From positions 96,001-160,000 of the forward strand of contig CAWFXA010000002.1 in the NCBI GenBank assembly GCA_963819655.1: DNA of 64,000 nucleotides, given 5' to 3'. This stretch comes from an uncultured Chloroflexia bacterium (GTDB lineage Bacteria; Chloroflexota; Limnocylindria; Limnocylindrales; CSP1-4). The notes under the pieces are model-generated. The model was not told the origin of the DNA. It saw nothing but the letters and a program-made list of their open reading frames with translations, and did not search any database. Below, piece by piece: positions 1 to 64,000 of the stretch. How positions within the stretch are numbered: position 1 is the stretch's first letter; each line of letters starts with the position of its first letter. The position numbers and the translations under genes were made by a program.

Positions 1-155
1 GCAAGCCCGCGCTCGAGCTGCTCTCGACGCTCGTCGGCGGGCTGGCGTATGGCTGGCTGACATGGCGGACGCGATCGATCGTGTGGGGATCGATCGCGCA
101 CGTGTACATCCTCAGCCTGGTCACGGTCGCGGCAGCCCAGTCGCCCGGTCCCTGA
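1..155 (+). CDS. CPBP/CAAX-family intramembrane protease, 3' end (partial)
   Basis: Frame 3 reads KPALELLSTLVGGLAYGWLTWRTRSIVWGSIAHVYIL..., matching the R-x-x-S-I-x5-H end of CPBP proteins; TGA at 153-155. Confidence 0.7.
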   Translation, partial: KPALELLSTLVGGLAYGWLTWRTRSIVWGSIAHVYILSLVTVAAAQSPGP

Positions 156-158
156 GGG

Positions 159-650
159 TCAGGCCCGAGCGGCGCCCCCTGCCCCCCAGCGCTTGAGCTC
201 GGCATCCATGTCGAGGGGCATCACGACGCCCTTGCTCTCGAACTCACCCCACGCCTCACGCGGGACGCGCCACATGATCTCGAACTCGTTGCCGTCCGGG
301 TCCGCTCCGTACAGCGACTTGCTCACGCCGTGGTCGGAGGCACCACCGAGTGCGCCCTCGGCCGACAGGGTTTCCGCGGCCATCGCGAGATCCTCGATCG
401 TGGGAACCTCCCAAGCCAGGTGGTAGAGCCCGACCGAGCCGCGGGGCGGGCGCGGCGCGTCCGGCCCGACTGAGAACAGGCCGAGGTCGTGGTGGTTCTC
501 GCCGTCAGCGGACCGCATGAACACGGCCCGCCCGCCGAAGGCCGACTCGACGACCTCGAAACCGAAGACCCGGCCGTAGAACTCGGCGGCGGCCGTGGCG
601 TCGCGCACATACAGGACTGCGTGGTTGAGGCGTGCGACCGGGATGGTCAT
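159..650 (-). CDS. VOC/glyoxalase family protein
   Basis: LNHAVLYVRD, HHDLGL, GLYHLAWEV and DPDGNEFE motifs; ATG at 650 preceded by TAGCCT -10-like hexamer. Confidence 0.9.
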   Translation of the reverse strand: MTIPVARLNHAVLYVRDATAAAEFYGRVFGFEVVESAFGGRAVFMRSADGENHHDLGLFSVGPDAPRPPRGSVGLYHLAWEVPTIEDLAMAAETLSAEGALGGASDHGVSKSLYGADPDGNEFEIMWRVPREAWGEFESKGVVMPLDMDAELKRWGAGGAARA

Positions 651-723
651 CAGCGGGAAGGCTAGCCCCTCCAGCTGTCGCGCGCGAGCGAGCGCGACGC
701 GCCTGAGCCCGTACCATCCCCCT

Positions 724-1500
724 GTGACCCGACGCGCAGTGACGTACGCCTCGTACCTCAGGGTGCCGGAGCTGCTGTCGCTCCAGGTCGAACGCTCGGC
801 CGGACCTGACGGTGCGGAGCACGACGAGATGCTGTTCATCGTCGTCCATCAGGTCTACGAGCTGTGGTTCAAGTCGCTCCGGCACGAGCTTCGCGGCGTC
901 CAGCTGGCGCTCGAGGAGGGCGACACCGATCGGGCGCTCCACCTGCTGAACCGCGTCCTCAAGATCCTCAAGACGCTGGTCGCCCAGGTCGATGTCCTCG
1001 AGACCATGACGCCGCTGCAGTTCCTGTCCTTCCGCGATCGGCTGGATTCGGCGTCGGGTTTTCAGTCGGCCGGCTTTCGGGCGATCGAGGCGATGCTGGG
1101 CTCGCGCGAGCCATCGGCGGTCGACGCCCAACCGGAGGGTTCCGAGGCACGGCGGACGATCGAAGAGGCGCAGTCGGCGACGTCGGTGTGGGAATCGTTC
1201 CTCGGCTACCTCGTCGAGCGCGGCCATCCCGTGCCGGACGACGCCGGCCTGCCGGATGCACGCGTCCAGGACGTGCTGATCGCGGCGTACCGCGACGACG
1301 CGGACGCCGGCCTGGTCGCCGAGCGCCTGGTCGATCTCGACGAGGGCATCCAGGAATGGCGCTACAGGCACGTCAAGATGGTCGAACGGACGATCGGCAC
1401 GAAACGCGGCACCGGCGGCTCCAGCGGCGTCGAGTACCTGCGGGGGACGCTGTTCAGGCCGGCGTTCCCGGACCTGTGGGAGATCCGCTCCCGGCTCTAG
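724..1500 (+). CDS. kynA: Tryptophan 2,3-dioxygenase
   Basis: YxxYL, HDEMLFIVVHQVYELWFK, ASGFQS, WRYRH..MVERTIG and GTGGSSG signatures; GTG start 6 nt after TACCAT. Confidence 0.95.
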   Translation: MTRRAVTYASYLRVPELLSLQVERSAGPDGAEHDEMLFIVVHQVYELWFKSLRHELRGVQLALEEGDTDRALHLLNRVLKILKTLVAQVDVLETMTPLQFLSFRDRLDSASGFQSAGFRAIEAMLGSREPSAVDAQPEGSEARRTIEEAQSATSVWESFLGYLVERGHPVPDDAGLPDARVQDVLIAAYRDDADAGLVAERLVDLDEGIQEWRYRHVKMVERTIGTKRGTGGSSGVEYLRGTLFRPAFPDLWEIRSRL

Positions 1501-1512
1501 GCAGCCCGCCGA

Positions 1513-3447
1513 TCAGGCGGCCTGGCCCTCCCAGACGAGCCCGCGACCCCGCCGCCGGCGATCGCGCTGCGTCGAGACGTCCGCGTGGAAGACGGCGACC
1601 GCCATGGCCGCGACGGTCTTCTCCTGACCCGCCACGAACGCCAGCCCGATGTTGGCCTGGCCATCGTGGATCTCCGTGCGCCGGACCTCGACCTGCAGCT
1701 CCAGCCGGCGAGCCGGCAAGTCGAGCGTCAGCCACAGCTCGCCGGTGGAGTCGTCGACCCGAGCAGGGACGCGGATCCGTGCGCCGCTGACCGACAGGTC
1801 GAGCAGCTCGCCGTGCTGACCGGCGAGGCGTGCCGGGACATGCACCGGCAGGCGTGTGCCCGCACGGCGGTTACCCGCGAAGCGCGACGAGCGGATGCGG
1901 CGGATCGCCGACAGAAGGAGGGCCAAGTTGACGGCCATGAAGCCGGCGGCCCCGATCGCGGCCCAGGGCGTTCCGTAGCGCAGCGGCGTCAGACCCAGCA
2001 GCGTCGCCGTGAACCAGACGAGGCCGATCGAGGATGCCGCAGCCAGGACCGTCAGCAGCCGCGGGACCGGCGTCCGGTGTCCGGCGCTCGAGCTCCTGCC
2101 CTTCGGTGTGACCTTGAACGTCGCAGCCCTGTTCGGCCAGAACAGCGCGAGGGTCGCCGGCAGGACGGCCGGCATGCGCAACACCTCGAAAAGCACCGAC
2201 AGGATCGGCGGGTAGTGGCCCCGCGCCAGCAGCCGCAGCGCGATGAACTGGATGCCGAGGGTAGCCAGGAAGAACGGCGCGAAGATCGCACCCGGTGCGT
2301 CGATCGGGACCGCGCCCGTGGCGACGACCGCCAGCGGGATCGTGATATAGGCGAACGTCCGCCAGCTGTCGAACCAGCCGAACAGCGTGGTGAGGAACGC
2401 CAGGCGCTGGCCGGCCGTCAGGCCCCGCCCGAACAGCGGATTCTCCTTGCGCAGGACCTGCATCGCCCCGAGCGCCCAGCGGTTGCGCTGGATCAGGTAG
2501 GACGTCGCATCGTCCGGCGCCAGGCCGCGAGCGACCACTTCGTTGTGATACGCGCCGGTCCAGCCCTTGCGGAACATCCGCAGGGTGGTGTGGATGTCCT
2601 CGGTGACGCTGTCCGTGCTCACGCCGCCGACCGAGCGCAGCGCCTCGACTCGCACGAGCGCGCAGGTGCCGCACCAGAACGAAGCCTGCCAGCGGTTCTT
2701 TGCGGGCGCGATGACCCGATAGAAGACCGCCTCCTCGTTGAAGATCTGCCCGTTCCAGCGGCGCTGGTGCTCGAACGATTCGATGTTGTAGAAGTCCTGC
2801 GGCGATTGGACGAAAGCCAGCTGCGGATCGTGGAAGTACGGCAGGAGTGCTGTCAGGAACCGCGCCGTCGGGACGTGGTCCGCATCGAGCACGCCGATGA
2901 TGTCGGCCTTGATATGACCGAGCGCGTGGTTCAGGTTGCCGGCCTTCGCGTGCTTGTTGTCCGGCCGGGTCAGGTAGCGAGCCCCGAGCGTCTCCGCGAG
3001 GGTCCGGATCTCCTCGCGCTTGCCGTCGTCGAGGACCCAGGTCTCGTGCGCGGGCTTCAGGGCGACGGCCGCGGCGATCGTCGGCAGGAGTACGTCGGGC
3101 GGTTCGTTGTACGTCGGGATGAGGATGGCCACGCGAGCTCGTGGCGGTCGTTCGCCGGTCGCATGCGGTTGGACGTCGACGCGCCACAGGGCCACCGTGT
3201 ACAGCGTCAGGCCGAACGCGTTGTGGACCTCGACGACGAACAGCGGGATCGCGACCCACCACCACTCCGCAGAGATCGTGCCTCCCAGGCGCCACGCCAG
3301 ATAGGCGACCGTGACGCCGATGGCGAGGAGTGCCACGCCGTGGATCAGCGCCCGTCGGGCGGCGGACTCCGGCGCGGGCAGCGACCCGTCGCGGAAGATC
3401 GGCGGATCCGCTGGCACCGCCTTGGTAGCAGGCGCGGTGGTAAACAC
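1513..3447 (-). CDS. BcsA-like processive GT2 (cellulose synthase catalytic subunit) with C-terminal PilZ domain
   Basis: DDG, HAKAGNLN, DADH, TED and QRNRW motifs; TM helices; RAGTR and DLSVSG PilZ motifs; start chosen at GTG 3447 after TACGGT. Confidence 0.85.
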   Translation of the reverse strand: MFTTAPATKAVPADPPIFRDGSLPAPESAARRALIHGVALLAIGVTVAYLAWRLGGTISAEWWWVAIPLFVVEVHNAFGLTLYTVALWRVDVQPHATGERPPRARVAILIPTYNEPPDVLLPTIAAAVALKPAHETWVLDDGKREEIRTLAETLGARYLTRPDNKHAKAGNLNHALGHIKADIIGVLDADHVPTARFLTALLPYFHDPQLAFVQSPQDFYNIESFEHQRRWNGQIFNEEAVFYRVIAPAKNRWQASFWCGTCALVRVEALRSVGGVSTDSVTEDIHTTLRMFRKGWTGAYHNEVVARGLAPDDATSYLIQRNRWALGAMQVLRKENPLFGRGLTAGQRLAFLTTLFGWFDSWRTFAYITIPLAVVATGAVPIDAPGAIFAPFFLATLGIQFIALRLLARGHYPPILSVLFEVLRMPAVLPATLALFWPNRAATFKVTPKGRSSSAGHRTPVPRLLTVLAAASSIGLVWFTATLLGLTPLRYGTPWAAIGAAGFMAVNLALLLSAIRRIRSSRFAGNRRAGTRLPVHVPARLAGQHGELLDLSVSGARIRVPARVDDSTGELWLTLDLPARRLELQVEVRRTEIHDGQANIGLAFVAGQEKTVAAMAVAVFHADVSTQRDRRRRGRGLVWEGQAA

Positions 3448-3654
3448 CACCGGACCGTAGGGACGCAGACCGCTCCGAAACATCACGCGGGCGACCCAGC
3501 ACGGGTGACCCGAAAGTCCCACCCGAGCGATGGCCCACCTCGGCCACGGACGCGACCGACCCCGACGAAGGCGCTAGACTTCGCCGCGACCCCAAGTGTC
3601 CCCCGCGGGCTCCCCCACGTCCGCGGTCCCGTCATCTCGGAACAGGTGGTGCCC

Positions 3655-4803
3655 ATGAAGGTCGGTGTGGCCAAGGAGACCGCGCCCGGAGAGCGGCGCG
3701 TCGCCCTGGTGCCCGAAGCGCTCGGCAAGCTGCAGGCGGCCGGGCTCGAGATCCTCGTCGAGGCCGGCGCCGGGGACGGCGCCGCCATCCCGGACAGCGC
3801 GTTCACCGACGCGGGCGCAACGATCGTGCCGACCGACGCGCTCTACCAGCAGTCCGACGTCGTGCTCCGCGTCGCCAAGCCGGACAGGTCGGAGGTGTCG
3901 AGGCTGCGCACGGGCCAGGCTGTCATCGGCTTCCTCGCACCGCTGATCGACCCGAACCTCGCCAAGGATCTCGCCGCGAACGGCGTCACGGCCATCAGCC
4001 TCGATGCGATCCCGCGGACCCTGTCGCGGGCACAGTCGATGGACGCGCTCAGCAGCCAGGCGAACGTCGGCGGCTACAAGGCGGTGCTGATCGCCGCCAA
4101 CGCGTTCGGCCGCTACTTCCCGTTGCTCACCACGGCTGCCGGAACGGCCAAGCCGGCGAACGTGCTCATCCTGGGCATCGGTGTCGCGGGGCTCCAGGCG
4201 ATCGGCACAGCACGACGGCTCGGAGCGGTGGTCAAGGCGTACGACGTTCGACCGGAGACCCGCGAGCAGGCCGAGAGCCTTGGCGCGCAGTTCGTCAAGC
4301 TCAAGACCACGATCGACGCGACCGGCGCCGGCGGGTACGCCCGCGAGCTGACCGCCGAGGAGCGCGCTGCGCAGCAGGCCGAGCTCAACGAAGTGATCGG
4401 CGGCATGGACGTCGTCATCACCACGGCCCAGGTCCCGGGCCGCAAGCCGCCTGTGCTCGTGACCGCCGACGCCGTCGCGAAGATGAAGCCTGGCTCGGTC
4501 ATCGTCGACATGGCCGCCAGCACCCTGGGCGGCAACTGCGAGCTGTCGGAGGTCGGGGAGACCGTCGTGACGCCGAACGGTGTCACGATCATCGCGCCCG
4601 ACAACCTGCCGGCCAGCATGCCGGCCGGCGCGTCCGCGTTCTACGCCCGCAACATCTCGGCGCTCCTGCTCGGGATGGTCAAGGACGGATCGCTCAACCT
4701 CGACTTCGAGGATGAGGTCACGAAAGCCACGGTCATCACCAAGGACGGCGCGGTCGTGTCCGACGCCGTGAACAAGCTGCTCAACCCCGGAGGCCAGCCA
4801 TGA
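3655..4803 (+). CDS. pntAA: NAD(P) transhydrogenase subunit alpha part 1
   Basis: MKVGVAKE..GERRVAL, RAQSMDALSSQAN, GIGVAGLQA, GGNCE. Confidence 0.95.
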   Translation: MKVGVAKETAPGERRVALVPEALGKLQAAGLEILVEAGAGDGAAIPDSAFTDAGATIVPTDALYQQSDVVLRVAKPDRSEVSRLRTGQAVIGFLAPLIDPNLAKDLAANGVTAISLDAIPRTLSRAQSMDALSSQANVGGYKAVLIAANAFGRYFPLLTTAAGTAKPANVLILGIGVAGLQAIGTARRLGAVVKAYDVRPETREQAESLGAQFVKLKTTIDATGAGGYARELTAEERAAQQAELNEVIGGMDVVITTAQVPGRKPPVLVTADAVAKMKPGSVIVDMAASTLGGNCELSEVGETVVTPNGVTIIAPDNLPASMPAGASAFYARNISALLLGMVKDGSLNLDFEDEVTKATVITKDGAVVSDAVNKLLNPGGQP

Positions 4804-5132
4804 CCCCCGAACAGATCGACACGCTGATCACGGGGCTGACGATCTTCACGCTCGCGATCCTCGTCGGGTTCGCGGTCATCAGCAAGGTCCCGGCCACCCT
4901 CCACACGCCGCTGATGTCTGGCGCCAACTCGATCCACGGGATCGTGCTGGTCGGGGCGATGCTCATCGCAGCCGAGGCGCGCGGCGGGCTGAGCCAGGCC
5001 CTGTCGCTCATCGCGGTCGCCTTCGCAACGATGAACGTCGTCGGTGGCTACGTCGTCACCGACAGGATGCTCCAGATGTTCCGGAAGCGACCTGTCGCGC
5101 CCAAGCCGGTCGCCGACGAGCCGGAGGCCTAG
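4800..5132 (+). CDS. pntAB: NAD(P) transhydrogenase subunit alpha part 2
   Basis: VPATLHTPLMSGANSIHG, NVVGGYVVTDRMLQMF; ATGA overlap with the upstream gene. Confidence 0.95.
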   Translation: MTPEQIDTLITGLTIFTLAILVGFAVISKVPATLHTPLMSGANSIHGIVLVGAMLIAAEARGGLSQALSLIAVAFATMNVVGGYVVTDRMLQMFRKRPVAPKPVADEPEA

Positions 5133-5135
5133 CCG

Positions 5136-6578
5136 GTGACCACGCTCCAGCTCATCGAGATCCTCGTTCGGATCGCCTGGCTCGCGGGCGCCGTGGCGTT
5201 CGTCATCGGTCTGGCCCGGATGAACTCGCCGGCCACCGCGCGAAACGGAAACCTCGTGTCGGCCGGCGGGATGATCCTCGCGATCGTCGCCACCGCGATC
5301 CTTATCCTGTCCCGCCAGCTGCTCGCGCCCGAGAGCTTCGGGATCCGCGCCTCGGGCTGGGCCCTCATCGCGGGTGGGATCATCATCGGTGGCGGGCTGG
5401 GCCTGTACACGGCCCGCGTCGTGAAGATGACCGCGATGCCGCAGCTGGTGTCGCTGTTCAACGCGGTCGGCGGCGGCGCCGCCGCCCTCATCGGGATCGA
5501 CGATTACCTGGGTCTTGTCGGCGGCGGCCACGTCCGTCTCGATGAGCACGTCTTCGTCGTGCTCGACATCATCATCGGCTCGATCACGTTCACCGGGTCG
5601 CTCATCGCGTCCGGCAAGCTCCAGGGCCTCATCCCGGGCAAGCCGATCCTGATCCCAGGCGGCCGGCTGGTGACTCTCGCGCTCGCGGCGATCGCGGTCA
5701 TCGCCTCGGCCATCCTGTTCGTCACGGGCACGCCGAGCCTTGCCCTGATCCTGCTGATCCTCGCCGCGTCACTGATCTTCGGGGTGACGATGACCCTGCC
5801 GATCGGCGGCGCCGACATGCCGGTCGTCATCAGCCTCTTGAACTCGTTCACAGGCACCGCGGTCGCGATGGCCGGCTTCGTCCTCGAGAACCCGGTCCTC
5901 ATCATCGCTGGCGCACTCGTCGGTGCATCGGGCGCGATCCTGACCAAGCTCATGGCCGACGCGATGAACCGGTCCGTGCTCAACATCATGCTCGGTGGCT
6001 TCGGCGGGGGCGACGACGCGGCCGGTGCCGCCGTGGCAGGCGCCGGCGGCTCGGTCCGCTCGATCAGCGCGGACGACGTCGCGATCCAGCTCGCGTACGC
6101 GCAGCACGTGATCATCGTCCCGGGCTACGGCCTGGCCGTGGCGCAAGCGCAGCACGCGGTCCGCGAGCTGGCCGAGCTGCTCGAGGCGCGCGGTGTCGAC
6201 GTCAAGTACGCGATCCATCCGGTCGCCGGCCGGATGCCGGGTCACATGAACGTGCTCCTTGCCGAGGCCAACGTGCCGTATCCCCAGCTCAAGGAGATGG
6301 ATGACATCAACCCGGAGTTCGAGCGGGCGGATGTGGCCCTCGTCATCGGCGCCAACGACGTGACGAACCCGGCTGCGCGACGGCCCGGGTCACCCGTGTC
6401 GGGGATGCCGATCCTCGACGTGGACAAGGCCAAGTCGATCGTGGTCATCAAGCGCTCGATGGGCCGCGGCTACGCCGGCATCGACAACGAGCTGTACACG
6501 AACGACAAGACCGGGATGCTCTTCGCCGACGCGAAGGAGGGTCTCGCGGCGCTGACCGCGGCGGTCAAGGCGCTCTAG
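5136..6578 (+). CDS. pntB: NAD(P) transhydrogenase subunit beta
   Basis: MTAMPQLV, IGGADMPVVISLLNS, HPVAGRMPGHMNVLLAEA, GANDVTNPAA. Confidence 0.95.
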   Translation: MTTLQLIEILVRIAWLAGAVAFVIGLARMNSPATARNGNLVSAGGMILAIVATAILILSRQLLAPESFGIRASGWALIAGGIIIGGGLGLYTARVVKMTAMPQLVSLFNAVGGGAAALIGIDDYLGLVGGGHVRLDEHVFVVLDIIIGSITFTGSLIASGKLQGLIPGKPILIPGGRLVTLALAAIAVIASAILFVTGTPSLALILLILAASLIFGVTMTLPIGGADMPVVISLLNSFTGTAVAMAGFVLENPVLIIAGALVGASGAILTKLMADAMNRSVLNIMLGGFGGGDDAAGAAVAGAGGSVRSISADDVAIQLAYAQHVIIVPGYGLAVAQAQHAVRELAELLEARGVDVKYAIHPVAGRMPGHMNVLLAEANVPYPQLKEMDDINPEFERADVALVIGANDVTNPAARRPGSPVSGMPILDVDKAKSIVVIKRSMGRGYAGIDNELYTNDKTGMLFADAKEGLAALTAAVKAL

Positions 6579-6899
6579 GGAGGGTGCCTTTGCCGCGGGG
6601 CCGAGCGGCGGTCGTACGTGTACCGCGGCGCCCCTGGGCCCCTCAGCGCAGCCTTTTCTTGCCAAATGTCCGCCAGGCGGTCATTTGGTCAAGCACCGCG
6701 GGTCGCCACTGACGGTTCGGTGCATGGTCATGCGTCGAGCTGGATAGATCCATGCGGCACGACCGCCGACCTTGCATAGTCATGCGCGATCCGAGCCCGC
6801 CAGGAGTCCGCTGGGCCTGACGAGTGCTCACCTGATGATCTTTTGACAGGAACCCGGCGATGCGCAGGGTTCGGCGCGCCCGACCCGACCGGACGGGCC

Positions 6900-8039
6900 C
6901 TACGCCGACGGCACCACCGCTGCCGTCCGCGGGGCGACCGACGTGTCAGAGATCTCCAGGGGCGCGAGCGACCCGAGCGACTCGGCCACGACCACCGCGT
7001 CGTCGTCCCGCTGCAGTACGAAGTCGGCGCTCGGGTTCACGAAGGCGTGCCCGCCCCGGTTCACCGAGAGCAGGGTCGCTTGATGCTCGGTCCGGAGGCG
7101 TGCCGCGACCGCGTCGATCGACAGTCCGATGTACTCGTCGGGCAGGCCGATCCTGTACAGCTCCGATCCCTCGCCGCCTGACACGATGTCGGTGATGATC
7201 CCGGTCAGACCCGGGTACAGCGCCGACCGGGCCAGCAGATGCGAGGCCATCTTCGAGGTCACGAGCAGCTCGTCCACGTCAGTGCGCCGGAAATGGACCT
7301 CGTGCTTCGGGTTATTGACCTCGGCCACGGTTCGCACGCCTGGAGCGGCATGCTCGATCGCGAGGATCGTCAGGATCGAGTGCATGTCGGCATCGTCGGT
7401 GGCGTCGCGCGGAAAGATGAGCGCGGCCGATGCGTCCTCGATGCCGGCCCGCTTGAGGTCGTCGTCATTCGTCGGATCGCCGCGGACGAAGTACACCCCG
7501 TCGCCGGCTGGATTCTTGTCGAGATCGGCAAGCACGACGACCTTCGATCGATAGTCGTCGCCCTTCAGTTCCGCGATGAGGTCGCGCGCCGTGGTGTTCC
7601 AACCACAGACGACGATGTGGTCCTTATACCCGGAAGCACCCAAGCCCTGACCCTCCTTGAGCAGGAAATCGATGACCAGCGCGACCAGCGCGCCGGTGAT
7701 CATCCCCAGCATGGCGACCCCGAACAGGATGAGGAACCAGCCGATGAGCCGCCCGGCTGGCGACGTCACGTAGCCCGAATCGCCCTGCCCGAGCACTGTG
7801 GCGATCCCCCAGTTGAATGAGTCGAAGATCGATTCGAAGGTCCACGACTTCTCGAAGAGCGTGATCAGGACCGCGGCCACCAGGACGAACCCGATGATCC
7901 CCTGCGCGAGCGACAGGAAGAACCGGCGATCGAGCTGCCCGCGCATCCGCTGCACGTGCCACATCACGCGACGGACGAGCGGCGAATCGAGGAGCGGAAG
8001 CGACCGCGGGATCGACCGCGGCAGACGGGGTCGCCTCAT
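6900..8039 (-). CDS. 2-TM ion channel with RCK (TrkA-N/TrkA-C) domains
   Basis: Two TM helices around a pore loop TVLGQGD, then HIVVCGW Rossmann-type RCK and RCK-C. Confidence 0.85.
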   Translation of the reverse strand: MRRPRLPRSIPRSLPLLDSPLVRRVMWHVQRMRGQLDRRFFLSLAQGIIGFVLVAAVLITLFEKSWTFESIFDSFNWGIATVLGQGDSGYVTSPAGRLIGWFLILFGVAMLGMITGALVALVIDFLLKEGQGLGASGYKDHIVVCGWNTTARDLIAELKGDDYRSKVVVLADLDKNPAGDGVYFVRGDPTNDDDLKRAGIEDASAALIFPRDATDDADMHSILTILAIEHAAPGVRTVAEVNNPKHEVHFRRTDVDELLVTSKMASHLLARSALYPGLTGIITDIVSGGEGSELYRIGLPDEYIGLSIDAVAARLRTEHQATLLSVNRGGHAFVNPSADFVLQRDDDAVVVAESLGSLAPLEISDTSVAPRTAAVVPSA

Positions 8040-8088
8040 CCGCCCGATCGTGCCATACGGTCAACCCCCTCGCCAGTCGCAAGCGCGG

Positions 8089-8763
8089 TCAGTCGCCGAC
8101 CGCGTGCGAGTCGTCCATCTCGACGCCTTCCGTCGCGGCGACCGCTGCCGTCATCGCGGCACCGCTCTCGACGTCGGCGGTCCGGACCTCGAGGTCGATC
8201 TCCAGGCGACCGCCGCCGGTCCCCTTGGTGGACAGATGAGCGATCGTCCCGTGCTCCTTCTCGATCAGGGAGACGAGCCGGGCGATCACGGCCGGGTCGG
8301 CGGCCCACAGCCGCATCTGGACCTGATGGCGCTCGCGGCCGCTGATCCTCTCGGTCACCAGGCCGAGCGGCCACAGCGAGAAGATGGCGATCGCCGTCAC
8401 GGTGATCGCGACGACCCATGCCCCCGCACCGGCGGCCATCCCCACCGCCGCGACGGACCACAGGCTGGCGGCCGTCGTGAGCCCCCGGACCGTGGCGCCT
8501 TCCTTGAGGATCGCGCCGGCGCCGAGGAAGCCGACCCCCGACACGACCTGCGCCGCGATCCGGGCGGGGTCTGAACCGGGCGCCGTGAACGCGGCGATGG
8601 ACAGGACGGTGAAGCCGGCCGACCCGAGCGATACGAGCAGGTGCGTCCGCATCCCTGCGGGATGCTCATGGATCTCGCGCTCGAGACCGACCACTGCGCC
8701 CAGGATCGCAGCGACGACCAGTCGGAGTGCGTAGCCGGTATCCGCGGCAAGGTCGATCGGCAT
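8089..8763 (-). CDS. MgtC/SapB family protein
   Basis: GLERE..AGMRTH, DPARIAAQVVSGVGFLGAG, GLTTAASLW. Confidence 0.92.
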   Translation of the reverse strand: MPIDLAADTGYALRLVVAAILGAVVGLEREIHEHPAGMRTHLLVSLGSAGFTVLSIAAFTAPGSDPARIAAQVVSGVGFLGAGAILKEGATVRGLTTAASLWSVAAVGMAAGAGAWVVAITVTAIAIFSLWPLGLVTERISGRERHQVQMRLWAADPAVIARLVSLIEKEHGTIAHLSTKGTGGGRLEIDLEVRTADVESGAAMTAAVAATEGVEMDDSHAVGD

Positions 8764-8775
8764 CGGACAGCCAGT

Positions 8776-9403
8776 CTACGCGCGGGCTGTGGCCACGAGC
8801 AGGCCGCCACCGACCATGTCCAGGGTCGCGTCGATGATCTTGTCGCGGTCGCTGCGCGGCAGCATCCCGTCTCCCAACAGGACGGCGGCACCGTGCACCG
8901 CGACCCACGCCGGTGCCTCGGCACCCGCCCGTGGGACGGCCAGCAGCCCGGCGCTGTCGAGCGTGTCCAGCGCGCTCTGACAAGAGCGCGTAGGGGGATG
9001 GGTCGTCGGGCACGTACAGCTCAGGCGGGCAGGCCCGGAACGCGACCTCGAACAGGCCCGGCTCATCGAGGGCGAACTCGATGTAGGCACGACCGGTGGC
9101 CCGGAGGCGGTCGACCGCGGCGCGGTCAGATCCCTCCCCGACCGCGGCGACCGCGGCGATCATCCGCCGGGCGAGGGCCTCGCGAGCCTCGGACGCGACC
9201 TGCGCGAGCAGGCCCTCGCGGGATGGGAAGTGGCGGTAGGCGGCACTGGCCGACACGCCGACGCGTCGCGCGACCTCTCGGAGCGAGACGTTCTCCGCCC
9301 CGCCGACCGCGGCGAGCTCGGTCGCGGCATCGACCAGCGCACGCCGAAGGTCGCCGTGATGGTAGGGGCGAACTGGCGCCTTCTCAGCGGTCATAGCGGC
9401 CAT
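8776..9403 (-). pseudogene. TetR/AcrR regulator (WHG-type C-terminus) split by a frameshift near 8972
   Basis: YHHGDLRRALV..SLREVARRVGVS..AYRHF HTH in one frame; ALDTL..AWVAVHG C-terminus in another; one extra C in tca gag C gcg ctg. Confidence 0.8.
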
Positions 9404-9450
9404 ATGTTGACATCGTTCACATCAGTCCGTAAAGTAGACACTGTTCACAT
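9404..9450. promoter_or_regulatory. Two 19-bp imperfect palindromic operators, probable TetR sites
   Basis: ATGTTGACATCGTTCACAT (9404-9422) and AAGTAGACACTGTTCACAT (9432-9450) between divergent tetR and DUF4188 genes. Confidence 0.75.
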
Positions 9451-9494
9451 AACAGCCTCCGGCGAGTTGATCGGCGGAGAAGGGAGCAGCGGGC

Positions 9495-10001
9495 ATGGCC
9501 GACATCCTCAGCGGTCGCCACACGGCGGCCCTCGACGACGAGGTCGTCGTCTTCATCATCGGCATGCGGATCAACCGGCTGCGCCGATTCCGATCGTGGC
9601 TGCCGGCCTTCCGGGCCATGCCGCGGATGCTGCGCGAGCTGGCCGCCGATCCCTCCCTCGGCCTGCTCAACGTGCAGACCTTCTGGGCCGGGCGGGTGAT
9701 CGTGGGGGTGCAGTACTGGCGCTCGTTCGACCAGCTCGAGGCGTTCGCCCGTGCGGCGGACCACGAGCATCTGCCAGCGTGGCGTGAGTTCAATCGACTC
9801 GTCCGGGACAACGCCGATGTCGGGATCTTCCACGAGACGTACCGGGTCGGTCCTGGCACCGCCGAGACCTTCTACGGGAACATGCCGACCTTCGGGATGG
9901 CGGCCGCGGTCGGGATCGTGCCGGTCGCCCAGCGCGGACAATCCGCCGCGCGCCGCATGGGCACGACCACCGCGGATGAACCGGCTATCGCGCCCTACTG
10001 A
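9495..10001 (+). CDS. DUF4188 family monooxygenase-like protein
   Basis: VVFIIGMRIN, VQYWRSFDQLEAFA..H..AW, GIFHETY, YGNMP; GGGAG RBS. Confidence 0.85.
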   Translation: MADILSGRHTAALDDEVVVFIIGMRINRLRRFRSWLPAFRAMPRMLRELAADPSLGLLNVQTFWAGRVIVGVQYWRSFDQLEAFARAADHEHLPAWREFNRLVRDNADVGIFHETYRVGPGTAETFYGNMPTFGMAAAVGIVPVAQRGQSAARRMGTTTADEPAIAPY

Positions 10002-10477
10002 TCGTCGATCGAGACGTCCGCGACCGCGGCATCGAGCCCGGCGATGAGGTCCGACGGGCTGACGTGGAGGTTCACGCCGAACGCGCCCCCGCCGACCGAG
10101 ACGACCGGCTGGTCCATGACGGTCGCGTCGACGACGACCGGCCACGCCCGCGTCGAGCCGAACGGCGTGATCGTGTACCGCTCGTACCCGGTCACCGCGC
10201 GAGCCTCCTCGGCGTCGGGCAGCGTCATGCGCCGCACCCCGAGGTGGGCGCGGAGCTTCGGCCAGTCGAAGCGGCGGCCTGCGGGCACGAGCACGAACAG
10301 GTAGTCGTCGTCGCCCCGTCGGACGACGATCGTGCGCAGAAGGCCGGCGAGCGGGATCCCCTGCAGCGCGGCGGCCTCCTCGGCGCTGCCTGCCCGCTCG
10401 GTCACGACCACCCGATGCGGGATGTCGGCCGCTGCGATGGCACGCGTCGCGGCCGTCTCGGGCGTCTCGAGGTCCAT
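9995..10477 (-). CDS. YbaK/EbsC aminoacyl-tRNA deacylase family protein
   Basis: SAEEAA..G, TIVV, TGY..ITPFG and VGGG motifs. Confidence 0.88.
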   Translation of the reverse strand: MDLETPETAATRAIAAADIPHRVVVTERAGSAEEAAALQGIPLAGLLRTIVVRRGDDDYLFVLVPAGRRFDWPKLRAHLGVRRMTLPDAEEARAVTGYERYTITPFGSTRAWPVVVDATVMDQPVVSVGGGAFGVNLHVSPSDLIAGLDAAVADVSIDDQ

Positions 10478-10499
10478 GGCCGTGGACGATACTCGGGCG

Positions 10500-11789
10500 G
10501 TGACCTACCCGCGGACTGACGGGCCTCGACTCGGCCTCCGTGCGAACGCCGGCCAGTTCGCTCTGCTGGTCGGTGTCAACTGCCTCGTCGGCGGGATGGT
10601 CGGCCAGGAGCGGACGGTGCTGCCGCTGCTCGGACGGGACGTGTTCGGGCTCGACGGGTTTGCGATCGTGCTCACCTTCCTCGTCGCGTTCGGTTTCAGC
10701 AAGGCGCTGTCCAACCTTGCCGCGGGTGCGCTGGCCGATCGCTTCGGTCGGCGGCCGGTGCTCATCGCCGGCTGGCTGATCGGCGTGCCGGTCCCGTTGC
10801 TGCTCATCTGGGCGCCCTCGTGGGCATGGGTGGTCGTCGCGAACGTGCTGCTCGGGGTCAACCAGGGGTTCACCTGGTCGACCACCGTGACCATGAAGAT
10901 CGACCTGGTCGGCCCGACCCGCCGTGGCCTTGCCCTGGGCCTCAACGAGGCTGCCGGCTACGTCGCGGTTGCCGCCACCGCTCTCGCAACCGGGCTGATC
11001 GCTGCCGAAGCCGGTCTGCGTCCAGCCCCGTTCTATCTCGGACTTGCGTTCGCCGGCCTCGGCCTGGGCGTGTCAGTCCTGTTCGTCAGGGAGACGCGTG
11101 GGCATGTCGAGCTGGAGACCCGCGGCCGACCCACGGCCGGGCCAGCGCCGCCGTGGCGCGACGTCGCGGTGCGCACCACCTGGCGAGATCGATCGCTGTC
11201 GGCGGCATCACAGGCCGGCCTCGTCAACAACCTCAATGACGGAGTGGCGTGGGGGCTGCTGCCCGTGTACTTCGCCGCGGCTGGCCTGACGCTCCCGGAG
11301 ATCGCCGTCCTGGTCGCCGTGTACCCCGCGGTCTGGGGCATCGGCCAGATCGGTATCGGCGCGCTCTCGGACCGCGTCGGACGCAAGGGGCTGATCGTGG
11401 CCGGGATGCTGCTCCAGGCCGCGTCGATCGCGGCGATCGCGCTCGCCACCGGTTTCGGTCCGTGGCTCGTCGCGGCCGTCGGTCTCGGTCTCGGTACGGC
11501 GATGGTCTACCCGACCCTGCTCGCGGTCATCGCCGACGTGGCGGCGCCGGCATGGCGGGCATCCGCGCTCGGCGTGTACCGGCTGTGGCGCGACCTCGGC
11601 TTCGCGATCGGGGCGATCGTGGCGGGCATCATCGCGGACGCAGCGGGGATCCCCGTCGCGATCCTGGCTGTTGCCGCGTTGACGGCCGTGTCCGGTCTCG
11701 TCGTCCTCCGCCGGATGCGCGAGACACTGCCGCATCCCGCGGGCGATCAGGAGGGGAACACGGTGCCGCCATTCGGCGAGAGGATCTGA
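10500..11789 (+). CDS. MFS transporter
   Basis: About 12 TM helices; motif A twice (GALADRFGRR, GALSDRVGRK). Confidence 0.92.
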   Translation: MTYPRTDGPRLGLRANAGQFALLVGVNCLVGGMVGQERTVLPLLGRDVFGLDGFAIVLTFLVAFGFSKALSNLAAGALADRFGRRPVLIAGWLIGVPVPLLLIWAPSWAWVVVANVLLGVNQGFTWSTTVTMKIDLVGPTRRGLALGLNEAAGYVAVAATALATGLIAAEAGLRPAPFYLGLAFAGLGLGVSVLFVRETRGHVELETRGRPTAGPAPPWRDVAVRTTWRDRSLSAASQAGLVNNLNDGVAWGLLPVYFAAAGLTLPEIAVLVAVYPAVWGIGQIGIGALSDRVGRKGLIVAGMLLQAASIAAIALATGFGPWLVAAVGLGLGTAMVYPTLLAVIADVAAPAWRASALGVYRLWRDLGFAIGAIVAGIIADAAGIPVAILAVAALTAVSGLVVLRRMRETLPHPAGDQEGNTVPPFGERI

Positions 11790-12499
11790 CCGACGTAGGG
11801 CTCACCGCCTGGGCCCGCCAGGAAGGCGACCGTGGCCGCGATCTCGTCGGGTTCCAGGAAACGGCCGATCCGCACGCTTGCGAGCTCCGCCGCGATGGCG
11901 GCGGGGTCGTTGTCGCGCAGCATCGGCGTGTCCACCGGACCCGGAGCGACGGCGTTGACCCGGATGCCCGATGGCGCGAGCTGGTACGCGAGGGCTCGCG
12001 TGAAGCCGACCAGCGCGGCCTTGGCGGTCACGTACTGGACGCTCTGGTTGCCCAGCCAGACCGCCTCCGACGCGATGACGACGATCCGGCCACCTTCGGC
12101 GGCGAGCATCCCCGGGAGCACGGCCTTCGTCACGTGGAAGGCACCGTCGACGTGGACGTCGAGCACACCCCGCCAGTCCTCGTACGAGAGATCGACGAAT
12201 CGGCCGGCGCCCGGCACACCGGCGTTGTTGACGAGGATCGAGATCGGGCCGGCGCTCTGGGTCAGCGCGTCGATGGCTGTGCGAACGGCGTCGCGATCGG
12301 TCACCTCCGCGACGAGGGCGGTCCCCCGGCCACCGGCCGTCTCGATCGTGGCGACCACGGCTCGGGCGCCATCGCCGTTCCGATCGAGACACCCGACGAC
12401 GGCACCATCCGCCGCCAGACGGAGCGCCGTCGCCCGTCCGATCCCGGACGCGGCGCCGGTGACAAGCGCGACCTGCCCGTCGAGCGGGCGATCAGGCAT
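11747..12499 (-). CDS. SDR family oxidoreductase
   Basis: TGAASGIG, NNAG, YVTAK, RVNAVAPG. Confidence 0.93.
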   Translation of the reverse strand: MPDRPLDGQVALVTGAASGIGRATALRLAADGAVVGCLDRNGDGARAVVATIETAGGRGTALVAEVTDRDAVRTAIDALTQSAGPISILVNNAGVPGAGRFVDLSYEDWRGVLDVHVDGAFHVTKAVLPGMLAAEGGRIVVIASEAVWLGNQSVQYVTAKAALVGFTRALAYQLAPSGIRVNAVAPGPVDTPMLRDNDPAAIAAELASVRIGRFLEPDEIAATVAFLAGPGGEPYVGQILSPNGGTVFPS

Positions 12500-13250
12500 C
12501 CGCGATCGGGTCGATCAGCTCGATGCGGATGCGCTTGTTGATCCGCCCCTTCGACTCGTATCCGGTGACCCTGATCTGGCCGACCTCGCGGGTGTTCGAG
12601 ACGTGCGTGCCACCATCGGCCTGCAGGTCGAGCCCGACGATCTCGATGGTCCGGATCTCCTCGATCCCGGCCGGCAACAGGTTGATCTTGGTCCGGATGA
12701 GATCCGGGATCGCGAACGCCTCGGCGCGCGGCAGCAGCGCGACGCGGACATCGCGCGCAGCCGAGAGCTCGACGTTCACGGCGGCCTCGATCGAGTCGAC
12801 CAGGTCACCCGACATCGACTCGAACTCGAAATCCATCCGGCCCGAGCCCGGTTCCATGTTGCCGCCCGTCACCTGCGCGCCGTGGTCGCGCCAGACGACG
12901 CCGCACAGCGCGTGCAGCGCCGTGTGGGTGCGCATGAGCGCGAACCGCCGCGCCCAGTCGAGATCGACCTCGAGCGCGTCACCGACGGCTGGCGGATCAC
13001 CGCCAGCCGGTTCGAGCTCATGGACGATCTCGCCGCCGGCCTTGCGCGCACCACGCACCGTCCACGTCCGGCCGTCCGATGCCCGTAGCAGAAGCCCCCG
13101 ATCCGAAGGCTGGCCACCCCCACCGGGATAGAACACGGTCCGATCCAGGACGACGAGAGGTGCATCAGCGACCTCGACGTGCCGGACGCGCGCCTCCGCC
13201 GAGCGAGCGTAGGCGTCGGTGTAGGCGAGCTGTTCGCCGACGGGCGTCAC
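12492..13250 (-). CDS. Alanyl-tRNA editing protein, AlaX type
   Basis: LDRTVFYPGGGGQPSDRG, MRTHTALH, DGGTH. Confidence 0.92.
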   Translation of the reverse strand: MTPVGEQLAYTDAYARSAEARVRHVEVADAPLVVLDRTVFYPGGGGQPSDRGLLLRASDGRTWTVRGARKAGGEIVHELEPAGGDPPAVGDALEVDLDWARRFALMRTHTALHALCGVVWRDHGAQVTGGNMEPGSGRMDFEFESMSGDLVDSIEAAVNVELSAARDVRVALLPRAEAFAIPDLIRTKINLLPAGIEEIRTIEIVGLDLQADGGTHVSNTREVGQIRVTGYESKGRINKRIRIELIDPIADA

Positions 13251-13732
13251 CCGGCGGTGAGTGTCCCGGTCATCGTCGGGTGCACCGTGCACAGGAACGT
13301 GTACTGACCGGCGGCGAGGGCGGGCACGTCGTACACCATCTCGGCGACGCCCGTGATGATGTCGCCCTTGAGCGGCGATGAACCACTGGCGTCCTTCACC
13401 TCGACGTTGTGCGCGATGCCGGGATCGTTGTTCTTGAAGTCGATCTGGAACGGCTGGTCGGCCGGCGCGGTCAACGCTGCCGTGTTGAACAGGATGTTCT
13501 CGGCCTCCAGCTCGAGCACGGCCCCGGCACCAGCGGAGCCGCTCGGACTCGCCGGCGCGCTCGCCGACGCGCTAGCGGAGGCGCTCGCGGGCGGCGCGGA
13601 GCCGCTCGGAAGGACGCTCGGGATGGGTGTGGGCGACGGGGCCGGAGCGTAGGTCCAGCCGGGCTGGGCTGCCGTGCACGCAGAGAGCGCCGTGACGGCG
13701 AGGACGGCGGACAGGGTTCGAAGCGTTCGCAT
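13247..13732 (-). CDS. Cupredoxin-domain lipoprotein
   Basis: Lipobox LSAC, Ser/Ala/Pro linker, type-1 copper ligands HNV..C-x2-H-x2-M. Confidence 0.88.
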   Translation of the reverse strand: MRTLRTLSAVLAVTALSACTAAQPGWTYAPAPSPTPIPSVLPSGSAPPASASASASASAPASPSGSAGAGAVLELEAENILFNTAALTAPADQPFQIDFKNNDPGIAHNVEVKDASGSSPLKGDIITGVAEMVYDVPALAAGQYTFLCTVHPTMTGTLTAG

Positions 13733-13818
13733 GGATTCGGGGGACCTCTCGGATCGCCTGGATGACCGCGGTCGTGTGTTCGCGACGATGCTACCGAATC
13801 GCGGCCGCCCGGGTCCGA

Positions 13819-13852
13819 CCAGTACCTCAGACCCAGTACCTCACCAGTACCA
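13819..13852. repeat. Three direct repeats CCAGTACC(TCA), candidate activator sites
   Basis: Copies at 13819, 13833 and 13844, just upstream of TTGTTT-17nt-TAGCCT (13862-13890). Confidence 0.7.
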
Positions 13853-13951
13853 TCGTCCGGATTGTTTCGGGACCATCGCGGGACTAGCCTGCTCTTCCCC
13901 ATGCGGGTGCGAACAACGCGCCACAGGGGAGACCGGAGCCCGATCCGACCC

Positions 13952-14050
13952 ATGATCCGACCTGTCATCGATCGAGCCTGGCGCGTCGCCATGATCCTTG
14001 GCCCGATCCTCGCCATCGCTCTCACATTGGTCGCCGCTCGCCGCTGGTAG
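13952..14050 (+). CDS. Small single-TM peptide (32 aa; alternative in-frame ATG at 13901 gives 49 aa)
   Basis: MIRPVIDRAWRVAMILGPILAIALTLVAARRW; candidate promoter upstream, terminator downstream. Confidence 0.55.
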   Translation: MIRPVIDRAWRVAMILGPILAIALTLVAARRW

Positions 14051-14151
14051 AGCCAGCGGCCGAAAGGCCGGCCCGAATCGGTCGCGATCTCGCGGCCGAC
14101 CACCATCGATTTTCGCTCGCCGGACATTGCTGGCCGGCGATCGTCCTCATT

Positions 14152-14190
14152 CGAGACCCGGAGACCTCCCTCCGGGTCTCGCTCTTTGTG
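14152..14190 (+). terminator. Intrinsic terminator hairpin
   Basis: 12-bp perfect stem CGAGACCCGGAG/CTCCGGGTCTCG followed by CTCTTTGTG. Confidence 0.75.
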
Positions 14191-14206
14191 CCGGGGGATC
14201 CGTCCG

Positions 14207-17200
14207 TCAGGCCTTCTCGGTCAGCCCCAGCCGGATCGCGACAGCGGCTGCCTCGACCCGACCCGACACGCGCAGCTTCGCCAGGATGTTGCCGACGTGG
14301 ACGCCGACGGTCTTCTGGCTGATGAACAGTCGCTCACCGATCTCGCGGTTGGTCCGGCCTCGAGAGATCTGGGCGAGGACCTCGCGTTCGCGTCCGCTCA
14401 GGCCGAACGTGTCGCGACTCGCAGGTGGCTCGACCGGTCCGCCGAGTTGCCACGCATCGGCCTGGTCCGAGCCATCAGCGCCGACCGGCATGAGCGCGGC
14501 GGCGACCGGCGCGGGGGCGATGACGCCGACCAGTTCGCGTCGTCGATCGTCCGGTCCCGCCAGGGCTTGATCGACCTCGGGTGGCAGCTGGATGAGCGCT
14601 CGACCCGCCAGCTCGCGCAGCTCGCGCAGCAGCGGCAGTGCCCCGAGCGCGAGTGCCGTGTCGACGGCTTCCATCAGCGGGATCCGGGCGTCTGCCCGAC
14701 CCGCGCGGCCGGCTCCCGACGCGAGCATCGCCTCGGACTCGTGCCACCGCGCGCGGGCGGTCTCGTACGGGATGTGCAGCGCGCTCCATGCATCGCCGAC
14801 CGCGGTCCAGGTAGCGGGGTCGTCGCGCGCATCGACGCGCCGCCGATGGGCACGTGCCGTCGACAGCCACGCGTCCGCCAGCCGGCGGGACCCCAACGAC
14901 GGAGCGACGCCGTGGCGCTTGACGATCGCCTCGGCTGCGCGGATCACGTCGCGGGCTCGCTCGCGGGCGGCGGCGAGACCGGCCAGGTCGCGCTGTTCGC
15001 GTGATTCGGCCGCGGCCGCCGCCTCGACCTCGATGACCGCGGTCGCCGTCCGCGCGGCCAGGATCCAGTCCTCCGTCTCACGGACGAGTGACCAGCCCCG
15101 ATCGGCAGCTCGACGGGCATCGGCCAGGTCGCCCCGCCACAACGCGAAGGAGGCGGAGGCGAGGTGGAGCGGCACCGCCTGCTGGGCATCCCTGACAGCC
15201 TCGAGCTCTAGCAGCGTCTGACCGAGGAGGCGGCCGGCCGCCTCGCCGGCGGACAGCTCGATCTCGACGGTCGCGAGAGAGACCAGCGCGTTGAGGAAGT
15301 TGATGCCGGCGGGCAGCCACTCGAGCGCGGTCATGCTCATCGCCCGCGCCTCCTCCCAGCGCCCGAGCAGGAAGAGCGAATCCGCCGCGTTGCCGCGCAG
15401 GACGTTGCCGTACACGGCCTCGAGGCCGGCGGCCTTGGCGGCCTCGATCCCGGCCGATGCGACCGTGACCGCATCCTCGTGCCGGCCGGCCAGCTCGAGG
15501 ACCGTGGTGAGGTTGGCATGGATGCGGAACAGCTCGTCGAGGTCGCCGAGCTCTTCGGCCATCGCCCGAGCGTCGGTCAACATCGCCAGCGCCGCCTCTG
15601 GATCCGCGCGCCAGCCGAGAGAGACGCCGAGTGTCGTCGTGGCGTGCAGCTCCCAGCGGCGCGCCGGAGGATCGCACGCCTTCGCGATCCGGATCGCGTC
15701 GCGCGCGAGTCGATCGGCCTCGGAGAACGTGCCTTCGAGCATGAGCATCTGCGCCAGTCCGGCGACGACGGCCGCTCGGGCCGGGGACGGCGTGGTCGGA
15801 ACGAGATCGACTGCCCGGCGCCGGGCTGCGAGCGAGCCCTCCGCGTCCCCGGCCACCCGGCGGAACTGAGCCAGCCGGTCGTAGATGAGACCAAGCCGCG
15901 TGCGGTCGCGGCGTCCGTCCGTGGAGGCGATCGCCGCATCGAGGTATGCCGCGGCCCGGACGGGCCGACCGGCTGCGAATGCCGCTTCGGCCGCGCGCGC
16001 GTTCATCTCGGTCGGTGGCAGCACCGGTGGGTCGCTCCGGCGCCGACCGCCGTGGCGCGATGTGACGCCGGTCGCGCTGCCGGCCGCGATCGCCAGCTCG
16101 AGCGCATCCAGCTCATCGAGCGGCGCATCGATCGCCGCGGCTGCATCGGCTGCGGCGATCGCCGCATGACGCACCGCGACAGGGTCGAGAGCGGTCCGGA
16201 AATGGTGCACGGCCACGAATGGCTGGTCGTCGAGCGCGCGCGCGACCGCTGCGTGATGGCGGATACGCATCGACGGCAGGAGGTCGGCCTCGATCGCCCG
16301 GCCGACGAGCTCGTGGCGGAGCGCCAGGCCGGTATCGTCCTCGAGGACGAACCCGTACTCGATCGCCTCGTCGAGGCCGTGGGCCAGGTCGGCGTCGAGG
16401 ACGCCGTCGCCGCGCCGCGGCGCATGGGACGAGCGCGGCGGAGCGCTCGTCAGGTCCGCCTCGAACGCTTCGGCGATCGATGCCAGGTCCGCTCGTTTGA
16501 GCGGCCGCCCGGCCGGGGCCAGCAGGCGCAGCACCCGTCGCGCCTCCGGCGAACGGGCGGCGATCCGCGCGAGGACGAGATCCTGGAACGATGACGTGAG
16601 GGACACCGTGGGCAGCTCGCGCCGTGCCGCGAGGAGCTCCTCGGCGACCAGCGGGCGCCCGCCGGAGCGCTCGGCGACCACGACAAGCACGCTCGCCGAC
16701 GGCCGCGCGTCCTCGATCGACTCGATCAGCCTCGCCAGCTCGTCGCGCCGAAGGGGTGCGAGCGTGAGCCGGGCCGGGGGTCGTGGCGCCGCGTCGAGGC
16801 TGGTCAGGTCCACCGACCACGGATCCTCGCGCCTGATCGCGTCGGCCTGGTAGGTGGCGACCACCGCGAGCCGGTGGGACCGGGCGATCCGGGCAAGGAA
16901 CGTGACGAGCGCGCGCGTCCCTGCGTCGGCGCGGTGGAGGTCTTCCATGATCAGCAGGACCGGTTGCCGCTCGCCGAGTCGGCCGACCACGCCGAGCACG
17001 CCCTCGAGCAGCCTGGCCTGACGGCGCTCCGGCACGGCGGTCAGGATCCGGCGCCCGGCCGTTCCCGGCGGCTCGACGCGTTCCGCGAGCTCCGGGATCA
17101 GCCGGACGAGCTCATCCGTCGCGGTGCCAAGGACCCTCGCGAGCTCATCGTCCGGCAGCTCCGCAAGGACGGGTCGGAGCGCGCGCACCAGCGGTTGGTA

Positions 17201-17434
17201 CGGCGCGTCGGTCCCCGGGCCGAACGCCCCGCCCCGGAGGACGGCCATCGGCTCCTGGAGGCCGGCGACGCGGCGGATCGCCTCATCGATGAAGCGACTC
17301 GTGCCGACGCCGGCCGTCCCGTCGACGAGGAGCGTCCCAGAAGCGCCCGCCGAGGCCGATCGGAGAACGGTCGCGAGCCTCGCGAATGCGTCCTCTCGGC
17401 CCACGAACCGCGCGCTCGTGTAGGTGGCGCCCAT
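14207..17434 (-). CDS. Large ATP-binding LuxR-family (STAND/LAL-type) regulator: AAA, TPR-like, HTH
   Basis: FVGRE start, GTAGVGTS P-loop, EDLHRAD Walker B, C-terminal LSGREREVL..GRTNREIGERLFISQKTV..H; ATG 7 nt after TACGAT. Confidence 0.92.
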   Translation of the reverse strand: MGATYTSARFVGREDAFARLATVLRSASAGASGTLLVDGTAGVGTSRFIDEAIRRVAGLQEPMAVLRGGAFGPGTDAPYQPLVRALRPVLAELPDDELARVLGTATDELVRLIPELAERVEPPGTAGRRILTAVPERRQARLLEGVLGVVGRLGERQPVLLIMEDLHRADAGTRALVTFLARIARSHRLAVVATYQADAIRREDPWSVDLTSLDAAPRPPARLTLAPLRRDELARLIESIEDARPSASVLVVVAERSGGRPLVAEELLAARRELPTVSLTSSFQDLVLARIAARSPEARRVLRLLAPAGRPLKRADLASIAEAFEADLTSAPPRSSHAPRRGDGVLDADLAHGLDEAIEYGFVLEDDTGLALRHELVGRAIEADLLPSMRIRHHAAVARALDDQPFVAVHHFRTALDPVAVRHAAIAAADAAAAIDAPLDELDALELAIAAGSATGVTSRHGGRRRSDPPVLPPTEMNARAAEAAFAAGRPVRAAAYLDAAIASTDGRRDRTRLGLIYDRLAQFRRVAGDAEGSLAARRRAVDLVPTTPSPARAAVVAGLAQMLMLEGTFSEADRLARDAIRIAKACDPPARRWELHATTTLGVSLGWRADPEAALAMLTDARAMAEELGDLDELFRIHANLTTVLELAGRHEDAVTVASAGIEAAKAAGLEAVYGNVLRGNAADSLFLLGRWEEARAMSMTALEWLPAGINFLNALVSLATVEIELSAGEAAGRLLGQTLLELEAVRDAQQAVPLHLASASFALWRGDLADARRAADRGWSLVRETEDWILAARTATAVIEVEAAAAAESREQRDLAGLAAARERARDVIRAAEAIVKRHGVAPSLGSRRLADAWLSTARAHRRRVDARDDPATWTAVGDAWSALHIPYETARARWHESEAMLASGAGRAGRADARIPLMEAVDTALALGALPLLRELRELAGRALIQLPPEVDQALAGPDDRRRELVGVIAPAPVAAALMPVGADGSDQADAWQLGGPVEPPASRDTFGLSGREREVLAQISRGRTNREIGERLFISQKTVGVHVGNILAKLRVSGRVEAAAVAIRLGLTEKA

Positions 17435-17534
17435 CGAACCCATCGTACACAACGGTGGGAGCCGCTCATCCGTCCGCTGACGACGCGCGTATCCCGGTCG
17501 CGACCGACGGACTGGTCGCCCGATGGAGGTGGAG

Positions 17535-17921
17535 ATGAACCCTGTCAAGGCGTGGGCCACGCTCGCCGGGATCGTTCTAGTGGCGACCGGCCTGCTCGGA
17601 TTCCTCGGAACGCCGCTGGTCGGCAGCGCATCGGGCGCCCTCGTCCCGACGGACGGGCTGCACAACGTGGTGCACCTCGGCACCGGCGCGCTGGCCCTGT
17701 GGATCGCGTTCGGAACGACCGGCAAGACCCAGGTCGATGCGCTGCTCGGCTTCGGGATCCTGTACGTCGTGATCTTCGTCGCGGTCCTCATCAGCCCGAC
17801 GCTCTTCGGGCTGTTCTCGGTGCCGGCAAACGCGGTCGTCCATGTGATCCATGCCGCGGTGGCCGTCGTGAGCCTCGGCGTCGCGCTCATGGCACGCGGC
17901 AGCGAACCGGCCCGCATCTAG
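17535..17921 (+). CDS. DUF4383-like small membrane protein
   Basis: Four TM helices, LHNVVHL..G motif; GGAGGT RBS. Confidence 0.75.
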   Translation: MNPVKAWATLAGIVLVATGLLGFLGTPLVGSASGALVPTDGLHNVVHLGTGALALWIAFGTTGKTQVDALLGFGILYVVIFVAVLISPTLFGLFSVPANAVVHVIHAAVAVVSLGVALMARGSEPARI

Positions 17922-17935
17922 GCCGAACCGAACCC

Positions 17936-18631
17936 TTGCCGGGCGCGCACGAGACCCACGCGTCGATCGAGGTCCTTGCCGCGGCCGTCCTGTCTGTGGG
18001 CGGCGCGGCGATCCTCGTTCACGCGTGGGTCGATCGTCGTTCCGGGCGCCGGATCGTGGGGCTCCGCACATCGCCCACTCGGCCGCGACACGACGTCGTC
18101 AGGCGCTCCGCGCGGTCCCTCGTCGTCGTCCTGTCGGCGGGCGCGGCGGCCATCCATCTCGCCGCGGGGCCCGAGCACGTCGAGGCCCTCGGCGATCTCG
18201 GGTTGGCGTTCTACTGGGCGGCCCTGTTCCAGGCCGGGTTCGCCGTCGCGTGCCTTTGGGACCGCCCGGGCCGGTTCCTGATCGTCGTCGGGATCGTCGC
18301 CAACGCCTTGCTCGTCGGGGCGTGGGGGTGGTCGCGGACCGTCGGCCTGCCCTTCGTCGCCGGCGGGCCGGAGGCGATCGGTCTGGCGGACGCCGTCGCG
18401 GTCCTGCTGGAGCTGGGCATCGTGGCGCTGCTCCTGGCGCCGGCCATAGGTCTGGGCGGGCGCCTCGCGAAGGGCGTTCGACCGAGCGCCCTCCGGACCG
18501 CCGCGACCTCGGGTGTCGTGGCGATCGCGGGCGTCGCCGTGCTCGCGGCCTCGATCGCGGTGGCCGATGCGACCGGCGCGCACCACGCTGCCGGGACCGG
18601 ACACGACATGTCGGGCATCGAGATCCGCTAG
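17936..18631 (+). CDS. Hypothetical membrane protein
   Basis: Several TM helices, AAAIHL..H and SRTVGLP..PE..D motifs, His-containing tail; start (TTG) uncertain. Confidence 0.65.
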   Translation: MPGAHETHASIEVLAAAVLSVGGAAILVHAWVDRRSGRRIVGLRTSPTRPRHDVVRRSARSLVVVLSAGAAAIHLAAGPEHVEALGDLGLAFYWAALFQAGFAVACLWDRPGRFLIVVGIVANALLVGAWGWSRTVGLPFVAGGPEAIGLADAVAVLLELGIVALLLAPAIGLGGRLAKGVRPSALRTAATSGVVAIAGVAVLAASIAVADATGAHHAAGTGHDMSGIEIR

Positions 18632-18658
18632 GGGACGCGAGCGACTACGCTGCGCGTC

Positions 18659-19630
18659 GTGACTGACGGCCGCCGAGCCCCCCACCCCGACAACACCCTC
18701 AACGAACTGCCCGGCGAGGAGTGGCTCTACTTCACGAAGTCGGTCCTGACGACGGCCTATCCCTCGGAGCTCGGGCACGTGGCGCGCAAGGCGCACGGTG
18801 CCAACAAGCCACCGCGGCTCATGGCCCGCCTGATCGAGTTCTTCAGCAAGACCGATGAGCTCGTGCTCGACCCGTTCGCCGGCGTCGGCGGCACGCTGAT
18901 CGGCGCCGCGATCGCCCGCGGTCCTCGGCGTGCGCTCGGCATCGAGCTCGACCCGCGTTGGGTGGCGGTGTACGAGGAGGTCGTCGCCGGGCTGGCCGCC
19001 GAGCGCGACGGGCACGGCCCGGCCATCGCGGATCTCGGGACGGCGGATCCGGGCCCGACTCGATCGTTCGATCCGGCTGGCCTCGAGATGCGGACCGGTG
19101 ACGCGCTCGACATCCTGCCGACCCTCGCCGAGGCCTCGGTCGACCTCGTGGCGACCGACCCGCCGTACAACATCCAGCTGCCGTTGACGATGGCCGGCGG
19201 CAAGCTCGCAGAGACCCACGCCAACCGCCGGACCGACTACGCGATGATCAGCGACGCGCCGGCCGACCTCGCCAACGCTGCCGACTACGGCTCGTTCCTC
19301 GAGGCGATGGGCCGGGTGTTCGCTGAGCTCGCGCGCGTCGTGCGACCGGGCCGCTACGCTATCGTCATCGTGCGCGACGCGTACCAGGCTGGCCGCTACC
19401 AGTTCGTGGGGGCCGATCTGGCCGCCCGTGCCGACGCGGCCGGCCTCGTGCCCAAGGGCGACCTCATCTGGCACCAGGCGGGGACGCGGCTGCGGCCCTA
19501 CGGGTACCCGCGCGTGTTCGTCCCGAACATCGCGCACCAGCACATCCTGGTGCTGCGGCGCGAGCCGGTCGGGCGCGAACGGCCGCGCCGGGACCGGCCG
19601 GCTCAGCCCCGGCGGCGACTCTCCATGTAG
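18659..19630 (+). CDS. N4-C/N6-A DNA methyltransferase with permuted motif order
   Basis: H..KP..L..LI..VLDPFAGVGGT (motifs X, I) precedes GDA..L..SVDLVATDPPY (motif IV). Confidence 0.85.
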   Translation: MTDGRRAPHPDNTLNELPGEEWLYFTKSVLTTAYPSELGHVARKAHGANKPPRLMARLIEFFSKTDELVLDPFAGVGGTLIGAAIARGPRRALGIELDPRWVAVYEEVVAGLAAERDGHGPAIADLGTADPGPTRSFDPAGLEMRTGDALDILPTLAEASVDLVATDPPYNIQLPLTMAGGKLAETHANRRTDYAMISDAPADLANAADYGSFLEAMGRVFAELARVVRPGRYAIVIVRDAYQAGRYQFVGADLAARADAAGLVPKGDLIWHQAGTRLRPYGYPRVFVPNIAHQHILVLRREPVGRERPRRDRPAQPRRRLSM

Positions 19631-21072
19631 GCGGCGAGGACGTCGCCATCGACGTCGTCGCCCATCGTCCACGTGTCGGCCGCGATCGGCATCGTCGCCG
19701 TCGGCGTGCTCTGGATCGGCGCCTCGCCGATCACGTCGCCGAGGGTCATCTTGTGGATCCAGCCCTGGCGACCGTCCGGGCAGAGGACGAGCCAATAGCT
19801 TCCACGCTTCTCGAGCAGCTGGACCTCGTCGCCCTGGTCGAGGAAGGCGAGCTCAGTCCCGCGCAGCTCGTCGGGCATGTCCAGCAGGCGCACGAGGTTG
19901 TAGCGGATGAGTCGACGCTCGCGCCCGTCGATCGGCCCCACCAGCCCGTGGTCGAAGGTCAGTCGTGGCGCCTCGGTCGCGTCGCGGATCGGGTCGGCCC
20001 TGCGGGCCTCGAGCAGCGACGGGCGGCGCCAGCGGGGCATCGCCATCTCAGTGTCGAGCGGGTGCGGGGCGTCCGCCACGGCGACGCCCGAGTGTGAACC
20101 GGGCGCCAGGCTCGCGGCGTAGGCGGCCGCGGCGGCGATCGCGAGAGGGCTGGAGGCGTTGTGATGGAGCACGTCGTCCGGCGCCGGCGGTTCGCCCTCG
20201 CGGCGGCGCTTGCCGAACACGCCGAACGCCAGCGTTGCGCCGACGATGCCGGACGTCGTGACGAGGGTCGCGACGAGACCGAGCGGCAGGGACGGGCGAC
20301 CACCCATCAGAAGGTCGACGCCGGCCTCGAAAGCAGCGAGTGGCCCGGTGTCCCCTCCCCCGCCGGGCGGCCCGATGGGGGCTCCCGGCTGGGTGCTGCC
20401 GCCGCCGGGCGGCGTGCTGGCCAGACCGGGCACGACCGCCACGGCGTCGTCGCTCGGCGCGGGGCTCGTCGATGGGCTGGTGGTCGGGCTTGGCGACGCT
20501 GAACTGGTCTCCGTCGGCGAGGCGGTCGGCGTCTCGGTCGGGGCGGTGGTGGGCGCAGCCGCGACCGGTGCCGCGGTCGGCTTGGGGGTCGCCTTGGGGG
20601 TCGGCTTCGGCGTCAGCTTCGGCGTCGGGCGCGGGGTCGGGCGGGGTGTCGAGCGCGGGGTCGGTTCGGGCGTCGGCGGCGCTTTGATCGTGACGGTCCC
20701 CGCGGAGATCGTGTCTGAGAACCGGTCGCGACTCATCGCCGCGATCGAGATGGCGTGCGAACCGACCGGCAATCGCCCTGCCCAGCGGAACGTGACGCCC
20801 CGCTTCCAGTTGGTGCCGCTCGTCTTGGCCATCGTGCGTGTCGAGCCGGCGACCGTGACGCGGACCCAATCGGCGGGCGATCCCTCGCGGTTCCGGTATC
20901 CGACGGTGATCGCAACAGTCGTCGTCGGGGTTCCGGAGCGCGGCGACGCGGACGGGTCGGAGAGGCGGGTCGGACCCGAGCCTGCCCATGCGGGGGCGAC
21001 GGCCGACAGCACGAGGAGGACGGCCACGATCGACGCACCGATCCGGGCCGGCCAGCGGCCTGGGTCGAGCAT
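19603..21072 (-). CDS. Membrane-anchored protein: signal peptide, beta-rich domain, Pro/Thr linker, TM, C-terminal SH3-like domain
   Basis: AWA cleavage motif, PTP(R/K) repeats, TM followed by KRRR, LDQGDEVQLL..WLV..GRQGWI SH3b-like pattern; start uncertain. Confidence 0.75.
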   Translation of the reverse strand: MLDPGRWPARIGASIVAVLLVLSAVAPAWAGSGPTRLSDPSASPRSGTPTTTVAITVGYRNREGSPADWVRVTVAGSTRTMAKTSGTNWKRGVTFRWAGRLPVGSHAISIAAMSRDRFSDTISAGTVTIKAPPTPEPTPRSTPRPTPRPTPKLTPKPTPKATPKPTAAPVAAAPTTAPTETPTASPTETSSASPSPTTSPSTSPAPSDDAVAVVPGLASTPPGGGSTQPGAPIGPPGGGGDTGPLAAFEAGVDLLMGGRPSLPLGLVATLVTTSGIVGATLAFGVFGKRRREGEPPAPDDVLHHNASSPLAIAAAAAYAASLAPGSHSGVAVADAPHPLDTEMAMPRWRRPSLLEARRADPIRDATEAPRLTFDHGLVGPIDGRERRLIRYNLVRLLDMPDELRGTELAFLDQGDEVQLLEKRGSYWLVLCPDGRQGWIHKMTLGDVIGEAPIQSTPTATMPIAADTWTMGDDVDGDVLAAYMESRRRG

Positions 21073-21323
21073 CGTGACTGGGGGTCTCGGGTGACGGTCG
21101 GGACGCTGCATCCTGAGGGCGAGGATGCGTTTCGCGCGAGAGGCGAGCAATGGTACGGGGGTCCGGTGCCGGCCCGCCGACCGGCGCGGTGCAGACGGGC
21201 ACCAGCCCACGGCCGGGCCTGTCGGGTGAGGTGTGGTCCGGTGCGGGCCGTGGTCCAACCGGCCGCAGCGGTTACCCCGGTTCGCCCATCGACGCTCGCG
21301 GGCGTGCTCCCGAGGATGGCCAC

Positions 21324-22076
21324 ATGGAGGTCATCCACCCGCCACAGGCAGCCCGGCGACCGTCGATGGCGCCGCTCCTCGGGGGCACCGTCATCGGGAC
21401 CGTGCTCATCGTCGCGGGCATCGTCCTCGCATATGTCGCCCTCGCGACGCCCCTGCTGCGGTCAGTGCTCCCGCAAGGGCGCCTCGACGCTGGTGAGATG
21501 GCGACCGGTGCCGCAGTCTGGGCGATCGCGCTCGTCGCGCCCGCAGGTTTCGTGCTCGTGGGCACGAACCGGCTCGTCCGGATCCTCGCATCGGTCCGCG
21601 GCCGGATCCCTCGGCGGTCGGCGACGATCCGCGCACTCGACGGGGTTGCCGACGACGTCATCGTCGCGACGGGCATCACGCTCCCCGACGGACGGGGCGT
21701 GTCGGAGCTCGTGATCGGGCCGTTCGGGGGCGCCGTCATCCGCGAGCTGCCGCCCACCGCGGTGACACGCATCCGCGAGGGGCACTGGGAGCTCCGCACG
21801 AGGCGCGGTTGGATCTCGATCGAGAATCCGCTCGACCGCGCCGCCCGGGACGCCGAACGCGTCCGACGCTGGCTCGGCCACGACGACGCCGACTTCGTCG
21901 TCAAGGTGTATGCCGCGGTCGTCGGACCCGAGCCGACCGTGCGACGGACGACGGACTGTGCGGTGCTCGACCAAGACCAACTCGTCGCATGGATCGAGGC
22001 GCTGCCGCCACAGCGAAGCCTGACCGAGGGCCGTCGCCAGCAGGTCGCAGAGACGGTTCGCGCCGCCGCCCGCTGA
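21324..22076 (+). CDS. Membrane protein with degenerate NERD-like domain
   Basis: Two N-terminal TMs, then LVIGPFG..VI and ENPLDRA..A pattern reminiscent of NERD. Confidence 0.65.
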   Translation: MEVIHPPQAARRPSMAPLLGGTVIGTVLIVAGIVLAYVALATPLLRSVLPQGRLDAGEMATGAAVWAIALVAPAGFVLVGTNRLVRILASVRGRIPRRSATIRALDGVADDVIVATGITLPDGRGVSELVIGPFGGAVIRELPPTAVTRIREGHWELRTRRGWISIENPLDRAARDAERVRRWLGHDDADFVVKVYAAVVGPEPTVRRTTDCAVLDQDQLVAWIEALPPQRSLTEGRRQQVAETVRAAAR

Positions 22077-22097
22077 CACAGCTGGCCGGACGATGTC

Positions 22098-22173
22098 TGG
22101 TAGGGGAGCCAGGACTCGAACCTGGAACCAGCGGGATATAAGCCCGCCGCTCTAACCGTTGAGCTACTCCCCC
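22098..22173 (-). tRNA. tRNA-Ile, anticodon UAU
   Basis: 76-nt cloverleaf GGGGGAG TA GCTC AACGGTTA GAGC G GCGGG CT-TAT-AT CCCGC TGGTT CCAGG TTCGAGT CCTGG CTCCCCT A CCA; A73, encoded CCA. Confidence 0.93.
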
Positions 22174-22222
22174 GCGGCGATGCTACACCCGGAGCGGGTG
22201 CGATCGGTCGAACGCGGCCGGG

Positions 22223-22525
22223 TCAGTCGCCGAGCAGCTTGCCGGCGATCGAGCGAAGGCTCAGGTGCCGCCCGGCCAGCCTGAGGGGCGCATCGTTGCG
22301 GCGGCCATCGGCCCGCCGACCGTCGAGAGCTCCACCACCGGGCGCCCAGGCCCGAGCCGGCAGTGCCGCGGCGAAGGCCCTGTCCGCTTCGGTCTGGAAT
22401 GCCTCGATCGGGAGATCATCCGGATCGAACGGCCGCTCCACCGTCGCCGCCACACCCGGCGGGCGGGCGTAGGCCGGTGCTCCGTAGAGCTTCGGGAGCG
22501 CGACATGCTGCTCGTCGATGGACAC
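22223..22525 (-). CDS. Hypothetical protein
   Basis: GTG start after GAGG; VSIDEQHVALPKLYGAPAYARP..PFDPDDLPIE; coding-like codon usage. Confidence 0.6.
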   Translation of the reverse strand: MSIDEQHVALPKLYGAPAYARPPGVAATVERPFDPDDLPIEAFQTEADRAFAAALPARAWAPGGGALDGRRADGRRNDAPLRLAGRHLSLRSIAGKLLGD

Positions 22526-22681
22526 GCGGAACCTCGAAGGATGATTGCGGTGGTCTCCCTGGATCGCCCGGAAGACACGCCGGATGATGATGCCCAGCGC
22601 AGGGTAGCGGGAATGGTACGGATGGGCTAGACGATCTGGATCGTCGGGTCGGCTTTCGTGTTGCACTTGCGCGACAAGGGC

Positions 22682-23077
22682 TCAGGCGAGCATCGGCCGG
22701 ATGAGCTGGAGCGTCACGATCATCACCAGCCAGGCGATCGGCACCGCGGCGAAGAACCCAAGCGCGGCACTCCAGACGCTCCGTCTTCGGACCGTGCCGG
22801 AGCCCGTCGGCTGGGGCACGACGAGGTAGGTGACGACGGTGCCGACCGCCAGCACGACGGCCGCATAGACGACCAATGCGAGGGGGCGCAGGTCGCCGCC
22901 GGGGACGTCGGCGCCGCGCACGAGCGCCAGATCGTAGGCCAGGTACGCGACGGCCAGCACGATGGCGATGACCAGGCTGGACAGCACCGCCCGCACGACC
23001 GGTCGGGGAGCGTTGCGGAACTGGCGCCAGCGGACCTCCGCCCAGGACCGTCGCCGGACAGGTGCCCCGTCAGCCAC
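22682..23077 (-). CDS. Hypothetical 3-TM membrane protein
   Basis: Three hydrophobic segments; start overlaps the stop of the upstream aminotransferase. Confidence 0.75.
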   Translation of the reverse strand: MADGAPVRRRSWAEVRWRQFRNAPRPVVRAVLSSLVIAIVLAVAYLAYDLALVRGADVPGGDLRPLALVVYAAVVLAVGTVVTYLVVPQPTGSGTVRRRSVWSAALGFFAAVPIAWLVMIVTLQLIRPMLA

Positions 23078-24305
23078 TGAGGATCGTGAGCGTCCGGCGA
23101 GGCGGCATCGTCTCGGGCGTGTGGCCCGAGAGCAGCTCGACGGTGCCGGCAAACCGCTCGAGCTCGTCATCCGACGTGAAGAACCCGACGCTGATCCGGA
23201 GTGCGTCGATGAGCGGCACCGTCCGGGCGACCGCGAACACCCGGGCACTCAGCTCGTCGAGTGCGAGCTGCGCGGGCCAGCCGGCGATCCGGAACGCGAC
23301 AAGATTCGCCATCCGGTCGATCGGCGTGACCACCTCGACGCCGTCGATCGCCGCCAGCCGATGGGCGGCCGTCTGGGCGGTCGCCGCACCCCGCCCGTAG
23401 ACCCAGTCGAGGCCCAGGAACATGCTCATCCAGCCGATGGAGCGGGCCATGCCGACGATCGACGGGCGGTGATAGTTCGACGCCTCGAACCGGCGAGCGT
23501 CCGGCCACCGAACTGCCGTCCCATTCGAGTCGACGGTCTCGAACGTGAAATGACCGCCGTAGGCCGGGGTGAGGCGATCGCGGACCACCGGCGCCAGCGC
23601 GACCGCACCCATGCCCTCGGGCCCGAGCAGCCACTTCTGCGCAGGAACCGCGTAGACATCTGCGCCGGTCGCCGCAAGATCCACGGGCATGGCACCCGCG
23701 CTCTGCGCGCCGTCGACGACGAGGATCGCCCCGCGCGCGTGGGCCATCTCGGCGATCCGTGCGACCGGCAGGACCGTGCCCGAGGCCCATAGCACGTGTG
23801 AGATCGCGACGACCCGTGTCCGTTCGTCGATCGCGCGGTCGAAGTCGGCGAGGACGTCATCAGGATCGCGCGACGGCCCGACGTCGACGAAAACGATCTC
23901 GATGCCGAGCCGGTCGCGCAGGTTGTATAGGGCGCCGATCCCGCCCGGGTGCTCGAGGCTGGTCGTCACGGCCCTGTCGCCCGGCCGCCAGTCGATCGAC
24001 CAGATCCCGATGTTCATGCCGTCGGTGGTGGAATGCGTCAGCGCGATGTCGCTCACGTCGGCGGTGAGCACGGCGGCGACGGCGGCACGCGCCTCGGCCA
24101 TGCGCTGGAGCATCTCTTCGTAGTACGCGAAGTGCGCCCGGCCGGTTCGGAGCTCGTAGTCGGCCAGCTCGGCCATGACGGCCGCCGTCTCGGCCGGAAA
24201 CGGCCCCACCGAGCCCGTGTTCAGGTAGATGCCGGCCTCGAGCGCGGGGAGCGCCGCCCGGACGGCCGCGAGTCGCCCGTCGTCAGGGGGTTGGAGGGCG
24301 GCCAC
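23070..24305 (-). CDS. Class V PLP enzyme, cysteine/cystine C-S lyase-like (C-DES/CefD group)
   Basis: IYLNTG, EHP, VDGAQSAG, QKWLLGPEG (PLP Lys), RFE, LRIS; no SufS/IscS Cys loop. Confidence 0.88.
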   Translation of the reverse strand: MAALQPPDDGRLAAVRAALPALEAGIYLNTGSVGPFPAETAAVMAELADYELRTGRAHFAYYEEMLQRMAEARAAVAAVLTADVSDIALTHSTTDGMNIGIWSIDWRPGDRAVTTSLEHPGGIGALYNLRDRLGIEIVFVDVGPSRDPDDVLADFDRAIDERTRVVAISHVLWASGTVLPVARIAEMAHARGAILVVDGAQSAGAMPVDLAATGADVYAVPAQKWLLGPEGMGAVALAPVVRDRLTPAYGGHFTFETVDSNGTAVRWPDARRFEASNYHRPSIVGMARSIGWMSMFLGLDWVYGRGAATAQTAAHRLAAIDGVEVVTPIDRMANLVAFRIAGWPAQLALDELSARVFAVARTVPLIDALRISVGFFTSDDELERFAGTVELLSGHTPETMPPRRTLTILSG

Positions 24306-24324
24306 GGCCCGTATCATACCGACG
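24306..24324. promoter_or_regulatory. Symmetric bidirectional leaderless promoter
   Basis: TATCAT (+, 24312-24317) 7 nt before ATG 24325 and TATGAT (-, 24318-24313) 7 nt before GTG 24305. Confidence 0.7.
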
Positions 24325-25176
24325 ATGTCCGGCCTGGCCCGACCCGAGATCCTCGCCACGACCGAATGGCTCGCCGAGCACCTGGGCCGCTCGGGCGTGC
24401 GCATCCTGGACGCCCGCTGGCGCCCGGACGGGACAGGTGCCAACGTCCATCGCGCGGGCCACATCCCGGGAGCGGTGTCGGTCGACTGGCGCGCCGACCT
24501 CGTCGACATGGATCAGGCCGGCGATGCCATCCGCGTCGCGTCGCCCGGCCGGGTCGCGGCGACAGCAGGCAGAGCGGGCATCGGCGACGAGACGACGATC
24601 GTCATCTACGACGACACCCAGGGGCTGTACGCGGCGCGAATCTGGTGGACGTTCCGGACCTATGGCGCGGAGCATGTCCGGATCCTCGACGGCGGGTTCC
24701 CGGCGTGGAAGGCGGAGGATCGCCCGATCGAGCGCGGGAGCAGCGAGACCCCGCCGGAGCCGCTGACCCCGTTCACCCCACGCGGCCCGAACCGGCTCCA
24801 CCTGACGACGTCCGACGTCCGCGGCCTGCTCGGTGCCCCGGGGGTCACGTTGCTCGACGCGCGGGCGCCAGCCGAGTATCGCGGCTTCGAGGGCAACACC
24901 CGCCGGCTCGGTCACATCCCGGGGGCCATCAACGTCCCGGTCGGGTCGATGCACGCGGCCGGCAGCCAGCGCCTCCGCGATGGCGGCGACCTGCGCAATC
25001 GACTCCACGCCGCGAACGTCAGCCGCGGGAGCCGGATGGTGGCGTACGACGGGTCGGGCGTCGCGGCCGCGAAGCTCGCGTTCGTGCTGAGCCTGCTCGG
25101 CCACGACGATGTCGCGGTGTACGACGGCGGCTGGGCCGAGTGGGGCAACCGGCTCGACCTTCCGGTCGACCGCTAG
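24325..25176 (+). CDS. Two-domain rhodanese/sulfurtransferase homolog lacking the catalytic Cys
   Basis: GHIPGA twice, AARIWW, LDGG, YDGGWAEW; active loop reads YDGSGV. Confidence 0.9.
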   Translation: MSGLARPEILATTEWLAEHLGRSGVRILDARWRPDGTGANVHRAGHIPGAVSVDWRADLVDMDQAGDAIRVASPGRVAATAGRAGIGDETTIVIYDDTQGLYAARIWWTFRTYGAEHVRILDGGFPAWKAEDRPIERGSSETPPEPLTPFTPRGPNRLHLTTSDVRGLLGAPGVTLLDARAPAEYRGFEGNTRRLGHIPGAINVPVGSMHAAGSQRLRDGGDLRNRLHAANVSRGSRMVAYDGSGVAAAKLAFVLSLLGHDDVAVYDGGWAEWGNRLDLPVDR

Positions 25177-25198
25177 GGCCGGAGGTCCGCGGCGGGAC

Positions 25199-25783
25199 CT
25201 ACCAGCCGGTCGGTTCCGGCGGCGGCGGCTCCGGTCGGGGCGTGACCTTGTCCAGCCCCGCCCACGGATCCGTCACGCGGTGCGGTGCCAGGATCTGGGC
25301 CCGTTCGTGATTGACCGCGAGAAGCTCAGCGGTCGTGCGTGCCTCGCCTAGGACGTCCGACCAATAGGTCGCGCCGGTCACGGGCAGGAAATGCCCGGTC
25401 AGCTCGGACAGGGCGTCGCGCAGGCTGCGCTCCGGCATCAGGTGGATGAACCCGGTCACCTTGAACGGCGGCACGGAGATCAACGCCTCTTCCGGGATCT
25501 TCGGCGTGCGCAGCTCCGGCGCGGGATCCACCGGCTCATTGACGACCGCGAAGAGGACCGAGGCCAGGTTGACCTGGGCGAACTCGGCCCGGATCGATTC
25601 GCCGCGCGTGCCGAACTCGTCGGTCGTCACCTCGGACAGGACCAGGAACCGATCCTCGGCCATGTTGAGCATGTCGGTCACGCGCCGCTGGCGGGTATTC
25701 AGCGAGCCGTGGATCACGAACGAATCCGTGTACAGGGTCAGCCGGATCTGCTGGGCAGGCATCCCACCGAGCGCGTCGAACAT
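25199..25783 (-). CDS. Hypothetical protein with apparent internal domain duplication
   Basis: Two similar halves (I.G.L..R..D.L..FL.L / V.G.I..L.D.L..FLPV); ATG 6 nt after TATCCT. Confidence 0.75.
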   Translation of the reverse strand: MFDALGGMPAQQIRLTLYTDSFVIHGSLNTRQRRVTDMLNMAEDRFLVLSEVTTDEFGTRGESIRAEFAQVNLASVLFAVVNEPVDPAPELRTPKIPEEALISVPPFKVTGFIHLMPERSLRDALSELTGHFLPVTGATYWSDVLGEARTTAELLAVNHERAQILAPHRVTDPWAGLDKVTPRPEPPPPEPTGW

Positions 25784-25820
25784 CGGTCAAGGATACGCGG
25801 CGGCCGTCGTCACGGCGCGG

Positions 25821-27548
25821 TCAGACGGGCCCCGGCGGAACCGTCCGTGCACCCGCCGTCACGAGCAGCTCCGACCCGTGCTGGAGGCCCTCGTACAGCG
25901 CCGTGACGGTCGCCACCGTGTCGATCTCGTCGACGGTCTTGTCGGGTCTGAGCGCGTGGATCCTCGGGAAGCGAAGACTGAAACCGGATCCGTGTCGCTT
26001 GCTCCGGACGATCACGTCGAAGGCGATCTCGACCACCACGGTCGGCTCGACCTGACGGTAGCGGCCGAACCGGGCGATCGTGTGCGCCTCGAACCATTCG
26101 GTCATCTCGGCGATCTCGGCGTCGGTCAGCCCGCTGTAGGCCTTGCCGATGTTGACGAGCTTGCCGGTCTCCTCGTCGCGGACCGCGAAGGTGTAGTCGG
26201 ACAGCACGCCGTGGCGTTTCCCGTGACCGACCTCGACGCCGACGACCACGCAGTCGATCGTCGCGAGCGCCTTCTTCATCTTCAGCCAGCCCAGCCCGCG
26301 CCGGCCCGGCGAGTAGCCACTCGTGGGGTCCTTGACCATGAGGCCCTCGTTGCGCCGGCCGCGCGCGTCGGCGAATGCGACTTCGAGGGCGTCCGCATCG
26401 CGCGCCACGCCGAGGTGCGACCGCGTGAAGTGCCCGCCGTCCTCGACCAGTGGCAGGTCGATCCGGTCGAGCCGCTCGCGGCGCGTGCGGAGCGGCTCGC
26501 GCAGCAGCGGGTCGACGGTGGCGTCGCCGTCTGAGTCGTCACCGGGCCCGACTGCGAGCAGGTCGAAGGCCACATACACGACCGGGATGTCGGTCCTGAT
26601 CTGGTCGGACGGCGTCTTGCGGCCAAGGCGTGCCTGAAGGCTGATGAACGGCAGCACGAAGCCATCCTTGTAGGCGAGGATCTCGCCGTCGATGACGCCG
26701 GTCCAGCGCAGCGGCCGCGCGGCTTCGACGATCTCGGGGAACTGGTTGCTCACGTCGTGGAGGTCCCGTGAGTAGAGGCGGACGTCCGAACCGCGCTTGT
26801 GCAGCTGGGCGCGGATCCCGTCGTACTTGTCCTCGACCCAGACCTCGGGTCCGAGGCGGCCGATGATCTCGTCGGCGTCCTCCGCTGGTGACGCGAGCAT
26901 GAACTTGAGCGGGTGGAACAGCGCGAGCTCCGCGTCACCGAGCTTGTCGTCGCGCGCGAGGGCTGCCAGCCGGCCCATGTCGCCGGTCAGCATGCCGGCC
27001 CATTTGACGTCCTCGATCGGTCGGCCGAAGGCTTTGGCGATCGCGGCCTCGACCAGGCCGTCGCGCAGCCCGATGCGCAACTCGCCGCCGAGCACTTTCA
27101 CGATGGCCTTCGCCGTCCGCGGGTCGGCGCGCACGAGGAGCGCGTGCAGCAGCTCTGCCTTGGCGGCCGACCCAGAGGCAGTCTCGATCGCCGCGAACGC
27201 GGCGGCCACGTCGGGGAGCGTCGGGCTCACCTCGGGAGGCGGGGCGTGGCCGGCTCGTGTCAGGACGTCCGCGACCGACAGGCTCAGGTCCGAGTGGCGG
27301 TCGTACGCCTCCGCGAGGTCCTCGCGGGTGGCGCCGGTGAGCGTGCCGACTGCCGCCACGATCGACGACCACCCGAGGCCGGTGGTCCGCTGGTCGGTTT
27401 CAGGGAAGGGCCGCCCGGTCAGGAAGACGGCCGCGATCGGCAGCTCCTCGGGGCTCAGGCTGCGCAGGTAGTCGGCCAGCAGGGCGGTCTTCTCGGATGT
27501 CCGGGTCGTGGCCGCCACGCGCTCGGCCAGCTCGCTCCAGCGGCGCAT
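25821..27548 (-). CDS. ATP-dependent DNA ligase (LigB-like)
   Basis: EDKYDGIRAQ motif I, DGEI, AFDLL, EGLMVK, WLKMK, LRFPR. Confidence 0.95.
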   Translation of the reverse strand: MRRWSELAERVAATTRTSEKTALLADYLRSLSPEELPIAAVFLTGRPFPETDQRTTGLGWSSIVAAVGTLTGATREDLAEAYDRHSDLSLSVADVLTRAGHAPPPEVSPTLPDVAAAFAAIETASGSAAKAELLHALLVRADPRTAKAIVKVLGGELRIGLRDGLVEAAIAKAFGRPIEDVKWAGMLTGDMGRLAALARDDKLGDAELALFHPLKFMLASPAEDADEIIGRLGPEVWVEDKYDGIRAQLHKRGSDVRLYSRDLHDVSNQFPEIVEAARPLRWTGVIDGEILAYKDGFVLPFISLQARLGRKTPSDQIRTDIPVVYVAFDLLAVGPGDDSDGDATVDPLLREPLRTRRERLDRIDLPLVEDGGHFTRSHLGVARDADALEVAFADARGRRNEGLMVKDPTSGYSPGRRGLGWLKMKKALATIDCVVVGVEVGHGKRHGVLSDYTFAVRDEETGKLVNIGKAYSGLTDAEIAEMTEWFEAHTIARFGRYRQVEPTVVVEIAFDVIVRSKRHGSGFSLRFPRIHALRPDKTVDEIDTVATVTALYEGLQHGSELLVTAGARTVPPGPV

Positions 27549-27574
27549 GGCGGGGATGGTATACGGTTCCGCCG

Positions 27575-28276
27575 ATGGCGCCGCGAACATGGTTTCCGGA
27601 GGTCCTGACGGGGTCGCTCGTTGTGCTGCGCCGTCACGCGCCGGAGAACCTCGAGGCCTTCCGGCGGTGGTACTCGGATCCGGAGATCGCCCGGCTGGCT
27701 CGCTACCAGGAAGCGCCGATGCGCGCCGAGGAGATCGAGCGGTTCTTCACGGCACGGGTCGTCGGTTCGGACGCGCTCGCGATGGCCATCCACGTCCGCG
27801 GCTCGGATCGCCTCGTCGGCACGTGCGCGTTCAGCCAGCTCGACGGGGATAACGGCTCCGCCCTCTATCACATCACGATCGGCGAGAAGGACGCCTGGGG
27901 CCGCGGCTACGGGACAGAGGCGACGCGCCTGATGCTCGAGCATGCGTTCGGTCCGCTGGGCCTGCATCGCATCGCGCTCTTCGTGTTCGAGTTCAACGAG
28001 CGGGCCATCCGGACGTACAAGCGGAGCGGTTTCGTCATCGAGGGGCGGGCGCGCGAGTCGATCTTCCGGGACGGTCGCTGGTGGGACGAGCTCGCGATGA
28101 GCGTGCTCGAGTCGGACTGGCGGCGGCTCCGTGCGGCCGAGATCGAGGATGACGCGGAGCGCGACGGCCTCCGCGAAGAAGCCGAAGCAGTCGGTGCGGA
28201 GACGGTGGGCTCGATGCCACAGCCGCCCCATCGGACGAGCGAGCTCATCCGGAGGACGGTCAGGAGGTTCTCGTGA
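27575..28276 (+). CDS. GNAT acetyltransferase, RimJ/RimL family
   Basis: WGRGYGTEA, LHRIAL.V..N.RA..Y..GF..EG. Confidence 0.92.
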   Translation: MAPRTWFPEVLTGSLVVLRRHAPENLEAFRRWYSDPEIARLARYQEAPMRAEEIERFFTARVVGSDALAMAIHVRGSDRLVGTCAFSQLDGDNGSALYHITIGEKDAWGRGYGTEATRLMLEHAFGPLGLHRIALFVFEFNERAIRTYKRSGFVIEGRARESIFRDGRWWDELAMSVLESDWRRLRAAEIEDDAERDGLREEAEAVGAETVGSMPQPPHRTSELIRRTVRRFS

Positions 28277-28551
28277 CGAGTGTCGGCCCGCGAGCCGACT
28301 CGGCCCGTGGGGACGTGCGTGACCTGATCGTCGCGAAGGGCCACACGGTGGACAACGCCCGGGCCATCGTCGTGCGGCTCGAGAAGGCCTTCGACGACGG
28401 CTCGCTGGTCCTGACGTCCGAGCTCGAGCGATACCTGACTGACCTGAAGCTCGCGCTCGACCAGGACGAGGGCGAGAAGCTCGGCGGCAAGAGCGCCGAG
28501 GCGGCCAGGTTCATCCTCCGGGCCCTCGATCGGGAGCTGGATAACGCGTAG
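28273..28551 (+). CDS. Hypothetical small helical protein
   Basis: AGGAGG RBS, GTGA overlap with the GNAT stop, coding-like codon usage. Confidence 0.75.
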   Translation: MTSVGPRADSARGDVRDLIVAKGHTVDNARAIVVRLEKAFDDGSLVLTSELERYLTDLKLALDQDEGEKLGGKSAEAARFILRALDRELDNA

Positions 28552-28573
28552 GGCCACAGCGACCGGGCGGGCA

Positions 28574-28629
28574 CCCGGCGCCCCGTCGCCCGCGCCCGGC
28601 GCCCCGACCCGCGCCCGGCGCCCCGACCC
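28574..28629. repeat. GC-rich tandem repeat, about 19-21 bp x3
   Basis: CCCGGCGCCCCG(A/T)C.. units at 28574, 28595 and 28614. Confidence 0.8.
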
Positions 28630-28818
28630 TGAAATACGCGCATCAGGACAACCCTATGTCGCCCGCGAAGCTGGTCGAGGTCGCGACGCGGGCGGGTTCG
28701 GCGCCGATGCTGCGATTTCGTTGCTTCCCACGCACGACTTCGACGCGGATGTGGGGCTCGACCGGTCGGCATCGACGAGGCGGTCAACATAAGGTCGTGG
28801 TGATGCGCGTTATGTCAG
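28629..28818. repeat. 190-bp element with imperfect terminal inverted repeats (MITE/REP-like, copy 1)
   Basis: Left CTGAAATACGCGCATCAGGACAACCCTATGT vs reverse complement of right CTGACATAACGCGCATCACCACGACCTTATGT. Confidence 0.7.
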
Positions 28819-28863
28819 TTCGCCGATCGGCGACGGCCGGCGCCTGACACTGGGCGCTGCCCG

Positions 28864-29256
28864 TCAGCAGGCTTGCGCGTCGCCGACCCACCACGCCGGC
28901 ACGCCGTTCCCTGTCGTGAGCGTGCCGTCTTCCGCCACGTCGACCCACATGACGAGCGCATTCTCCTCACCTGGAATACGGCCGAGCAGGCGTTGCGGCT
29001 GGCCGCCATCGCTGGGCGACCGATCGAACGACAGGAGCTCCGACCCGGCCGGACCGGTCAGGCACGCCACACCGATGTCGGCTCCGAAGCCGACGGTCTC
29101 CGGCGGATCGCCGATGGGCGTGACGCCGAACCACGCCATAGCCCGTCCCTCGTTCCGCCCGTAGAGGGTGAGCCTGCCCTGGGGTCGTGGATCGAAACCG
29201 GCGCACGCAGCCAGGATCATCAACGCGACGAAGAGCACGATCGCGCGGCGGACCAC
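28864..29256 (-). CDS. Hypothetical lipoprotein
   Basis: RR plus hydrophobic stretch and lipobox LAAC; GTG 6 nt after TACACT. Confidence 0.7.
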   Translation of the reverse strand: MVRRAIVLFVALMILAACAGFDPRPQGRLTLYGRNEGRAMAWFGVTPIGDPPETVGFGADIGVACLTGPAGSELLSFDRSPSDGGQPQRLLGRIPGEENALVMWVDVAEDGTLTTGNGVPAWWVGDAQAC

Positions 29257-29353
29257 CTGCTGAGTGTAGGTCGGTCCTGCACGGTGTCGCGACATCCCAG
29301 CCGCGCCTAGACCTAGACTGAGCGTCCCCGCAAGTAGCACTCGGAGGCCATCT

Positions 29354-30304
29354 GTGACCGACCTCAAGACCGGCATCCTGCTGTGGAGCCAGGGTGCCAC
29401 GTGGCCCGAGATGCTCGATGCGGCCAAGCGCGTCGACCGGCTGGGCTACGACCATGTCTGGACTTGGGACCACATCTACGCCATCTTCGGCGACCCGTAC
29501 CAGCCGATCGTCGAAGGTTGGACGACGCTTGCCGCCTGGGCGATGGCGACAGAGAAGGCACGGCTGGGACTGCTCGTCGGCGCGAACACGTTCCGTAACC
29601 CGGGTCTCACCGCGAAGCTGGCCGCGACGCTGGATCACATCAGCGACGGCCGGGCGATCCTGGGGATCGGCGGGGCGTGGTTCGAGCTCGAGCATACCGC
29701 CCACGGCATCGACTTCGGGTCCGGCTTCGGCCAGCGGCTCGACTGGATGGACGAGGCCGTCGCTGCGATGCGCACCGTGCTCGATGGCGGATCGGTCACC
29801 TCGCCCCCCGGCGGTCGCTATGCCTTCGACGACCTGCGCCACCAGCCCCTACCGGTCCAGCGCCGGCTGCCGATCATGATCGGTGGCAGCGGCGAGAAGA
29901 AGACGCTCCGGACCGTCGCCAGGTACGCGGACATGTGGAACGCGATGGGGCCGCTCGACGTGATGGCGCACAAGGTCGACGTGCTCAAGCGCCACTGCGA
30001 CGACGTCGGCCGCGATATCGCCGAGATCGAATTCACGCTCGGGGTGAAGTTCACGATCCGCGACAGCGAAGCCGAGGCCGATCGGGTCTGGAAGGCCAAT
30101 ATGGAGCACAACAAGACGCCGATGTCCGAGGTGGAGGACGACGACACGTTCTGGAACGGGACACCCGAGCAGCTGGCGGACAGGCTTCGCCCGTACGTCG
30201 ACCTCGGGTTCCGCACCGTCATCTCCGAGCAGCCGGCGCCATACGACGTCGAGACGTTCGAGCGGTTCATCGGCGAGGTGAAGCCGCTGATCGAGCAGGG
30301 CTAG
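29354..30304 (+). CDS. LLM-class flavin (possibly F420)-dependent oxidoreductase
   Basis: WTWDH, EGWTTL, FRNP..AK..TLDHISDGR..LGIG, PIMIGGSGEKKTL. Confidence 0.92.
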   Translation: MTDLKTGILLWSQGATWPEMLDAAKRVDRLGYDHVWTWDHIYAIFGDPYQPIVEGWTTLAAWAMATEKARLGLLVGANTFRNPGLTAKLAATLDHISDGRAILGIGGAWFELEHTAHGIDFGSGFGQRLDWMDEAVAAMRTVLDGGSVTSPPGGRYAFDDLRHQPLPVQRRLPIMIGGSGEKKTLRTVARYADMWNAMGPLDVMAHKVDVLKRHCDDVGRDIAEIEFTLGVKFTIRDSEAEADRVWKANMEHNKTPMSEVEDDDTFWNGTPEQLADRLRPYVDLGFRTVISEQPAPYDVETFERFIGEVKPLIEQG

Positions 30305-30442
30305 GAAGGCGTCCGCAGCGCGGCACCCGAGGACCAGGTTCGTGCCCTTATCGCCGAGGTCGAGCGCGTGGCGGAGATCCCGCGCGCGATCCATGAAGGC
30401 CCGCCGATCGAGGTGCACGGGAGGGTCGTCGCCCCCGCCTGA
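30305..30442 (+). pseudogene. Possible OsmC-like C-terminal gene remnant in frame after the LLM stop
   Basis: EGVRSAAPEDQVRALIAEVERVAEIPRAIHEGPPIEV with coding-like codons and no obvious start. Confidence 0.4.
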
Positions 30443-30476
30443 GCGGGCCGCTGGGCGCGCCCCGCCGCCCGATCCG

Positions 30477-31664
30477 TCAGGCGGCGACCGACCCCAGGAT
30501 CGCTCGTGCCTCGTCGAGCGACGGCAAGCGCGGCGAGTTCCGGATCGCGGCGTCGTCGATGGCGTCCTGCGCGACGACGTCGAGGGCGGCGTCGTCGAAG
30601 CCGAGGGCGGCCAGGCGGTGGCGCTGCCCGACACCCGCCAGGAACCGGCGCAGTTCGCCGATCGCCGCGCCCGCGGCGGTCGCCGGCTGCTCGGTCAAGC
30701 TGGCAGCCCGGATCGCGACCCCGACGAGCGCGAGCTCGCGATCACGCAACCCGGGCTCCGCCGCGTAGAACCCGAGAACTTCCGGCAATACGGCCGCGAG
30801 GGCCGTCCCATGCGCCAGCCGACCGCGCGTGCCGAGCGCGTGCCCGAGGGCGTGGATGAGCCCGACCCCCGTCCCGCTCGCCTGCCCGACCCCGGCCAGA
30901 TGCGCGGCCATGAGCATCTGCGACCGCGCCTCGAGGTCCGTGCCGTCGGCCACGGCCTGCGGCAGCCATTCAACGACGTTTCGGATAACGCCGAGGGCCG
31001 TCGTCTCAGCGAACGGGTTTCCGTTCCGCGACAGCAGCGATTCCAGGGAGTGCGTCAGCGCGTCGACGCCGGTCGCGGCAGTCACCCCGGCCGGCAACCC
31101 GACCGTCAGCCCCGGATCCAGAATGGTCGTGACCGGCAGCAGCGACCTGTGCCCGATGTAATCCTTGCGCCCGATCTCCTCGTGCGTGATGACCGCGAAC
31201 GGGTGGGCTTCGGAACCGGTCCCAGCCGTGGTCGGCACGGCGACGATCGGTCGGCCGGGTGCCAGCGTCGGCCCGTCGTACTCGATCTCCCACAGGGGTG
31301 TGTCGTTGGCAGCTCGGAGCGCGATCGCCTTGGCCGCGTCCATCGCGGATCCGCCGCCGAGTGCCACGACCACTGTCCCATCCAGGCCAAGGGCCCGCAG
31401 CGTCGTCGCGCCAAGCTCCACGGTCGCGCCGGACGGATTCGGCTCGACGCTGCTGAACATCGTGGTCTCGATCGAGGCGGCATCGAGGACGTCGAGCGCA
31501 TCGGCGGCGATACCCGCGACGACGACCCCCGGATCGGTCACGAGGAAGGCCCGCGAGCCACCGGCTGCCTCAACCAGCTCGGGGAGTCGCCGCAGCGAAC
31601 CGACCCCGAACACGACCCGGTTGCGCAGCGTGATCTCGATCTCGCGATCGGCCAGTCGGGTCAC
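30477..31664 (-). CDS. Iron-containing alcohol dehydrogenase (GbsB-like candidate)
   Basis: VEPNP, GGGSAMD, PTTAGTGSE, metal ligands DALTH..H..HG. Confidence 0.92.
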   Translation of the reverse strand: MTRLADREIEITLRNRVVFGVGSLRRLPELVEAAGGSRAFLVTDPGVVVAGIAADALDVLDAASIETTMFSSVEPNPSGATVELGATTLRALGLDGTVVVALGGGSAMDAAKAIALRAANDTPLWEIEYDGPTLAPGRPIVAVPTTAGTGSEAHPFAVITHEEIGRKDYIGHRSLLPVTTILDPGLTVGLPAGVTAATGVDALTHSLESLLSRNGNPFAETTALGVIRNVVEWLPQAVADGTDLEARSQMLMAAHLAGVGQASGTGVGLIHALGHALGTRGRLAHGTALAAVLPEVLGFYAAEPGLRDRELALVGVAIRAASLTEQPATAAGAAIGELRRFLAGVGQRHRLAALGFDDAALDVVAQDAIDDAAIRNSPRLPSLDEARAILGSVAA

Positions 31665-31906
31665 GGTAGGACCTCGAGCACCTGGTCGATGCTCGTGTCG
31701 CGCCGCACGGTCAGCCAGCGTCGGCAGCCGTGGGCGTGGAACCAACGCTCGGTGGTCTGGCCATCGGGGTTCTCGAACACCCAGACCTCGTCGTAATCCC
31801 GCTCGTCGGGATCGGTGATGGAGTTCGGGACCACACGGCGTTCGCCGCCGAACGTGAACTCCTCGAGCGGCCGCCGACCGCAGCGCGGGCAATCGAGCCA
31901 GAGCAT
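31661..31906 (-). CDS. soxD: Sarcosine oxidase delta-type subunit
   Basis: CPRCG.R..EF.FGGE and ERWFH..GC..W..RDT zinc motif. Confidence 0.9.
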   Translation of the reverse strand: MLWLDCPRCGRRPLEEFTFGGERRVVPNSITDPDERDYDEVWVFENPDGQTTERWFHAHGCRRWLTVRRDTSIDQVLEVLP

Positions 31907-33129
31907 CAGCGCGTCCCCGCCGAGCCCTGGTCGGCGATCGCGTGGTCGCGCCGGAATCGATCGAGGGCGAACGGCGCGATGAGAGCCGGCGTGCGGCCCG
32001 TGGCGATCAATTCGGCCATCGCCTCGCCGCCGGCGGGGATCGCCTTGAAGCCCCACGTCCCCCAGCCGGTCGTCACGAGGAACCCGTCGACGCCGGTGAA
32101 GCCCATGATCGGCGAGAAATCGACCGAGATGTCGCAGATGCCGGCCCACGTCCGCAGGATCCGCAGGTCGCGCAGGAACGGCAGGATGCGCGTGACCTTG
32201 TGGGCGTACCCGCGCAGGGCGGCGAACGACGACTGGCGCGAGTACGAGGGTTGTGCGTCGAATTCCGCCCCGATCAGCATCTGCCCCCGCTCGGTCTGGG
32301 ACACGTAGCACATGAGCTCGGTGCTCGCGACGATCGGGCCGAACCCCTGCGCGTAGTCGTTGGTGACGAACGCATGGAGCGGGTGTGTCCGGACCGGCAG
32401 TCGAAGGCCTGCCTGTGCAGCCAGTGCGCTGACACGCCCGCCGACCGCCGACAGCACGATGCCCGCGGCGATCTGGCCGCGCGGCGTCTCGACGCCGACG
32501 ACGCGATCGCCATCCCGGAGGAGACCGGTCACCGGCGTGTGCTGGATGACATGGACGCCACGACGGGCGGCACCCGCCGCGTAGGCCCATGCCACCCGGT
32601 CGTGGCGCGCGGTGGCCGCCTCGAGGTGGTGGGAGGCGCCCAGAACGGGGTATCTGCGCCCACCGGTCAGGTCGATCTGAGGGACGAGCTCCTTGATCTC
32701 GGCCGGAGTCACCATCACGGTCTTGGCGCCGACCGCGGTGTTCATCGCCGCCCGAGCGCGCTCGGTCCGCAGAGCCATCTCCGTGTGGGCGATCCAGAAG
32801 ATGCCCTTCGTCTGGTGGAGGATCGCCGCGCCGACCTCGTCCTCCAAGTCGCGATACATCTCCAGCGAGTGCTGGTAGAAGCGGATCGCCTCGGGCAGGC
32901 CGTAGTTGGCGCGGATGATCGTCGTGTTCCGACCGGTGTTCCCGGACGCGATGTAGTCGGCTTCGAGGACCGCGACGTTCGTTATGCCATGGCGGGTCGC
33001 CAGGTAATACGCGGTCGACAGGCCATGCCCGCCGCCACCGATGATCACCACGTCGTAGGCATCCCGCGGTTCATCCCAGCGCAGGCTGGGCAGCGTCGCG
33101 ACGTAGCCCGCGGCGACTCCGCTCTTCAC
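31906..33129 (-). CDS. soxB: Sarcosine oxidase beta-type subunit
   Basis: IGGGGHGL.TAYYLA, GNTGRNTTIIRANY, ARHD.VAW, GWGTWGFKA. Confidence 0.92.
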   Translation of the reverse strand: MKSGVAAGYVATLPSLRWDEPRDAYDVVIIGGGGHGLSTAYYLATRHGITNVAVLEADYIASGNTGRNTTIIRANYGLPEAIRFYQHSLEMYRDLEDEVGAAILHQTKGIFWIAHTEMALRTERARAAMNTAVGAKTVMVTPAEIKELVPQIDLTGGRRYPVLGASHHLEAATARHDRVAWAYAAGAARRGVHVIQHTPVTGLLRDGDRVVGVETPRGQIAAGIVLSAVGGRVSALAAQAGLRLPVRTHPLHAFVTNDYAQGFGPIVASTELMCYVSQTERGQMLIGAEFDAQPSYSRQSSFAALRGYAHKVTRILPFLRDLRILRTWAGICDISVDFSPIMGFTGVDGFLVTTGWGTWGFKAIPAGGEAMAELIATGRTPALIAPFALDRFRRDHAIADQGSAGTR

Positions 33130-33533
33130 GCCGGCACCGGCAATCGGCTCAAGAGGTCGTCCAGATAGGCGGCGAGGACGAAGACCGTCGCCGCGCCGGT
33201 CGAGTCGATATAGAGCTTGGCCGGGACGCCGGCGATGGAGCCCTGAGCGAACGCCGGGCGCGTGGCGGGCGCCGGCCATTCGATGCGGGGCACGACGAAG
33301 TCGATGAACTCGTCGACCGGGAACATCATCGCGACGTACCCGACCTCGGCCTCGGTGATGGCGTCGGGGTCGTCGATGCGGACGCCGGTCGCCCCGATCG
33401 CGAAAGCCTCGTCGGGCGCGAACCGCAGGACCAGCGGCTCGAAATGCTCCCGACCGGGGCCGGCGTCCTGCCACTCGGCGGATTCGATCGCCTCGGGTGA
33501 CGCGACGACCCGGACGCCCGGCGCCTTAAGCAC
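33126..33533 (-). CDS. Short sarcosine oxidase gamma-like subunit
   Basis: LRFAPDE motif, AQG.IAGVP, position between alpha and beta. Confidence 0.65.
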   Translation of the reverse strand: MLKAPGVRVVASPEAIESAEWQDAGPGREHFEPLVLRFAPDEAFAIGATGVRIDDPDAITEAEVGYVAMMFPVDEFIDFVVPRIEWPAPATRPAFAQGSIAGVPAKLYIDSTGAATVFVLAAYLDDLLSRLPVPA

Positions 33534-35781
33534 GTGCACGGTGGCCCTCCGGGTCATAGAACGGGGTCGGCGTGACGACGGCTTCGCGACCATCGATCTC
33601 GACCGTCTCGGCGAACGGCAGCCGCTTGAGCCAGCCGAGCATCACGGTCTTCTCCAGGATCGGCGATGCCCAGCTGCCCGAGATATGGCCGACGATCTCG
33701 CCGTCGACGAAGATCGGGGAGCCCTCGATCGGCGCCTGCCCCTCCATCGTGAAGCCCCGCAGACGGCGGTGGTCGGGCTGCTTCGCGGTCCGCTCGAGCG
33801 CCGCGCGGCCGATGAACGCCGGCTTGTCCATGCGGACCGCCCAGGGCATGCCGACCCGCCGCGGCGTGGTGTCGAGCTCGGTGTCCATCCCCACGATCAC
33901 GTGGCCCTTCTCGAGCCGCAGCCCGAACAGCGCCTTGAGCCCGTGCGGGCGGATACCCCACTCCTCCCCCATCGACAACAACGCCCGCCACAGCTCCACC
34001 GACCGGTCGACCGGATGGTGCAGCTCCCACGACGCCTCGCCGGTGAACGATAGCCGCATGACGTGGCACGGGACGCCCGCCACGTCGGCGTGGACGTGGC
34101 CGAGGAACGCGGGCGGGTCGGCCAGACCGGCGCGCTGCAGGAGCTGGCCGGCGAGCGGCCCCGTGACGTTGATCGCGGCCACGGACATCGTGCGGTCCAT
34201 CACGTGGACGCGGAGGCCCCACTCGTCGACCCAGTCGCGGAGCCACATCTCGGCGTTCGCGGCGCCACCCGAGGTGAAAGTCAACACGAACCGGGTCTCG
34301 GCTTCGCGCAGGATCATCCCGTCGTCCATGATGTGGCCGCGTTCGTTGAGCAGCAGCGCGTAGCGCGAGCGGCCCGGCCGGATGTCAGCGACGTGGCAGG
34401 GGTACAGCCGCTCGAGGAACTCCACGGCGTCGGGCCCCGACACGACGACCTTGCCGAGCGTGCTCACGTCGCCGACCGACACGCCCTCTCGGACGCTCCA
34501 GTACTCGGCGATGGCGTCACCGTAGTGCCACGGTCGCCACCAGTTCCCGAACCGGTCGAGCCGCCCGCCGAGCGCGAGGTGCTCGTCGTGGAGGGGCGTT
34601 CGCCGGAACACGTCCACCTGGGTGTCCGCGGCGGCCTCGGCCAGCGTGATCTGGCGCGACGCCGGGCGCGCGGTGAAGGGTGCCGGCACCTCGCCGGTCC
34701 GTGCCGCGATCCACGCGCGCACTTGCGGCAGGCACGCGCTGCCCTGGCACGTGCCCAGACAAGCAAGGCTGGCTCGCTTGAGCAGCTCGAGCTCCTGGAA
34801 GCCGCGATCCCAGGCTGCCTGCAGGTCATCGACCGTGGTCCCCGAGCAGGGGCAGACGATGCCGGCCGTCGGGGCGGGGGGCAGGGCAGTCACTTGCACC
34901 GCCGCTCCCACGACGCTGAGTGGCAGTTCGCCGGCCATCCGCGCAAGCACGTCGCGCGGTGCGAACCCGAGCCCGACGACGACGGTGTCGCACGGCGTCG
35001 TGGTCTCCGCCCCGATCCAGTCGTCGGCCGTCACGACCGCCCGGACACGACCTTGCTCATCGCCTTCGAGCCGGATGAGCTGGCCGGCAACCGGGATGCA
35101 CGGCACGCCGACGGGTGGCGTCCCGACGGCGATCGCCGCGCCCATGTCCACGCCTGCCGCAAACAGTCGCTGTGCGGCGCGGGAGGTCACGATGCCCTCG
35201 AGGTCGCTGCCCGGGACGACCGGGTGGAGCTCCGCCGCGCCAGTGGCGACGACGATCTCCTGGGCATGGACGTGGAGCATAAGCGTCGGTGTCCGGACGA
35301 CGAGCAGCGGGCCTGGGTAGACGCCGACGACCTCGTCGCCGCCCTCGGCATCGAGGAGGAGGACCCGCTTGCCGGCGCGCTCCGCGGTCGAGGCCGCCTC
35401 GCGGCCGCTGTCACCCGCCCCGATCACCGCGACATCGATCTCGGCGCGCAGGACCTCGATGTCGGGGCCCGACAGCGACGCGGACAGGTCCGCACCCGAG
35501 ATGGTCGGCAGCGGCGGCAGACCGTCGGGTGGATGCCGGACGACGGCCAACCCCGGCCGCGCGCGTTCCTGGCAGGTCCGGATGTATGCCACACCGTTGA
35601 CCTGGGCGAGGCAGTTCCCGCAGTCGCCGCTCAGGCACAGCGTCCCGCCGCCGGCCGGCGTGACCCCGGTCCGGAGGATCGCCAGCGCCACGGACTCACC
35701 GGGCTCGAATGCCACCGGGCGCCCGTCGACGACGATGCGCCCGGCGTCGGCCGAGGCACCCGTCTTGGACCGGTCGGTCAC
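33526..35781 (-). CDS. Sarcosine oxidase alpha-like subunit: 2Fe-2S, short Rossmann, BFD-like and GcvT folate domains
   Basis: CLSGDCGNC..C, IGAGDSG, CPC..C..CQGSAC, DVSTLGK, SFTGE..E, LRLEKG. Confidence 0.88.
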   Translation of the reverse strand: MTDRSKTGASADAGRIVVDGRPVAFEPGESVALAILRTGVTPAGGGTLCLSGDCGNCLAQVNGVAYIRTCQERARPGLAVVRHPPDGLPPLPTISGADLSASLSGPDIEVLRAEIDVAVIGAGDSGREAASTAERAGKRVLLLDAEGGDEVVGVYPGPLLVVRTPTLMLHVHAQEIVVATGAAELHPVVPGSDLEGIVTSRAAQRLFAAGVDMGAAIAVGTPPVGVPCIPVAGQLIRLEGDEQGRVRAVVTADDWIGAETTTPCDTVVVGLGFAPRDVLARMAGELPLSVVGAAVQVTALPPAPTAGIVCPCSGTTVDDLQAAWDRGFQELELLKRASLACLGTCQGSACLPQVRAWIAARTGEVPAPFTARPASRQITLAEAAADTQVDVFRRTPLHDEHLALGGRLDRFGNWWRPWHYGDAIAEYWSVREGVSVGDVSTLGKVVVSGPDAVEFLERLYPCHVADIRPGRSRYALLLNERGHIMDDGMILREAETRFVLTFTSGGAANAEMWLRDWVDEWGLRVHVMDRTMSVAAINVTGPLAGQLLQRAGLADPPAFLGHVHADVAGVPCHVMRLSFTGEASWELHHPVDRSVELWRALLSMGEEWGIRPHGLKALFGLRLEKGHVIVGMDTELDTTPRRVGMPWAVRMDKPAFIGRAALERTAKQPDHRRLRGFTMEGQAPIEGSPIFVDGEIVGHISGSWASPILEKTVMLGWLKRLPFAETVEIDGREAVVTPTPFYDPEGHRARA

Positions 35782-38246
35782 TGGCGCATCCTTGCGCCAG
35801 TCGGGTCGAACAGCGGCTCGGGCTGCAGCCGCGCCGGGCGGCGATTCCCGATGATCTCGATCTCGAAGCCGCTCCCGCCGGGGCCGTCGGGCGTCGCGAG
35901 CTCGGTCGGCACGTAGCCAAGGGCGAGTGACGCCTTCACGTGATGGAGATACCCACCCGACGTGACCCAGCCGACGACCTTCCCGTCGTGCCAGACCGGC
36001 TCATCACCGATGACATCGGCCGGGTCGTCCGGGTCCGGCTCGACGACGAATGCCACCAGCCGGCGCTTGGGGCCGCCGCCGCCGAGCTCGGCCTCATGCG
36101 CGGCGCGACCGATGAAGTCGTGGTCGAGCTTGATGTACCGGGTGATGCCACCTTCGGCCGGGGTATAGATCGGGCGGTACTCGCGGAACCACGTCCCGTA
36201 GTTCTTCTCCAGTCGAAGCGACATCAGGGCACGCATGCCGAACAGGCGCAGCCCATGCGACTCGCCGGCCTCGATGATCCGGTCGAACAGCGCGCGCTGG
36301 CGTTCCGGGGCGACCCACAGCTCGTAGCCCAGATCGCCCGAGTAGTTGATCCGCGCCACGTGTGCCGGGACCATGCCGAGTTCGACGTGGCGGAACGTCA
36401 TGAACGGGAAGGCCTCGGTCGACAGGTCGAGATCGGGGGCGACAGCGCTGAGGACATCGCGGGCCCGCGGCCCCGTGATCGACAGCCCGGTCAGCCCCAG
36501 CCCGAGCACCTCGAACCGCACCGAACCGTCGTCCGGCAGGTGGTGGCGGAACCAGCGCGAGTGGTGGACCTCGGCCGGGAGGGAGCCGAACAGGTAGAAC
36601 TCGTCGGCGTCCGAGGCGCGAGCGACCGTGAACTCGCCGACCATCCGCCCCGCCTCGTTGAGCATCGCGGTCAGCGTGATCCGCCCAGGGGCCGGCATGC
36701 GCTGCGTCAACAGCGATGACAGCCACGACTCGGCACCGGGACCTGTGACGCGGTACTTCGCGTAGTTCGAGATCTCGGTCATCCCGACCCGCTCGCGGAC
36801 CGCGGCGACCTCCTCGGCGACGCACTCCCACGCGTTCGAGCGGCGGAAGGTCACGTCCTCCTTCGGCTCAAGTCCGGCCATCTGGAACCACAGAGCGTGC
36901 TCGAGTCCGAAGGTCGCGCCCCACACCGCGTTGGCATGCATGAGCCGGTCGTAGATCGGCGTCGTCAGGAGCGGTCGGGCGGCCGGCAGCTCCTCATTCG
37001 GGAACGTGATCCGGAACCGGCGCCGGTAGTTCTCCTGGACCTTGGCGTTCGTATAGCCGAGCGTCGCGTAGTCGCCGTACCGCGCGACATCCATCGCCCA
37101 GATATCCATGCCGCTGTCGCCGTCGTCGCCGGCGGTCATCCAGTTCGCCAGCGCGAGCCCGACGCCACCACCCTGCGACAGCCCGGCCATGACGGCGCAG
37201 GCGACCCAGTACCCGCGCAGGCCGCGGATCGGCCCGACGAGAGGATTGCCGTCGGGCGAGAAGGTGAACGGGCCGTTGACGACGCGGCGGATGCCGACCG
37301 TGTGCATCGGCGGGTAGTGCTTGAACGCGACCGACAGCTCCGGCGTGATGCGGTCGAGCTGGGGCTTGAGCAGCTGCGACCCGAAGTCCCACGGCGTCTC
37401 GCGCGGCGACCACGGCACGCACGCCTGCTCGTACGTGCCCATCAGCATCGCGCCACCTTCCTGGCGGATGTAGATCTCGCCGGCGAAGTCGAGCGCCATC
37501 GGCATCTCGCGGCCGGTCTTGGCGACCTGCGCGGCGACTTCGGGCATGTCCTCGGTGATGAGGTAGTGGTGCTCCATCGCCAGCACAGGTAGCTCGATCC
37601 CGACCATCCGGCCGACCTCGCGCGCCCACAGGCCTCCGGCGTTGACGACGTGCTCTGTGTGGATCGACTCGCCGTTCTCGAGGCGCACGTCCCACGTGCC
37701 ATCCGCCCGCTGCTCCAGGGCGGTTACCGGCGTGTGCTGGTGAACCTCTGCCCCGGCTTGCTGCGCGCATTTCACGTACGCGCGCGTGACCCCGGTCGGA
37801 TCGACGTGTCCCTCGACCGGGTCGTACAGCGCACCGACGAAGTACTGCGGGTCCATGAGCGGGAACATGTCGGCCGCCTCCTGGGCCGAGATGAGCTCGA
37901 GGTCCATGCCGAGATAGCGGCCACGGGCGACGGCCATCCGCAGGAAGTCCATGCGGACCTCGGTGTCGGCCAGCATCAACCCGCCCGGCAGGTGGATCGA
38001 GCAGTCCTGGCCGGACTGCCGCTCGATCTCCTCGTACAGCTGGATCGTGTACTGCTGGAGCCGCGCCACATTCGGGTCGCCGTTGAGCGTGTGCATCCCG
38101 CCCGCCGCGTGCCAGGTCGAGCCTGCGGTCAGCTCGCGCCGCTCGAGCAGCATGACGTCGGTCCAGCCCGCCTTGGTCAGGTGGTACAGGACGCTGGCGC
38201 CGACGACGCCGCCACCGATGACGACGACCTGGGTGTCTTTCTTCAC
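35778..38246 (-). CDS. Dimethylglycine dehydrogenase-like FAD/GcvT protein
   Basis: IGGGVVG..LYHL, LTAGSTWHAAG, NGPFTFSPDG.P, YSGDLGYE, SLRLEK. Confidence 0.92.
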   Translation of the reverse strand: MKKDTQVVVIGGGVVGASVLYHLTKAGWTDVMLLERRELTAGSTWHAAGGMHTLNGDPNVARLQQYTIQLYEEIERQSGQDCSIHLPGGLMLADTEVRMDFLRMAVARGRYLGMDLELISAQEAADMFPLMDPQYFVGALYDPVEGHVDPTGVTRAYVKCAQQAGAEVHQHTPVTALEQRADGTWDVRLENGESIHTEHVVNAGGLWAREVGRMVGIELPVLAMEHHYLITEDMPEVAAQVAKTGREMPMALDFAGEIYIRQEGGAMLMGTYEQACVPWSPRETPWDFGSQLLKPQLDRITPELSVAFKHYPPMHTVGIRRVVNGPFTFSPDGNPLVGPIRGLRGYWVACAVMAGLSQGGGVGLALANWMTAGDDGDSGMDIWAMDVARYGDYATLGYTNAKVQENYRRRFRITFPNEELPAARPLLTTPIYDRLMHANAVWGATFGLEHALWFQMAGLEPKEDVTFRRSNAWECVAEEVAAVRERVGMTEISNYAKYRVTGPGAESWLSSLLTQRMPAPGRITLTAMLNEAGRMVGEFTVARASDADEFYLFGSLPAEVHHSRWFRHHLPDDGSVRFEVLGLGLTGLSITGPRARDVLSAVAPDLDLSTEAFPFMTFRHVELGMVPAHVARINYSGDLGYELWVAPERQRALFDRIIEAGESHGLRLFGMRALMSLRLEKNYGTWFREYRPIYTPAEGGITRYIKLDHDFIGRAAHEAELGGGGPKRRLVAFVVEPDPDDPADVIGDEPVWHDGKVVGWVTSGGYLHHVKASLALGYVPTELATPDGPGGSGFEIEIIGNRRPARLQPEPLFDPTGARMRQ

Positions 38247-38280
38247 GCGATCCTCTCGAGCGGTTTCTGCGGCGGTCCGG

Positions 38281-39867
38281 TCAATAGTCGGTCGGGACTC
38301 CGCCCTCGGCGACCCGGCGCGCGACGAACGCCTCGAGCTCCTCGCGGACGGCGGCATCCATCGGCGGCGGTTCGTATGCGGCCAGCAGCTCTTTCCAGAT
38401 CCGGTTCGCCTTGCTCGGCACCTCCGGAGAGCCGGCCTCTTCCCACGTCTCGAAGTTGCGCCAGTCGCTGAGCATCGGCTTGTGGAACGCCGTCTTGTAC
38501 CGGCTTTGGGTGTGCTCGGTCCCGAAGAAGTGGCCGCCCGGCCCGACGTCCTGCATCGCCTCGAAGGCGAGCGACGCGTCGTCGACGACGACGGGATCGA
38601 GGAACGCCTCGACCATCCCCAGCAGCTCCGCGTCGAGCACCATCTTCTCGTAGCTCGCGTGGAGCCCGCCTTCCATCCAACCCGCCCCGTGCATGAGCAG
38701 GTTGACCCCGCCCATGATCGCGCCCCACAGCGAGAACACCGACTCGTATGCGGCCTGCGCGTCGAGCGCGTTCGCGGCATTCACGTTCGACGAGCGGTAG
38801 GGCACCCCGTAGCGCCGAGCCAGCTGGCCGCCGATCATCGCGGTCCGCATGTACTCAGGCGTCCCGAACGCCGGCGCGCCCGACTGCATGTCGACGTTCG
38901 AGGTGAAACCACCGTAGATCACCGGCGCGCCGGGCCGGACGACCTGGGTCAGGACCATCCCGGCCAGGGCCTCCGCGTTCTGCTCGGCCAGGGCACCGGC
39001 GAGCGTCACCGGGGCCATCGCGCCGGCCAGCGTGAACGGCGTGATGCATACGACCTGGTTGCGTTCGGCGAACGCCATGATCCCCTGGAGCATCGGAGCA
39101 TCGAGTCGGAGCGGTGAACTGGAATTTACGACGGTGAACACCGACGGCTCGGTGTCGAGCGTTTGATCCTCGATCCCGCGCGCGATGCGGACCATCTCGA
39201 GCACGTCGATGTTGCGCTGGCGCCCGAGGCTGTAGCAGTGGATGGCCTTGTCCATCAGCGTCAGGGCGTCGAACGTCGCGTGCAGGTGGCGCACGCCGTG
39301 ATGGATGTCGACGGGCTCAACCGGGTAGCCGGCCAGGAAATGGACGGTGTTGAGCGCCTGACCGAGGCGCAGCAGGTTCTGGTAATCGACCCGGTTGCCG
39401 ATGCGTCGACCACGGTCCAGGTCGGACACGTTCGGCGGACTGCCGACCGTCCCGAATGCGACCCAGTCGCCGCCAAGCTGCAGGTCGTGGGCGGGGTTCC
39501 AGGCGTGCAGCGCGAACGTCGAGGGCGCTGTCTTGATCGTCTCGGTGACCATCTCGGGGTCGAACCGGACGCGCTGTGTATCTGGCGAGGTCTCGGCACC
39601 AGCCGCTCGCAGCGCCTCCCGCGCGTCTGCGTCGAGGAAATCCATGCCGAGCTCTGACAGGACGCGCAGCGACGCGTGGTGGATCGACTCGATCTCGTCG
39701 GCCGACAGCACCTCTGTCGGGCCGTAGCGCATGCGCGGTTGTGCCCACGGCCGCTGCATCGGTGCACGGCTGCGCTCGTGCCCGGCGCGACCACCACCGC
39801 GGCGACGCTGCAGCCCCTGGCCGGCCGCCGAGTCCATGTCCGTCGTCATGGGCGTCTCCTCAGCCAT
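38281..39867 (-). CDS. Non-pyrrolysine trimethylamine methyltransferase family (MttB/MtgB-like)
   Basis: NSSSPLRLD, PFTLAGAMAPVT, GGFTSNVDM..GAPAFGTPE, HGAGW.EGGL; no in-frame amber codon. Confidence 0.93.
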   Translation of the reverse strand: MAEETPMTTDMDSAAGQGLQRRRGGGRAGHERSRAPMQRPWAQPRMRYGPTEVLSADEIESIHHASLRVLSELGMDFLDADAREALRAAGAETSPDTQRVRFDPEMVTETIKTAPSTFALHAWNPAHDLQLGGDWVAFGTVGSPPNVSDLDRGRRIGNRVDYQNLLRLGQALNTVHFLAGYPVEPVDIHHGVRHLHATFDALTLMDKAIHCYSLGRQRNIDVLEMVRIARGIEDQTLDTEPSVFTVVNSSSPLRLDAPMLQGIMAFAERNQVVCITPFTLAGAMAPVTLAGALAEQNAEALAGMVLTQVVRPGAPVIYGGFTSNVDMQSGAPAFGTPEYMRTAMIGGQLARRYGVPYRSSNVNAANALDAQAAYESVFSLWGAIMGGVNLLMHGAGWMEGGLHASYEKMVLDAELLGMVEAFLDPVVVDDASLAFEAMQDVGPGGHFFGTEHTQSRYKTAFHKPMLSDWRNFETWEEAGSPEVPSKANRIWKELLAAYEPPPMDAAVREELEAFVARRVAEGGVPTDY

Positions 39868-41368
39868 CGGACAGGTCGATCCAGGTCGTCTTGAGCTGGG
39901 TGAAGCCGTCGAGCGCGTGGAGCGACTTGTCGCGCCCGAAACCCGACTGCTTGTAGCCGCCGAACGGCACCGTGATGTCGGCGGTGTCGAAGGTGTTGAC
40001 GAAGACAGTCCCCGCCCTGAGCGCCCGCGCGAGGCGGTGCGCCCGCGTGATGTCCCGCGTCCAGATGCCGGCCGCCAATCCGAACGGCGTGTCGTTGGCG
40101 ATGCGCAGGCCGTCCGCCTCGTCCTCGAACTCCGTGACGGTCAGGACCGGCCCGAAGATCTCCTCGCGGGCGACCCGCCATCCGTTGTCGACGCCGTCGA
40201 GGATCGTCGGCGGGACGTAGTAGCCGCCGCTGTCCTCGAGCACACGCTCACCGCCGGTGACGAGCCGCGCTCCTTCGCGCTGTCCGAGCTCGACGTAGCC
40301 GAGGACCTTGTCGAGTTGCTTCGCGTCGACGATCGAGCCGAGCCGCGTCGCCGGGTCGAGTGGCTCGCCCGGGGCCATCCCGCGTCCGATCTCCGCGACG
40401 CGCTCGACCAGCTCTTCCCGCACGGACCGATGGACGATCAGGCGCGACCCGGCGTTGCAGGTCTGGCCGCTGTTGTAGAAGATCCCGTCACCGATCGACG
40501 CGGCCGCCGCTGCCAGGTCGCCGACATCCGCGAGCACGACCTGCGGGCTCTTGCCGCCGAGCTCGAGCGAGATCGCCTTGATGTCTGTGTCGCCGATCGC
40601 CCGCAGCAGCGATTTCCCGACCTCGGTCGAGCCGGTGAACGCGATCTTGTCGACACCCGGATGCCGCGCGAGCGCCTCGCCGAGCACGGCGCCCGGACCC
40701 GGCACGACGTTGAGGACACCGTCCGGCACCCCAGCCGCCGAGGCCAGCTCCGCGAGCCTCAAGGCGCTCAGCGGCGACGCCGACGCGGGCTTGAGGACCA
40801 CCGAGTTGCCGGTGGACAGCGCTGCACCCAACTTCCACGCCGTCACGATCAGCGGGTAGTTCCACGGCACGATCGCACCGACCACGCCGATCGGCTCGCG
40901 GGTCACCAGCGACAGGGCATCCGGGCCGGTCGGGCCGACCTCGCCGTACAGCTTGTCGATCGTCTCTGCGAACCACTGGATGGTCTTGGCGGCGGAGGGC
41001 ACGTCCACGGCGAGCGTGTCGCGGATCGGTTTGCCGACGTCCAGCGACTCGAGCAGCGCGAGCTCATCGCGGTGCGAGCGGATCGACTCGGCGAGCTTGA
41101 GGAGGATGATCTTGCGCCTGGCGGGCGACATGTCGGCCCAGCGCCGATCGTCGAACGACGCCCTCGCCGCCGCGACCGCGCGGTCGACGTCCTCGACGCC
41201 ACCCTCGGCAACACGCGTGATCACCCGGCCGTCGCGTCCGGCGACGTCGTCGAACGTCCGACCGGACGCGGCCGGCACGAAGCGACCGTCGATGAATGCC
41301 TCGTTGCGCGGCTCGACCGCGTCCGCTCGGGCGATCCAGTCGGCGGTGGTGGGCGCGGTCGCTGTCAT
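39860..41368 (-). CDS. Aldehyde dehydrogenase (PuuC/BetB-like)
   Basis: PWNYP, FTGSTEVG, LELGGKSP, GQTCNA, EEIFGP. Confidence 0.95.
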   Translation of the reverse strand: MTATAPTTADWIARADAVEPRNEAFIDGRFVPAASGRTFDDVAGRDGRVITRVAEGGVEDVDRAVAAARASFDDRRWADMSPARRKIILLKLAESIRSHRDELALLESLDVGKPIRDTLAVDVPSAAKTIQWFAETIDKLYGEVGPTGPDALSLVTREPIGVVGAIVPWNYPLIVTAWKLGAALSTGNSVVLKPASASPLSALRLAELASAAGVPDGVLNVVPGPGAVLGEALARHPGVDKIAFTGSTEVGKSLLRAIGDTDIKAISLELGGKSPQVVLADVGDLAAAAASIGDGIFYNSGQTCNAGSRLIVHRSVREELVERVAEIGRGMAPGEPLDPATRLGSIVDAKQLDKVLGYVELGQREGARLVTGGERVLEDSGGYYVPPTILDGVDNGWRVAREEIFGPVLTVTEFEDEADGLRIANDTPFGLAAGIWTRDITRAHRLARALRAGTVFVNTFDTADITVPFGGYKQSGFGRDKSLHALDGFTQLKTTWIDLSDG

Positions 41369-42474
41369 GCCGCGTACCTCCGGATCGAGACGTCGTCGAG
41401 CGCGGCCCCAAGGCCAGGGGTCGCCGGGACACGGAGGATGCCCTCGGCATCCGGCCGGATCGGCTCGGCGAGGAACGCATCGCGTCGCTCCGGGGTCCAG
41501 CCCGGCGGGTCGTATGGGAACTCGAGGAACGGGCCGCCACCCACGCCGGCCGCGACGTGGAGGTTGGCGAGCAGGCCCAGACCGTTCGTCCAGGTGTGCG
41601 GGGTGAACCAGCGGCCGCGGGCAAGAGCGAGCTCCGCCAGCGTCCGGTTGCGGAGCATCCCGCCCGCGAGCACGACGTCCTGCTGGTACACGTCGAACGC
41701 ATCTGCATCCAGGGCAGTCAGGCCCTCGTGATGGGTCCGTGTCATCTCCCCGCCGGCGATCCGGATGCCGAGCCCCGACGCACGCAATGAGGCGAGCCCC
41801 CGCAGGTCCGTGCCGATCAATGGCTCCTCGAGCCAGAGGACGCCCAGATCGGCGAGACGCGCGGCGATCTCCCGCGCGGCGGTCACGTCGATCGACGGCG
41901 TGATGTCGCCGGCCATCCGCCAGCCCTGGTTCAGGTCGACCATGATCGCCATCGACTCACCGACCGCGACCCTGGTCGCCGTGACGGCCGCGAGCCCCTC
42001 GTCGAGGCGGCGCGGGTCGACGCGGATCTTGAGCGCCCGGAACCCTTCCTCCCGCAGTCGCAGCGCGGATTCGGCGCGTTCCGCCGGCGGCAGGAGCATC
42101 CCGCACGAGGCGTAGGCGGGCAGCCCATCGCTCGCTCCACCGAACAACGTCGCGACAGGGACACCGGCCACCTGGCCGGCGATGTCCCACAGGGCCGCCT
42201 CGAGTGGCCAGTAGCGCCCAGCGTGGAAATCGATAGTCTCGAGCACGCGAACGTGGCGCGCGATCGCCAGCGGGTCCTGCCCGATGAACAGGTGCTCGAA
42301 CGCCTCGAACCCGTCCATCGTGTCGCCCGAACCGATGCCGGTCACACCCTCATCGGTCTCGATGCGAACGATCGTGACCGGGAACTCCGTGCGCGGCACG
42401 GGATCCCAGGCGGCCGGGAAGGGTGGCTCAAGCGGCACGCGCAGCCGCTGGAGCCGGATGGCACTGATCCTCAC
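41365..42474 (-). CDS. Mandelate racemase/muconate lactonizing enzyme (enolase superfamily)
   Basis: ALWD..G, KIR, metal ligands VDLN / WLEEP / GGE, PHTW, PGLG. Confidence 0.92.
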   Translation of the reverse strand: MRISAIRLQRLRVPLEPPFPAAWDPVPRTEFPVTIVRIETDEGVTGIGSGDTMDGFEAFEHLFIGQDPLAIARHVRVLETIDFHAGRYWPLEAALWDIAGQVAGVPVATLFGGASDGLPAYASCGMLLPPAERAESALRLREEGFRALKIRVDPRRLDEGLAAVTATRVAVGESMAIMVDLNQGWRMAGDITPSIDVTAAREIAARLADLGVLWLEEPLIGTDLRGLASLRASGLGIRIAGGEMTRTHHEGLTALDADAFDVYQQDVVLAGGMLRNRTLAELALARGRWFTPHTWTNGLGLLANLHVAAGVGGGPFLEFPYDPPGWTPERRDAFLAEPIRPDAEGILRVPATPGLGAALDDVSIRRYAA

Positions 42475-42560
42475 CAGCGCAGTATCGCCGACCGGCTCCG
42501 GAAGCCGCGTCCCTGGGCTGCTGCGGTACCCTGACTGCTCCCCCAGACACCGGAGACCCT

Positions 42561-43310
42561 GTGACCACGGCCCTCGACCGACCCCCCGAAGAAGCTGGCG
42601 AAGACACGTCGTTCGCCCGCGGGCTGCGCGTCTTCCTGACCATCGCCGACCGTGGCGAGATCCGCGCGGACGAGCTCAGCACGCTCCTGGAGACGCCGCT
42701 CTCGACGATCTACCGCTACCTGCGCACGCTGACCGAGTTCGGGTTCGTGGAGCGCCATGAGGGCGGCTATCGACTCGGTGCACGCCTCCACCTCATCGGT
42801 GGCGGCCCGATCGTGACGGCCGAGGAGCTCATCAGGGCGGCGGAACCGGTGCTCGCCGACCTCGCCGTGACGACGCGGGAGACGGCCTTCATCAGCCGCC
42901 GGATCGGACTCGGCGCGATCAGCCTCGCGGGACAGCCGTCGCCCCAATCGCTGCGTGTCGTCGTCGAGACCGGGCAGACGGGTCCGCTGCACCTCGGCGC
43001 CGTCGCGCTGGTCCTGCTCGCGTACGCCCCACTCGAGGTGCAGGACGCGGCACTGGCCGAGGTGGCGGAGGGAGCGACCATCCGACGCTCGCTGCCCGCG
43101 GTCTTGTCCGCGGGCTTCGCGCAGGACGACGGCCTGACGTTCACCGGGGCCATCACATTGGCTGTGCCCGTCCTGCAGGACGATGAGATCGTGGCTGCAC
43201 TCGGGGTCGCCGCGCCGTCGGAGCGGGCCAGTCGCCGCTGGCAGTCCCGGGCGCGGACGGCGCTCAGGCGGTCGGCCACCGAGGTCGAGACCTCGCTCGG
43301 GGTGGTCTGA
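42561..43310 (+). CDS. IclR family transcriptional regulator
   Basis: RGL..STIYRYLRTL..GFV HTH, PLH.GA, LAVPV; divergent from the operon. Confidence 0.9.
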   Translation: MTTALDRPPEEAGEDTSFARGLRVFLTIADRGEIRADELSTLLETPLSTIYRYLRTLTEFGFVERHEGGYRLGARLHLIGGGPIVTAEELIRAAEPVLADLAVTTRETAFISRRIGLGAISLAGQPSPQSLRVVVETGQTGPLHLGAVALVLLAYAPLEVQDAALAEVAEGATIRRSLPAVLSAGFAQDDGLTFTGAITLAVPVLQDDEIVAALGVAAPSERASRRWQSRARTALRRSATEVETSLGVV

Positions 43311-43362
43311 CCGAAACACGCGGTCGGTACTATCGCGATATGGCATCGGGACTTTCCACAAT

Positions 43363-43391
43363 TTGACAATCGGGCCACCGGAGCGGATGCT
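43363..43391 (+). promoter_or_regulatory. Sigma70-type promoter
   Basis: TTGACA-17nt-GATGCT, 9 nt before ATG 43401. Confidence 0.6.
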
Positions 43392-43400
43392 GCGCGTGTC

Positions 43401-43868
43401 ATGGACGCGCTGGCCGCACTCGGACCCGTCTCCGACTCCTACGCGTGGCTGCCCGTCGCCGATGCCTTCGACTGGAACGGTGTCTCGCAGCAGCTCGGCG
43501 ACGGCGAGTGGTATCTCGTCGCGTTCCGCTCCGTCCATCGACCCGATGCTGACGAAGCGCGCCTGGCCGAGTACGACGAGCGCGCCCACCTCGAGGCCGC
43601 CACGGCCCCGGGTTTCGTCCACTACTTCAAGGGACCCACGGCCAACGACGGCACGTGCCTGTCGTTCTGCCTCTGGACGTCACGCGCGGAGGCGCGCGCG
43701 GCCGCCGGGCGACCCGATCACCTCGAAGCGATCACGTTGCTCGATGAGATGTACGAGCGCTACACGCTCGAATTCGTGCGCGTGACCGGGCGGGTCGGGC
43801 TGCCCCTGTCGTTCGCGCCATATGACGCGCCGGTCAGCGACGACCCTGCGACCGAGCGGGCCGCCTAA
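43401..43868 (+). CDS. Hypothetical protein, dimeric alpha/beta barrel-like
   Basis: YLVAFRS..D..AH.EA..GF..YF.G..C.W.S..A..H pattern. Confidence 0.75.
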   Translation: MDALAALGPVSDSYAWLPVADAFDWNGVSQQLGDGEWYLVAFRSVHRPDADEARLAEYDERAHLEAATAPGFVHYFKGPTANDGTCLSFCLWTSRAEARAAAGRPDHLEAITLLDEMYERYTLEFVRVTGRVGLPLSFAPYDAPVSDDPATERAA

Positions 43869-44848
43869 CTCGCGGCGGGCTCCTCGTCCCGCGACCCGGT
43901 CGACAGACCCACGCCGAGTCGCAGCGCGGAGACCGCGCCGCCGACCGAGGTCACCAGCAGGATCATCGCGTGGACGAGCAAAGCCATCGCGAAAGCTGAA
44001 TCGGCGTCGACACCGACCCGCGTCGCGATCCCGACAGTGGTGAGCTCGAAGGTGCCGAGGTAGCCGGGGCCTGAAGGCACGATCGTGGCGAGGGCGACGC
44101 CGCTGGAAAGCAACGCGCCCTCGACGGGACTCAATTCGATCCCGAGCGCCCGGCCGCCGAGGACGAATGTCAGGATCGAGAACGTCCAGGCGATCGCGCT
44201 GAACGCGAGCGCTGCGACGACGGTCCCAGGCCGGCTGACGACCGCGAGTCCCTCGCGCAGCCGGCGCGCGAGATCGAGGATCCGCGGGAACCGCTCGGCC
44301 GCAACGCTGACGCGCTCGGCGCCCGGCAATCGATGGCTCAGGACCGCGACGACGAGGCCGACGACCAGGACGCCCACGAACACGGCACCCAGCACGACCC
44401 CGGTCGCGACGATCCCACTGACGTCGAGGATCACCACGGACAGTGCGGCCAACCCGACGACGATCACGGTGTCGAGAATCCGCTCGACGACGACCGTGCC
44501 GAGGACAGTCGTCCGGCTCACGCCCTCCCCCTCGCCGAGAGCATGGCTGCGGACCAGCTCGCCGAGACGGGCTGGCAGGACGTTGTTGGCGAGGTAGCCG
44601 ACGAACGTATACCCGATCACCCGCATGTATGCGAGCCGGCGTATAGGCGCCAATAGTGCCCGCCAGCGAGCGCCACGCGCCGCGACGTCGAGCGTGACCG
44701 ACACGACCATGAGCAAGACGATCCGTGGGTCGGCCTGGCTGAGGACGTCGAGGGCGTCCTCGACGTCGACCGACTGGAGAAGGATCGCCACGGAGGCGAC
44801 ACTGATCGCGATGCCGAGGACCGCGCGGAACGCGGTGCGGCGGCTCAC
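43865..44848 (-). CDS. Lysylphosphatidylglycerol synthase TM-domain (UPF0104/flippase-like) protein
   Basis: RW..LL, NNVLPARLGE..R, ERILD, PSGPGYLGTFE. Confidence 0.9.
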   Translation of the reverse strand: MSRRTAFRAVLGIAISVASVAILLQSVDVEDALDVLSQADPRIVLLMVVSVTLDVAARGARWRALLAPIRRLAYMRVIGYTFVGYLANNVLPARLGELVRSHALGEGEGVSRTTVLGTVVVERILDTVIVVGLAALSVVILDVSGIVATGVVLGAVFVGVLVVGLVVAVLSHRLPGAERVSVAAERFPRILDLARRLREGLAVVSRPGTVVAALAFSAIAWTFSILTFVLGGRALGIELSPVEGALLSSGVALATIVPSGPGYLGTFELTTVGIATRVGVDADSAFAMALLVHAMILLVTSVGGAVSALRLGVGLSTGSRDEEPAAS

Positions 44849-45603
44849 GGGCGCCGGGCAGTCAGCTTCTTCGACGGGCGCAGGCGCAGGCGATGGAGGA
44901 GATAGCGCCCGACGACGCGCAGCGTCGAGAGGCCATAGACCACGCTGCGGCGGAAGCCGACGGAGCTGGCCTCCTCGAAGTAGCGCGTCGGCACGGCGAT
45001 CTCGCCGATCCGCTCGCGCATCCCCGCCGCCACCACTTGGGCGATCAGCTCCTGGTCGAAGACGAAGTCGTCGCTGTTGGCGTGATACGGGATGGTCTCG
45101 AGCAGGTGCCGGCTGTAGGCACGCAGGCCCGTGTGGTATTCGGACAGGCGCAGACCGAAGGCGATGTTCTCGACCGTCGTCAGGAACCGGTTGCTCACGT
45201 ATTTCCAGGTCGGCATCCCACCGGCCAGTGGGTCGCCGAGGAACCGGCTCCCGAGCATGAGATCACGCTCGCCCTTGGCGATCGGCTCGACGAGCGCGGG
45301 GATCCGGGTTGCGTCGTACTGGTAGTCGGGATGGAGCATCACGACGACATCGGCGCCGGCCTCCAGCGCCGCGTCGTAGCAGGTCTTCTGGTTGCCGCCG
45401 TAGCCCCGGTTCTGGGCGTGGATGATGACGTCGAGGCCGAGCTGGCGCGCGATGTCGACGGTCTCGTCGCCTGACACGTCGTCGACGAGGATGATCCGGT
45501 CGATCAGGGCGTGCGGGATATCGGCGTACGTCCGCTCCAGCGTGAGAGCGGCGTTGTACGCGGGCATGACGATGATGATCCGGGGATCGCCTTGGTGGGC
45601 CAC
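44845..45603 (-). CDS. GT2 glycosyltransferase (DPM synthase-like)
   Basis: MPAYN, VDDVS.D, NRGYGGNQK, HPDYQY, GSRF. Confidence 0.92.
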   Translation of the reverse strand: MAHQGDPRIIIVMPAYNAALTLERTYADIPHALIDRIILVDDVSGDETVDIARQLGLDVIIHAQNRGYGGNQKTCYDAALEAGADVVVMLHPDYQYDATRIPALVEPIAKGERDLMLGSRFLGDPLAGGMPTWKYVSNRFLTTVENIAFGLRLSEYHTGLRAYSRHLLETIPYHANSDDFVFDQELIAQVVAAGMRERIGEIAVPTRYFEEASSVGFRRSVVYGLSTLRVVGRYLLHRLRLRPSKKLTARRP

Positions 45604-45696
45604 GGCGCGAAGCGTAGCGGGTGGACAGCGGTCACGGGACCGTCATCGAGGTTGTGCGACGATACCCATTCCGCGCCAGGAAGGATCTCCCGTCCC

Positions 45697-46302
45697 ATGT
45701 TCGAACGACTCTTCGGCAACACCGCCGTCGACCCCGCCATCGCCGAGCGCATCCCGCCTGGTCAGTACAAGACGGAAAAGTTCCCGGTGCTCCACTACGG
45801 CTCGGTCCCGCACACGGACCTCGCGACCTGGGACTTCAAGGTGTGGGGCGAGGTCGATGCGCCGTTCATGCTGACCTGGCAGCAGTTCAAGGAGCTGCCA
45901 CGCAAGCAGATCCACACCGACGTGCACTGCGTGACCCGCTGGTCGAAGCTGGACACCGATTGGGAGGGTGTCCCGATCCAGACGATCCTCGAGCTGGCCC
46001 AGGTCCGCCCGAGCGCCACGCACGTCGTCAGCCACGCCGAGCAGGGCTACACGGCCAACCTGCCGCTCGAGATCCTCGACGACGATGACGTCCTGCTCGC
46101 CGACACGTACGACGGCCAGCCACTCGAGCCCGAGCACGGCTACCCGCTGCGGCTCGTCGTCCCGAAGCGGTACTTCTGGAAGAGCTCGAAGTGGATCCGC
46201 GGTCTGGAGTTCCTCGACCACGATCAGCTCGGCTTCTGGGAGCGCTACGGCTATAACAACAACGCCGATCCCTGGAAGGAAGAGCGCTTCACAGACGACT
46301 AA
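45697..46302 (+). CDS. Sulfite oxidase-like molybdopterin-binding oxidoreductase
   Basis: PPGQY, DVHCVTRWS, HGYPLRLVVP..YFWKS.KW, GFWE..GY. Confidence 0.92.
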   Translation: MFERLFGNTAVDPAIAERIPPGQYKTEKFPVLHYGSVPHTDLATWDFKVWGEVDAPFMLTWQQFKELPRKQIHTDVHCVTRWSKLDTDWEGVPIQTILELAQVRPSATHVVSHAEQGYTANLPLEILDDDDVLLADTYDGQPLEPEHGYPLRLVVPKRYFWKSSKWIRGLEFLDHDQLGFWERYGYNNNADPWKEERFTDD

Positions 46303-46342
46303 AACGGGCACCTGCCTCGCTGCGTCAGCTCCACCGTCCGCG

Positions 46343-47003
46343 ATGCCGGTCACGCACCGCGCCTTCGTCCTCCGCCACACCCGACTCCGACCGGTCCCGG
46401 GGCTCGAGGAGATCCGCCTCCATCTGGCCGACGAAGTCCTGCCCCTGTGGCATGCCACACAGATCGAGACGGGCAACCCGGATGCCCCGCTGCCGTACTG
46501 GGCATTCGCCTGGGTGGGCGGGCTCGCGATCGGGCGGTACCTGCGCGACCATCCGGAGGCCGTGGCCGGCCGCCGCGTGTTCGATCTTGCTTCCGGTTCG
46601 GGGCTGTGTGCGATCGCTGCGCTGGGTGCCGGCGCTACTTCGGCGACCGGCGCCGACATCGATGGCTTCGCGGCCGCGGCGATGGAGCGCAACGCGCGCG
46701 CCAACGGCCGGCGGATGACGGTCGTGGATCGCGACGTGCTGGACGAGGCGGCGCCCGAGGTCGACATCATCCTGGCCGGCGACTGCTGGTACGACGCCAG
46801 GCTCGCCGAACGGGTGCTGCCGTGGCTCCGGCGTGCCCAGGCGCGCGGCGATCGAGGTCCTGATCGGCGATCCCGGGCGCCGCTACCTGCCGGCCGACGA
46901 GCTGATCGAGCTCGCCTCGTACGACGTCCAGACGACGACCGAGCTCGAGGACCTCGCGCGCAGGACCGGCAGGGTTTACGCGCTGCGACCGACGCCGCGC
47001 TGA
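46343..47003 (+). pseudogene. Class I SAM-dependent protein methyltransferase (PrmA/ETFB-like) with frameshift at about 46850
   Basis: PYWAFAW.GG, DLASGSG, AGDCWY; extra G in ggc G atc gag; shifted frame gives IEVLIGDPGRRYLP..ELED. Confidence 0.8.
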
Positions 47004-47030
47004 GTCCGACGCCGCGCTGAGCCCGCTCCT

Positions 47031-49103
47031 TCAGACAGCTTCGGCCAGCGCCTCGGAGAACTGGCTCTCGTACAGCTCTGCATAGAAGCCGCCCCGAGAG
47101 AGGAGCGATGCGTGGTCGCCCTGCTCCACGATCTTGCCACGATCCATGACGAGGATCGTGTCGGCGTCGCGGATGGTCGAGAGGCGGTGGGCGATCACGA
47201 ACGTCGTCCGCCCACGCATCAGCCCGGCCATCGCGCGCTGGATCAGGACCTCGGTCCGCGTGTCGACCGACGACGTCGCCTCATCCAGGATGAGGATCGG
47301 CGGGTCGGCAAGGAACGCACGGGAGATCGTCAGGAGCTGCTTCTCACCCGCTGACAGGTTCGTCGCGTCGTCGTCGATCACCGTGTCGTACCCGTCCGGC
47401 AGCGTCCGCACGAAGTGATCGACATGGGCGGCCTCGGCCGCGGCGCGGAGCTCCTCGTTCGGGGCGTCGAGCCGACCGTAGGCGATGTTCTCGCGGATCG
47501 TCCCGTGGAACAGCCAGGTGTCCTGAAGGACCATCCCGAACGATCGGCGCAGGTCGTCGCGGGTCACGTCGCGCGTGTCGATCCCGTCGATCGTGATGCG
47601 GCCCGCATCGAGCTCGTAGAAGCGCATCAGCAGGTTGACAAGCGTCGTCTTGCCGGCCCCGGTCGGGCCGACGATCGCGACGGTCGCGCCGGCCGAAACG
47701 TCGAGCGACAGATCGTCGATGAGCGGCTGCTCGGCTAGGTAGCGGAACGACACATCCTCGAAGCGGACCGCGCCGACGGGCGCATCGAGCGGGATCGCCC
47801 GGACGGGGTCGGCGGACTCCTCGGGCTCGTCGATGAGCTCGAAGACGCGCTCGGCCGAGGCGACGGCCGACTGGAGGACGCTGACGATGCTCGCCGTCTG
47901 GATGATCGGGAACGTGAACTGGCGCGAGTATTGGATGAAGGCGACGACGTCGCCGATGCTGAGCTGGCCGGCCGCGACCCGGAGTCCGCCGATGACCGCG
48001 ATCGCGACGTAGTTCAGGTTCGAGATGAACGTCATCGCCGGCTGGATGATCCCGGAGATGAACTGTGCCCGGCGACTGGCGTCGAACAGGCGCTCGTTCT
48101 CACGGTCGAACACCTCGATCGCCTCGCGCTGCCGACCGAAGGCCTTCACGATCGAGTGCCCGGTGTGCATCTCTTCGACGTGGCCGTTCAGCGCGCCGGT
48201 CGACGCCCACTGGGCGACGAACTGCTGCTGGGAGCGGCGGACGATGAGGATCGTGACGGCCAGCGACGCCGGCACCGAGAGCAGCGAGATGACCGCAAGG
48301 AGCGGGCTGATCGTGAGCATCAGGATCAACACGCCGACGATCGTCAGGAGCGACGTGATGAGCTGGGTCAGGGTCTGCTGGAGCGACTGGCCGATGTTGT
48401 CGATATCGTTCGTGACCCGGCTGAGCAGGTCGCCCCGAGGGTGGCTGTCGAAATAGCTGAGCGGCAGCCGGCCGAGCTTGCGGTCGACGTCGGCGCGCAG
48501 CTTGACGACCGTCCGCTGCGTGACCCCGGCCATGATCCAGCCCTGGATCCAGCCGAAGATCGAACTGATCACGTAGACAGCGACCAACACCCCGAGCAGT
48601 CCGGCGAGCGCCGCGAAGTCGATCCCGCCGGCGTTGAGCTGCATGCCGGACAGCATGTCGGCGAGCTGGTCCTGACCCTGCGCCCGGGCCGTGTCGATCG
48701 CCTGCTGCTGGGTCGCCCCTCCGCCGAGGATCTGCCTGCCGAGCTCGCCCGCGACGATCAGATTGATCGCCTCGCCGAGGATCTTTGGGCCGATGACATT
48801 GAAGGTCACGCTGACGATCGCGAGCAGAACGACGAGGACGATCAGAGGACGCTCCGGCCCGAGCGTCCCGAACAGTCGGCGCAGCGAGCCTCGGAAGTCA
48901 TTGGCCTTGGCGGGCGGCAGGCCCATCCCCATGCCCATCATCCCGGGACCGCGGCCACCGCCCGGACCGCCCGGTCGACCGGCCGGTCCACCGGGGCCGG
49001 CGGAGCCGGGTCGGAACACGGGAGCTCCCGGTCCGCCGGGCTGTGGTGCGCCGGCCGAAGGGCCGTCGGCGGGAGGCCCGTCCGCGCCGGGTCGGCCGCT
49101 CAT
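47031..49103 (-). CDS. ABC exporter, fused permease/ATPase
   Basis: GPTGAGKT, LSAGEKQ, ILDEATS, AHRL; Gly/Pro-rich N-terminus. Confidence 0.95.
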   Translation of the reverse strand: MSGRPGADGPPADGPSAGAPQPGGPGAPVFRPGSAGPGGPAGRPGGPGGGRGPGMMGMGMGLPPAKANDFRGSLRRLFGTLGPERPLIVLVVLLAIVSVTFNVIGPKILGEAINLIVAGELGRQILGGGATQQQAIDTARAQGQDQLADMLSGMQLNAGGIDFAALAGLLGVLVAVYVISSIFGWIQGWIMAGVTQRTVVKLRADVDRKLGRLPLSYFDSHPRGDLLSRVTNDIDNIGQSLQQTLTQLITSLLTIVGVLILMLTISPLLAVISLLSVPASLAVTILIVRRSQQQFVAQWASTGALNGHVEEMHTGHSIVKAFGRQREAIEVFDRENERLFDASRRAQFISGIIQPAMTFISNLNYVAIAVIGGLRVAAGQLSIGDVVAFIQYSRQFTFPIIQTASIVSVLQSAVASAERVFELIDEPEESADPVRAIPLDAPVGAVRFEDVSFRYLAEQPLIDDLSLDVSAGATVAIVGPTGAGKTTLVNLLMRFYELDAGRITIDGIDTRDVTRDDLRRSFGMVLQDTWLFHGTIRENIAYGRLDAPNEELRAAAEAAHVDHFVRTLPDGYDTVIDDDATNLSAGEKQLLTISRAFLADPPILILDEATSSVDTRTEVLIQRAMAGLMRGRTTFVIAHRLSTIRDADTILVMDRGKIVEQGDHASLLSRGGFYAELYESQFSEALAEAV

Positions 49104-50842
49104 GCGACAGCCTCCGCCTCGGACAGCTGCGAGTACACGATCTCGCGATAGGTCTCGTTCGTCTCCAGGAGGTGACGGTGCGTGCCGCTCCCGACGATCC
49201 GGCCTTTGTCCATCACGATGATCTGGTCGGCGTTCAGGATCGTGCCGACCCGCTGGGCGACGATGATCACCGTCGCACGGCCCAGCTCGCGCGCAAGCGC
49301 GGCCCGGAGCCGGGCGTCGGTTGCGAAGTCGAGCGCGGAGAAGCTGTCGTCGAAGATGTAGATCGGCGCGTCCTTCACGACCGCCCGGGCGATCGCGAGC
49401 CGTTGCCGCTGGCCGCCCGAGACATTGCCGCCGCCCTGGGTGATCGGCGCCTCGAGGCCGCCCTCCATCTCGCTGACGAAGTCGCGGCCCTGGGCGATAT
49501 CGAGCGCGTGCCAGAGCTCCTCGTCGGTCGCGTCCGCCTTCCCGAAGCGGAGGTTGCTCGCAACGGTCCCGCCGAACAGGAATGCCTTCTGGGGTATCAC
49601 GCCGATCTGCGCCCAGAGGTCCTCGCGGTCCATCGCCTTGATGTCGATGCCGTCGACGAGGATCGTGCCTGACGTCGCATCGTAGAAGCGCGGGATCAGA
49701 TTGATGAGCGTGCTCTTGCCGCTGCCGGTGCTGCCGACGATCGCGGTCGTCCTGCCCGGCTCGGCGCGAAACGAGATGTCGTGGAGGACGGGCTCTTGTG
49801 CTCCGGGATAGCGAAACTCGACGCCCCTGAACTCGACGACGCCACGCTGCGGGCCGGCCGGATCCGGGACCACGGGTTCAGCCGGATCGTGGATAGATGG
49901 CGCGGTGTCGAGGACCTCGCGGATCCGCCCCGCCGACACGGCCGCGCGAGGCACCAGGATGAACACGAAGACCGCGGTCAGGACCGCGAACAGGATCTGG
50001 CTGAGGTATTGGAGGTACGCGGTCAGGCCGCCGATCGACAACCCTCCGTCCTGGACCCGGATCGCGCCGAACCAGACGGCTGCAACGGTCGAGAGGTTGA
50101 AGATCGCGAAGATCACCGGCTGGGTGAGCGCAAACAGCCGACCCGCGCGAAGCTGTGTGTCGTAGAGGTCGAGACTCGCGGTCTCGAAGCGGGCCTCCTC
50201 GTGGCGCGTGCGGACGAATGCCCGGATGACGCGAACGCCGGCGAGCGTCTCTCGCATGACCTGGTTGATCCGGTCGATCTTCGCTTGGGTCGCCCGGAAG
50301 AGCGGGATCGCCCGGCTCATCACCAGCCCGATGACAAGGGCCATGAGCGGCAGCACGACGAGGAGCAGCCCGGACAGCGGGACGTCGGTGCGGAGGGCCA
50401 TGAAGATCCCTCCGACGATCAGGATCGGTGCCGAGACCACGACGGTCAGGGCCACGAAGACGAGCTGCTGGACCTGCTGGACGTCGTTGGTGTTGCGCGT
50501 GATCAGCGACGCCGGCCCGAATTGGTTGACCTCGACCTGTCCGAACGTCTCGACCTTGCTGAAGACCGCGCTGCGGACATCCCGGGCAAAGGCATTCGCG
50601 ATGAGCGAGCTGAGGTAGACGCTGGCGATCGCGGCGACGCCGACGATCACAGTGATCAGGAGCATGAGGGCGCCGACACGCATGATGTAGCCGGTGTCGC
50701 CCTTGACCACGCCGTTGTTGATGATGTCGCCGTTGAGGTCCGGCAGGTACAGGTTCCCGATGGCGCCGACGAGCAGCAGCACCAGCACCACGCCAAGCTG
50801 CGCCGCGTAGGGCCGGAGGTACGTGCGCAGGAGGCTGATCAT
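49100..50842 (-). CDS. ABC exporter, fused permease/ATPase (degenerate heterodimer partner)
   Basis: GSTGSGKS, VSGGQRQR, FDDSFSALD, AQR. Confidence 0.95.
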   Translation of the reverse strand: MISLLRTYLRPYAAQLGVVLVLLLVGAIGNLYLPDLNGDIINNGVVKGDTGYIMRVGALMLLITVIVGVAAIASVYLSSLIANAFARDVRSAVFSKVETFGQVEVNQFGPASLITRNTNDVQQVQQLVFVALTVVVSAPILIVGGIFMALRTDVPLSGLLLVVLPLMALVIGLVMSRAIPLFRATQAKIDRINQVMRETLAGVRVIRAFVRTRHEEARFETASLDLYDTQLRAGRLFALTQPVIFAIFNLSTVAAVWFGAIRVQDGGLSIGGLTAYLQYLSQILFAVLTAVFVFILVPRAAVSAGRIREVLDTAPSIHDPAEPVVPDPAGPQRGVVEFRGVEFRYPGAQEPVLHDISFRAEPGRTTAIVGSTGSGKSTLINLIPRFYDATSGTILVDGIDIKAMDREDLWAQIGVIPQKAFLFGGTVASNLRFGKADATDEELWHALDIAQGRDFVSEMEGGLEAPITQGGGNVSGGQRQRLAIARAVVKDAPIYIFDDSFSALDFATDARLRAALARELGRATVIIVAQRVGTILNADQIIVMDKGRIVGSGTHRHLLETNETYREIVYSQLSEAEAVA

Positions 50843-51345
50843 CGGGTCTTCCCCCTCTCCGCTGGGTGCCCGTTCGGCTCGGACATCGCCTCGGTTCGGA
50901 CCCGGCGCATCGCACGCAGCCCTGTGAGGAAGCTCTCGAGCTCGGCGTCGGTCATACGATCCAGCAGCCCGGCCAGGTGCTTGCGGCGCTCCATGGCCAG
51001 GTCGCGGAAGACCGAATCGCCCGCATCGGTGGGGTGCACGAAGATGACCCGACGATCAACCGGCTGGTGGCGCCGCTCGACGAGTCCGCGCTCCTCCATG
51101 CGATCGACGATCCCAGTCGTGCTGGCGACCGAGACATCCAGCGCCTCGGCCAGCTTGCTCATCGAGAGCGGGCCGTCGGACTCGAGCACGGTCAACACGT
51201 GCAGGTGGACGAGGCTCAGCGATCCGCGCAACCAATGCCGGAACGCGCCGGCGCGTTCCCGAGGACTCCAGGAGGTCAGTTCCTCGAGGAGGTCGTCGAC
51301 GATCCGGCGGCGCGCGCCAGCGGCCCGCCTATCATTCAATGGCAC
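50839..51345 (-). CDS. MarR family regulator
   Basis: LSMSKLAEAL..TGIVDRMEERGLVER..DRR. Confidence 0.92.
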   Translation of the reverse strand: MPLNDRRAAGARRRIVDDLLEELTSWSPRERAGAFRHWLRGSLSLVHLHVLTVLESDGPLSMSKLAEALDVSVASTTGIVDRMEERGLVERRHQPVDRRVIFVHPTDAGDSVFRDLAMERRKHLAGLLDRMTDAELESFLTGLRAMRRVRTEAMSEPNGHPAERGKTR

Positions 51346-51357
51346 ATTGATAATCTA

Positions 51358-51380
51358 TGACGGCTGTAACGAAACCGTCA
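51358..51380. promoter_or_regulatory. Candidate MarR operator
   Basis: TGACGG-N11-CCGTCA inverted repeat in an AT-richer stretch just upstream of marR. Confidence 0.45.
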
Positions 51381-51399
51381 ACCGCGCGTCAACTCGAGG

Positions 51400-52521
51400 T
51401 CAGCTGCCGCCCATGATCGAGATGATGACTGCCTCGACCGTTGCGGCGTCGGCGCGCGTCATGTAGGCGGCGTTCGCGGCGCCATCGCCCCGTTTGGTCG
51501 CGCCACTCGTCGGCCCGTCGGTCACGTCGACCGATAGGTGCGCTTCCGTGAAGTCCCCGATCGGATAACCCGCGGCCGCAACAGCGGCGATCGTGTCCCA
51601 GAGGTAGTAGCTCCCGCCGGTCATGTAGTCGTTCTTCTGGAACAGCTCCGCGAGCACGGCCAGCGCGGAACCGCTCTCGGCGGATGCGACGCGTTGGGCG
51701 AAGGACGATGTCACGGGCACATGGTTGGTCCCGTCGAGGCTCACAAGACGCACCGTCATCCCCGCGTCGAGCACTGTTGCCAGGGCGGTTGGATCGACAT
51801 AGGCGTTCCACTCGGCGGACGTATTGTCCTGCGGCCCGCCGGGTGACCCGGCGATGTTGCCGGGCACGTCGACGGCGCCGCCCATCACGTACACCGATTC
51901 AAGCTGGGCCGCGATCGTCGGTGACCCGGCGATGGCCTCCGCAAGGTTCGTCAGCGGTCCAAGGGTCAGGACACGCAGCGTCCCAGGACCCGCCTCAGCC
52001 TTCGCCTTGATGAGTTCGACAGCGTCGCCCGACGCGGGTGATCGGGTCGTGACAGGCAGTTCGAGCCCCGCCGCCGTGTCGGCGTTGGCGCGGAACAGGT
52101 CCGGGAACGTGTGCTGGAGACCGGTCGGTGTCGGGCTTCCGCATGCGACCGGGATGTCGGGCGCATCCAGGCGCTCGAGCAGACCCAGGACGATGGCGGC
52201 GCCCCGCGGGCAGTGCACCTCACCGGCTCCCGACACCGTGATCGCGGCGATCGACACGTTCGGCGCGACGACGAGGAACGAGATCGCGACGAGGTCGTCG
52301 GGGGCGACGTCCGTGTCGATCAGCAGGCTCACCGCGGGTGCCGTGGGCAGCGGTCCGACAGACGGAGACGATCGCTCGGTCGGCGTGGTGCTCGGGCTCG
52401 CATCATCGGTCAGCGGCCCGGTCGGGACGGTGCCCTGGCCAGGTGTCGCTGTCACGGCCGGCTGGCACGCCACACAGATCAGCGATAGGCCGACCGCCAA
52501 GGCTCGCCAACGGATCCGCAT
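51400..52521 (-). CDS. Nucleoside hydrolase with lipoprotein signal
   Basis: CVAC lipobox, DTDVAPDD, LGPLTNLA, MGG, AEWN.YVDP, YLWD. Confidence 0.9.
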   Translation of the reverse strand: MRIRWRALAVGLSLICVACQPAVTATPGQGTVPTGPLTDDASPSTTPTERSSPSVGPLPTAPAVSLLIDTDVAPDDLVAISFLVVAPNVSIAAITVSGAGEVHCPRGAAIVLGLLERLDAPDIPVACGSPTPTGLQHTFPDLFRANADTAAGLELPVTTRSPASGDAVELIKAKAEAGPGTLRVLTLGPLTNLAEAIAGSPTIAAQLESVYVMGGAVDVPGNIAGSPGGPQDNTSAEWNAYVDPTALATVLDAGMTVRLVSLDGTNHVPVTSSFAQRVASAESGSALAVLAELFQKNDYMTGGSYYLWDTIAAVAAAGYPIGDFTEAHLSVDVTDGPTSGATKRGDGAANAAYMTRADAATVEAVIISIMGGS

Positions 52522-52567
52522 GGATGAGACTGTATTCCGGCGACGTCCGGGCGGATCGCCGCGAATG

Positions 52568-53347
52568 TCAGCTCCGTCGAGCGCCGCGGATGGTCGCGGG
52601 GTCGGGCGTGAAGTAGCGCAACCGACGTCCCAGCAGCACGAGTTCGCGCTCGAGCAGGGAGATGAGGCCCTCCAGCCGCTCGACGGTCGTCTCGGCCTCG
52701 AGCAGCGCCTGTCGTCGCGGCAGCTCGACCTGGACGATGCCTGACAACAGGTAGGAGAGCACGGTCGGATCGTCCGGGATGTCGAGATCGTGGCGGGTCC
52801 GCGGCTCGCTTTTGGTCGTCAGCTGAGGCTCGGCGGTCGCCATCGGATCGGCGTCGGGATCGGGCTCGCCGGCGTTGGCTTCGATCTCGACGCGGATGTC
52901 GAGCACCTCGGACGACTCGCCATCACGGGCACGCATCAGATCGAGGTAGCGGACGAAGCGCCGGATGGCACGGGCGGCGAGACGCTCGGCGCGGGTCTCG
53001 TCGCCGATCTCGTCATCGAGCGCGGTGACCTCGGCGACGAGGTAGGGCTCTTTCTGGGCGTCGACCGCCTCGATCGCGAACCGGCCGGTCGCGGCGGCAA
53101 GCAGGTCATAGCGCCCGTCCGGGTACCGCCCCGCTTCGCGGATCTCGGCGAAGGCCCCGACGCCCGCCAGCGTCGCGACGCCCTTCGTGCCGATCTCGCC
53201 CCCGTCCCGGATCAGGACCACGCCGAACGGCTCGCCCGTATCGAGGCAATGCCGTGTCATCGCCTGATAGCGATCTTCGAAGATATGGAGGGGCAGAACG
53301 ATCCCAGGGCAGAGGACCTGGTGGAGCGGGAAGAGCGGGATCTCCAT
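52568..53347 (-). CDS. LON peptidase substrate-binding (N-domain only) protein
   Basis: PLFPL..VL.PG..LPLHIFE.RY, DGRY, RQALLE. Confidence 0.9.
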   Translation of the reverse strand: MEIPLFPLHQVLCPGIVLPLHIFEDRYQAMTRHCLDTGEPFGVVLIRDGGEIGTKGVATLAGVGAFAEIREAGRYPDGRYDLLAAATGRFAIEAVDAQKEPYLVAEVTALDDEIGDETRAERLAARAIRRFVRYLDLMRARDGESSEVLDIRVEIEANAGEPDPDADPMATAEPQLTTKSEPRTRHDLDIPDDPTVLSYLLSGIVQVELPRRQALLEAETTVERLEGLISLLERELVLLGRRLRYFTPDPATIRGARRS

Positions 53348-53435
53348 CGCCGCGCGAGTCTAGCCCGGTTGGGCAAGGAGGGCCTACCGGGCAATATGGC
53401 TACCCGGCCTTGGTCCCAATCGGGCCGCAATGCGA

Positions 53436-53459
53436 AAGCCGCCGGTCGCCCGGCGGCTT
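53436..53459 (-). terminator. Terminator hairpin downstream of iscA
   Basis: AAGCCGCCGG-TCGC-CCGGCGGCTT, 10-bp stem ending in a short U-run on the minus strand. Confidence 0.65.
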
Positions 53460-53499
53460 AGTCAATCGTGCTTGAGGGACGGTCGGCCCCGCCGGTGGG

Positions 53500-53907
53500 T
53501 CAGTGGGCGCAGGACCTGGCCGTGCCGGTGTCGTCGGCGGTTCGGAAGCTCGAGCCGCAGCCGCACGCCGCGACGGCGTTCGGATTGTTGACCGTGAAAC
53601 CGGCGCCCATGAGCGTGTCGACGTAGTCGATCTCCGAGCCCTGCAGAAGCGAGATGCTCTGGCCGTCGACGTACACCTTGATGCCGCTGACATCGAGGAC
53701 GTTGTCCTCGGGCGTCGGCGCGTCCTCGAGCATCATCCCGTAACGGAAACCGGAGCAACCGCCGGAGTACACGTACACCCGCAGCCCGATATCAGGATTG
53801 GTCTCTTCCTTGGTCAGTTCGCTGAGCTTGGCGACCGCGGCGTCTGACAGGGAAACGACCGTACCTGGCGGGGCCGGCTCGGTGATCGTCGGCTGCTGTT
53901 CGATCAT
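53500..53907 (-). CDS. iscA: A-type Fe-S carrier (IscA/ErpA/HesB)
   Basis: GGCSGF.Y, NPNA..CGCGSSF; GAAGGAGG RBS. Confidence 0.93.
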   Translation of the reverse strand: MIEQQPTITEPAPPGTVVSLSDAAVAKLSELTKEETNPDIGLRVYVYSGGCSGFRYGMMLEDAPTPEDNVLDVSGIKVYVDGQSISLLQGSEIDYVDTLMGAGFTVNNPNAVAACGCGSSFRTADDTGTARSCAH

Positions 53908-54068
53908 GGGACGGTTCGTCCTCCTTCGGAGGGATGGGTGCGAGGCGTGTGCGCTCATCGTACGCAGCACAACGGGTTTCGACAAGCGCCGCGCCGAAAT
54001 CCGATGGTCCCATCGGGAGGGTGCCCGCGGAGGGCCCGGCGGCGCGGCCGAGCGGCGCGGCGGATTTC

Positions 54069-54259
54069 GCGACCATGAATGACGTGTCTGAGGGCGACCT
54101 TAGGTCTCCTGGGGGCGCGGGAACTGCCGCACTGGCCGCGCCGGGCGCCCGTTTTCCGCGTCCGACCATGCGATCTGTCGGGCCTCATCCGCGTTACGAC
54201 ACGTTGGATCTGACGGTGGGGGGCATAAGGTCACGTTCATCCGCGTCGTTCATGGTCGC
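54069..54259. repeat. 191-bp element with imperfect terminal inverted repeats (MITE/REP-like, copy 2)
   Basis: Left GCGACCATGAATGACGTGTCTGAGGGCGACCTTAGG vs reverse complement of right GCGACCATGAACGACGCGGATGAACGTGACCTTATG. Confidence 0.72.
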
Positions 54260-54262
54260 CGC

Positions 54263-54345
54263 GCGGTCGGAGTCCGGCCGCCGGCGCCGGAGCGGTCGGA
54301 GTCCGGCCGGCCGGCGCCGGAGCGAGCCGCGCCGGCGCGAGCCCG
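54263..54345. repeat. GC-rich tandem repeat
   Basis: GCGGTCGGAGTCCGGCCG(G)CCGGCGCCGGA x2 plus a degenerate copy. Confidence 0.75.
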
Positions 54346-54354
54346 CAGCCGAGC

Positions 54355-55587
54355 CTAGCCTTCGATGCGCTCCACGATCGTCGCGATGCCCTGCCCCACG
54401 CCGATGCACATCGTGGCGAGGCCGTAGCGCCCGCCGGTGCGTCGCAGCTCGTGGGTCAGCATCGTGACCAGGCGGCCGCCGCTCATCCCCAGCGGGTGCC
54501 CCAGGGCGATCGCACCGCCGTTCACGTTGACCTTGGCCGGGTCCAGGCCGAGCTCGTCGATGCAGACGAGCGACTGCGATGCGAACGCCTCGTTGAGCTC
54601 GATGAGATCGAGGTCGTCGACCCCGATTTCGGCTCGCTCGAGCGCTTTGCGCGTGGCAGGAACAGGCCCGACACCCATGACCGCGGGGTCGACGCCGGCG
54701 ACGGCGGTCGATACGACGCGGGCAAGGGGCGTCAACCCGAGCCCCTGCGCCCGCTCCGCCTCCACGAGCAGCACCGCCGACGCGCCATCGTTGATGCCCG
54801 AGCTGTTTCCGGCGGTCACCGTGCCACCCGTCGCGCGGAACGCCGGGCGCAGCCTCGCGAGCGCCTCGACCGAGGTGTCTGCACGTGGATGCTCGTCGCG
54901 CGACACGACGGTGACCTCGCCCTTGCGTCCGGTCACCTCGACCGGGACGATCTGGTCGTCGAACCGGCCGGCCTCGATCGCCGCGACGGCGTGCTGCTGG
55001 CTCTCGAGCGCGAACGCGTCCTGGCGTTCGCGGCTGACGTTCCAGCGCTCCGCCACGTTCTCCGCGGTCTCGCCCATCGAATACGGGTAGTGCCTCTCGG
55101 CCAGCGCCGGGTTGACGAACCGCCAGCCGAGGGTCGTGTCCTGCAGTTCGCGCGGGCCGCGGTCCCAGGGTCCTTCGGCCTTGGCCATGACATACGGCGC
55201 CCGGGTCATCGACTCGATGCCGCCGCCGATGAAGACGTCGCCGTCGCCGACCGCGATCGCGTGCGCCGCCGAGTTGATCGCCTGCAGCCCCGAGCCGCAC
55301 AGCCGGTTCACGGTCTGCCCGCCAACCTCGACCGGGAAGCCGGCAAGGAGCAGCGCCATCCGGGCGACATCGCGGTTGTCCTCACCGGCCTGGTTGGCAC
55401 AACCGAGGATGACGTCCTCGACGTGCGCCGCGTCGACGCCAGCGCGGTCGACCACCGCGCGCAGCACGATCGCGGCGAGGTCGTCCGGGCGCACGCTCGC
55501 GAGTGTGCCGCCGTAGCGCCCGATGGGGGTCCTGACGGCCTCGACGATCCACGCTTCCCGAACGGATCTCTGCGCATCGCGGGTCAT
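54355..55587 (-). CDS. paaJ: 3-oxoadipyl-CoA thiolase (PaaJ/PcaF)
   Basis: [34 protein letters not shown]. Confidence 0.92.
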
Positions 55588-55635
55588 ATGCTCGATCGTA
55601 GCCGGTCCGGCGGCGATGGACCGCCGGCGCGGGCA

Positions 55636-56700
55636 TCAGAGCGTGCTCAGGAACCGCTCCGGATGTCCAGCGCCGAGTCGCAGGGCCGTGATGATGTCCT
55701 CGCGGGCTGCCACACCGTCCGCGACAGCGATGACCGCCTCCTCGGCGATCGCGTGCTCGATGCGCTCCCTGATGCGGTCGCCGGCGAGAGCGCGCGCCGG
55801 CGCGTCGGCGAACTCGGGGTCGACGTCTCCCCGGCGACCCTCCTCGTAGCGATAGAACCCGGCCCCCGACTTCCGGCCAAACCGGCCGGCCGCCACGAGC
55901 CGCTCCTGGATGCTCGACGGACGGAGTCGATCCGGCTTGCCGAGACCGCTCCACACACCCTGTGCAGCGGCGAGATTGACGTCGAGACCTGACAGGTCCA
56001 TCAGCTCGAACGGACCCATCGGGTAGCCCGCTCCGCGCATCGCGGCGTCGATCGACACGACATCGGCGAGGCCATCCTCGAGGATCCGCAGGGCTTCGAT
56101 CGTGAACGGCCGATTGACCCGGTTGACGATGAAGCCAGGTCGGTCGGCGCTCAGGACGGGCGTCTTGCCCCAAGCGCGGACGATCGCGCTCGCGCGCTCA
56201 ACGGTCGACGTCGCCGTCCGGGCGCCCGGGACGACCTCCACCAGCGCCATCAACGGGACCGGGTTGAAGAAGTGGAGCCCCAGCATTCGCTCTGGCCGGC
56301 TGGTCGCCTCGGCGATAGCCGTGACCGACAGGGCGCTGGTATTCGTCGCGAGCAGGACGTCCGGCGTCGCCTCGGCGTCGAGTGCCCGGAAGATCGCCCG
56401 CTTGAGCTCGAGGTCCTCGAGCGCCGCCTCCACGATCAGCGTGGCCTCGGTCGCCAGACCATCCAGAATGTGGGCGTGCCGAAGCCCGGCCACCCGGCCG
56501 TCGACCCATGCATCGATCGAGTCGGCGTCGAGGTCCAGTTTCGCCGCCCGCCGGGCGAGCCCTTCGCGCACCCGCGCCGTGGCCCGCTCGACGGCGATGT
56601 CATCGACGTCATGGAGGACCACCTCCCAGCCGGCCTCGAGCGCGACCTGGGCGATCCCGGCGCCCATCACGCCGGCCCCCACGATCCCGACGGTCGTCAC
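55636..56700 (-). CDS. paaH: 3-hydroxyacyl-CoA dehydrogenase (short PaaH-like)
   Basis: GAGVMGAGIA, TNTS, GLHFFNP, GFIVNR, PMGPF. Confidence 0.88.
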   Translation of the reverse strand: MTTVGIVGAGVMGAGIAQVALEAGWEVVLHDVDDIAVERATARVREGLARRAAKLDLDADSIDAWVDGRVAGLRHAHILDGLATEATLIVEAALEDLELKRAIFRALDAEATPDVLLATNTSALSVTAIAEATSRPERMLGLHFFNPVPLMALVEVVPGARTATSTVERASAIVRAWGKTPVLSADRPGFIVNRVNRPFTIEALRILEDGLADVVSIDAAMRGAGYPMGPFELMDLSGLDVNLAAAQGVWSGLGKPDRLRPSSIQERLVAAGRFGRKSGAGFYRYEEGRRGDVDPEFADAPARALAGDRIRERIEHAIAEEAVIAVADGVAAREDIITALRLGAGHPERFLSTL

Positions 56701-57161
56701 ACCGACTTGAGGGCTTCGAACGGTTGGCGGCAGCCGCGGCAGTAGAACAGGGAGCGGCACTGCGTCGGGCCGAACGCGCTGTCCATCACGACGTCCGCCG
56801 AGGCGCAGAACGGGCAGCGGACATCCCCGGGTGCGCTCGGCGGCGCGATGCCGGCGTGGCTCAGGGCCATGCGCCCGGCAGGCGAGATGCGGTCCGACGT
56901 CCAGGGCACCTCGAACGTGGTCTCGACGTGCACCGGCCGCCCGAACCTCGCGCCAAGGTGATCGGCGATCGAGCTCCGGATCACGTCGAGGGCCGGGCAG
57001 CCGACGAACGTCGGCAGGATCGCGACGTCGATGCGGTCGGGTCTGACCTCGACGCGATGGACGATGCCGAGGTCGACGACCGACAGCACGGGGATCTCGG
57101 GGTCCGGGACGTCGGCGAGTGCGGCCCGGATGTCGCTCTCCTGCGGCTGCGTGCCGATCAC
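56697..57161 (-). CDS. paaD: Phenylacetyl-CoA epoxidase subunit D
   Basis: DPEIPVLSVVDLG, PTFVGCPA, CPFC..FGPTQC..C..C. Confidence 0.93.
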   Translation of the reverse strand: MIGTQPQESDIRAALADVPDPEIPVLSVVDLGIVHRVEVRPDRIDVAILPTFVGCPALDVIRSSIADHLGARFGRPVHVETTFEVPWTSDRISPAGRMALSHAGIAPPSAPGDVRCPFCASADVVMDSAFGPTQCRSLFYCRGCRQPFEALKSV

Positions 57162-57925
57162 CAGGTCGCTCCGGGGTCGGCGCCGCGGACCGATGTGAAC
57201 TCACCCCACAGCCATCGGAAGGCGTTCCCGTGTGCCGTGCGTCCCCTCGCTGGATCGGCGGCCGGCGGTGGGAGCGGCAGGTCGAGCCGTCGGAACACCG
57301 GGGCCAGGCTGTCGCGCCACGCGCGCTCCGACTCGGCCATCGAGCGGGCGAGGACACCGCTGTCGATGAGCGACGACTCGCCGTCGAGAGGCGTGAACAC
57401 GGTCCCGGCGTCGGGACCCAGCGTCTCGAGCGCAGTCAGGAGTCGATCGCGCGGCGCGCCGCGCGTCCCGGCCAGCCGCTCCAGCCACGTCCCGATATGC
57501 ATCAGGTGATAGCGCTCCTCGCGGCGGACCTTGCCGACGAGATCGGCGAGCGGCGACCAGGATCCGTCCACGAGCGCCTCGAGCCGGGCGGCGTCGGCGG
57601 TCTCATACAGGTAACGGCGGGCGATCGTCATCGCCCAGTCACCCCGCCCATGGTCGAGCAGCCGCGCGTGGCGGTAGTCGGCGGGCTCGCGGTCGTAGGC
57701 GAGGGTATCGGCGTTCGTGCCTCTGATCTCGGCGAGCAGCGCATAGAGGGCAGCGGCGTGACCCAGCTCATCCTGGGACAGCGAGCTCATCGCCACGTCC
57801 TCCTCGAGGAACGGCGCGATGCCCGTCCATTCCGAGTCGGAGAAACCGATGACGAACTCGTCGTCGGCCATCGACAGCAGGAGCTCGTCGAGGCCGACCA
57901 CGGCCGGCGCGGCCGCGTTGCTCAT
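57158..57925 (-). CDS. paaC: Phenylacetyl-CoA epoxidase subunit C
   Basis: DD..G..SEW..APFLEEDVA..DELGHA, EERYH. Confidence 0.92.
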   Translation of the reverse strand: MSNAAAPAVVGLDELLLSMADDEFVIGFSDSEWTGIAPFLEEDVAMSSLSQDELGHAAALYALLAEIRGTNADTLAYDREPADYRHARLLDHGRGDWAMTIARRYLYETADAARLEALVDGSWSPLADLVGKVRREERYHLMHIGTWLERLAGTRGAPRDRLLTALETLGPDAGTVFTPLDGESSLIDSGVLARSMAESERAWRDSLAPVFRRLDLPLPPPAADPARGRTAHGNAFRWLWGEFTSVRGADPGATW

Positions 57926-58257
57926 TTCGCCCGGGCCTTCGGTTTCTCCTGGCCCGCGGCCTGGCGCGCAGCGGCGAGCTTGTCCCGCATCACGTAGCCG
58001 CCCGGCTTCTTGAACGACCGGTCCAGCGGCGGCTGCAACAAGTCGGGGTCCTCGAGGTCGACGATGTCGGCGCGGCGCACGATCCATAGCCGGACACTCT
58101 CCTGACGACGCCCGTACATCTCGCGCGCGTAGTGCGTGGCGAGGTCGGCGTCGGGCGCCATGACGCTGCCGCCATGGCGCATCGGGTCGCCTTCCTTCTC
58201 CTGCCGGAAGACCTCCCAGGCCTCCAGCGCGGGGTCGAGGTCGGCGGGCCCCGTCAT
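57922..58257 (-). CDS. paaB: Phenylacetyl-CoA epoxidase subunit B
   Basis: WEVF..H.GSV.APD..A..ARE.YGRR.E..W. Confidence 0.9.
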   Translation of the reverse strand: MTGPADLDPALEAWEVFRQEKEGDPMRHGGSVMAPDADLATHYAREMYGRRQESVRLWIVRRADIVDLEDPDLLQPPLDRSFKKPGGYVMRDKLAAARQAAGQEKPKARAK

Positions 58258-58267
58258 GTGGCGCCCT

Positions 58268-59263
58268 TCACGCGGCTGCGGGCACGCCCAGGATCGCCTC
58301 GCGCACCCATCTGGTCTCCTCGCGCGCCAGGCGGCGGAACTCCAGGCGAGCCTCCGACATCGGGCCGTGGTTGGTGACGACAGTCCGCAGCTCGTCCCAG
58401 TCGGGTTCGGTGTAGCGCCATTCGGTTGCGGTTTCGTCGTACCGCAACTCGGCGTCGGGGATGACGAGGCCGAGCTCACGGATGCGCGGCACGTAGATCG
58501 TGAGGAACTCCTGGCGCAGCTCTTCCGACGTCTTGGCCTTGATCCGCCAGCGCAGGTCCATGTCCTTCTCGCGCGGCGACCGCGGGCCGTGCATCTGCAT
58601 CAAGGGGCCCCACCATCGATCGAGTGCATCCTGGATGGCGGCCCGTTGCGCCGGCGTGCCGGTGACCATGGTCACGACTACGTCGCGGCCGTGCATGATG
58701 TGGACCGATTCCTCCCAGCAGATCTTGCGCATCGTCCGCGCGTAGGGCGCGTAGCTCGAGTCGCGCAGTGCCTGCTGGGCGACGATCGCGGCCGCGTCGA
58801 CGAGCCAGGCGATCATCCCGACGTCGGCCCAGCCGACGGTCGGGTAGTGGAAGACGTTGTGGAACTTGGTCTTGCCCTCGAGCAGGTCGTCGAACATCGC
58901 CTCGCGCGGCTTGCCGAGATCCTCCGCGATCCGGTAGAGCAGCTGGGCGTGGCCGACTTCGTCTTGGACCTTCGCGGTGAGCGCGAGCTTGCGGCGCAGG
59001 GTCGGAGCACGCATCAGCCACTCGCGCTCGGGCAGCACGCCCATGAGCTCGGAATTGGCGTGCATCTCGACGAAGCGCAGGACGGCCGTCCTGTACTCGT
59101 CGGGCATCGCGTCGACGGCCTCGACCTTCCCGCCGTTCATGACGTGCGCCTCGAACCGTTCGAACCACGCGTCGTACGCCTCGTCGTGTGCGCGGACAGG
59201 GGCGCCGCCGCTCGACCTTTCGGCCGGCGAGAGCACCGGATCGAGCGCACGAGGGTCGGTCAT
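58268..59263 (-). CDS. paaA: Phenylacetyl-CoA epoxidase subunit A
   Basis: HANSE, RAPTLRRK..AKVQDEVGH, WLVD, SYAPYAR..EESVH di-iron motifs. Confidence 0.95.
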   Translation of the reverse strand: MTDPRALDPVLSPAERSSGGAPVRAHDEAYDAWFERFEAHVMNGGKVEAVDAMPDEYRTAVLRFVEMHANSELMGVLPEREWLMRAPTLRRKLALTAKVQDEVGHAQLLYRIAEDLGKPREAMFDDLLEGKTKFHNVFHYPTVGWADVGMIAWLVDAAAIVAQQALRDSSYAPYARTMRKICWEESVHIMHGRDVVVTMVTGTPAQRAAIQDALDRWWGPLMQMHGPRSPREKDMDLRWRIKAKTSEELRQEFLTIYVPRIRELGLVIPDAELRYDETATEWRYTEPDWDELRTVVTNHGPMSEARLEFRRLAREETRWVREAILGVPAAA

Positions 59264-59294
59264 GGCGTCAGCCTACGCTTCTGCCGCGCCATCG

Positions 59295-60074
59295 TCAGGA
59301 GCCCGTGAACCGCGGCGGCCGCTTCTCGCGGAAGGCTGCGAGGCCCTCGGCGTGGTCGGCGGAGGCGCCGGCGATGCCCTGGAGCTTTGCTTCGCCCTCG
59401 AGCGCTTCGTCGAGGTCGATCGTCATCGACCGCTGGAGGGCGCCCTTCGTGAGCGCGAGCGCCAGCGGAGCCCCCTCAGCCAGCCGCGCGGCCAGGGTCC
59501 GCGCCTCCGTCATCAGCTCCGGGCCGGGCACGACCGTCGACACGAGCCCGAGCCGCAGCGCCTCCGCGGCATCGACCGGATCGCCGACCAATGCCAGCTC
59601 CGCGGCCTTCGCAACCCCGACGAGCCGTGGCAGGAACCACGACGACCCGCTGTCGGGCACGAGCCCGATCCTGCCGAACGCGAGCACGAACCGCGCCTCC
59701 GCAGAGGCGATCCGCAGGTCGCACGCGAATGCGAGCGACGCGCCGGCCCCGGCCGCCACCCCGTTGACCGCCGCGATGACCGGTTGGCCCATCGATCGCA
59801 GGGCCCGGATGATCGGGTTGTATCGCTCGCGGACCTCGATCTCGAGCGGCGCAGCATCCGGCTGGTCACGCTCCGCGAGGTCCTGGCCCGCACAGAACGC
59901 CCGGCCGGCCCCGGTCAGGATCACGGCCCGGACAGCGCGATCCGCGGCGATGGACTCCAGCGCCTCGCGCAGCGCGACCTTGACCGGCACCGTCAGCGCA
60001 TTGAGTGCCGCGGGTCGATCGAGGGTGAGGGTCGCGACCGGCCCGTCGACCTCGACTCGCAGGCCGTCGGTCAC
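59295..60074 (-). CDS. paaG: Enoyl-CoA hydratase/isomerase (PaaG-like)
   Basis: FCAGQDL, YNPI, AAGAGA, GLVPDSG. Confidence 0.85.
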   Translation of the reverse strand: MTDGLRVEVDGPVATLTLDRPAALNALTVPVKVALREALESIAADRAVRAVILTGAGRAFCAGQDLAERDQPDAAPLEIEVRERYNPIIRALRSMGQPVIAAVNGVAAGAGASLAFACDLRIASAEARFVLAFGRIGLVPDSGSSWFLPRLVGVAKAAELALVGDPVDAAEALRLGLVSTVVPGPELMTEARTLAARLAEGAPLALALTKGALQRSMTIDLDEALEGEAKLQGIAGASADHAEGLAAFREKRPPRFTGS

Positions 60075-60092
60075 ACGACCGCCCCGGTCACC

Positions 60093-60887
60093 CTAGTTGA
60101 ACTCGACCAGCCGTCCGTCGACGAGCTCGAACAGGCGGCGATCGATCGGCTCGTCCGCGCCGCCCGACTGCTCGATCACGAACTCGCTGAACATCGCGGC
60201 GAAGCCCGAGTCCTCCGGACGCAGCGTGGCGGCGACGAGGAGGTGGCGCTCCGGGATGCCCACCAGGACGCGCCCATCGGTCCCGAGCTGACTCGTCAGG
60301 TACGCCACAGCGTCGGGGAGGAGGATCCGGACGGCGTCCAGGCCATCGCCCGTGTCGGAGCTGATGACGCGCCGGTCGCCTGAGACCTCGTCGGTCCAGG
60401 GAGCGGTCGCCGCCCAGGCCGTCAGGTTGGCGATCGCCGCGTCCTGCAGATCGGACGGGTCGATGCCCCATGACAGCAGGTGGTCGCCGTTGACGACGAT
60501 GTCGAAGCCGCCCGCCGGAAGGGCATACACGACCGGCAGGCCGGCCGGGCCGGTGTCGAGCAGCGGCTGGGCGTGGCTCTGCATGGAATGCTGCGCGAGC
60601 GTGTCGCGATCGACGGTCTCGAGCGGCAGCCCGTGCGTGCCGATCGGCCGAAAGGCCGGCCGCACGATCTCGCGTGCGAGACCCCAATCGTGCTCGGGCG
60701 CATCCACCGGTGAACCCGTCGTCTGCGGCGGCGGCGTGTGACCGCTGACGGGTGAGGAATCGTCGATCGGGGACAGGATGTCCGGGGCAGCGTCGCGGAA
60801 CGCTGGCGGCGGCTCGTCGGAGAGGTCGCGGACGTGGTCTCGTCCGACGTCCGATCCGCCCTCGTTCGGGTCACGCTCCATGGTCAT
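60093..60887 (-). CDS. Hypothetical protein, DUF1444/YtpQ-like
   Basis: L..W..L..A..NL, DG.DA.RIL, P.R..L, PI..LF pattern; GGAGG RBS. Confidence 0.7.
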   Translation of the reverse strand: MTMERDPNEGGSDVGRDHVRDLSDEPPPAFRDAAPDILSPIDDSSPVSGHTPPPQTTGSPVDAPEHDWGLAREIVRPAFRPIGTHGLPLETVDRDTLAQHSMQSHAQPLLDTGPAGLPVVYALPAGGFDIVVNGDHLLSWGIDPSDLQDAAIANLTAWAATAPWTDEVSGDRRVISSDTGDGLDAVRILLPDAVAYLTSQLGTDGRVLVGIPERHLLVAATLRPEDSGFAAMFSEFVIEQSGGADEPIDRRLFELVDGRLVEFN

Positions 60888-60911
60888 CCTCCATCGAGTT
60901 GCTGGTCTGGG

Positions 60912-61715
60912 TCACCGGCCGGTCCAGGCTGGGGGCCGCTTCTCCTGGAACGCGCGCATGCCCTCGCGCTGGTCGGCGGTCGCGAACAGGTCGAAGAACG
61001 CCTCGCGCTCGGCCCGCAGGCCCGCGCTGAGCGGGAGCTCGGCGGCCGCCAGGACCGACCGCTTGGCGGCCCGGACGGCGAGCGGTGGCATGACGGCGAT
61101 CCGATCCGCCAGGTCGAGCGCGGCGGGGAGCACCTGATCGGCCGGGACGACGCTCGTCACGAGACCGGCGGCGTGTGCCTCTGCCGCCGGCATCGTCCGC
61201 CCGGTCAGGACGAGCTCCATCGCCCGGGCGATCCCGATCGCCCTGGTCAGCCGCTGGGTGCCGCCTGCGCCGGGCATCACGCCGATCCGGATCTCGGGCT
61301 GTCCAAACTGGGCGTCATCGCCCGCCACGATCAGGTCACACGTCATCGCGAGCTCGCACCCGCCGCCGAGGGCGAAACCACGCACGGCGGCGATGAGCGG
61401 GATGCCGATCGCACCGAGGCGGTCCCAAGCGTCGAAATGACCCTCGGCGCGCAGGCGTTCCGGGGTCTGGTCGGCAAGCTCGACGATGTCGGCACCCGCC
61501 GCGAAGGCCCGGTCACCCGCACCTGTGATGACCGCCACACGCGTCCGGCCGTCGCGGTCCAGCTCCTCGAGCGCGTCGGCGAGCTCGGCGAGCAGGGCGA
61601 AGCTCAGCGCGTTCCTGGTCTCCGGCCGCTCGATCGTGACGAGCGCGACACCATCGTGCCCGTCGGTCGGGGCATCGACGCGGATGAAGCGGGTCGTCGG
61701 CATCGCGTCGGTCAC
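60912..61715 (-). CDS. paaF: Enoyl-CoA hydratase (PaaF-like)
   Basis: AFAAGADI, ALGGGCE, GQPEI..PGAGGTQRL. Confidence 0.88.
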   Translation of the reverse strand: MTDAMPTTRFIRVDAPTDGHDGVALVTIERPETRNALSFALLAELADALEELDRDGRTRVAVITGAGDRAFAAGADIVELADQTPERLRAEGHFDAWDRLGAIGIPLIAAVRGFALGGGCELAMTCDLIVAGDDAQFGQPEIRIGVMPGAGGTQRLTRAIGIARAMELVLTGRTMPAAEAHAAGLVTSVVPADQVLPAALDLADRIAVMPPLAVRAAKRSVLAAAELPLSAGLRAEREAFFDLFATADQREGMRAFQEKRPPAWTGR

Positions 61716-61776
61716 GCAGGCTCCTCACGGCTCGTTCCGGCAAGTATCCATGACCCGGGAAGGGTCACGACGGCCG

Positions 61777-62109
61777 TCACGGGGCCGGTGCGAGATCGGG
61801 GGCATCCTCGAGGACGAGCAGCGTCGACAGCCCCGGGGCGATCTCGCGCAGGCTGCGCCCCGCTGCCCGCATCGCATCAGAGGCGAGTCCGGCATCGAGC
61901 GACGAGCGGTCGTCGAAATGCATCGCTGTGACCAACACGAGGTCGGTCTCGCCGCCGAGGGCCTGGCTCACACGCCTGACCTCGGTGGACCGCAGCCCTG
62001 GGGTCTGGGCCACGAGCGGCAGGTGTTCGGCCGCATAACGGCGTTCGAATTCGGTCAGGGCGGCATCACCGCCGTCGGGCCGTCGATAGAGCGCGAGCAA
62101 CGTCGTCAT
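61777..62109 (-). CDS. EthD family protein
   Basis: LY..P..F..Y..HLPL..PGL pattern. Confidence 0.85.
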
Positions 62110-62912
62110 CCGGGGACCTCCGTGGCGCGTGTCTCGCCCGCGCGGTCGCGGGCGATCGACTCGGTCGATCGGTAGAAGTCATCGAGCGCGGCGTGCAGCA
62201 GCGCCGGCCGCTCGACAAGCGAATCATGACCGACGCCCGGCAGCACGAGGAGCCGCCCGTCACGGACCTGCCGCGCGAGCGCATCTGCCTGCGCCACCGG
62301 CACGAAGGGGTCGCGATCGCCAGCCGCGACCAGCGCCGGCGAGTCGATGGCGCGAAGCTCGCGGGCCGTCAGGAGCGGCTGCGCAGCGATGTCGGCGACG
62401 ATCGCGGTCAGCAGCCGCGGCCAGGCGCCGGAGCCCTGGACGGGATCGTGGCGGACAGCCAGCCTGCGCGCCCAGTCCGGGTCGTCGCGCTCGATCCGTG
62501 CGGGGTCCATGAGCACGCGGCCGGCCCTGAGCCGTGGCTCGCGGTCCGCGCCGATGCTGATCGCCACGAGCGTCCGGATGCGCTCCGGGAACCGTGCCGC
62601 GACGTGCAGCGCTGTCATCCCGCCCATCGAGTAGCCGAGCAGATGGAACGTCGGCAGGTCGAGCGCATCGGCGAACCCGACGACATCGTCGACGAGCTCG
62701 GCCGTCGTCCAGCCGTCGGCTGGATCCCAGCGGGTGCCCGCGTGGCCCCGTGCGTCGGGCAGGTAGACGCGGAACCGAGGGGCAACGACCGGCCGGAGCG
62801 TAGCGAAATGGTCGCGGCCGCTGCCGGTCGCACCGTGGAGCATGACGAGCGGCGGTCCGGCCCCGTCGACCTCGTACGCCGTGATGAGCCCGTTCGCCTC
62901 GACCGTCGGCAT
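62106..62912 (-). CDS. Alpha/beta hydrolase
   Basis: LHG, DARGHAG, GYSMGG nucleophile elbow, GDRD, GH. Confidence 0.9.
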
Positions 62913-62946
62913 CGGCGCCGATCCTACAGTCTGTATCCTCGGGCCG

Positions 62947-63861
62947 ATGCTGACCCAGCGTCCGGCCGCCGCCATGGACGACCTGCGAACGGCCACGGAC
63001 CTGATGTCGGCGGCCTGGCGGGCCGGTTCCCCGCTCGTGGCCGAGTCCCCGGCGGCGATCGAGTGGTGGTACGCCCTGACGTCCCCAGATCCACTCGGCG
63101 ACCACCTGCGCCTGTGGTTCGATGGGTCGCGGGCCGTCGCCTGGTCATGGCACGAGCCGCCCGAGCTGGAGACGCATGTCTGGTCCGGCGACCCCGATCG
63201 CGATACGGCGATCTACCGGGAGATCATCGGGGCCGTCATCGACGAGGCCGACGGTCGCGAGGTCGGCGCCTTCGCGGCCGAGGACGATCCGGCGTCGATG
63301 GGCGTCCTGACGGAGCTCGGGTTCAGCTCGGGCGGACGACGCCTGTCGCAGTGGCAGCGCCACGCGAGCGATGGCCCGCTCGAGCTGGCGGCCGTGCCGG
63401 ACGGCTACCGGATCCGGAGCGTGGGTGGCGAGGACGAGTTCGCCGCTCGCGTCGACCTCCACCGGGCCGCCTTCCCGACATCGCGGCTGACCGTCGAGAA
63501 GTACGAGCGGCTGCTCAGCGTCCCCCATTACCGCCTCGAGGACGATCTCGTCGTCGAGGCGCCGGATGGCACGCTGGCGGCCTTCGCACTTGGCTGGCTC
63601 GATCCGGTCGGCGGCGTCGCAGAGCTCGAGCCGGTCGGGACCCACCCGGATCATCAGCGCCGCGGCCTGTCGCGCGCCGTGGTCACCGCGGCCAGTACGC
63701 GGTTTTTCAAAGCTGGCGTCCGGGCGGTCCAGGTTTATGCGGATGCCTCCGAGGCGGCAGCCGAGGCCCTCTATGCGTCGGTCGGGTTCCACCGGCGCAC
63801 CTACCACCAGCGCTACGTGCACGGGCCGTCGCGCCCGTCGGAAGGTACGATCGACGCATGA
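62947..63861 (+). CDS. GNAT acetyltransferase (tandem GNAT)
   Basis: [21 protein letters not shown]; ATG 7 nt after TATCCT. Confidence 0.88.
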
Positions 63862-64000
63862 CGGACGAGCGCCCCTCGACGCGCACCGAGCGCGACTCCA
63901 TGGGTGAGATGGCCGTCCCTGCGGATGCGCTCTACGGCGCCTCGACCCAGCGGGCCGTCCTGAACTTCCCGATCTCCGGACAGCCCTTCCCAAGACGCTT
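63858..64000 (+). CDS. fumC: Class II fumarate hydratase (or aspartase), 5' end (partial)
   Basis: [41 protein letters not shown]. Confidence 0.85.

Follow-up and report, generated by a model that had tools for sequence, protein, structure and literature searches.

A tRNA-Ile(UAU) gene that probably replaces the lysidine system for AUA decoding in an order of free-living Chloroflexota

The tRNA gene at positions 22098–22173 raises the question of how its host reads the isoleucine codon AUA. The literature describes TilS as essential and almost universal among bacteria, and treats it as an enzyme that bacteria alone possess (PMC11947777). The gene encodes a UAU anticodon, which would pair with AUA directly. 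The window, which is the whole 64,000-nucleotide stretch of DNA analyzed here, spans positions 96001–160000 of contig C2 in a 3.49-Mb genome (3 contigs, 69% G+C, 91.25% complete). Taken together, the evidence makes it very likely that the UAU tRNA is the only AUA decoder of this genome, that it replaces tilS and tRNA-Ile2(CAU), and that it is charged by the resident type-2 IleRS.

ARAGORN found a single tRNA in the window, tRNA-Ile(tat), on the minus strand from 22173 to 22098. The gene is 76 nt long with the CCA end encoded (22100–22098). The Rfam tRNA model RF00005, which has a gathering score of 29, also recovered it, scoring 71.9 bits (E 3.8e-15); model positions 1–71 are all matched, so that the alignment runs end to end. 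The anticodon consists of U34 (22140), A35 (22139) and U36 (22138) and lies in the loop C-U-U-A-U-A-U (anticodon at 22138–22140), with A at position 37 and U at position 38 (22136). The discriminator is A73 (22101). The 5′ strand of the acceptor stem, GGGGGAG (positions 1–7), lies at 22167–22173, and the 3′ strand, CUCCCCU (positions 66–72), occupies 22101–22108 together with A73. The pairs are G1-U72, G2-C71, G3-C70, G4-C69, G5-C68, A6-U67 and G7-C66. The gene product is thus an elongator-type tRNA with a gene-encoded UAU anticodon, A37 and A73. The cloverleaf with the loop CU-UAU-AU, A73 and an encoded CCA, as described in the initial annotation, was confirmed by ARAGORN, Rfam and the minus-strand sequence. 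Its G4-C69 and G5-C68 pairs are likewise right, since the acceptor pairs read that way on the minus strand. The strand itself was absent from that annotation.

A scan of 21900–24700 for promoters and terminators turned up nothing promoter-like, and the single terminator-like site is at the level of chance. Contigs from four sequencing runs (2 DNA, 2 metatranscriptome) extend over the tRNA. Transcription of the gene was considered on the basis of the metatranscriptome-run contigs and rejected, as RNA libraries can hold DNA and these contigs are without ends.

Conservation of the tRNA was examined in 71 distinct orthologues with 500 shuffles as control. 99.1% of stem cells are paired, and compensatory change was observed in 11/21 stem pairs, a score as high being reached in 0/500 shuffles. 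The covarying pairs include 5/5 of the anticodon stem and 4/5 of the T-stem. Covariation in these 71 sequences indicates that the tRNA is under purifying selection. The anticodon columns are invariant in 72 aligned sequences, an invariance that comes from the selection of rows because the collecting pattern fixes CTTATA. Position 38, which the pattern left free, is a U in 36 and a C in 35 of the 71 distinct sequences and never an A, so that a pyrimidine is found at this position throughout the order. A38 is found in the CAU Ile2-type tRNAs of relatives (8/8), and in the UAU tRNAs of families f35 and f56. The G1-U72 wobble is kept in 68/71 distinct orthologues.

The lysidine system was then sought in the genome itself. 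Whole-genome ARAGORN found 50 tRNAs, only two of which have a CAU anticodon. (The tmRNA was missed by ARAGORN and found by Rfam.) One CAU tRNA has a C1xA72 mismatch and, in its anticodon stem, three G-C pairs; the other is of the elongator type. The mismatch and the three G-C pairs are marks of bacterial initiator tRNAs, and we take the first of the two to be the initiator on these features. The elongator-type CAU tRNA differs by one D-loop base from a CAU tRNA of the TilS-bearing family f4 that lacks the GGGCCC acceptor stem. Neither a third CAU tRNA nor a GGGCCC-type CAU tRNA was found among the 50. As to whether tRNA-Ile2(CAU) is present, which the initial annotation had proposed to check, the answer is therefore no: just the initiator and the elongator Met tRNA carry CAU.

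The search for tilS, proposed in the same place, had the same outcome with PF01171, TIGR02432 and tblastn. The TilS PP-loop family PF01171 has 0 matches in the genome, and all 14 control genomes score. The TilS-specific model TIGR02432 gave a best score of 18.8 bits against a cut-off of 93.6. It was over the cut-off in 10/14 named control genomes, the remaining four being archaea, and it detects TilS at 150–200 bits elsewhere in the phylum. Archaea should be without TilS. The archaeal analogue TiaS is also absent from the genome. When all ORFs of the tilS locus of a classmate were compared with the genome by tblastn, only the neighboring gene was matched and no TilS. No tilS remnant was seen at the place syntenic with genome G169. 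The gene that adjoins tilS in G169 has its orthologue at C2:1338350–1339249, and the tRNA-Met that flanks tilS in G169 sits on another contig in the genome studied here, so that synteny around this place is broken.

To place the absence in a wider sample, TIGR02432 was run on 201 genomes of the class, each at least 85% complete. It was over the cut-off in 109/201, and every one of these belongs to the sister families f3, f4 and f5 (118 genomes together). The model was over the cut-off in 0/83 genomes of the window's order (the genome itself, 72 from its own family f1 and 10 from family f2). PF01171 was over its cut-off in 0/41 relatives. The relatives are mostly draft metagenome-assembled genomes, several of them in 1–4 contigs; absence from a single genome is weak evidence, and the case rests on the pattern across many genomes. 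Genomes flagged as unpublished make up 6/118 of the sister-family count, and the claims on the order itself rest on none.

The tRNA was surveyed in the class with a pattern written from loci of the order and run on 301 class genomes with a reversed control. The pattern was found in 109/115 genomes of f1, 12/13 of f2 and the genome itself, that is, in 122/129 genomes of the order and 122/301 of the class. It was found in 0/61 of f3, 0/110 of f4 and 0/1 of f5 (0/172), and the reversed control gave 0. Clearly, the UAU tRNA and TilS are mutually exclusive across the families of the class. Independently of the pattern, 40 loci of the order were fetched by tRNA similarity, and ARAGORN called all but one of them (39/40) tRNA-Ile(tat). 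The exception is a tRNA-Met, and the UAU copy of its genome is one of the 39. When the same pattern was run on one genome per species of all prokaryotes, at least 119 contigs were matched. Among the 80 contigs listed, nearly all are titled Chloroflexota or Chloroflexi, Candidatus Limnocylindria, Limnocylindrales, Limnocylindrus or Aquidulcis, and three bear other labels (L090 Binatia, L147 Patescibacteria and L160 Verrucomicrobiia). The depositor label for contigs of the order is Candidatus Limnocylindrales, which NCBI puts in Chloroflexota; judging by the contig titles, the window's order is presumably the depositors' Candidatus Limnocylindrales.

These results bear on three other explanations. 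TAT is one base away from CAT, so a CAT gene could have been misread in sequencing or assembly, or could have mutated recently. Base 22140 was therefore checked in the contigs of the four runs, as the initial annotation had advised, and none of the 40 listed differences (of 77) falls inside 22098–22173. An error or a recent change is scarcely credible for an anticodon that recurs in 39/40 similarity-fetched loci from different species, in 122/301 class genomes and on at least 119 public contigs from many depositors. The combination named in the initial annotation as evidence against its reading, relatives with CAT at this locus together with tilS, was not encountered, TilS being found in 0/83 genomes and TAT in 122/129 genomes of the order.

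It is equally hard to credit that the tRNA was brought in by a phage or other mobile element and reads AUA-rich genes of foreign origin rather than those of the host. A DNA methylase gene does lie 2.5 kb from the tRNA, but the tRNA is order-wide and single-copy, has a host-like G+C content and is the sole candidate AUA reader of the genome. Its neighborhood is also conserved, with a class-V aminotransferase gene within 4 kb in 12/12 f1 loci.

The third explanation makes the UAU tRNA an auxiliary AUA reader, with TilS and tRNA-Ile2(CAU) hidden in the unassembled 9% of the genome or too divergent to be detected. We regard this as very improbable. A completeness of 91.25% leaves room for it, and five Chloroflexota genomes (G347, G440, G523, G579 and G652) do combine TilS over the cut-off with a TAT-loop tRNA. 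However, an identical search put TilS over the cut-off in 0/83 genomes of the order and in 109/118 of the sister families, PF01171 was over its cut-off in 0/41 relatives, several relatives are in 1–4 contigs, TIGR02432 performs well in the controls and elsewhere in the phylum, and the genome has no GGGCCC-type CAU tRNA. The initial annotation had proposed that this lineage replaced the lysidine system, and the absence of both tilS and Ile2(CAU) from the genome, together with 0/83 against 109/118, bears that proposal out. The ancestor of the order would thus have exchanged tilS and tRNA-Ile2(CAU) for tRNA-Ile(UAU).

The same exchange was looked for elsewhere in the phylum. TilS is over the cut-off in 275/301 Chloroflexota genomes that are at least 90% complete, and outside the window's order six are without a match. 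By ARAGORN, 3/6 of these have a tRNA(tat) with an Ile2-type acceptor stem (in family f35 G409 and G433, in family f56 G522). In f35, TilS was found in 0/2 and the UAU tRNA in 2/2 genomes; in f56 the counts are 0/7 and 6/7. In genus g244, TilS hits stay below the cut-off (39–41 bits) in 2/2 genomes and the UAU tRNA pattern is present in 2/2. Judged by gene content, at least three further Chloroflexota lineages show the exchange from TilS to a UAU tRNA. The f35 and f56 UAU tRNAs keep the GGGCCC-type acceptor stem. Since the five genomes named above have both TilS and a TAT tRNA, the UAU tRNA alone is no proof of lysidine loss. Two genomes in these counts are flagged as unpublished: G620, one of the seven of f56, and G579, one of the five with both.

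Where the UAU tRNA came from was approached by comparison with the tRNAs of TilS-bearing Chloroflexota. These have a CAU tRNA with the acceptor sequence GGGCCC(R), that is, G3-C70, C4-G69 and C5-G68, alongside an elongator Met tRNA whose stem has GGCGGAG or a close variant. Pairs 3:70/4:69 or 4:69/5:68 are the ones recognized by TilS enzymes (PMC11947777), and the GGGCCC-type CAU tRNA is for this reason taken as tRNA-Ile2. In the window tRNA, G4 and G5 stand where the Ile2(CAU) of TilS-bearing relatives has C4 and C5. The initial annotation had pointed to missing TilS determinants C4-G69 and C5-G68 by reference to E. coli, and the CAU tRNAs of the TilS-bearing relatives uphold this, having G3-C70, C4-G69 and C5-G68.

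The best match of the window tRNA in 3/5 sister genomes (f3 and f5) is a CAU tRNA with a GGGCCC acceptor, at 81–82% identity over positions 7–66; in the two f4 sister genomes it is tRNA-Trp. Core identity to Ile2-type tRNAs reaches a maximum of 0.93, and Ile2 is the best partner for 19/35, with a mean core identity of 0.72 to Ile2 versus 0.69–0.71 to unrelated tRNAs. For the acceptor stem, the nearest counterpart is that of elongator tRNA-Met, with up to 12/14 positions identical (maximum 0.86) and a difference at pair 3-70 only; the identity of the stem to Ile2 has a maximum of 0.57. A tblastn comparison of the tRNA neighborhood with the CAU loci of the sister families and with family f2 gave no matches. 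Descent from Ile2 followed by remodeling of the acceptor stem would be the simplest account, with moderate support. A C34-to-U change in the Ile2 gene would then most likely have given rise to the new tRNA, and the pairs read by TilS would have been lost from the acceptor stem later, once TilS no longer read them.

A tRNA with U34 must also be charged with isoleucine. The IleRS gene of the genome (C3:730443–733751) encodes 1103 amino acids with the domains tRNA-synt_1, Anticodon_1 and DUF5915, and PF19302 is matched at 95.2 bits. The zinc-binding domain zf-FPG_IleRS was not found in it. The DUF5915/ARD3 C-terminus and the lack of the zinc-binding domain make this a type-2 (eukaryote/archaea-like) IleRS. 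DUF5915 is present in 121/121 class genomes searched, TilS-bearing families included, suggesting that the type-2 IleRS is older than the loss of tilS. The nearest solved relatives are the entries 8c8u to 8c9d of a 1032-residue bacterial IleRS (E 1e-54), presumably PmIleRS2. Chain positions 961, 964, 965 and 969 of these entries correspond to Q, R, R and L in the IleRS of the genome. In the bacterial type-2 enzyme the base-34 pocket is formed by Q961, R964, K965 and L969, and the R964A change abolishes charging (PMC13752280). The corresponding Arg999 of yeast IleRS hydrogen bonds to the carbonyl of G34, and C34 is rejected; by modeling, Arg999 likewise contacts I34, U34, pseudouridine-34 and the lysidine imine (PMC11685878).

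The base-34 arginine is kept in 29/29 Chloroflexota IleRS, and no pocket substitution that tracks TilS loss was seen among the 29 (excluding two fragments from the split gene of G145). Because the type-2 IleRS is class-wide and the base-34 arginine is kept, charging of the UAU tRNA by the resident enzyme probably needed no new adaptation, the enzyme being pre-adapted. The unchanged pocket fits pre-adaptation and gives no positive sign of co-evolution. The resident IleRS would thus charge the UAU tRNA with isoleucine, its arginine pocket accepting U34 as it does G34; on this comparison of genes and structures we infer that the UAU tRNA is an isoleucine acceptor.

How much AUA there is to decode was estimated from a crude gene set of long ORFs picked by GC3, which covers 71% of the genome. 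ATA accounts for 392 of 818,766 codons in 2214 coding-like ORFs and occurs in 332 of them, i.e., 0.48 per 1000 codons or about 1% of isoleucine codons. ATA is equally rare in the TilS-bearing sister families (0.7–1.0 per 1000, from small samples). In family f2 (63% G+C) it is still rare, although ATT increases to 13.9 per 1000, also from a small sample. The initial annotation had named two AUA codons in the window. That at 18446–18448 (plus strand) stands, in a coding-like frame with GC by codon position of 0.77/0.55/0.91; for 32985 (minus strand), what stands is that an ATA triplet starts there. Further ATA codons of the crude gene set lie in the window at 24314, 44644 and 49597. Orthologue columns at 31 ATA codons are mostly V (18), I (8), L (2), M (2) or A (1), from 14 clusters and 94 loci, 17/31 coming from one cluster. 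These counts are compatible with AUA being read as isoleucine and also leave room for methionine or valine.

A tRNA with U34 must in addition spare AUG. MnmG and Elp3 are absent from the genome, which makes an xm5-type group on U34 unlikely, and U34 is probably without one. AUG would presumably be spared because tRNA-Met competes, because AUA is rare, and because the anticodon loop or the ribosome is tuned, as in Mycoplasma mobile. It is possible, if unlikely, that the UAU tRNA reads AUA with a U34 modified by an unrecognized enzyme, for example to a 2-thio or pseudouridine form, which would provide both specificity for AUA over AUG and good charging. MnmA is present (329 bits), position 38 is always a pyrimidine, and an order-specific cysteine-desulfurase-like gene lies just upstream of the tRNA in 12/12 f1 loci. 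All three fit such a modification, but neither MnmG nor Elp3 is present. Known substrates of MnmA carry U35, and the window tRNA does not. In f2 the desulfurase-like gene and the tRNA are not linked, as judged by contig, and this gene has just paralogue-level matches, at 31% identity or less, in the independent TilS-less families f35 and f56. Pseudouridine-34 plays such a part in eukaryotes. With regard to charging, yeast IleRS prefers the modified tRNA, on which it is 40-fold better than on a bare UAU transcript (PMC11685878); conversely, M. mobile manages with an unmodified U34 (PMC3575796). An unrelated and undescribed modifier of C34 or U34, beyond the reach of homology searches, could still exist.

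The class-V aminotransferase (cysteine-desulfurase-like) gene was itself tried as a partner of the tRNA and rejected: it is order-specific, but unlinked in f2 and without an orthologue in f35 and f56. A bolder idea, which we consider doubtful, is that the invariant pyrimidine 38, the Met-like G1-U72 acceptor stem and the desulfurase-like neighbor in the soil family may jointly keep U34 off AUG. The means could be a dedicated thiolation or other U34 modification, or tuning of the 32-38 pair. As to the third of these features, the tRNA of the soil family has a fixed position, directly downstream of the genes for this PLP enzyme and for two small unnamed proteins.

Replacement of the lysidine system by the UAU tRNA has precedents. 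tRNA-Ile(UAU) without tilS is known from M. mobile and further mycoplasmas as well as from Bifidobacterium and Neorickettsia, and by 2013 metagenomes had yielded 371 TAT tDNAs (PMC3575796). A 2026 paper speaks of 'rare cases' (PMC13752280). The initial annotation had made much of the rarity of tRNA-Ile(UAU), and here it went too far, as the system is of a known kind. M. mobile also has no tilS and a gene-encoded UAU tRNA-Ile instead of tRNA-Ile2(CAU), and its tRNA is proposed to have arisen when C changed to T in an Ile2 gene (Taniguchi et al. 2013, PMC3575796). It differs in having a type-1 IleRS with a Trp-to-Arg change in the zinc-binding domain, whereas the enzyme here is type 2 with its pocket unchanged; the feature of the M. 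mobile type, Arg or Lys in place of Trp (S. aureus 890) in the zinc-binding domain, has no counterpart in an IleRS that lacks this domain. M. mobile is a 0.78-Mb AT-rich parasite, whereas the genome here is 3.5 Mb with 69% G+C, from a free-living lineage in which AUA is rare. In M. mobile an unmodified U34 and rejection of AUG at the level of the ribosome were demonstrated (PMC3575796).

Bifidobacterium and Neorickettsia are closest in logic, with no tilS, a UAU tRNA and a eukaryote-type IleRS (PMC3575796). They belong to other phyla and represent independent events, and the passages of PMC3575796 on which we draw give no worked-out mechanism for them. In the present case, compared with these two, the loss can be traced to a single order whose sister orders in the class have TilS. 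Eukaryotic tRNA-Ile(UAU) resembles the present case in the C-terminal architecture of IleRS, the base-34 arginine (ScIleRS Arg999) and the reading of AUA by UAU (Chen et al. 2024, PMC11685878). It differs in its psi-A-psi anticodon, with pseudouridine at 34 and 36 (PMC11685878), a step of a kind not known here. Suppressors of a tilS deletion in Bacillus subtilis also live without TilS through a change in a tRNA gene, but they were obtained in the laboratory and in one strain (PMC3919564). A literature search, with the supplementary list of TilS-less taxa of PMC3575796 lying outside it, found no report of tRNA-Ile(UAU) or tilS loss in Limnocylindria or other Chloroflexota.

The trick itself is thus known, and what is new is a large order of free-living Chloroflexota as a case of it. 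The loss of TilS is clean at the level of the order, in abundant free-living high-G+C bacteria of soil and freshwater, and the TilS-bearing sister orders serve as natural controls. All IleRS genes examined in the phylum have the type-2 base-34 pocket, which fits a testable rule: where IleRS reads base 34 through a conserved arginine, a single C-to-U change in the gene for Ile2 would suffice to make TilS dispensable, most easily when AUA is rare. With this rule, the question of how a plain U34 avoids AUG could be approached outside the mycoplasmas as well. For annotators, it suggests that tilS should not be expected as a universal marker in these lineages.

Outside the order of the window, three further Chloroflexota lineages (f35, f56 and genus g244 of f11) have tRNA(UAU), and TilS never exceeds the cut-off (TIGR02432, 93.6 bits) in any of them. 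The tRNA lies at G409:C150:24821-24870, G433:C14:39442-39491 and G522:C43:58622-58673 (genome, contig, coordinates); G683 and G689 are further genomes of these lineages, and the corresponding fetched loci are L230, L241 and L233. In f35 and f56 the tRNA retains both A38 and a GGGCCC-like acceptor stem of the type found in tRNA-Ile2. A tRNA with TAT in the anticodon loop was also found in five TilS-bearing Chloroflexota genomes (G347, G440, G523, G579 and G652). Either both systems coexist in these genomes or the TAT tRNA is foreign. In the TilS-bearing sister families f3, f4 and f5, tilS directly adjoins the gene for elongator tRNA-Met rather than that of its substrate, tRNA-Ile2, as seen at loci L226 (G169:C1:768177-769012), L225, L238, L222 and L235. 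Among the matches listed, contigs L090, L147 and L160 encode a Limnocylindrales-type tRNA-Ile(UAU) under the depositor labels Binatia, Patescibacteria and Verrucomicrobiia; these contigs are probably mis-binned.

When genomes were searched with a 450-residue C-terminal query of isoleucyl-tRNA synthetase (IleRS), the f56 genes (L266-L270) matched residues 2-283 of it and no more. These proteins still align at the motif of the pocket that contacts anticodon base 34, and the stretch ahead of this pocket is shortened. In G145, a genome assembled as one contig, IleRS is divided between two reading frames (L257 and L271, G145:C1:1431441-1432785); the division stems from a frameshift or is an assembly error.

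Upstream of tRNA-Ile(UAU) is a co-directional run of genes (22223-24509, minus strand) that is kept in f1, the family of the window. It comprises a class-V aminotransferase resembling cysteine desulfurase (23070-24509, minus strand), which scores 125 bits with the SufS-family model, far under the cut-off of that model, then a small membrane-like ORF (22682-23248, minus strand) and a second small ORF (22223-22666, minus strand), the last before the tRNA. Neither small ORF had a match in Pfam or NCBIfam. In 12/12 f1 loci, no more than 4 kb separates the aminotransferase from the tRNA. Orthologues were found in 34/34 f1 genomes, mostly with 48-79% identity and several of them split or partial, and in 5/5 genomes of f2, a family of the same order, with 37-39% identity. 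Matches in the sister families, f35 and f56 are at paralogue level only. Other genes nearby encode an N6/N4 DNA methylase (18659-19630, plus strand) and an ATP-dependent DNA ligase (25821-27590, minus strand). The window also encodes a LuxR-type AAA/TPR regulator of 1236 aa (14207-17917).

Elsewhere in the genome that contains the window (G000), ARAGORN reported a tRNA-SeC (C2:1010835-1010931) and an unusual 'tRNA-???' of 95 nt whose anticodon has two bases (C2:1366936-1367030). It reported no tmRNA, which Rfam placed at C2:478835-479210 (120.9 bits).

Because neither MnmG nor Elp3 was found in the whole of G000 and MnmA is present (C3:400665-401723, 329 bits), U34 of the Lys, Glu and Gln tRNAs would be thiolated without the xm5 group. 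This is the state of these tRNAs in Actinobacteria. Deaminases possess an H-A-E motif, and a TadA-like ORF (C2:1614837-1615286; 108 bits against a cut-off of 150) has H-A-V in its place. Whole-genome ARAGORN detected tRNA-Arg(GCG) at C2:1608777-1608852 and no tRNA-Arg(ACG). This combination is described in PMC8007984 as an archaeal pattern that is unusual in bacteria. The tRNA-Arg(GCG) and the TadA-like ORF may represent a second bypassed wobble-modification system in this organism.
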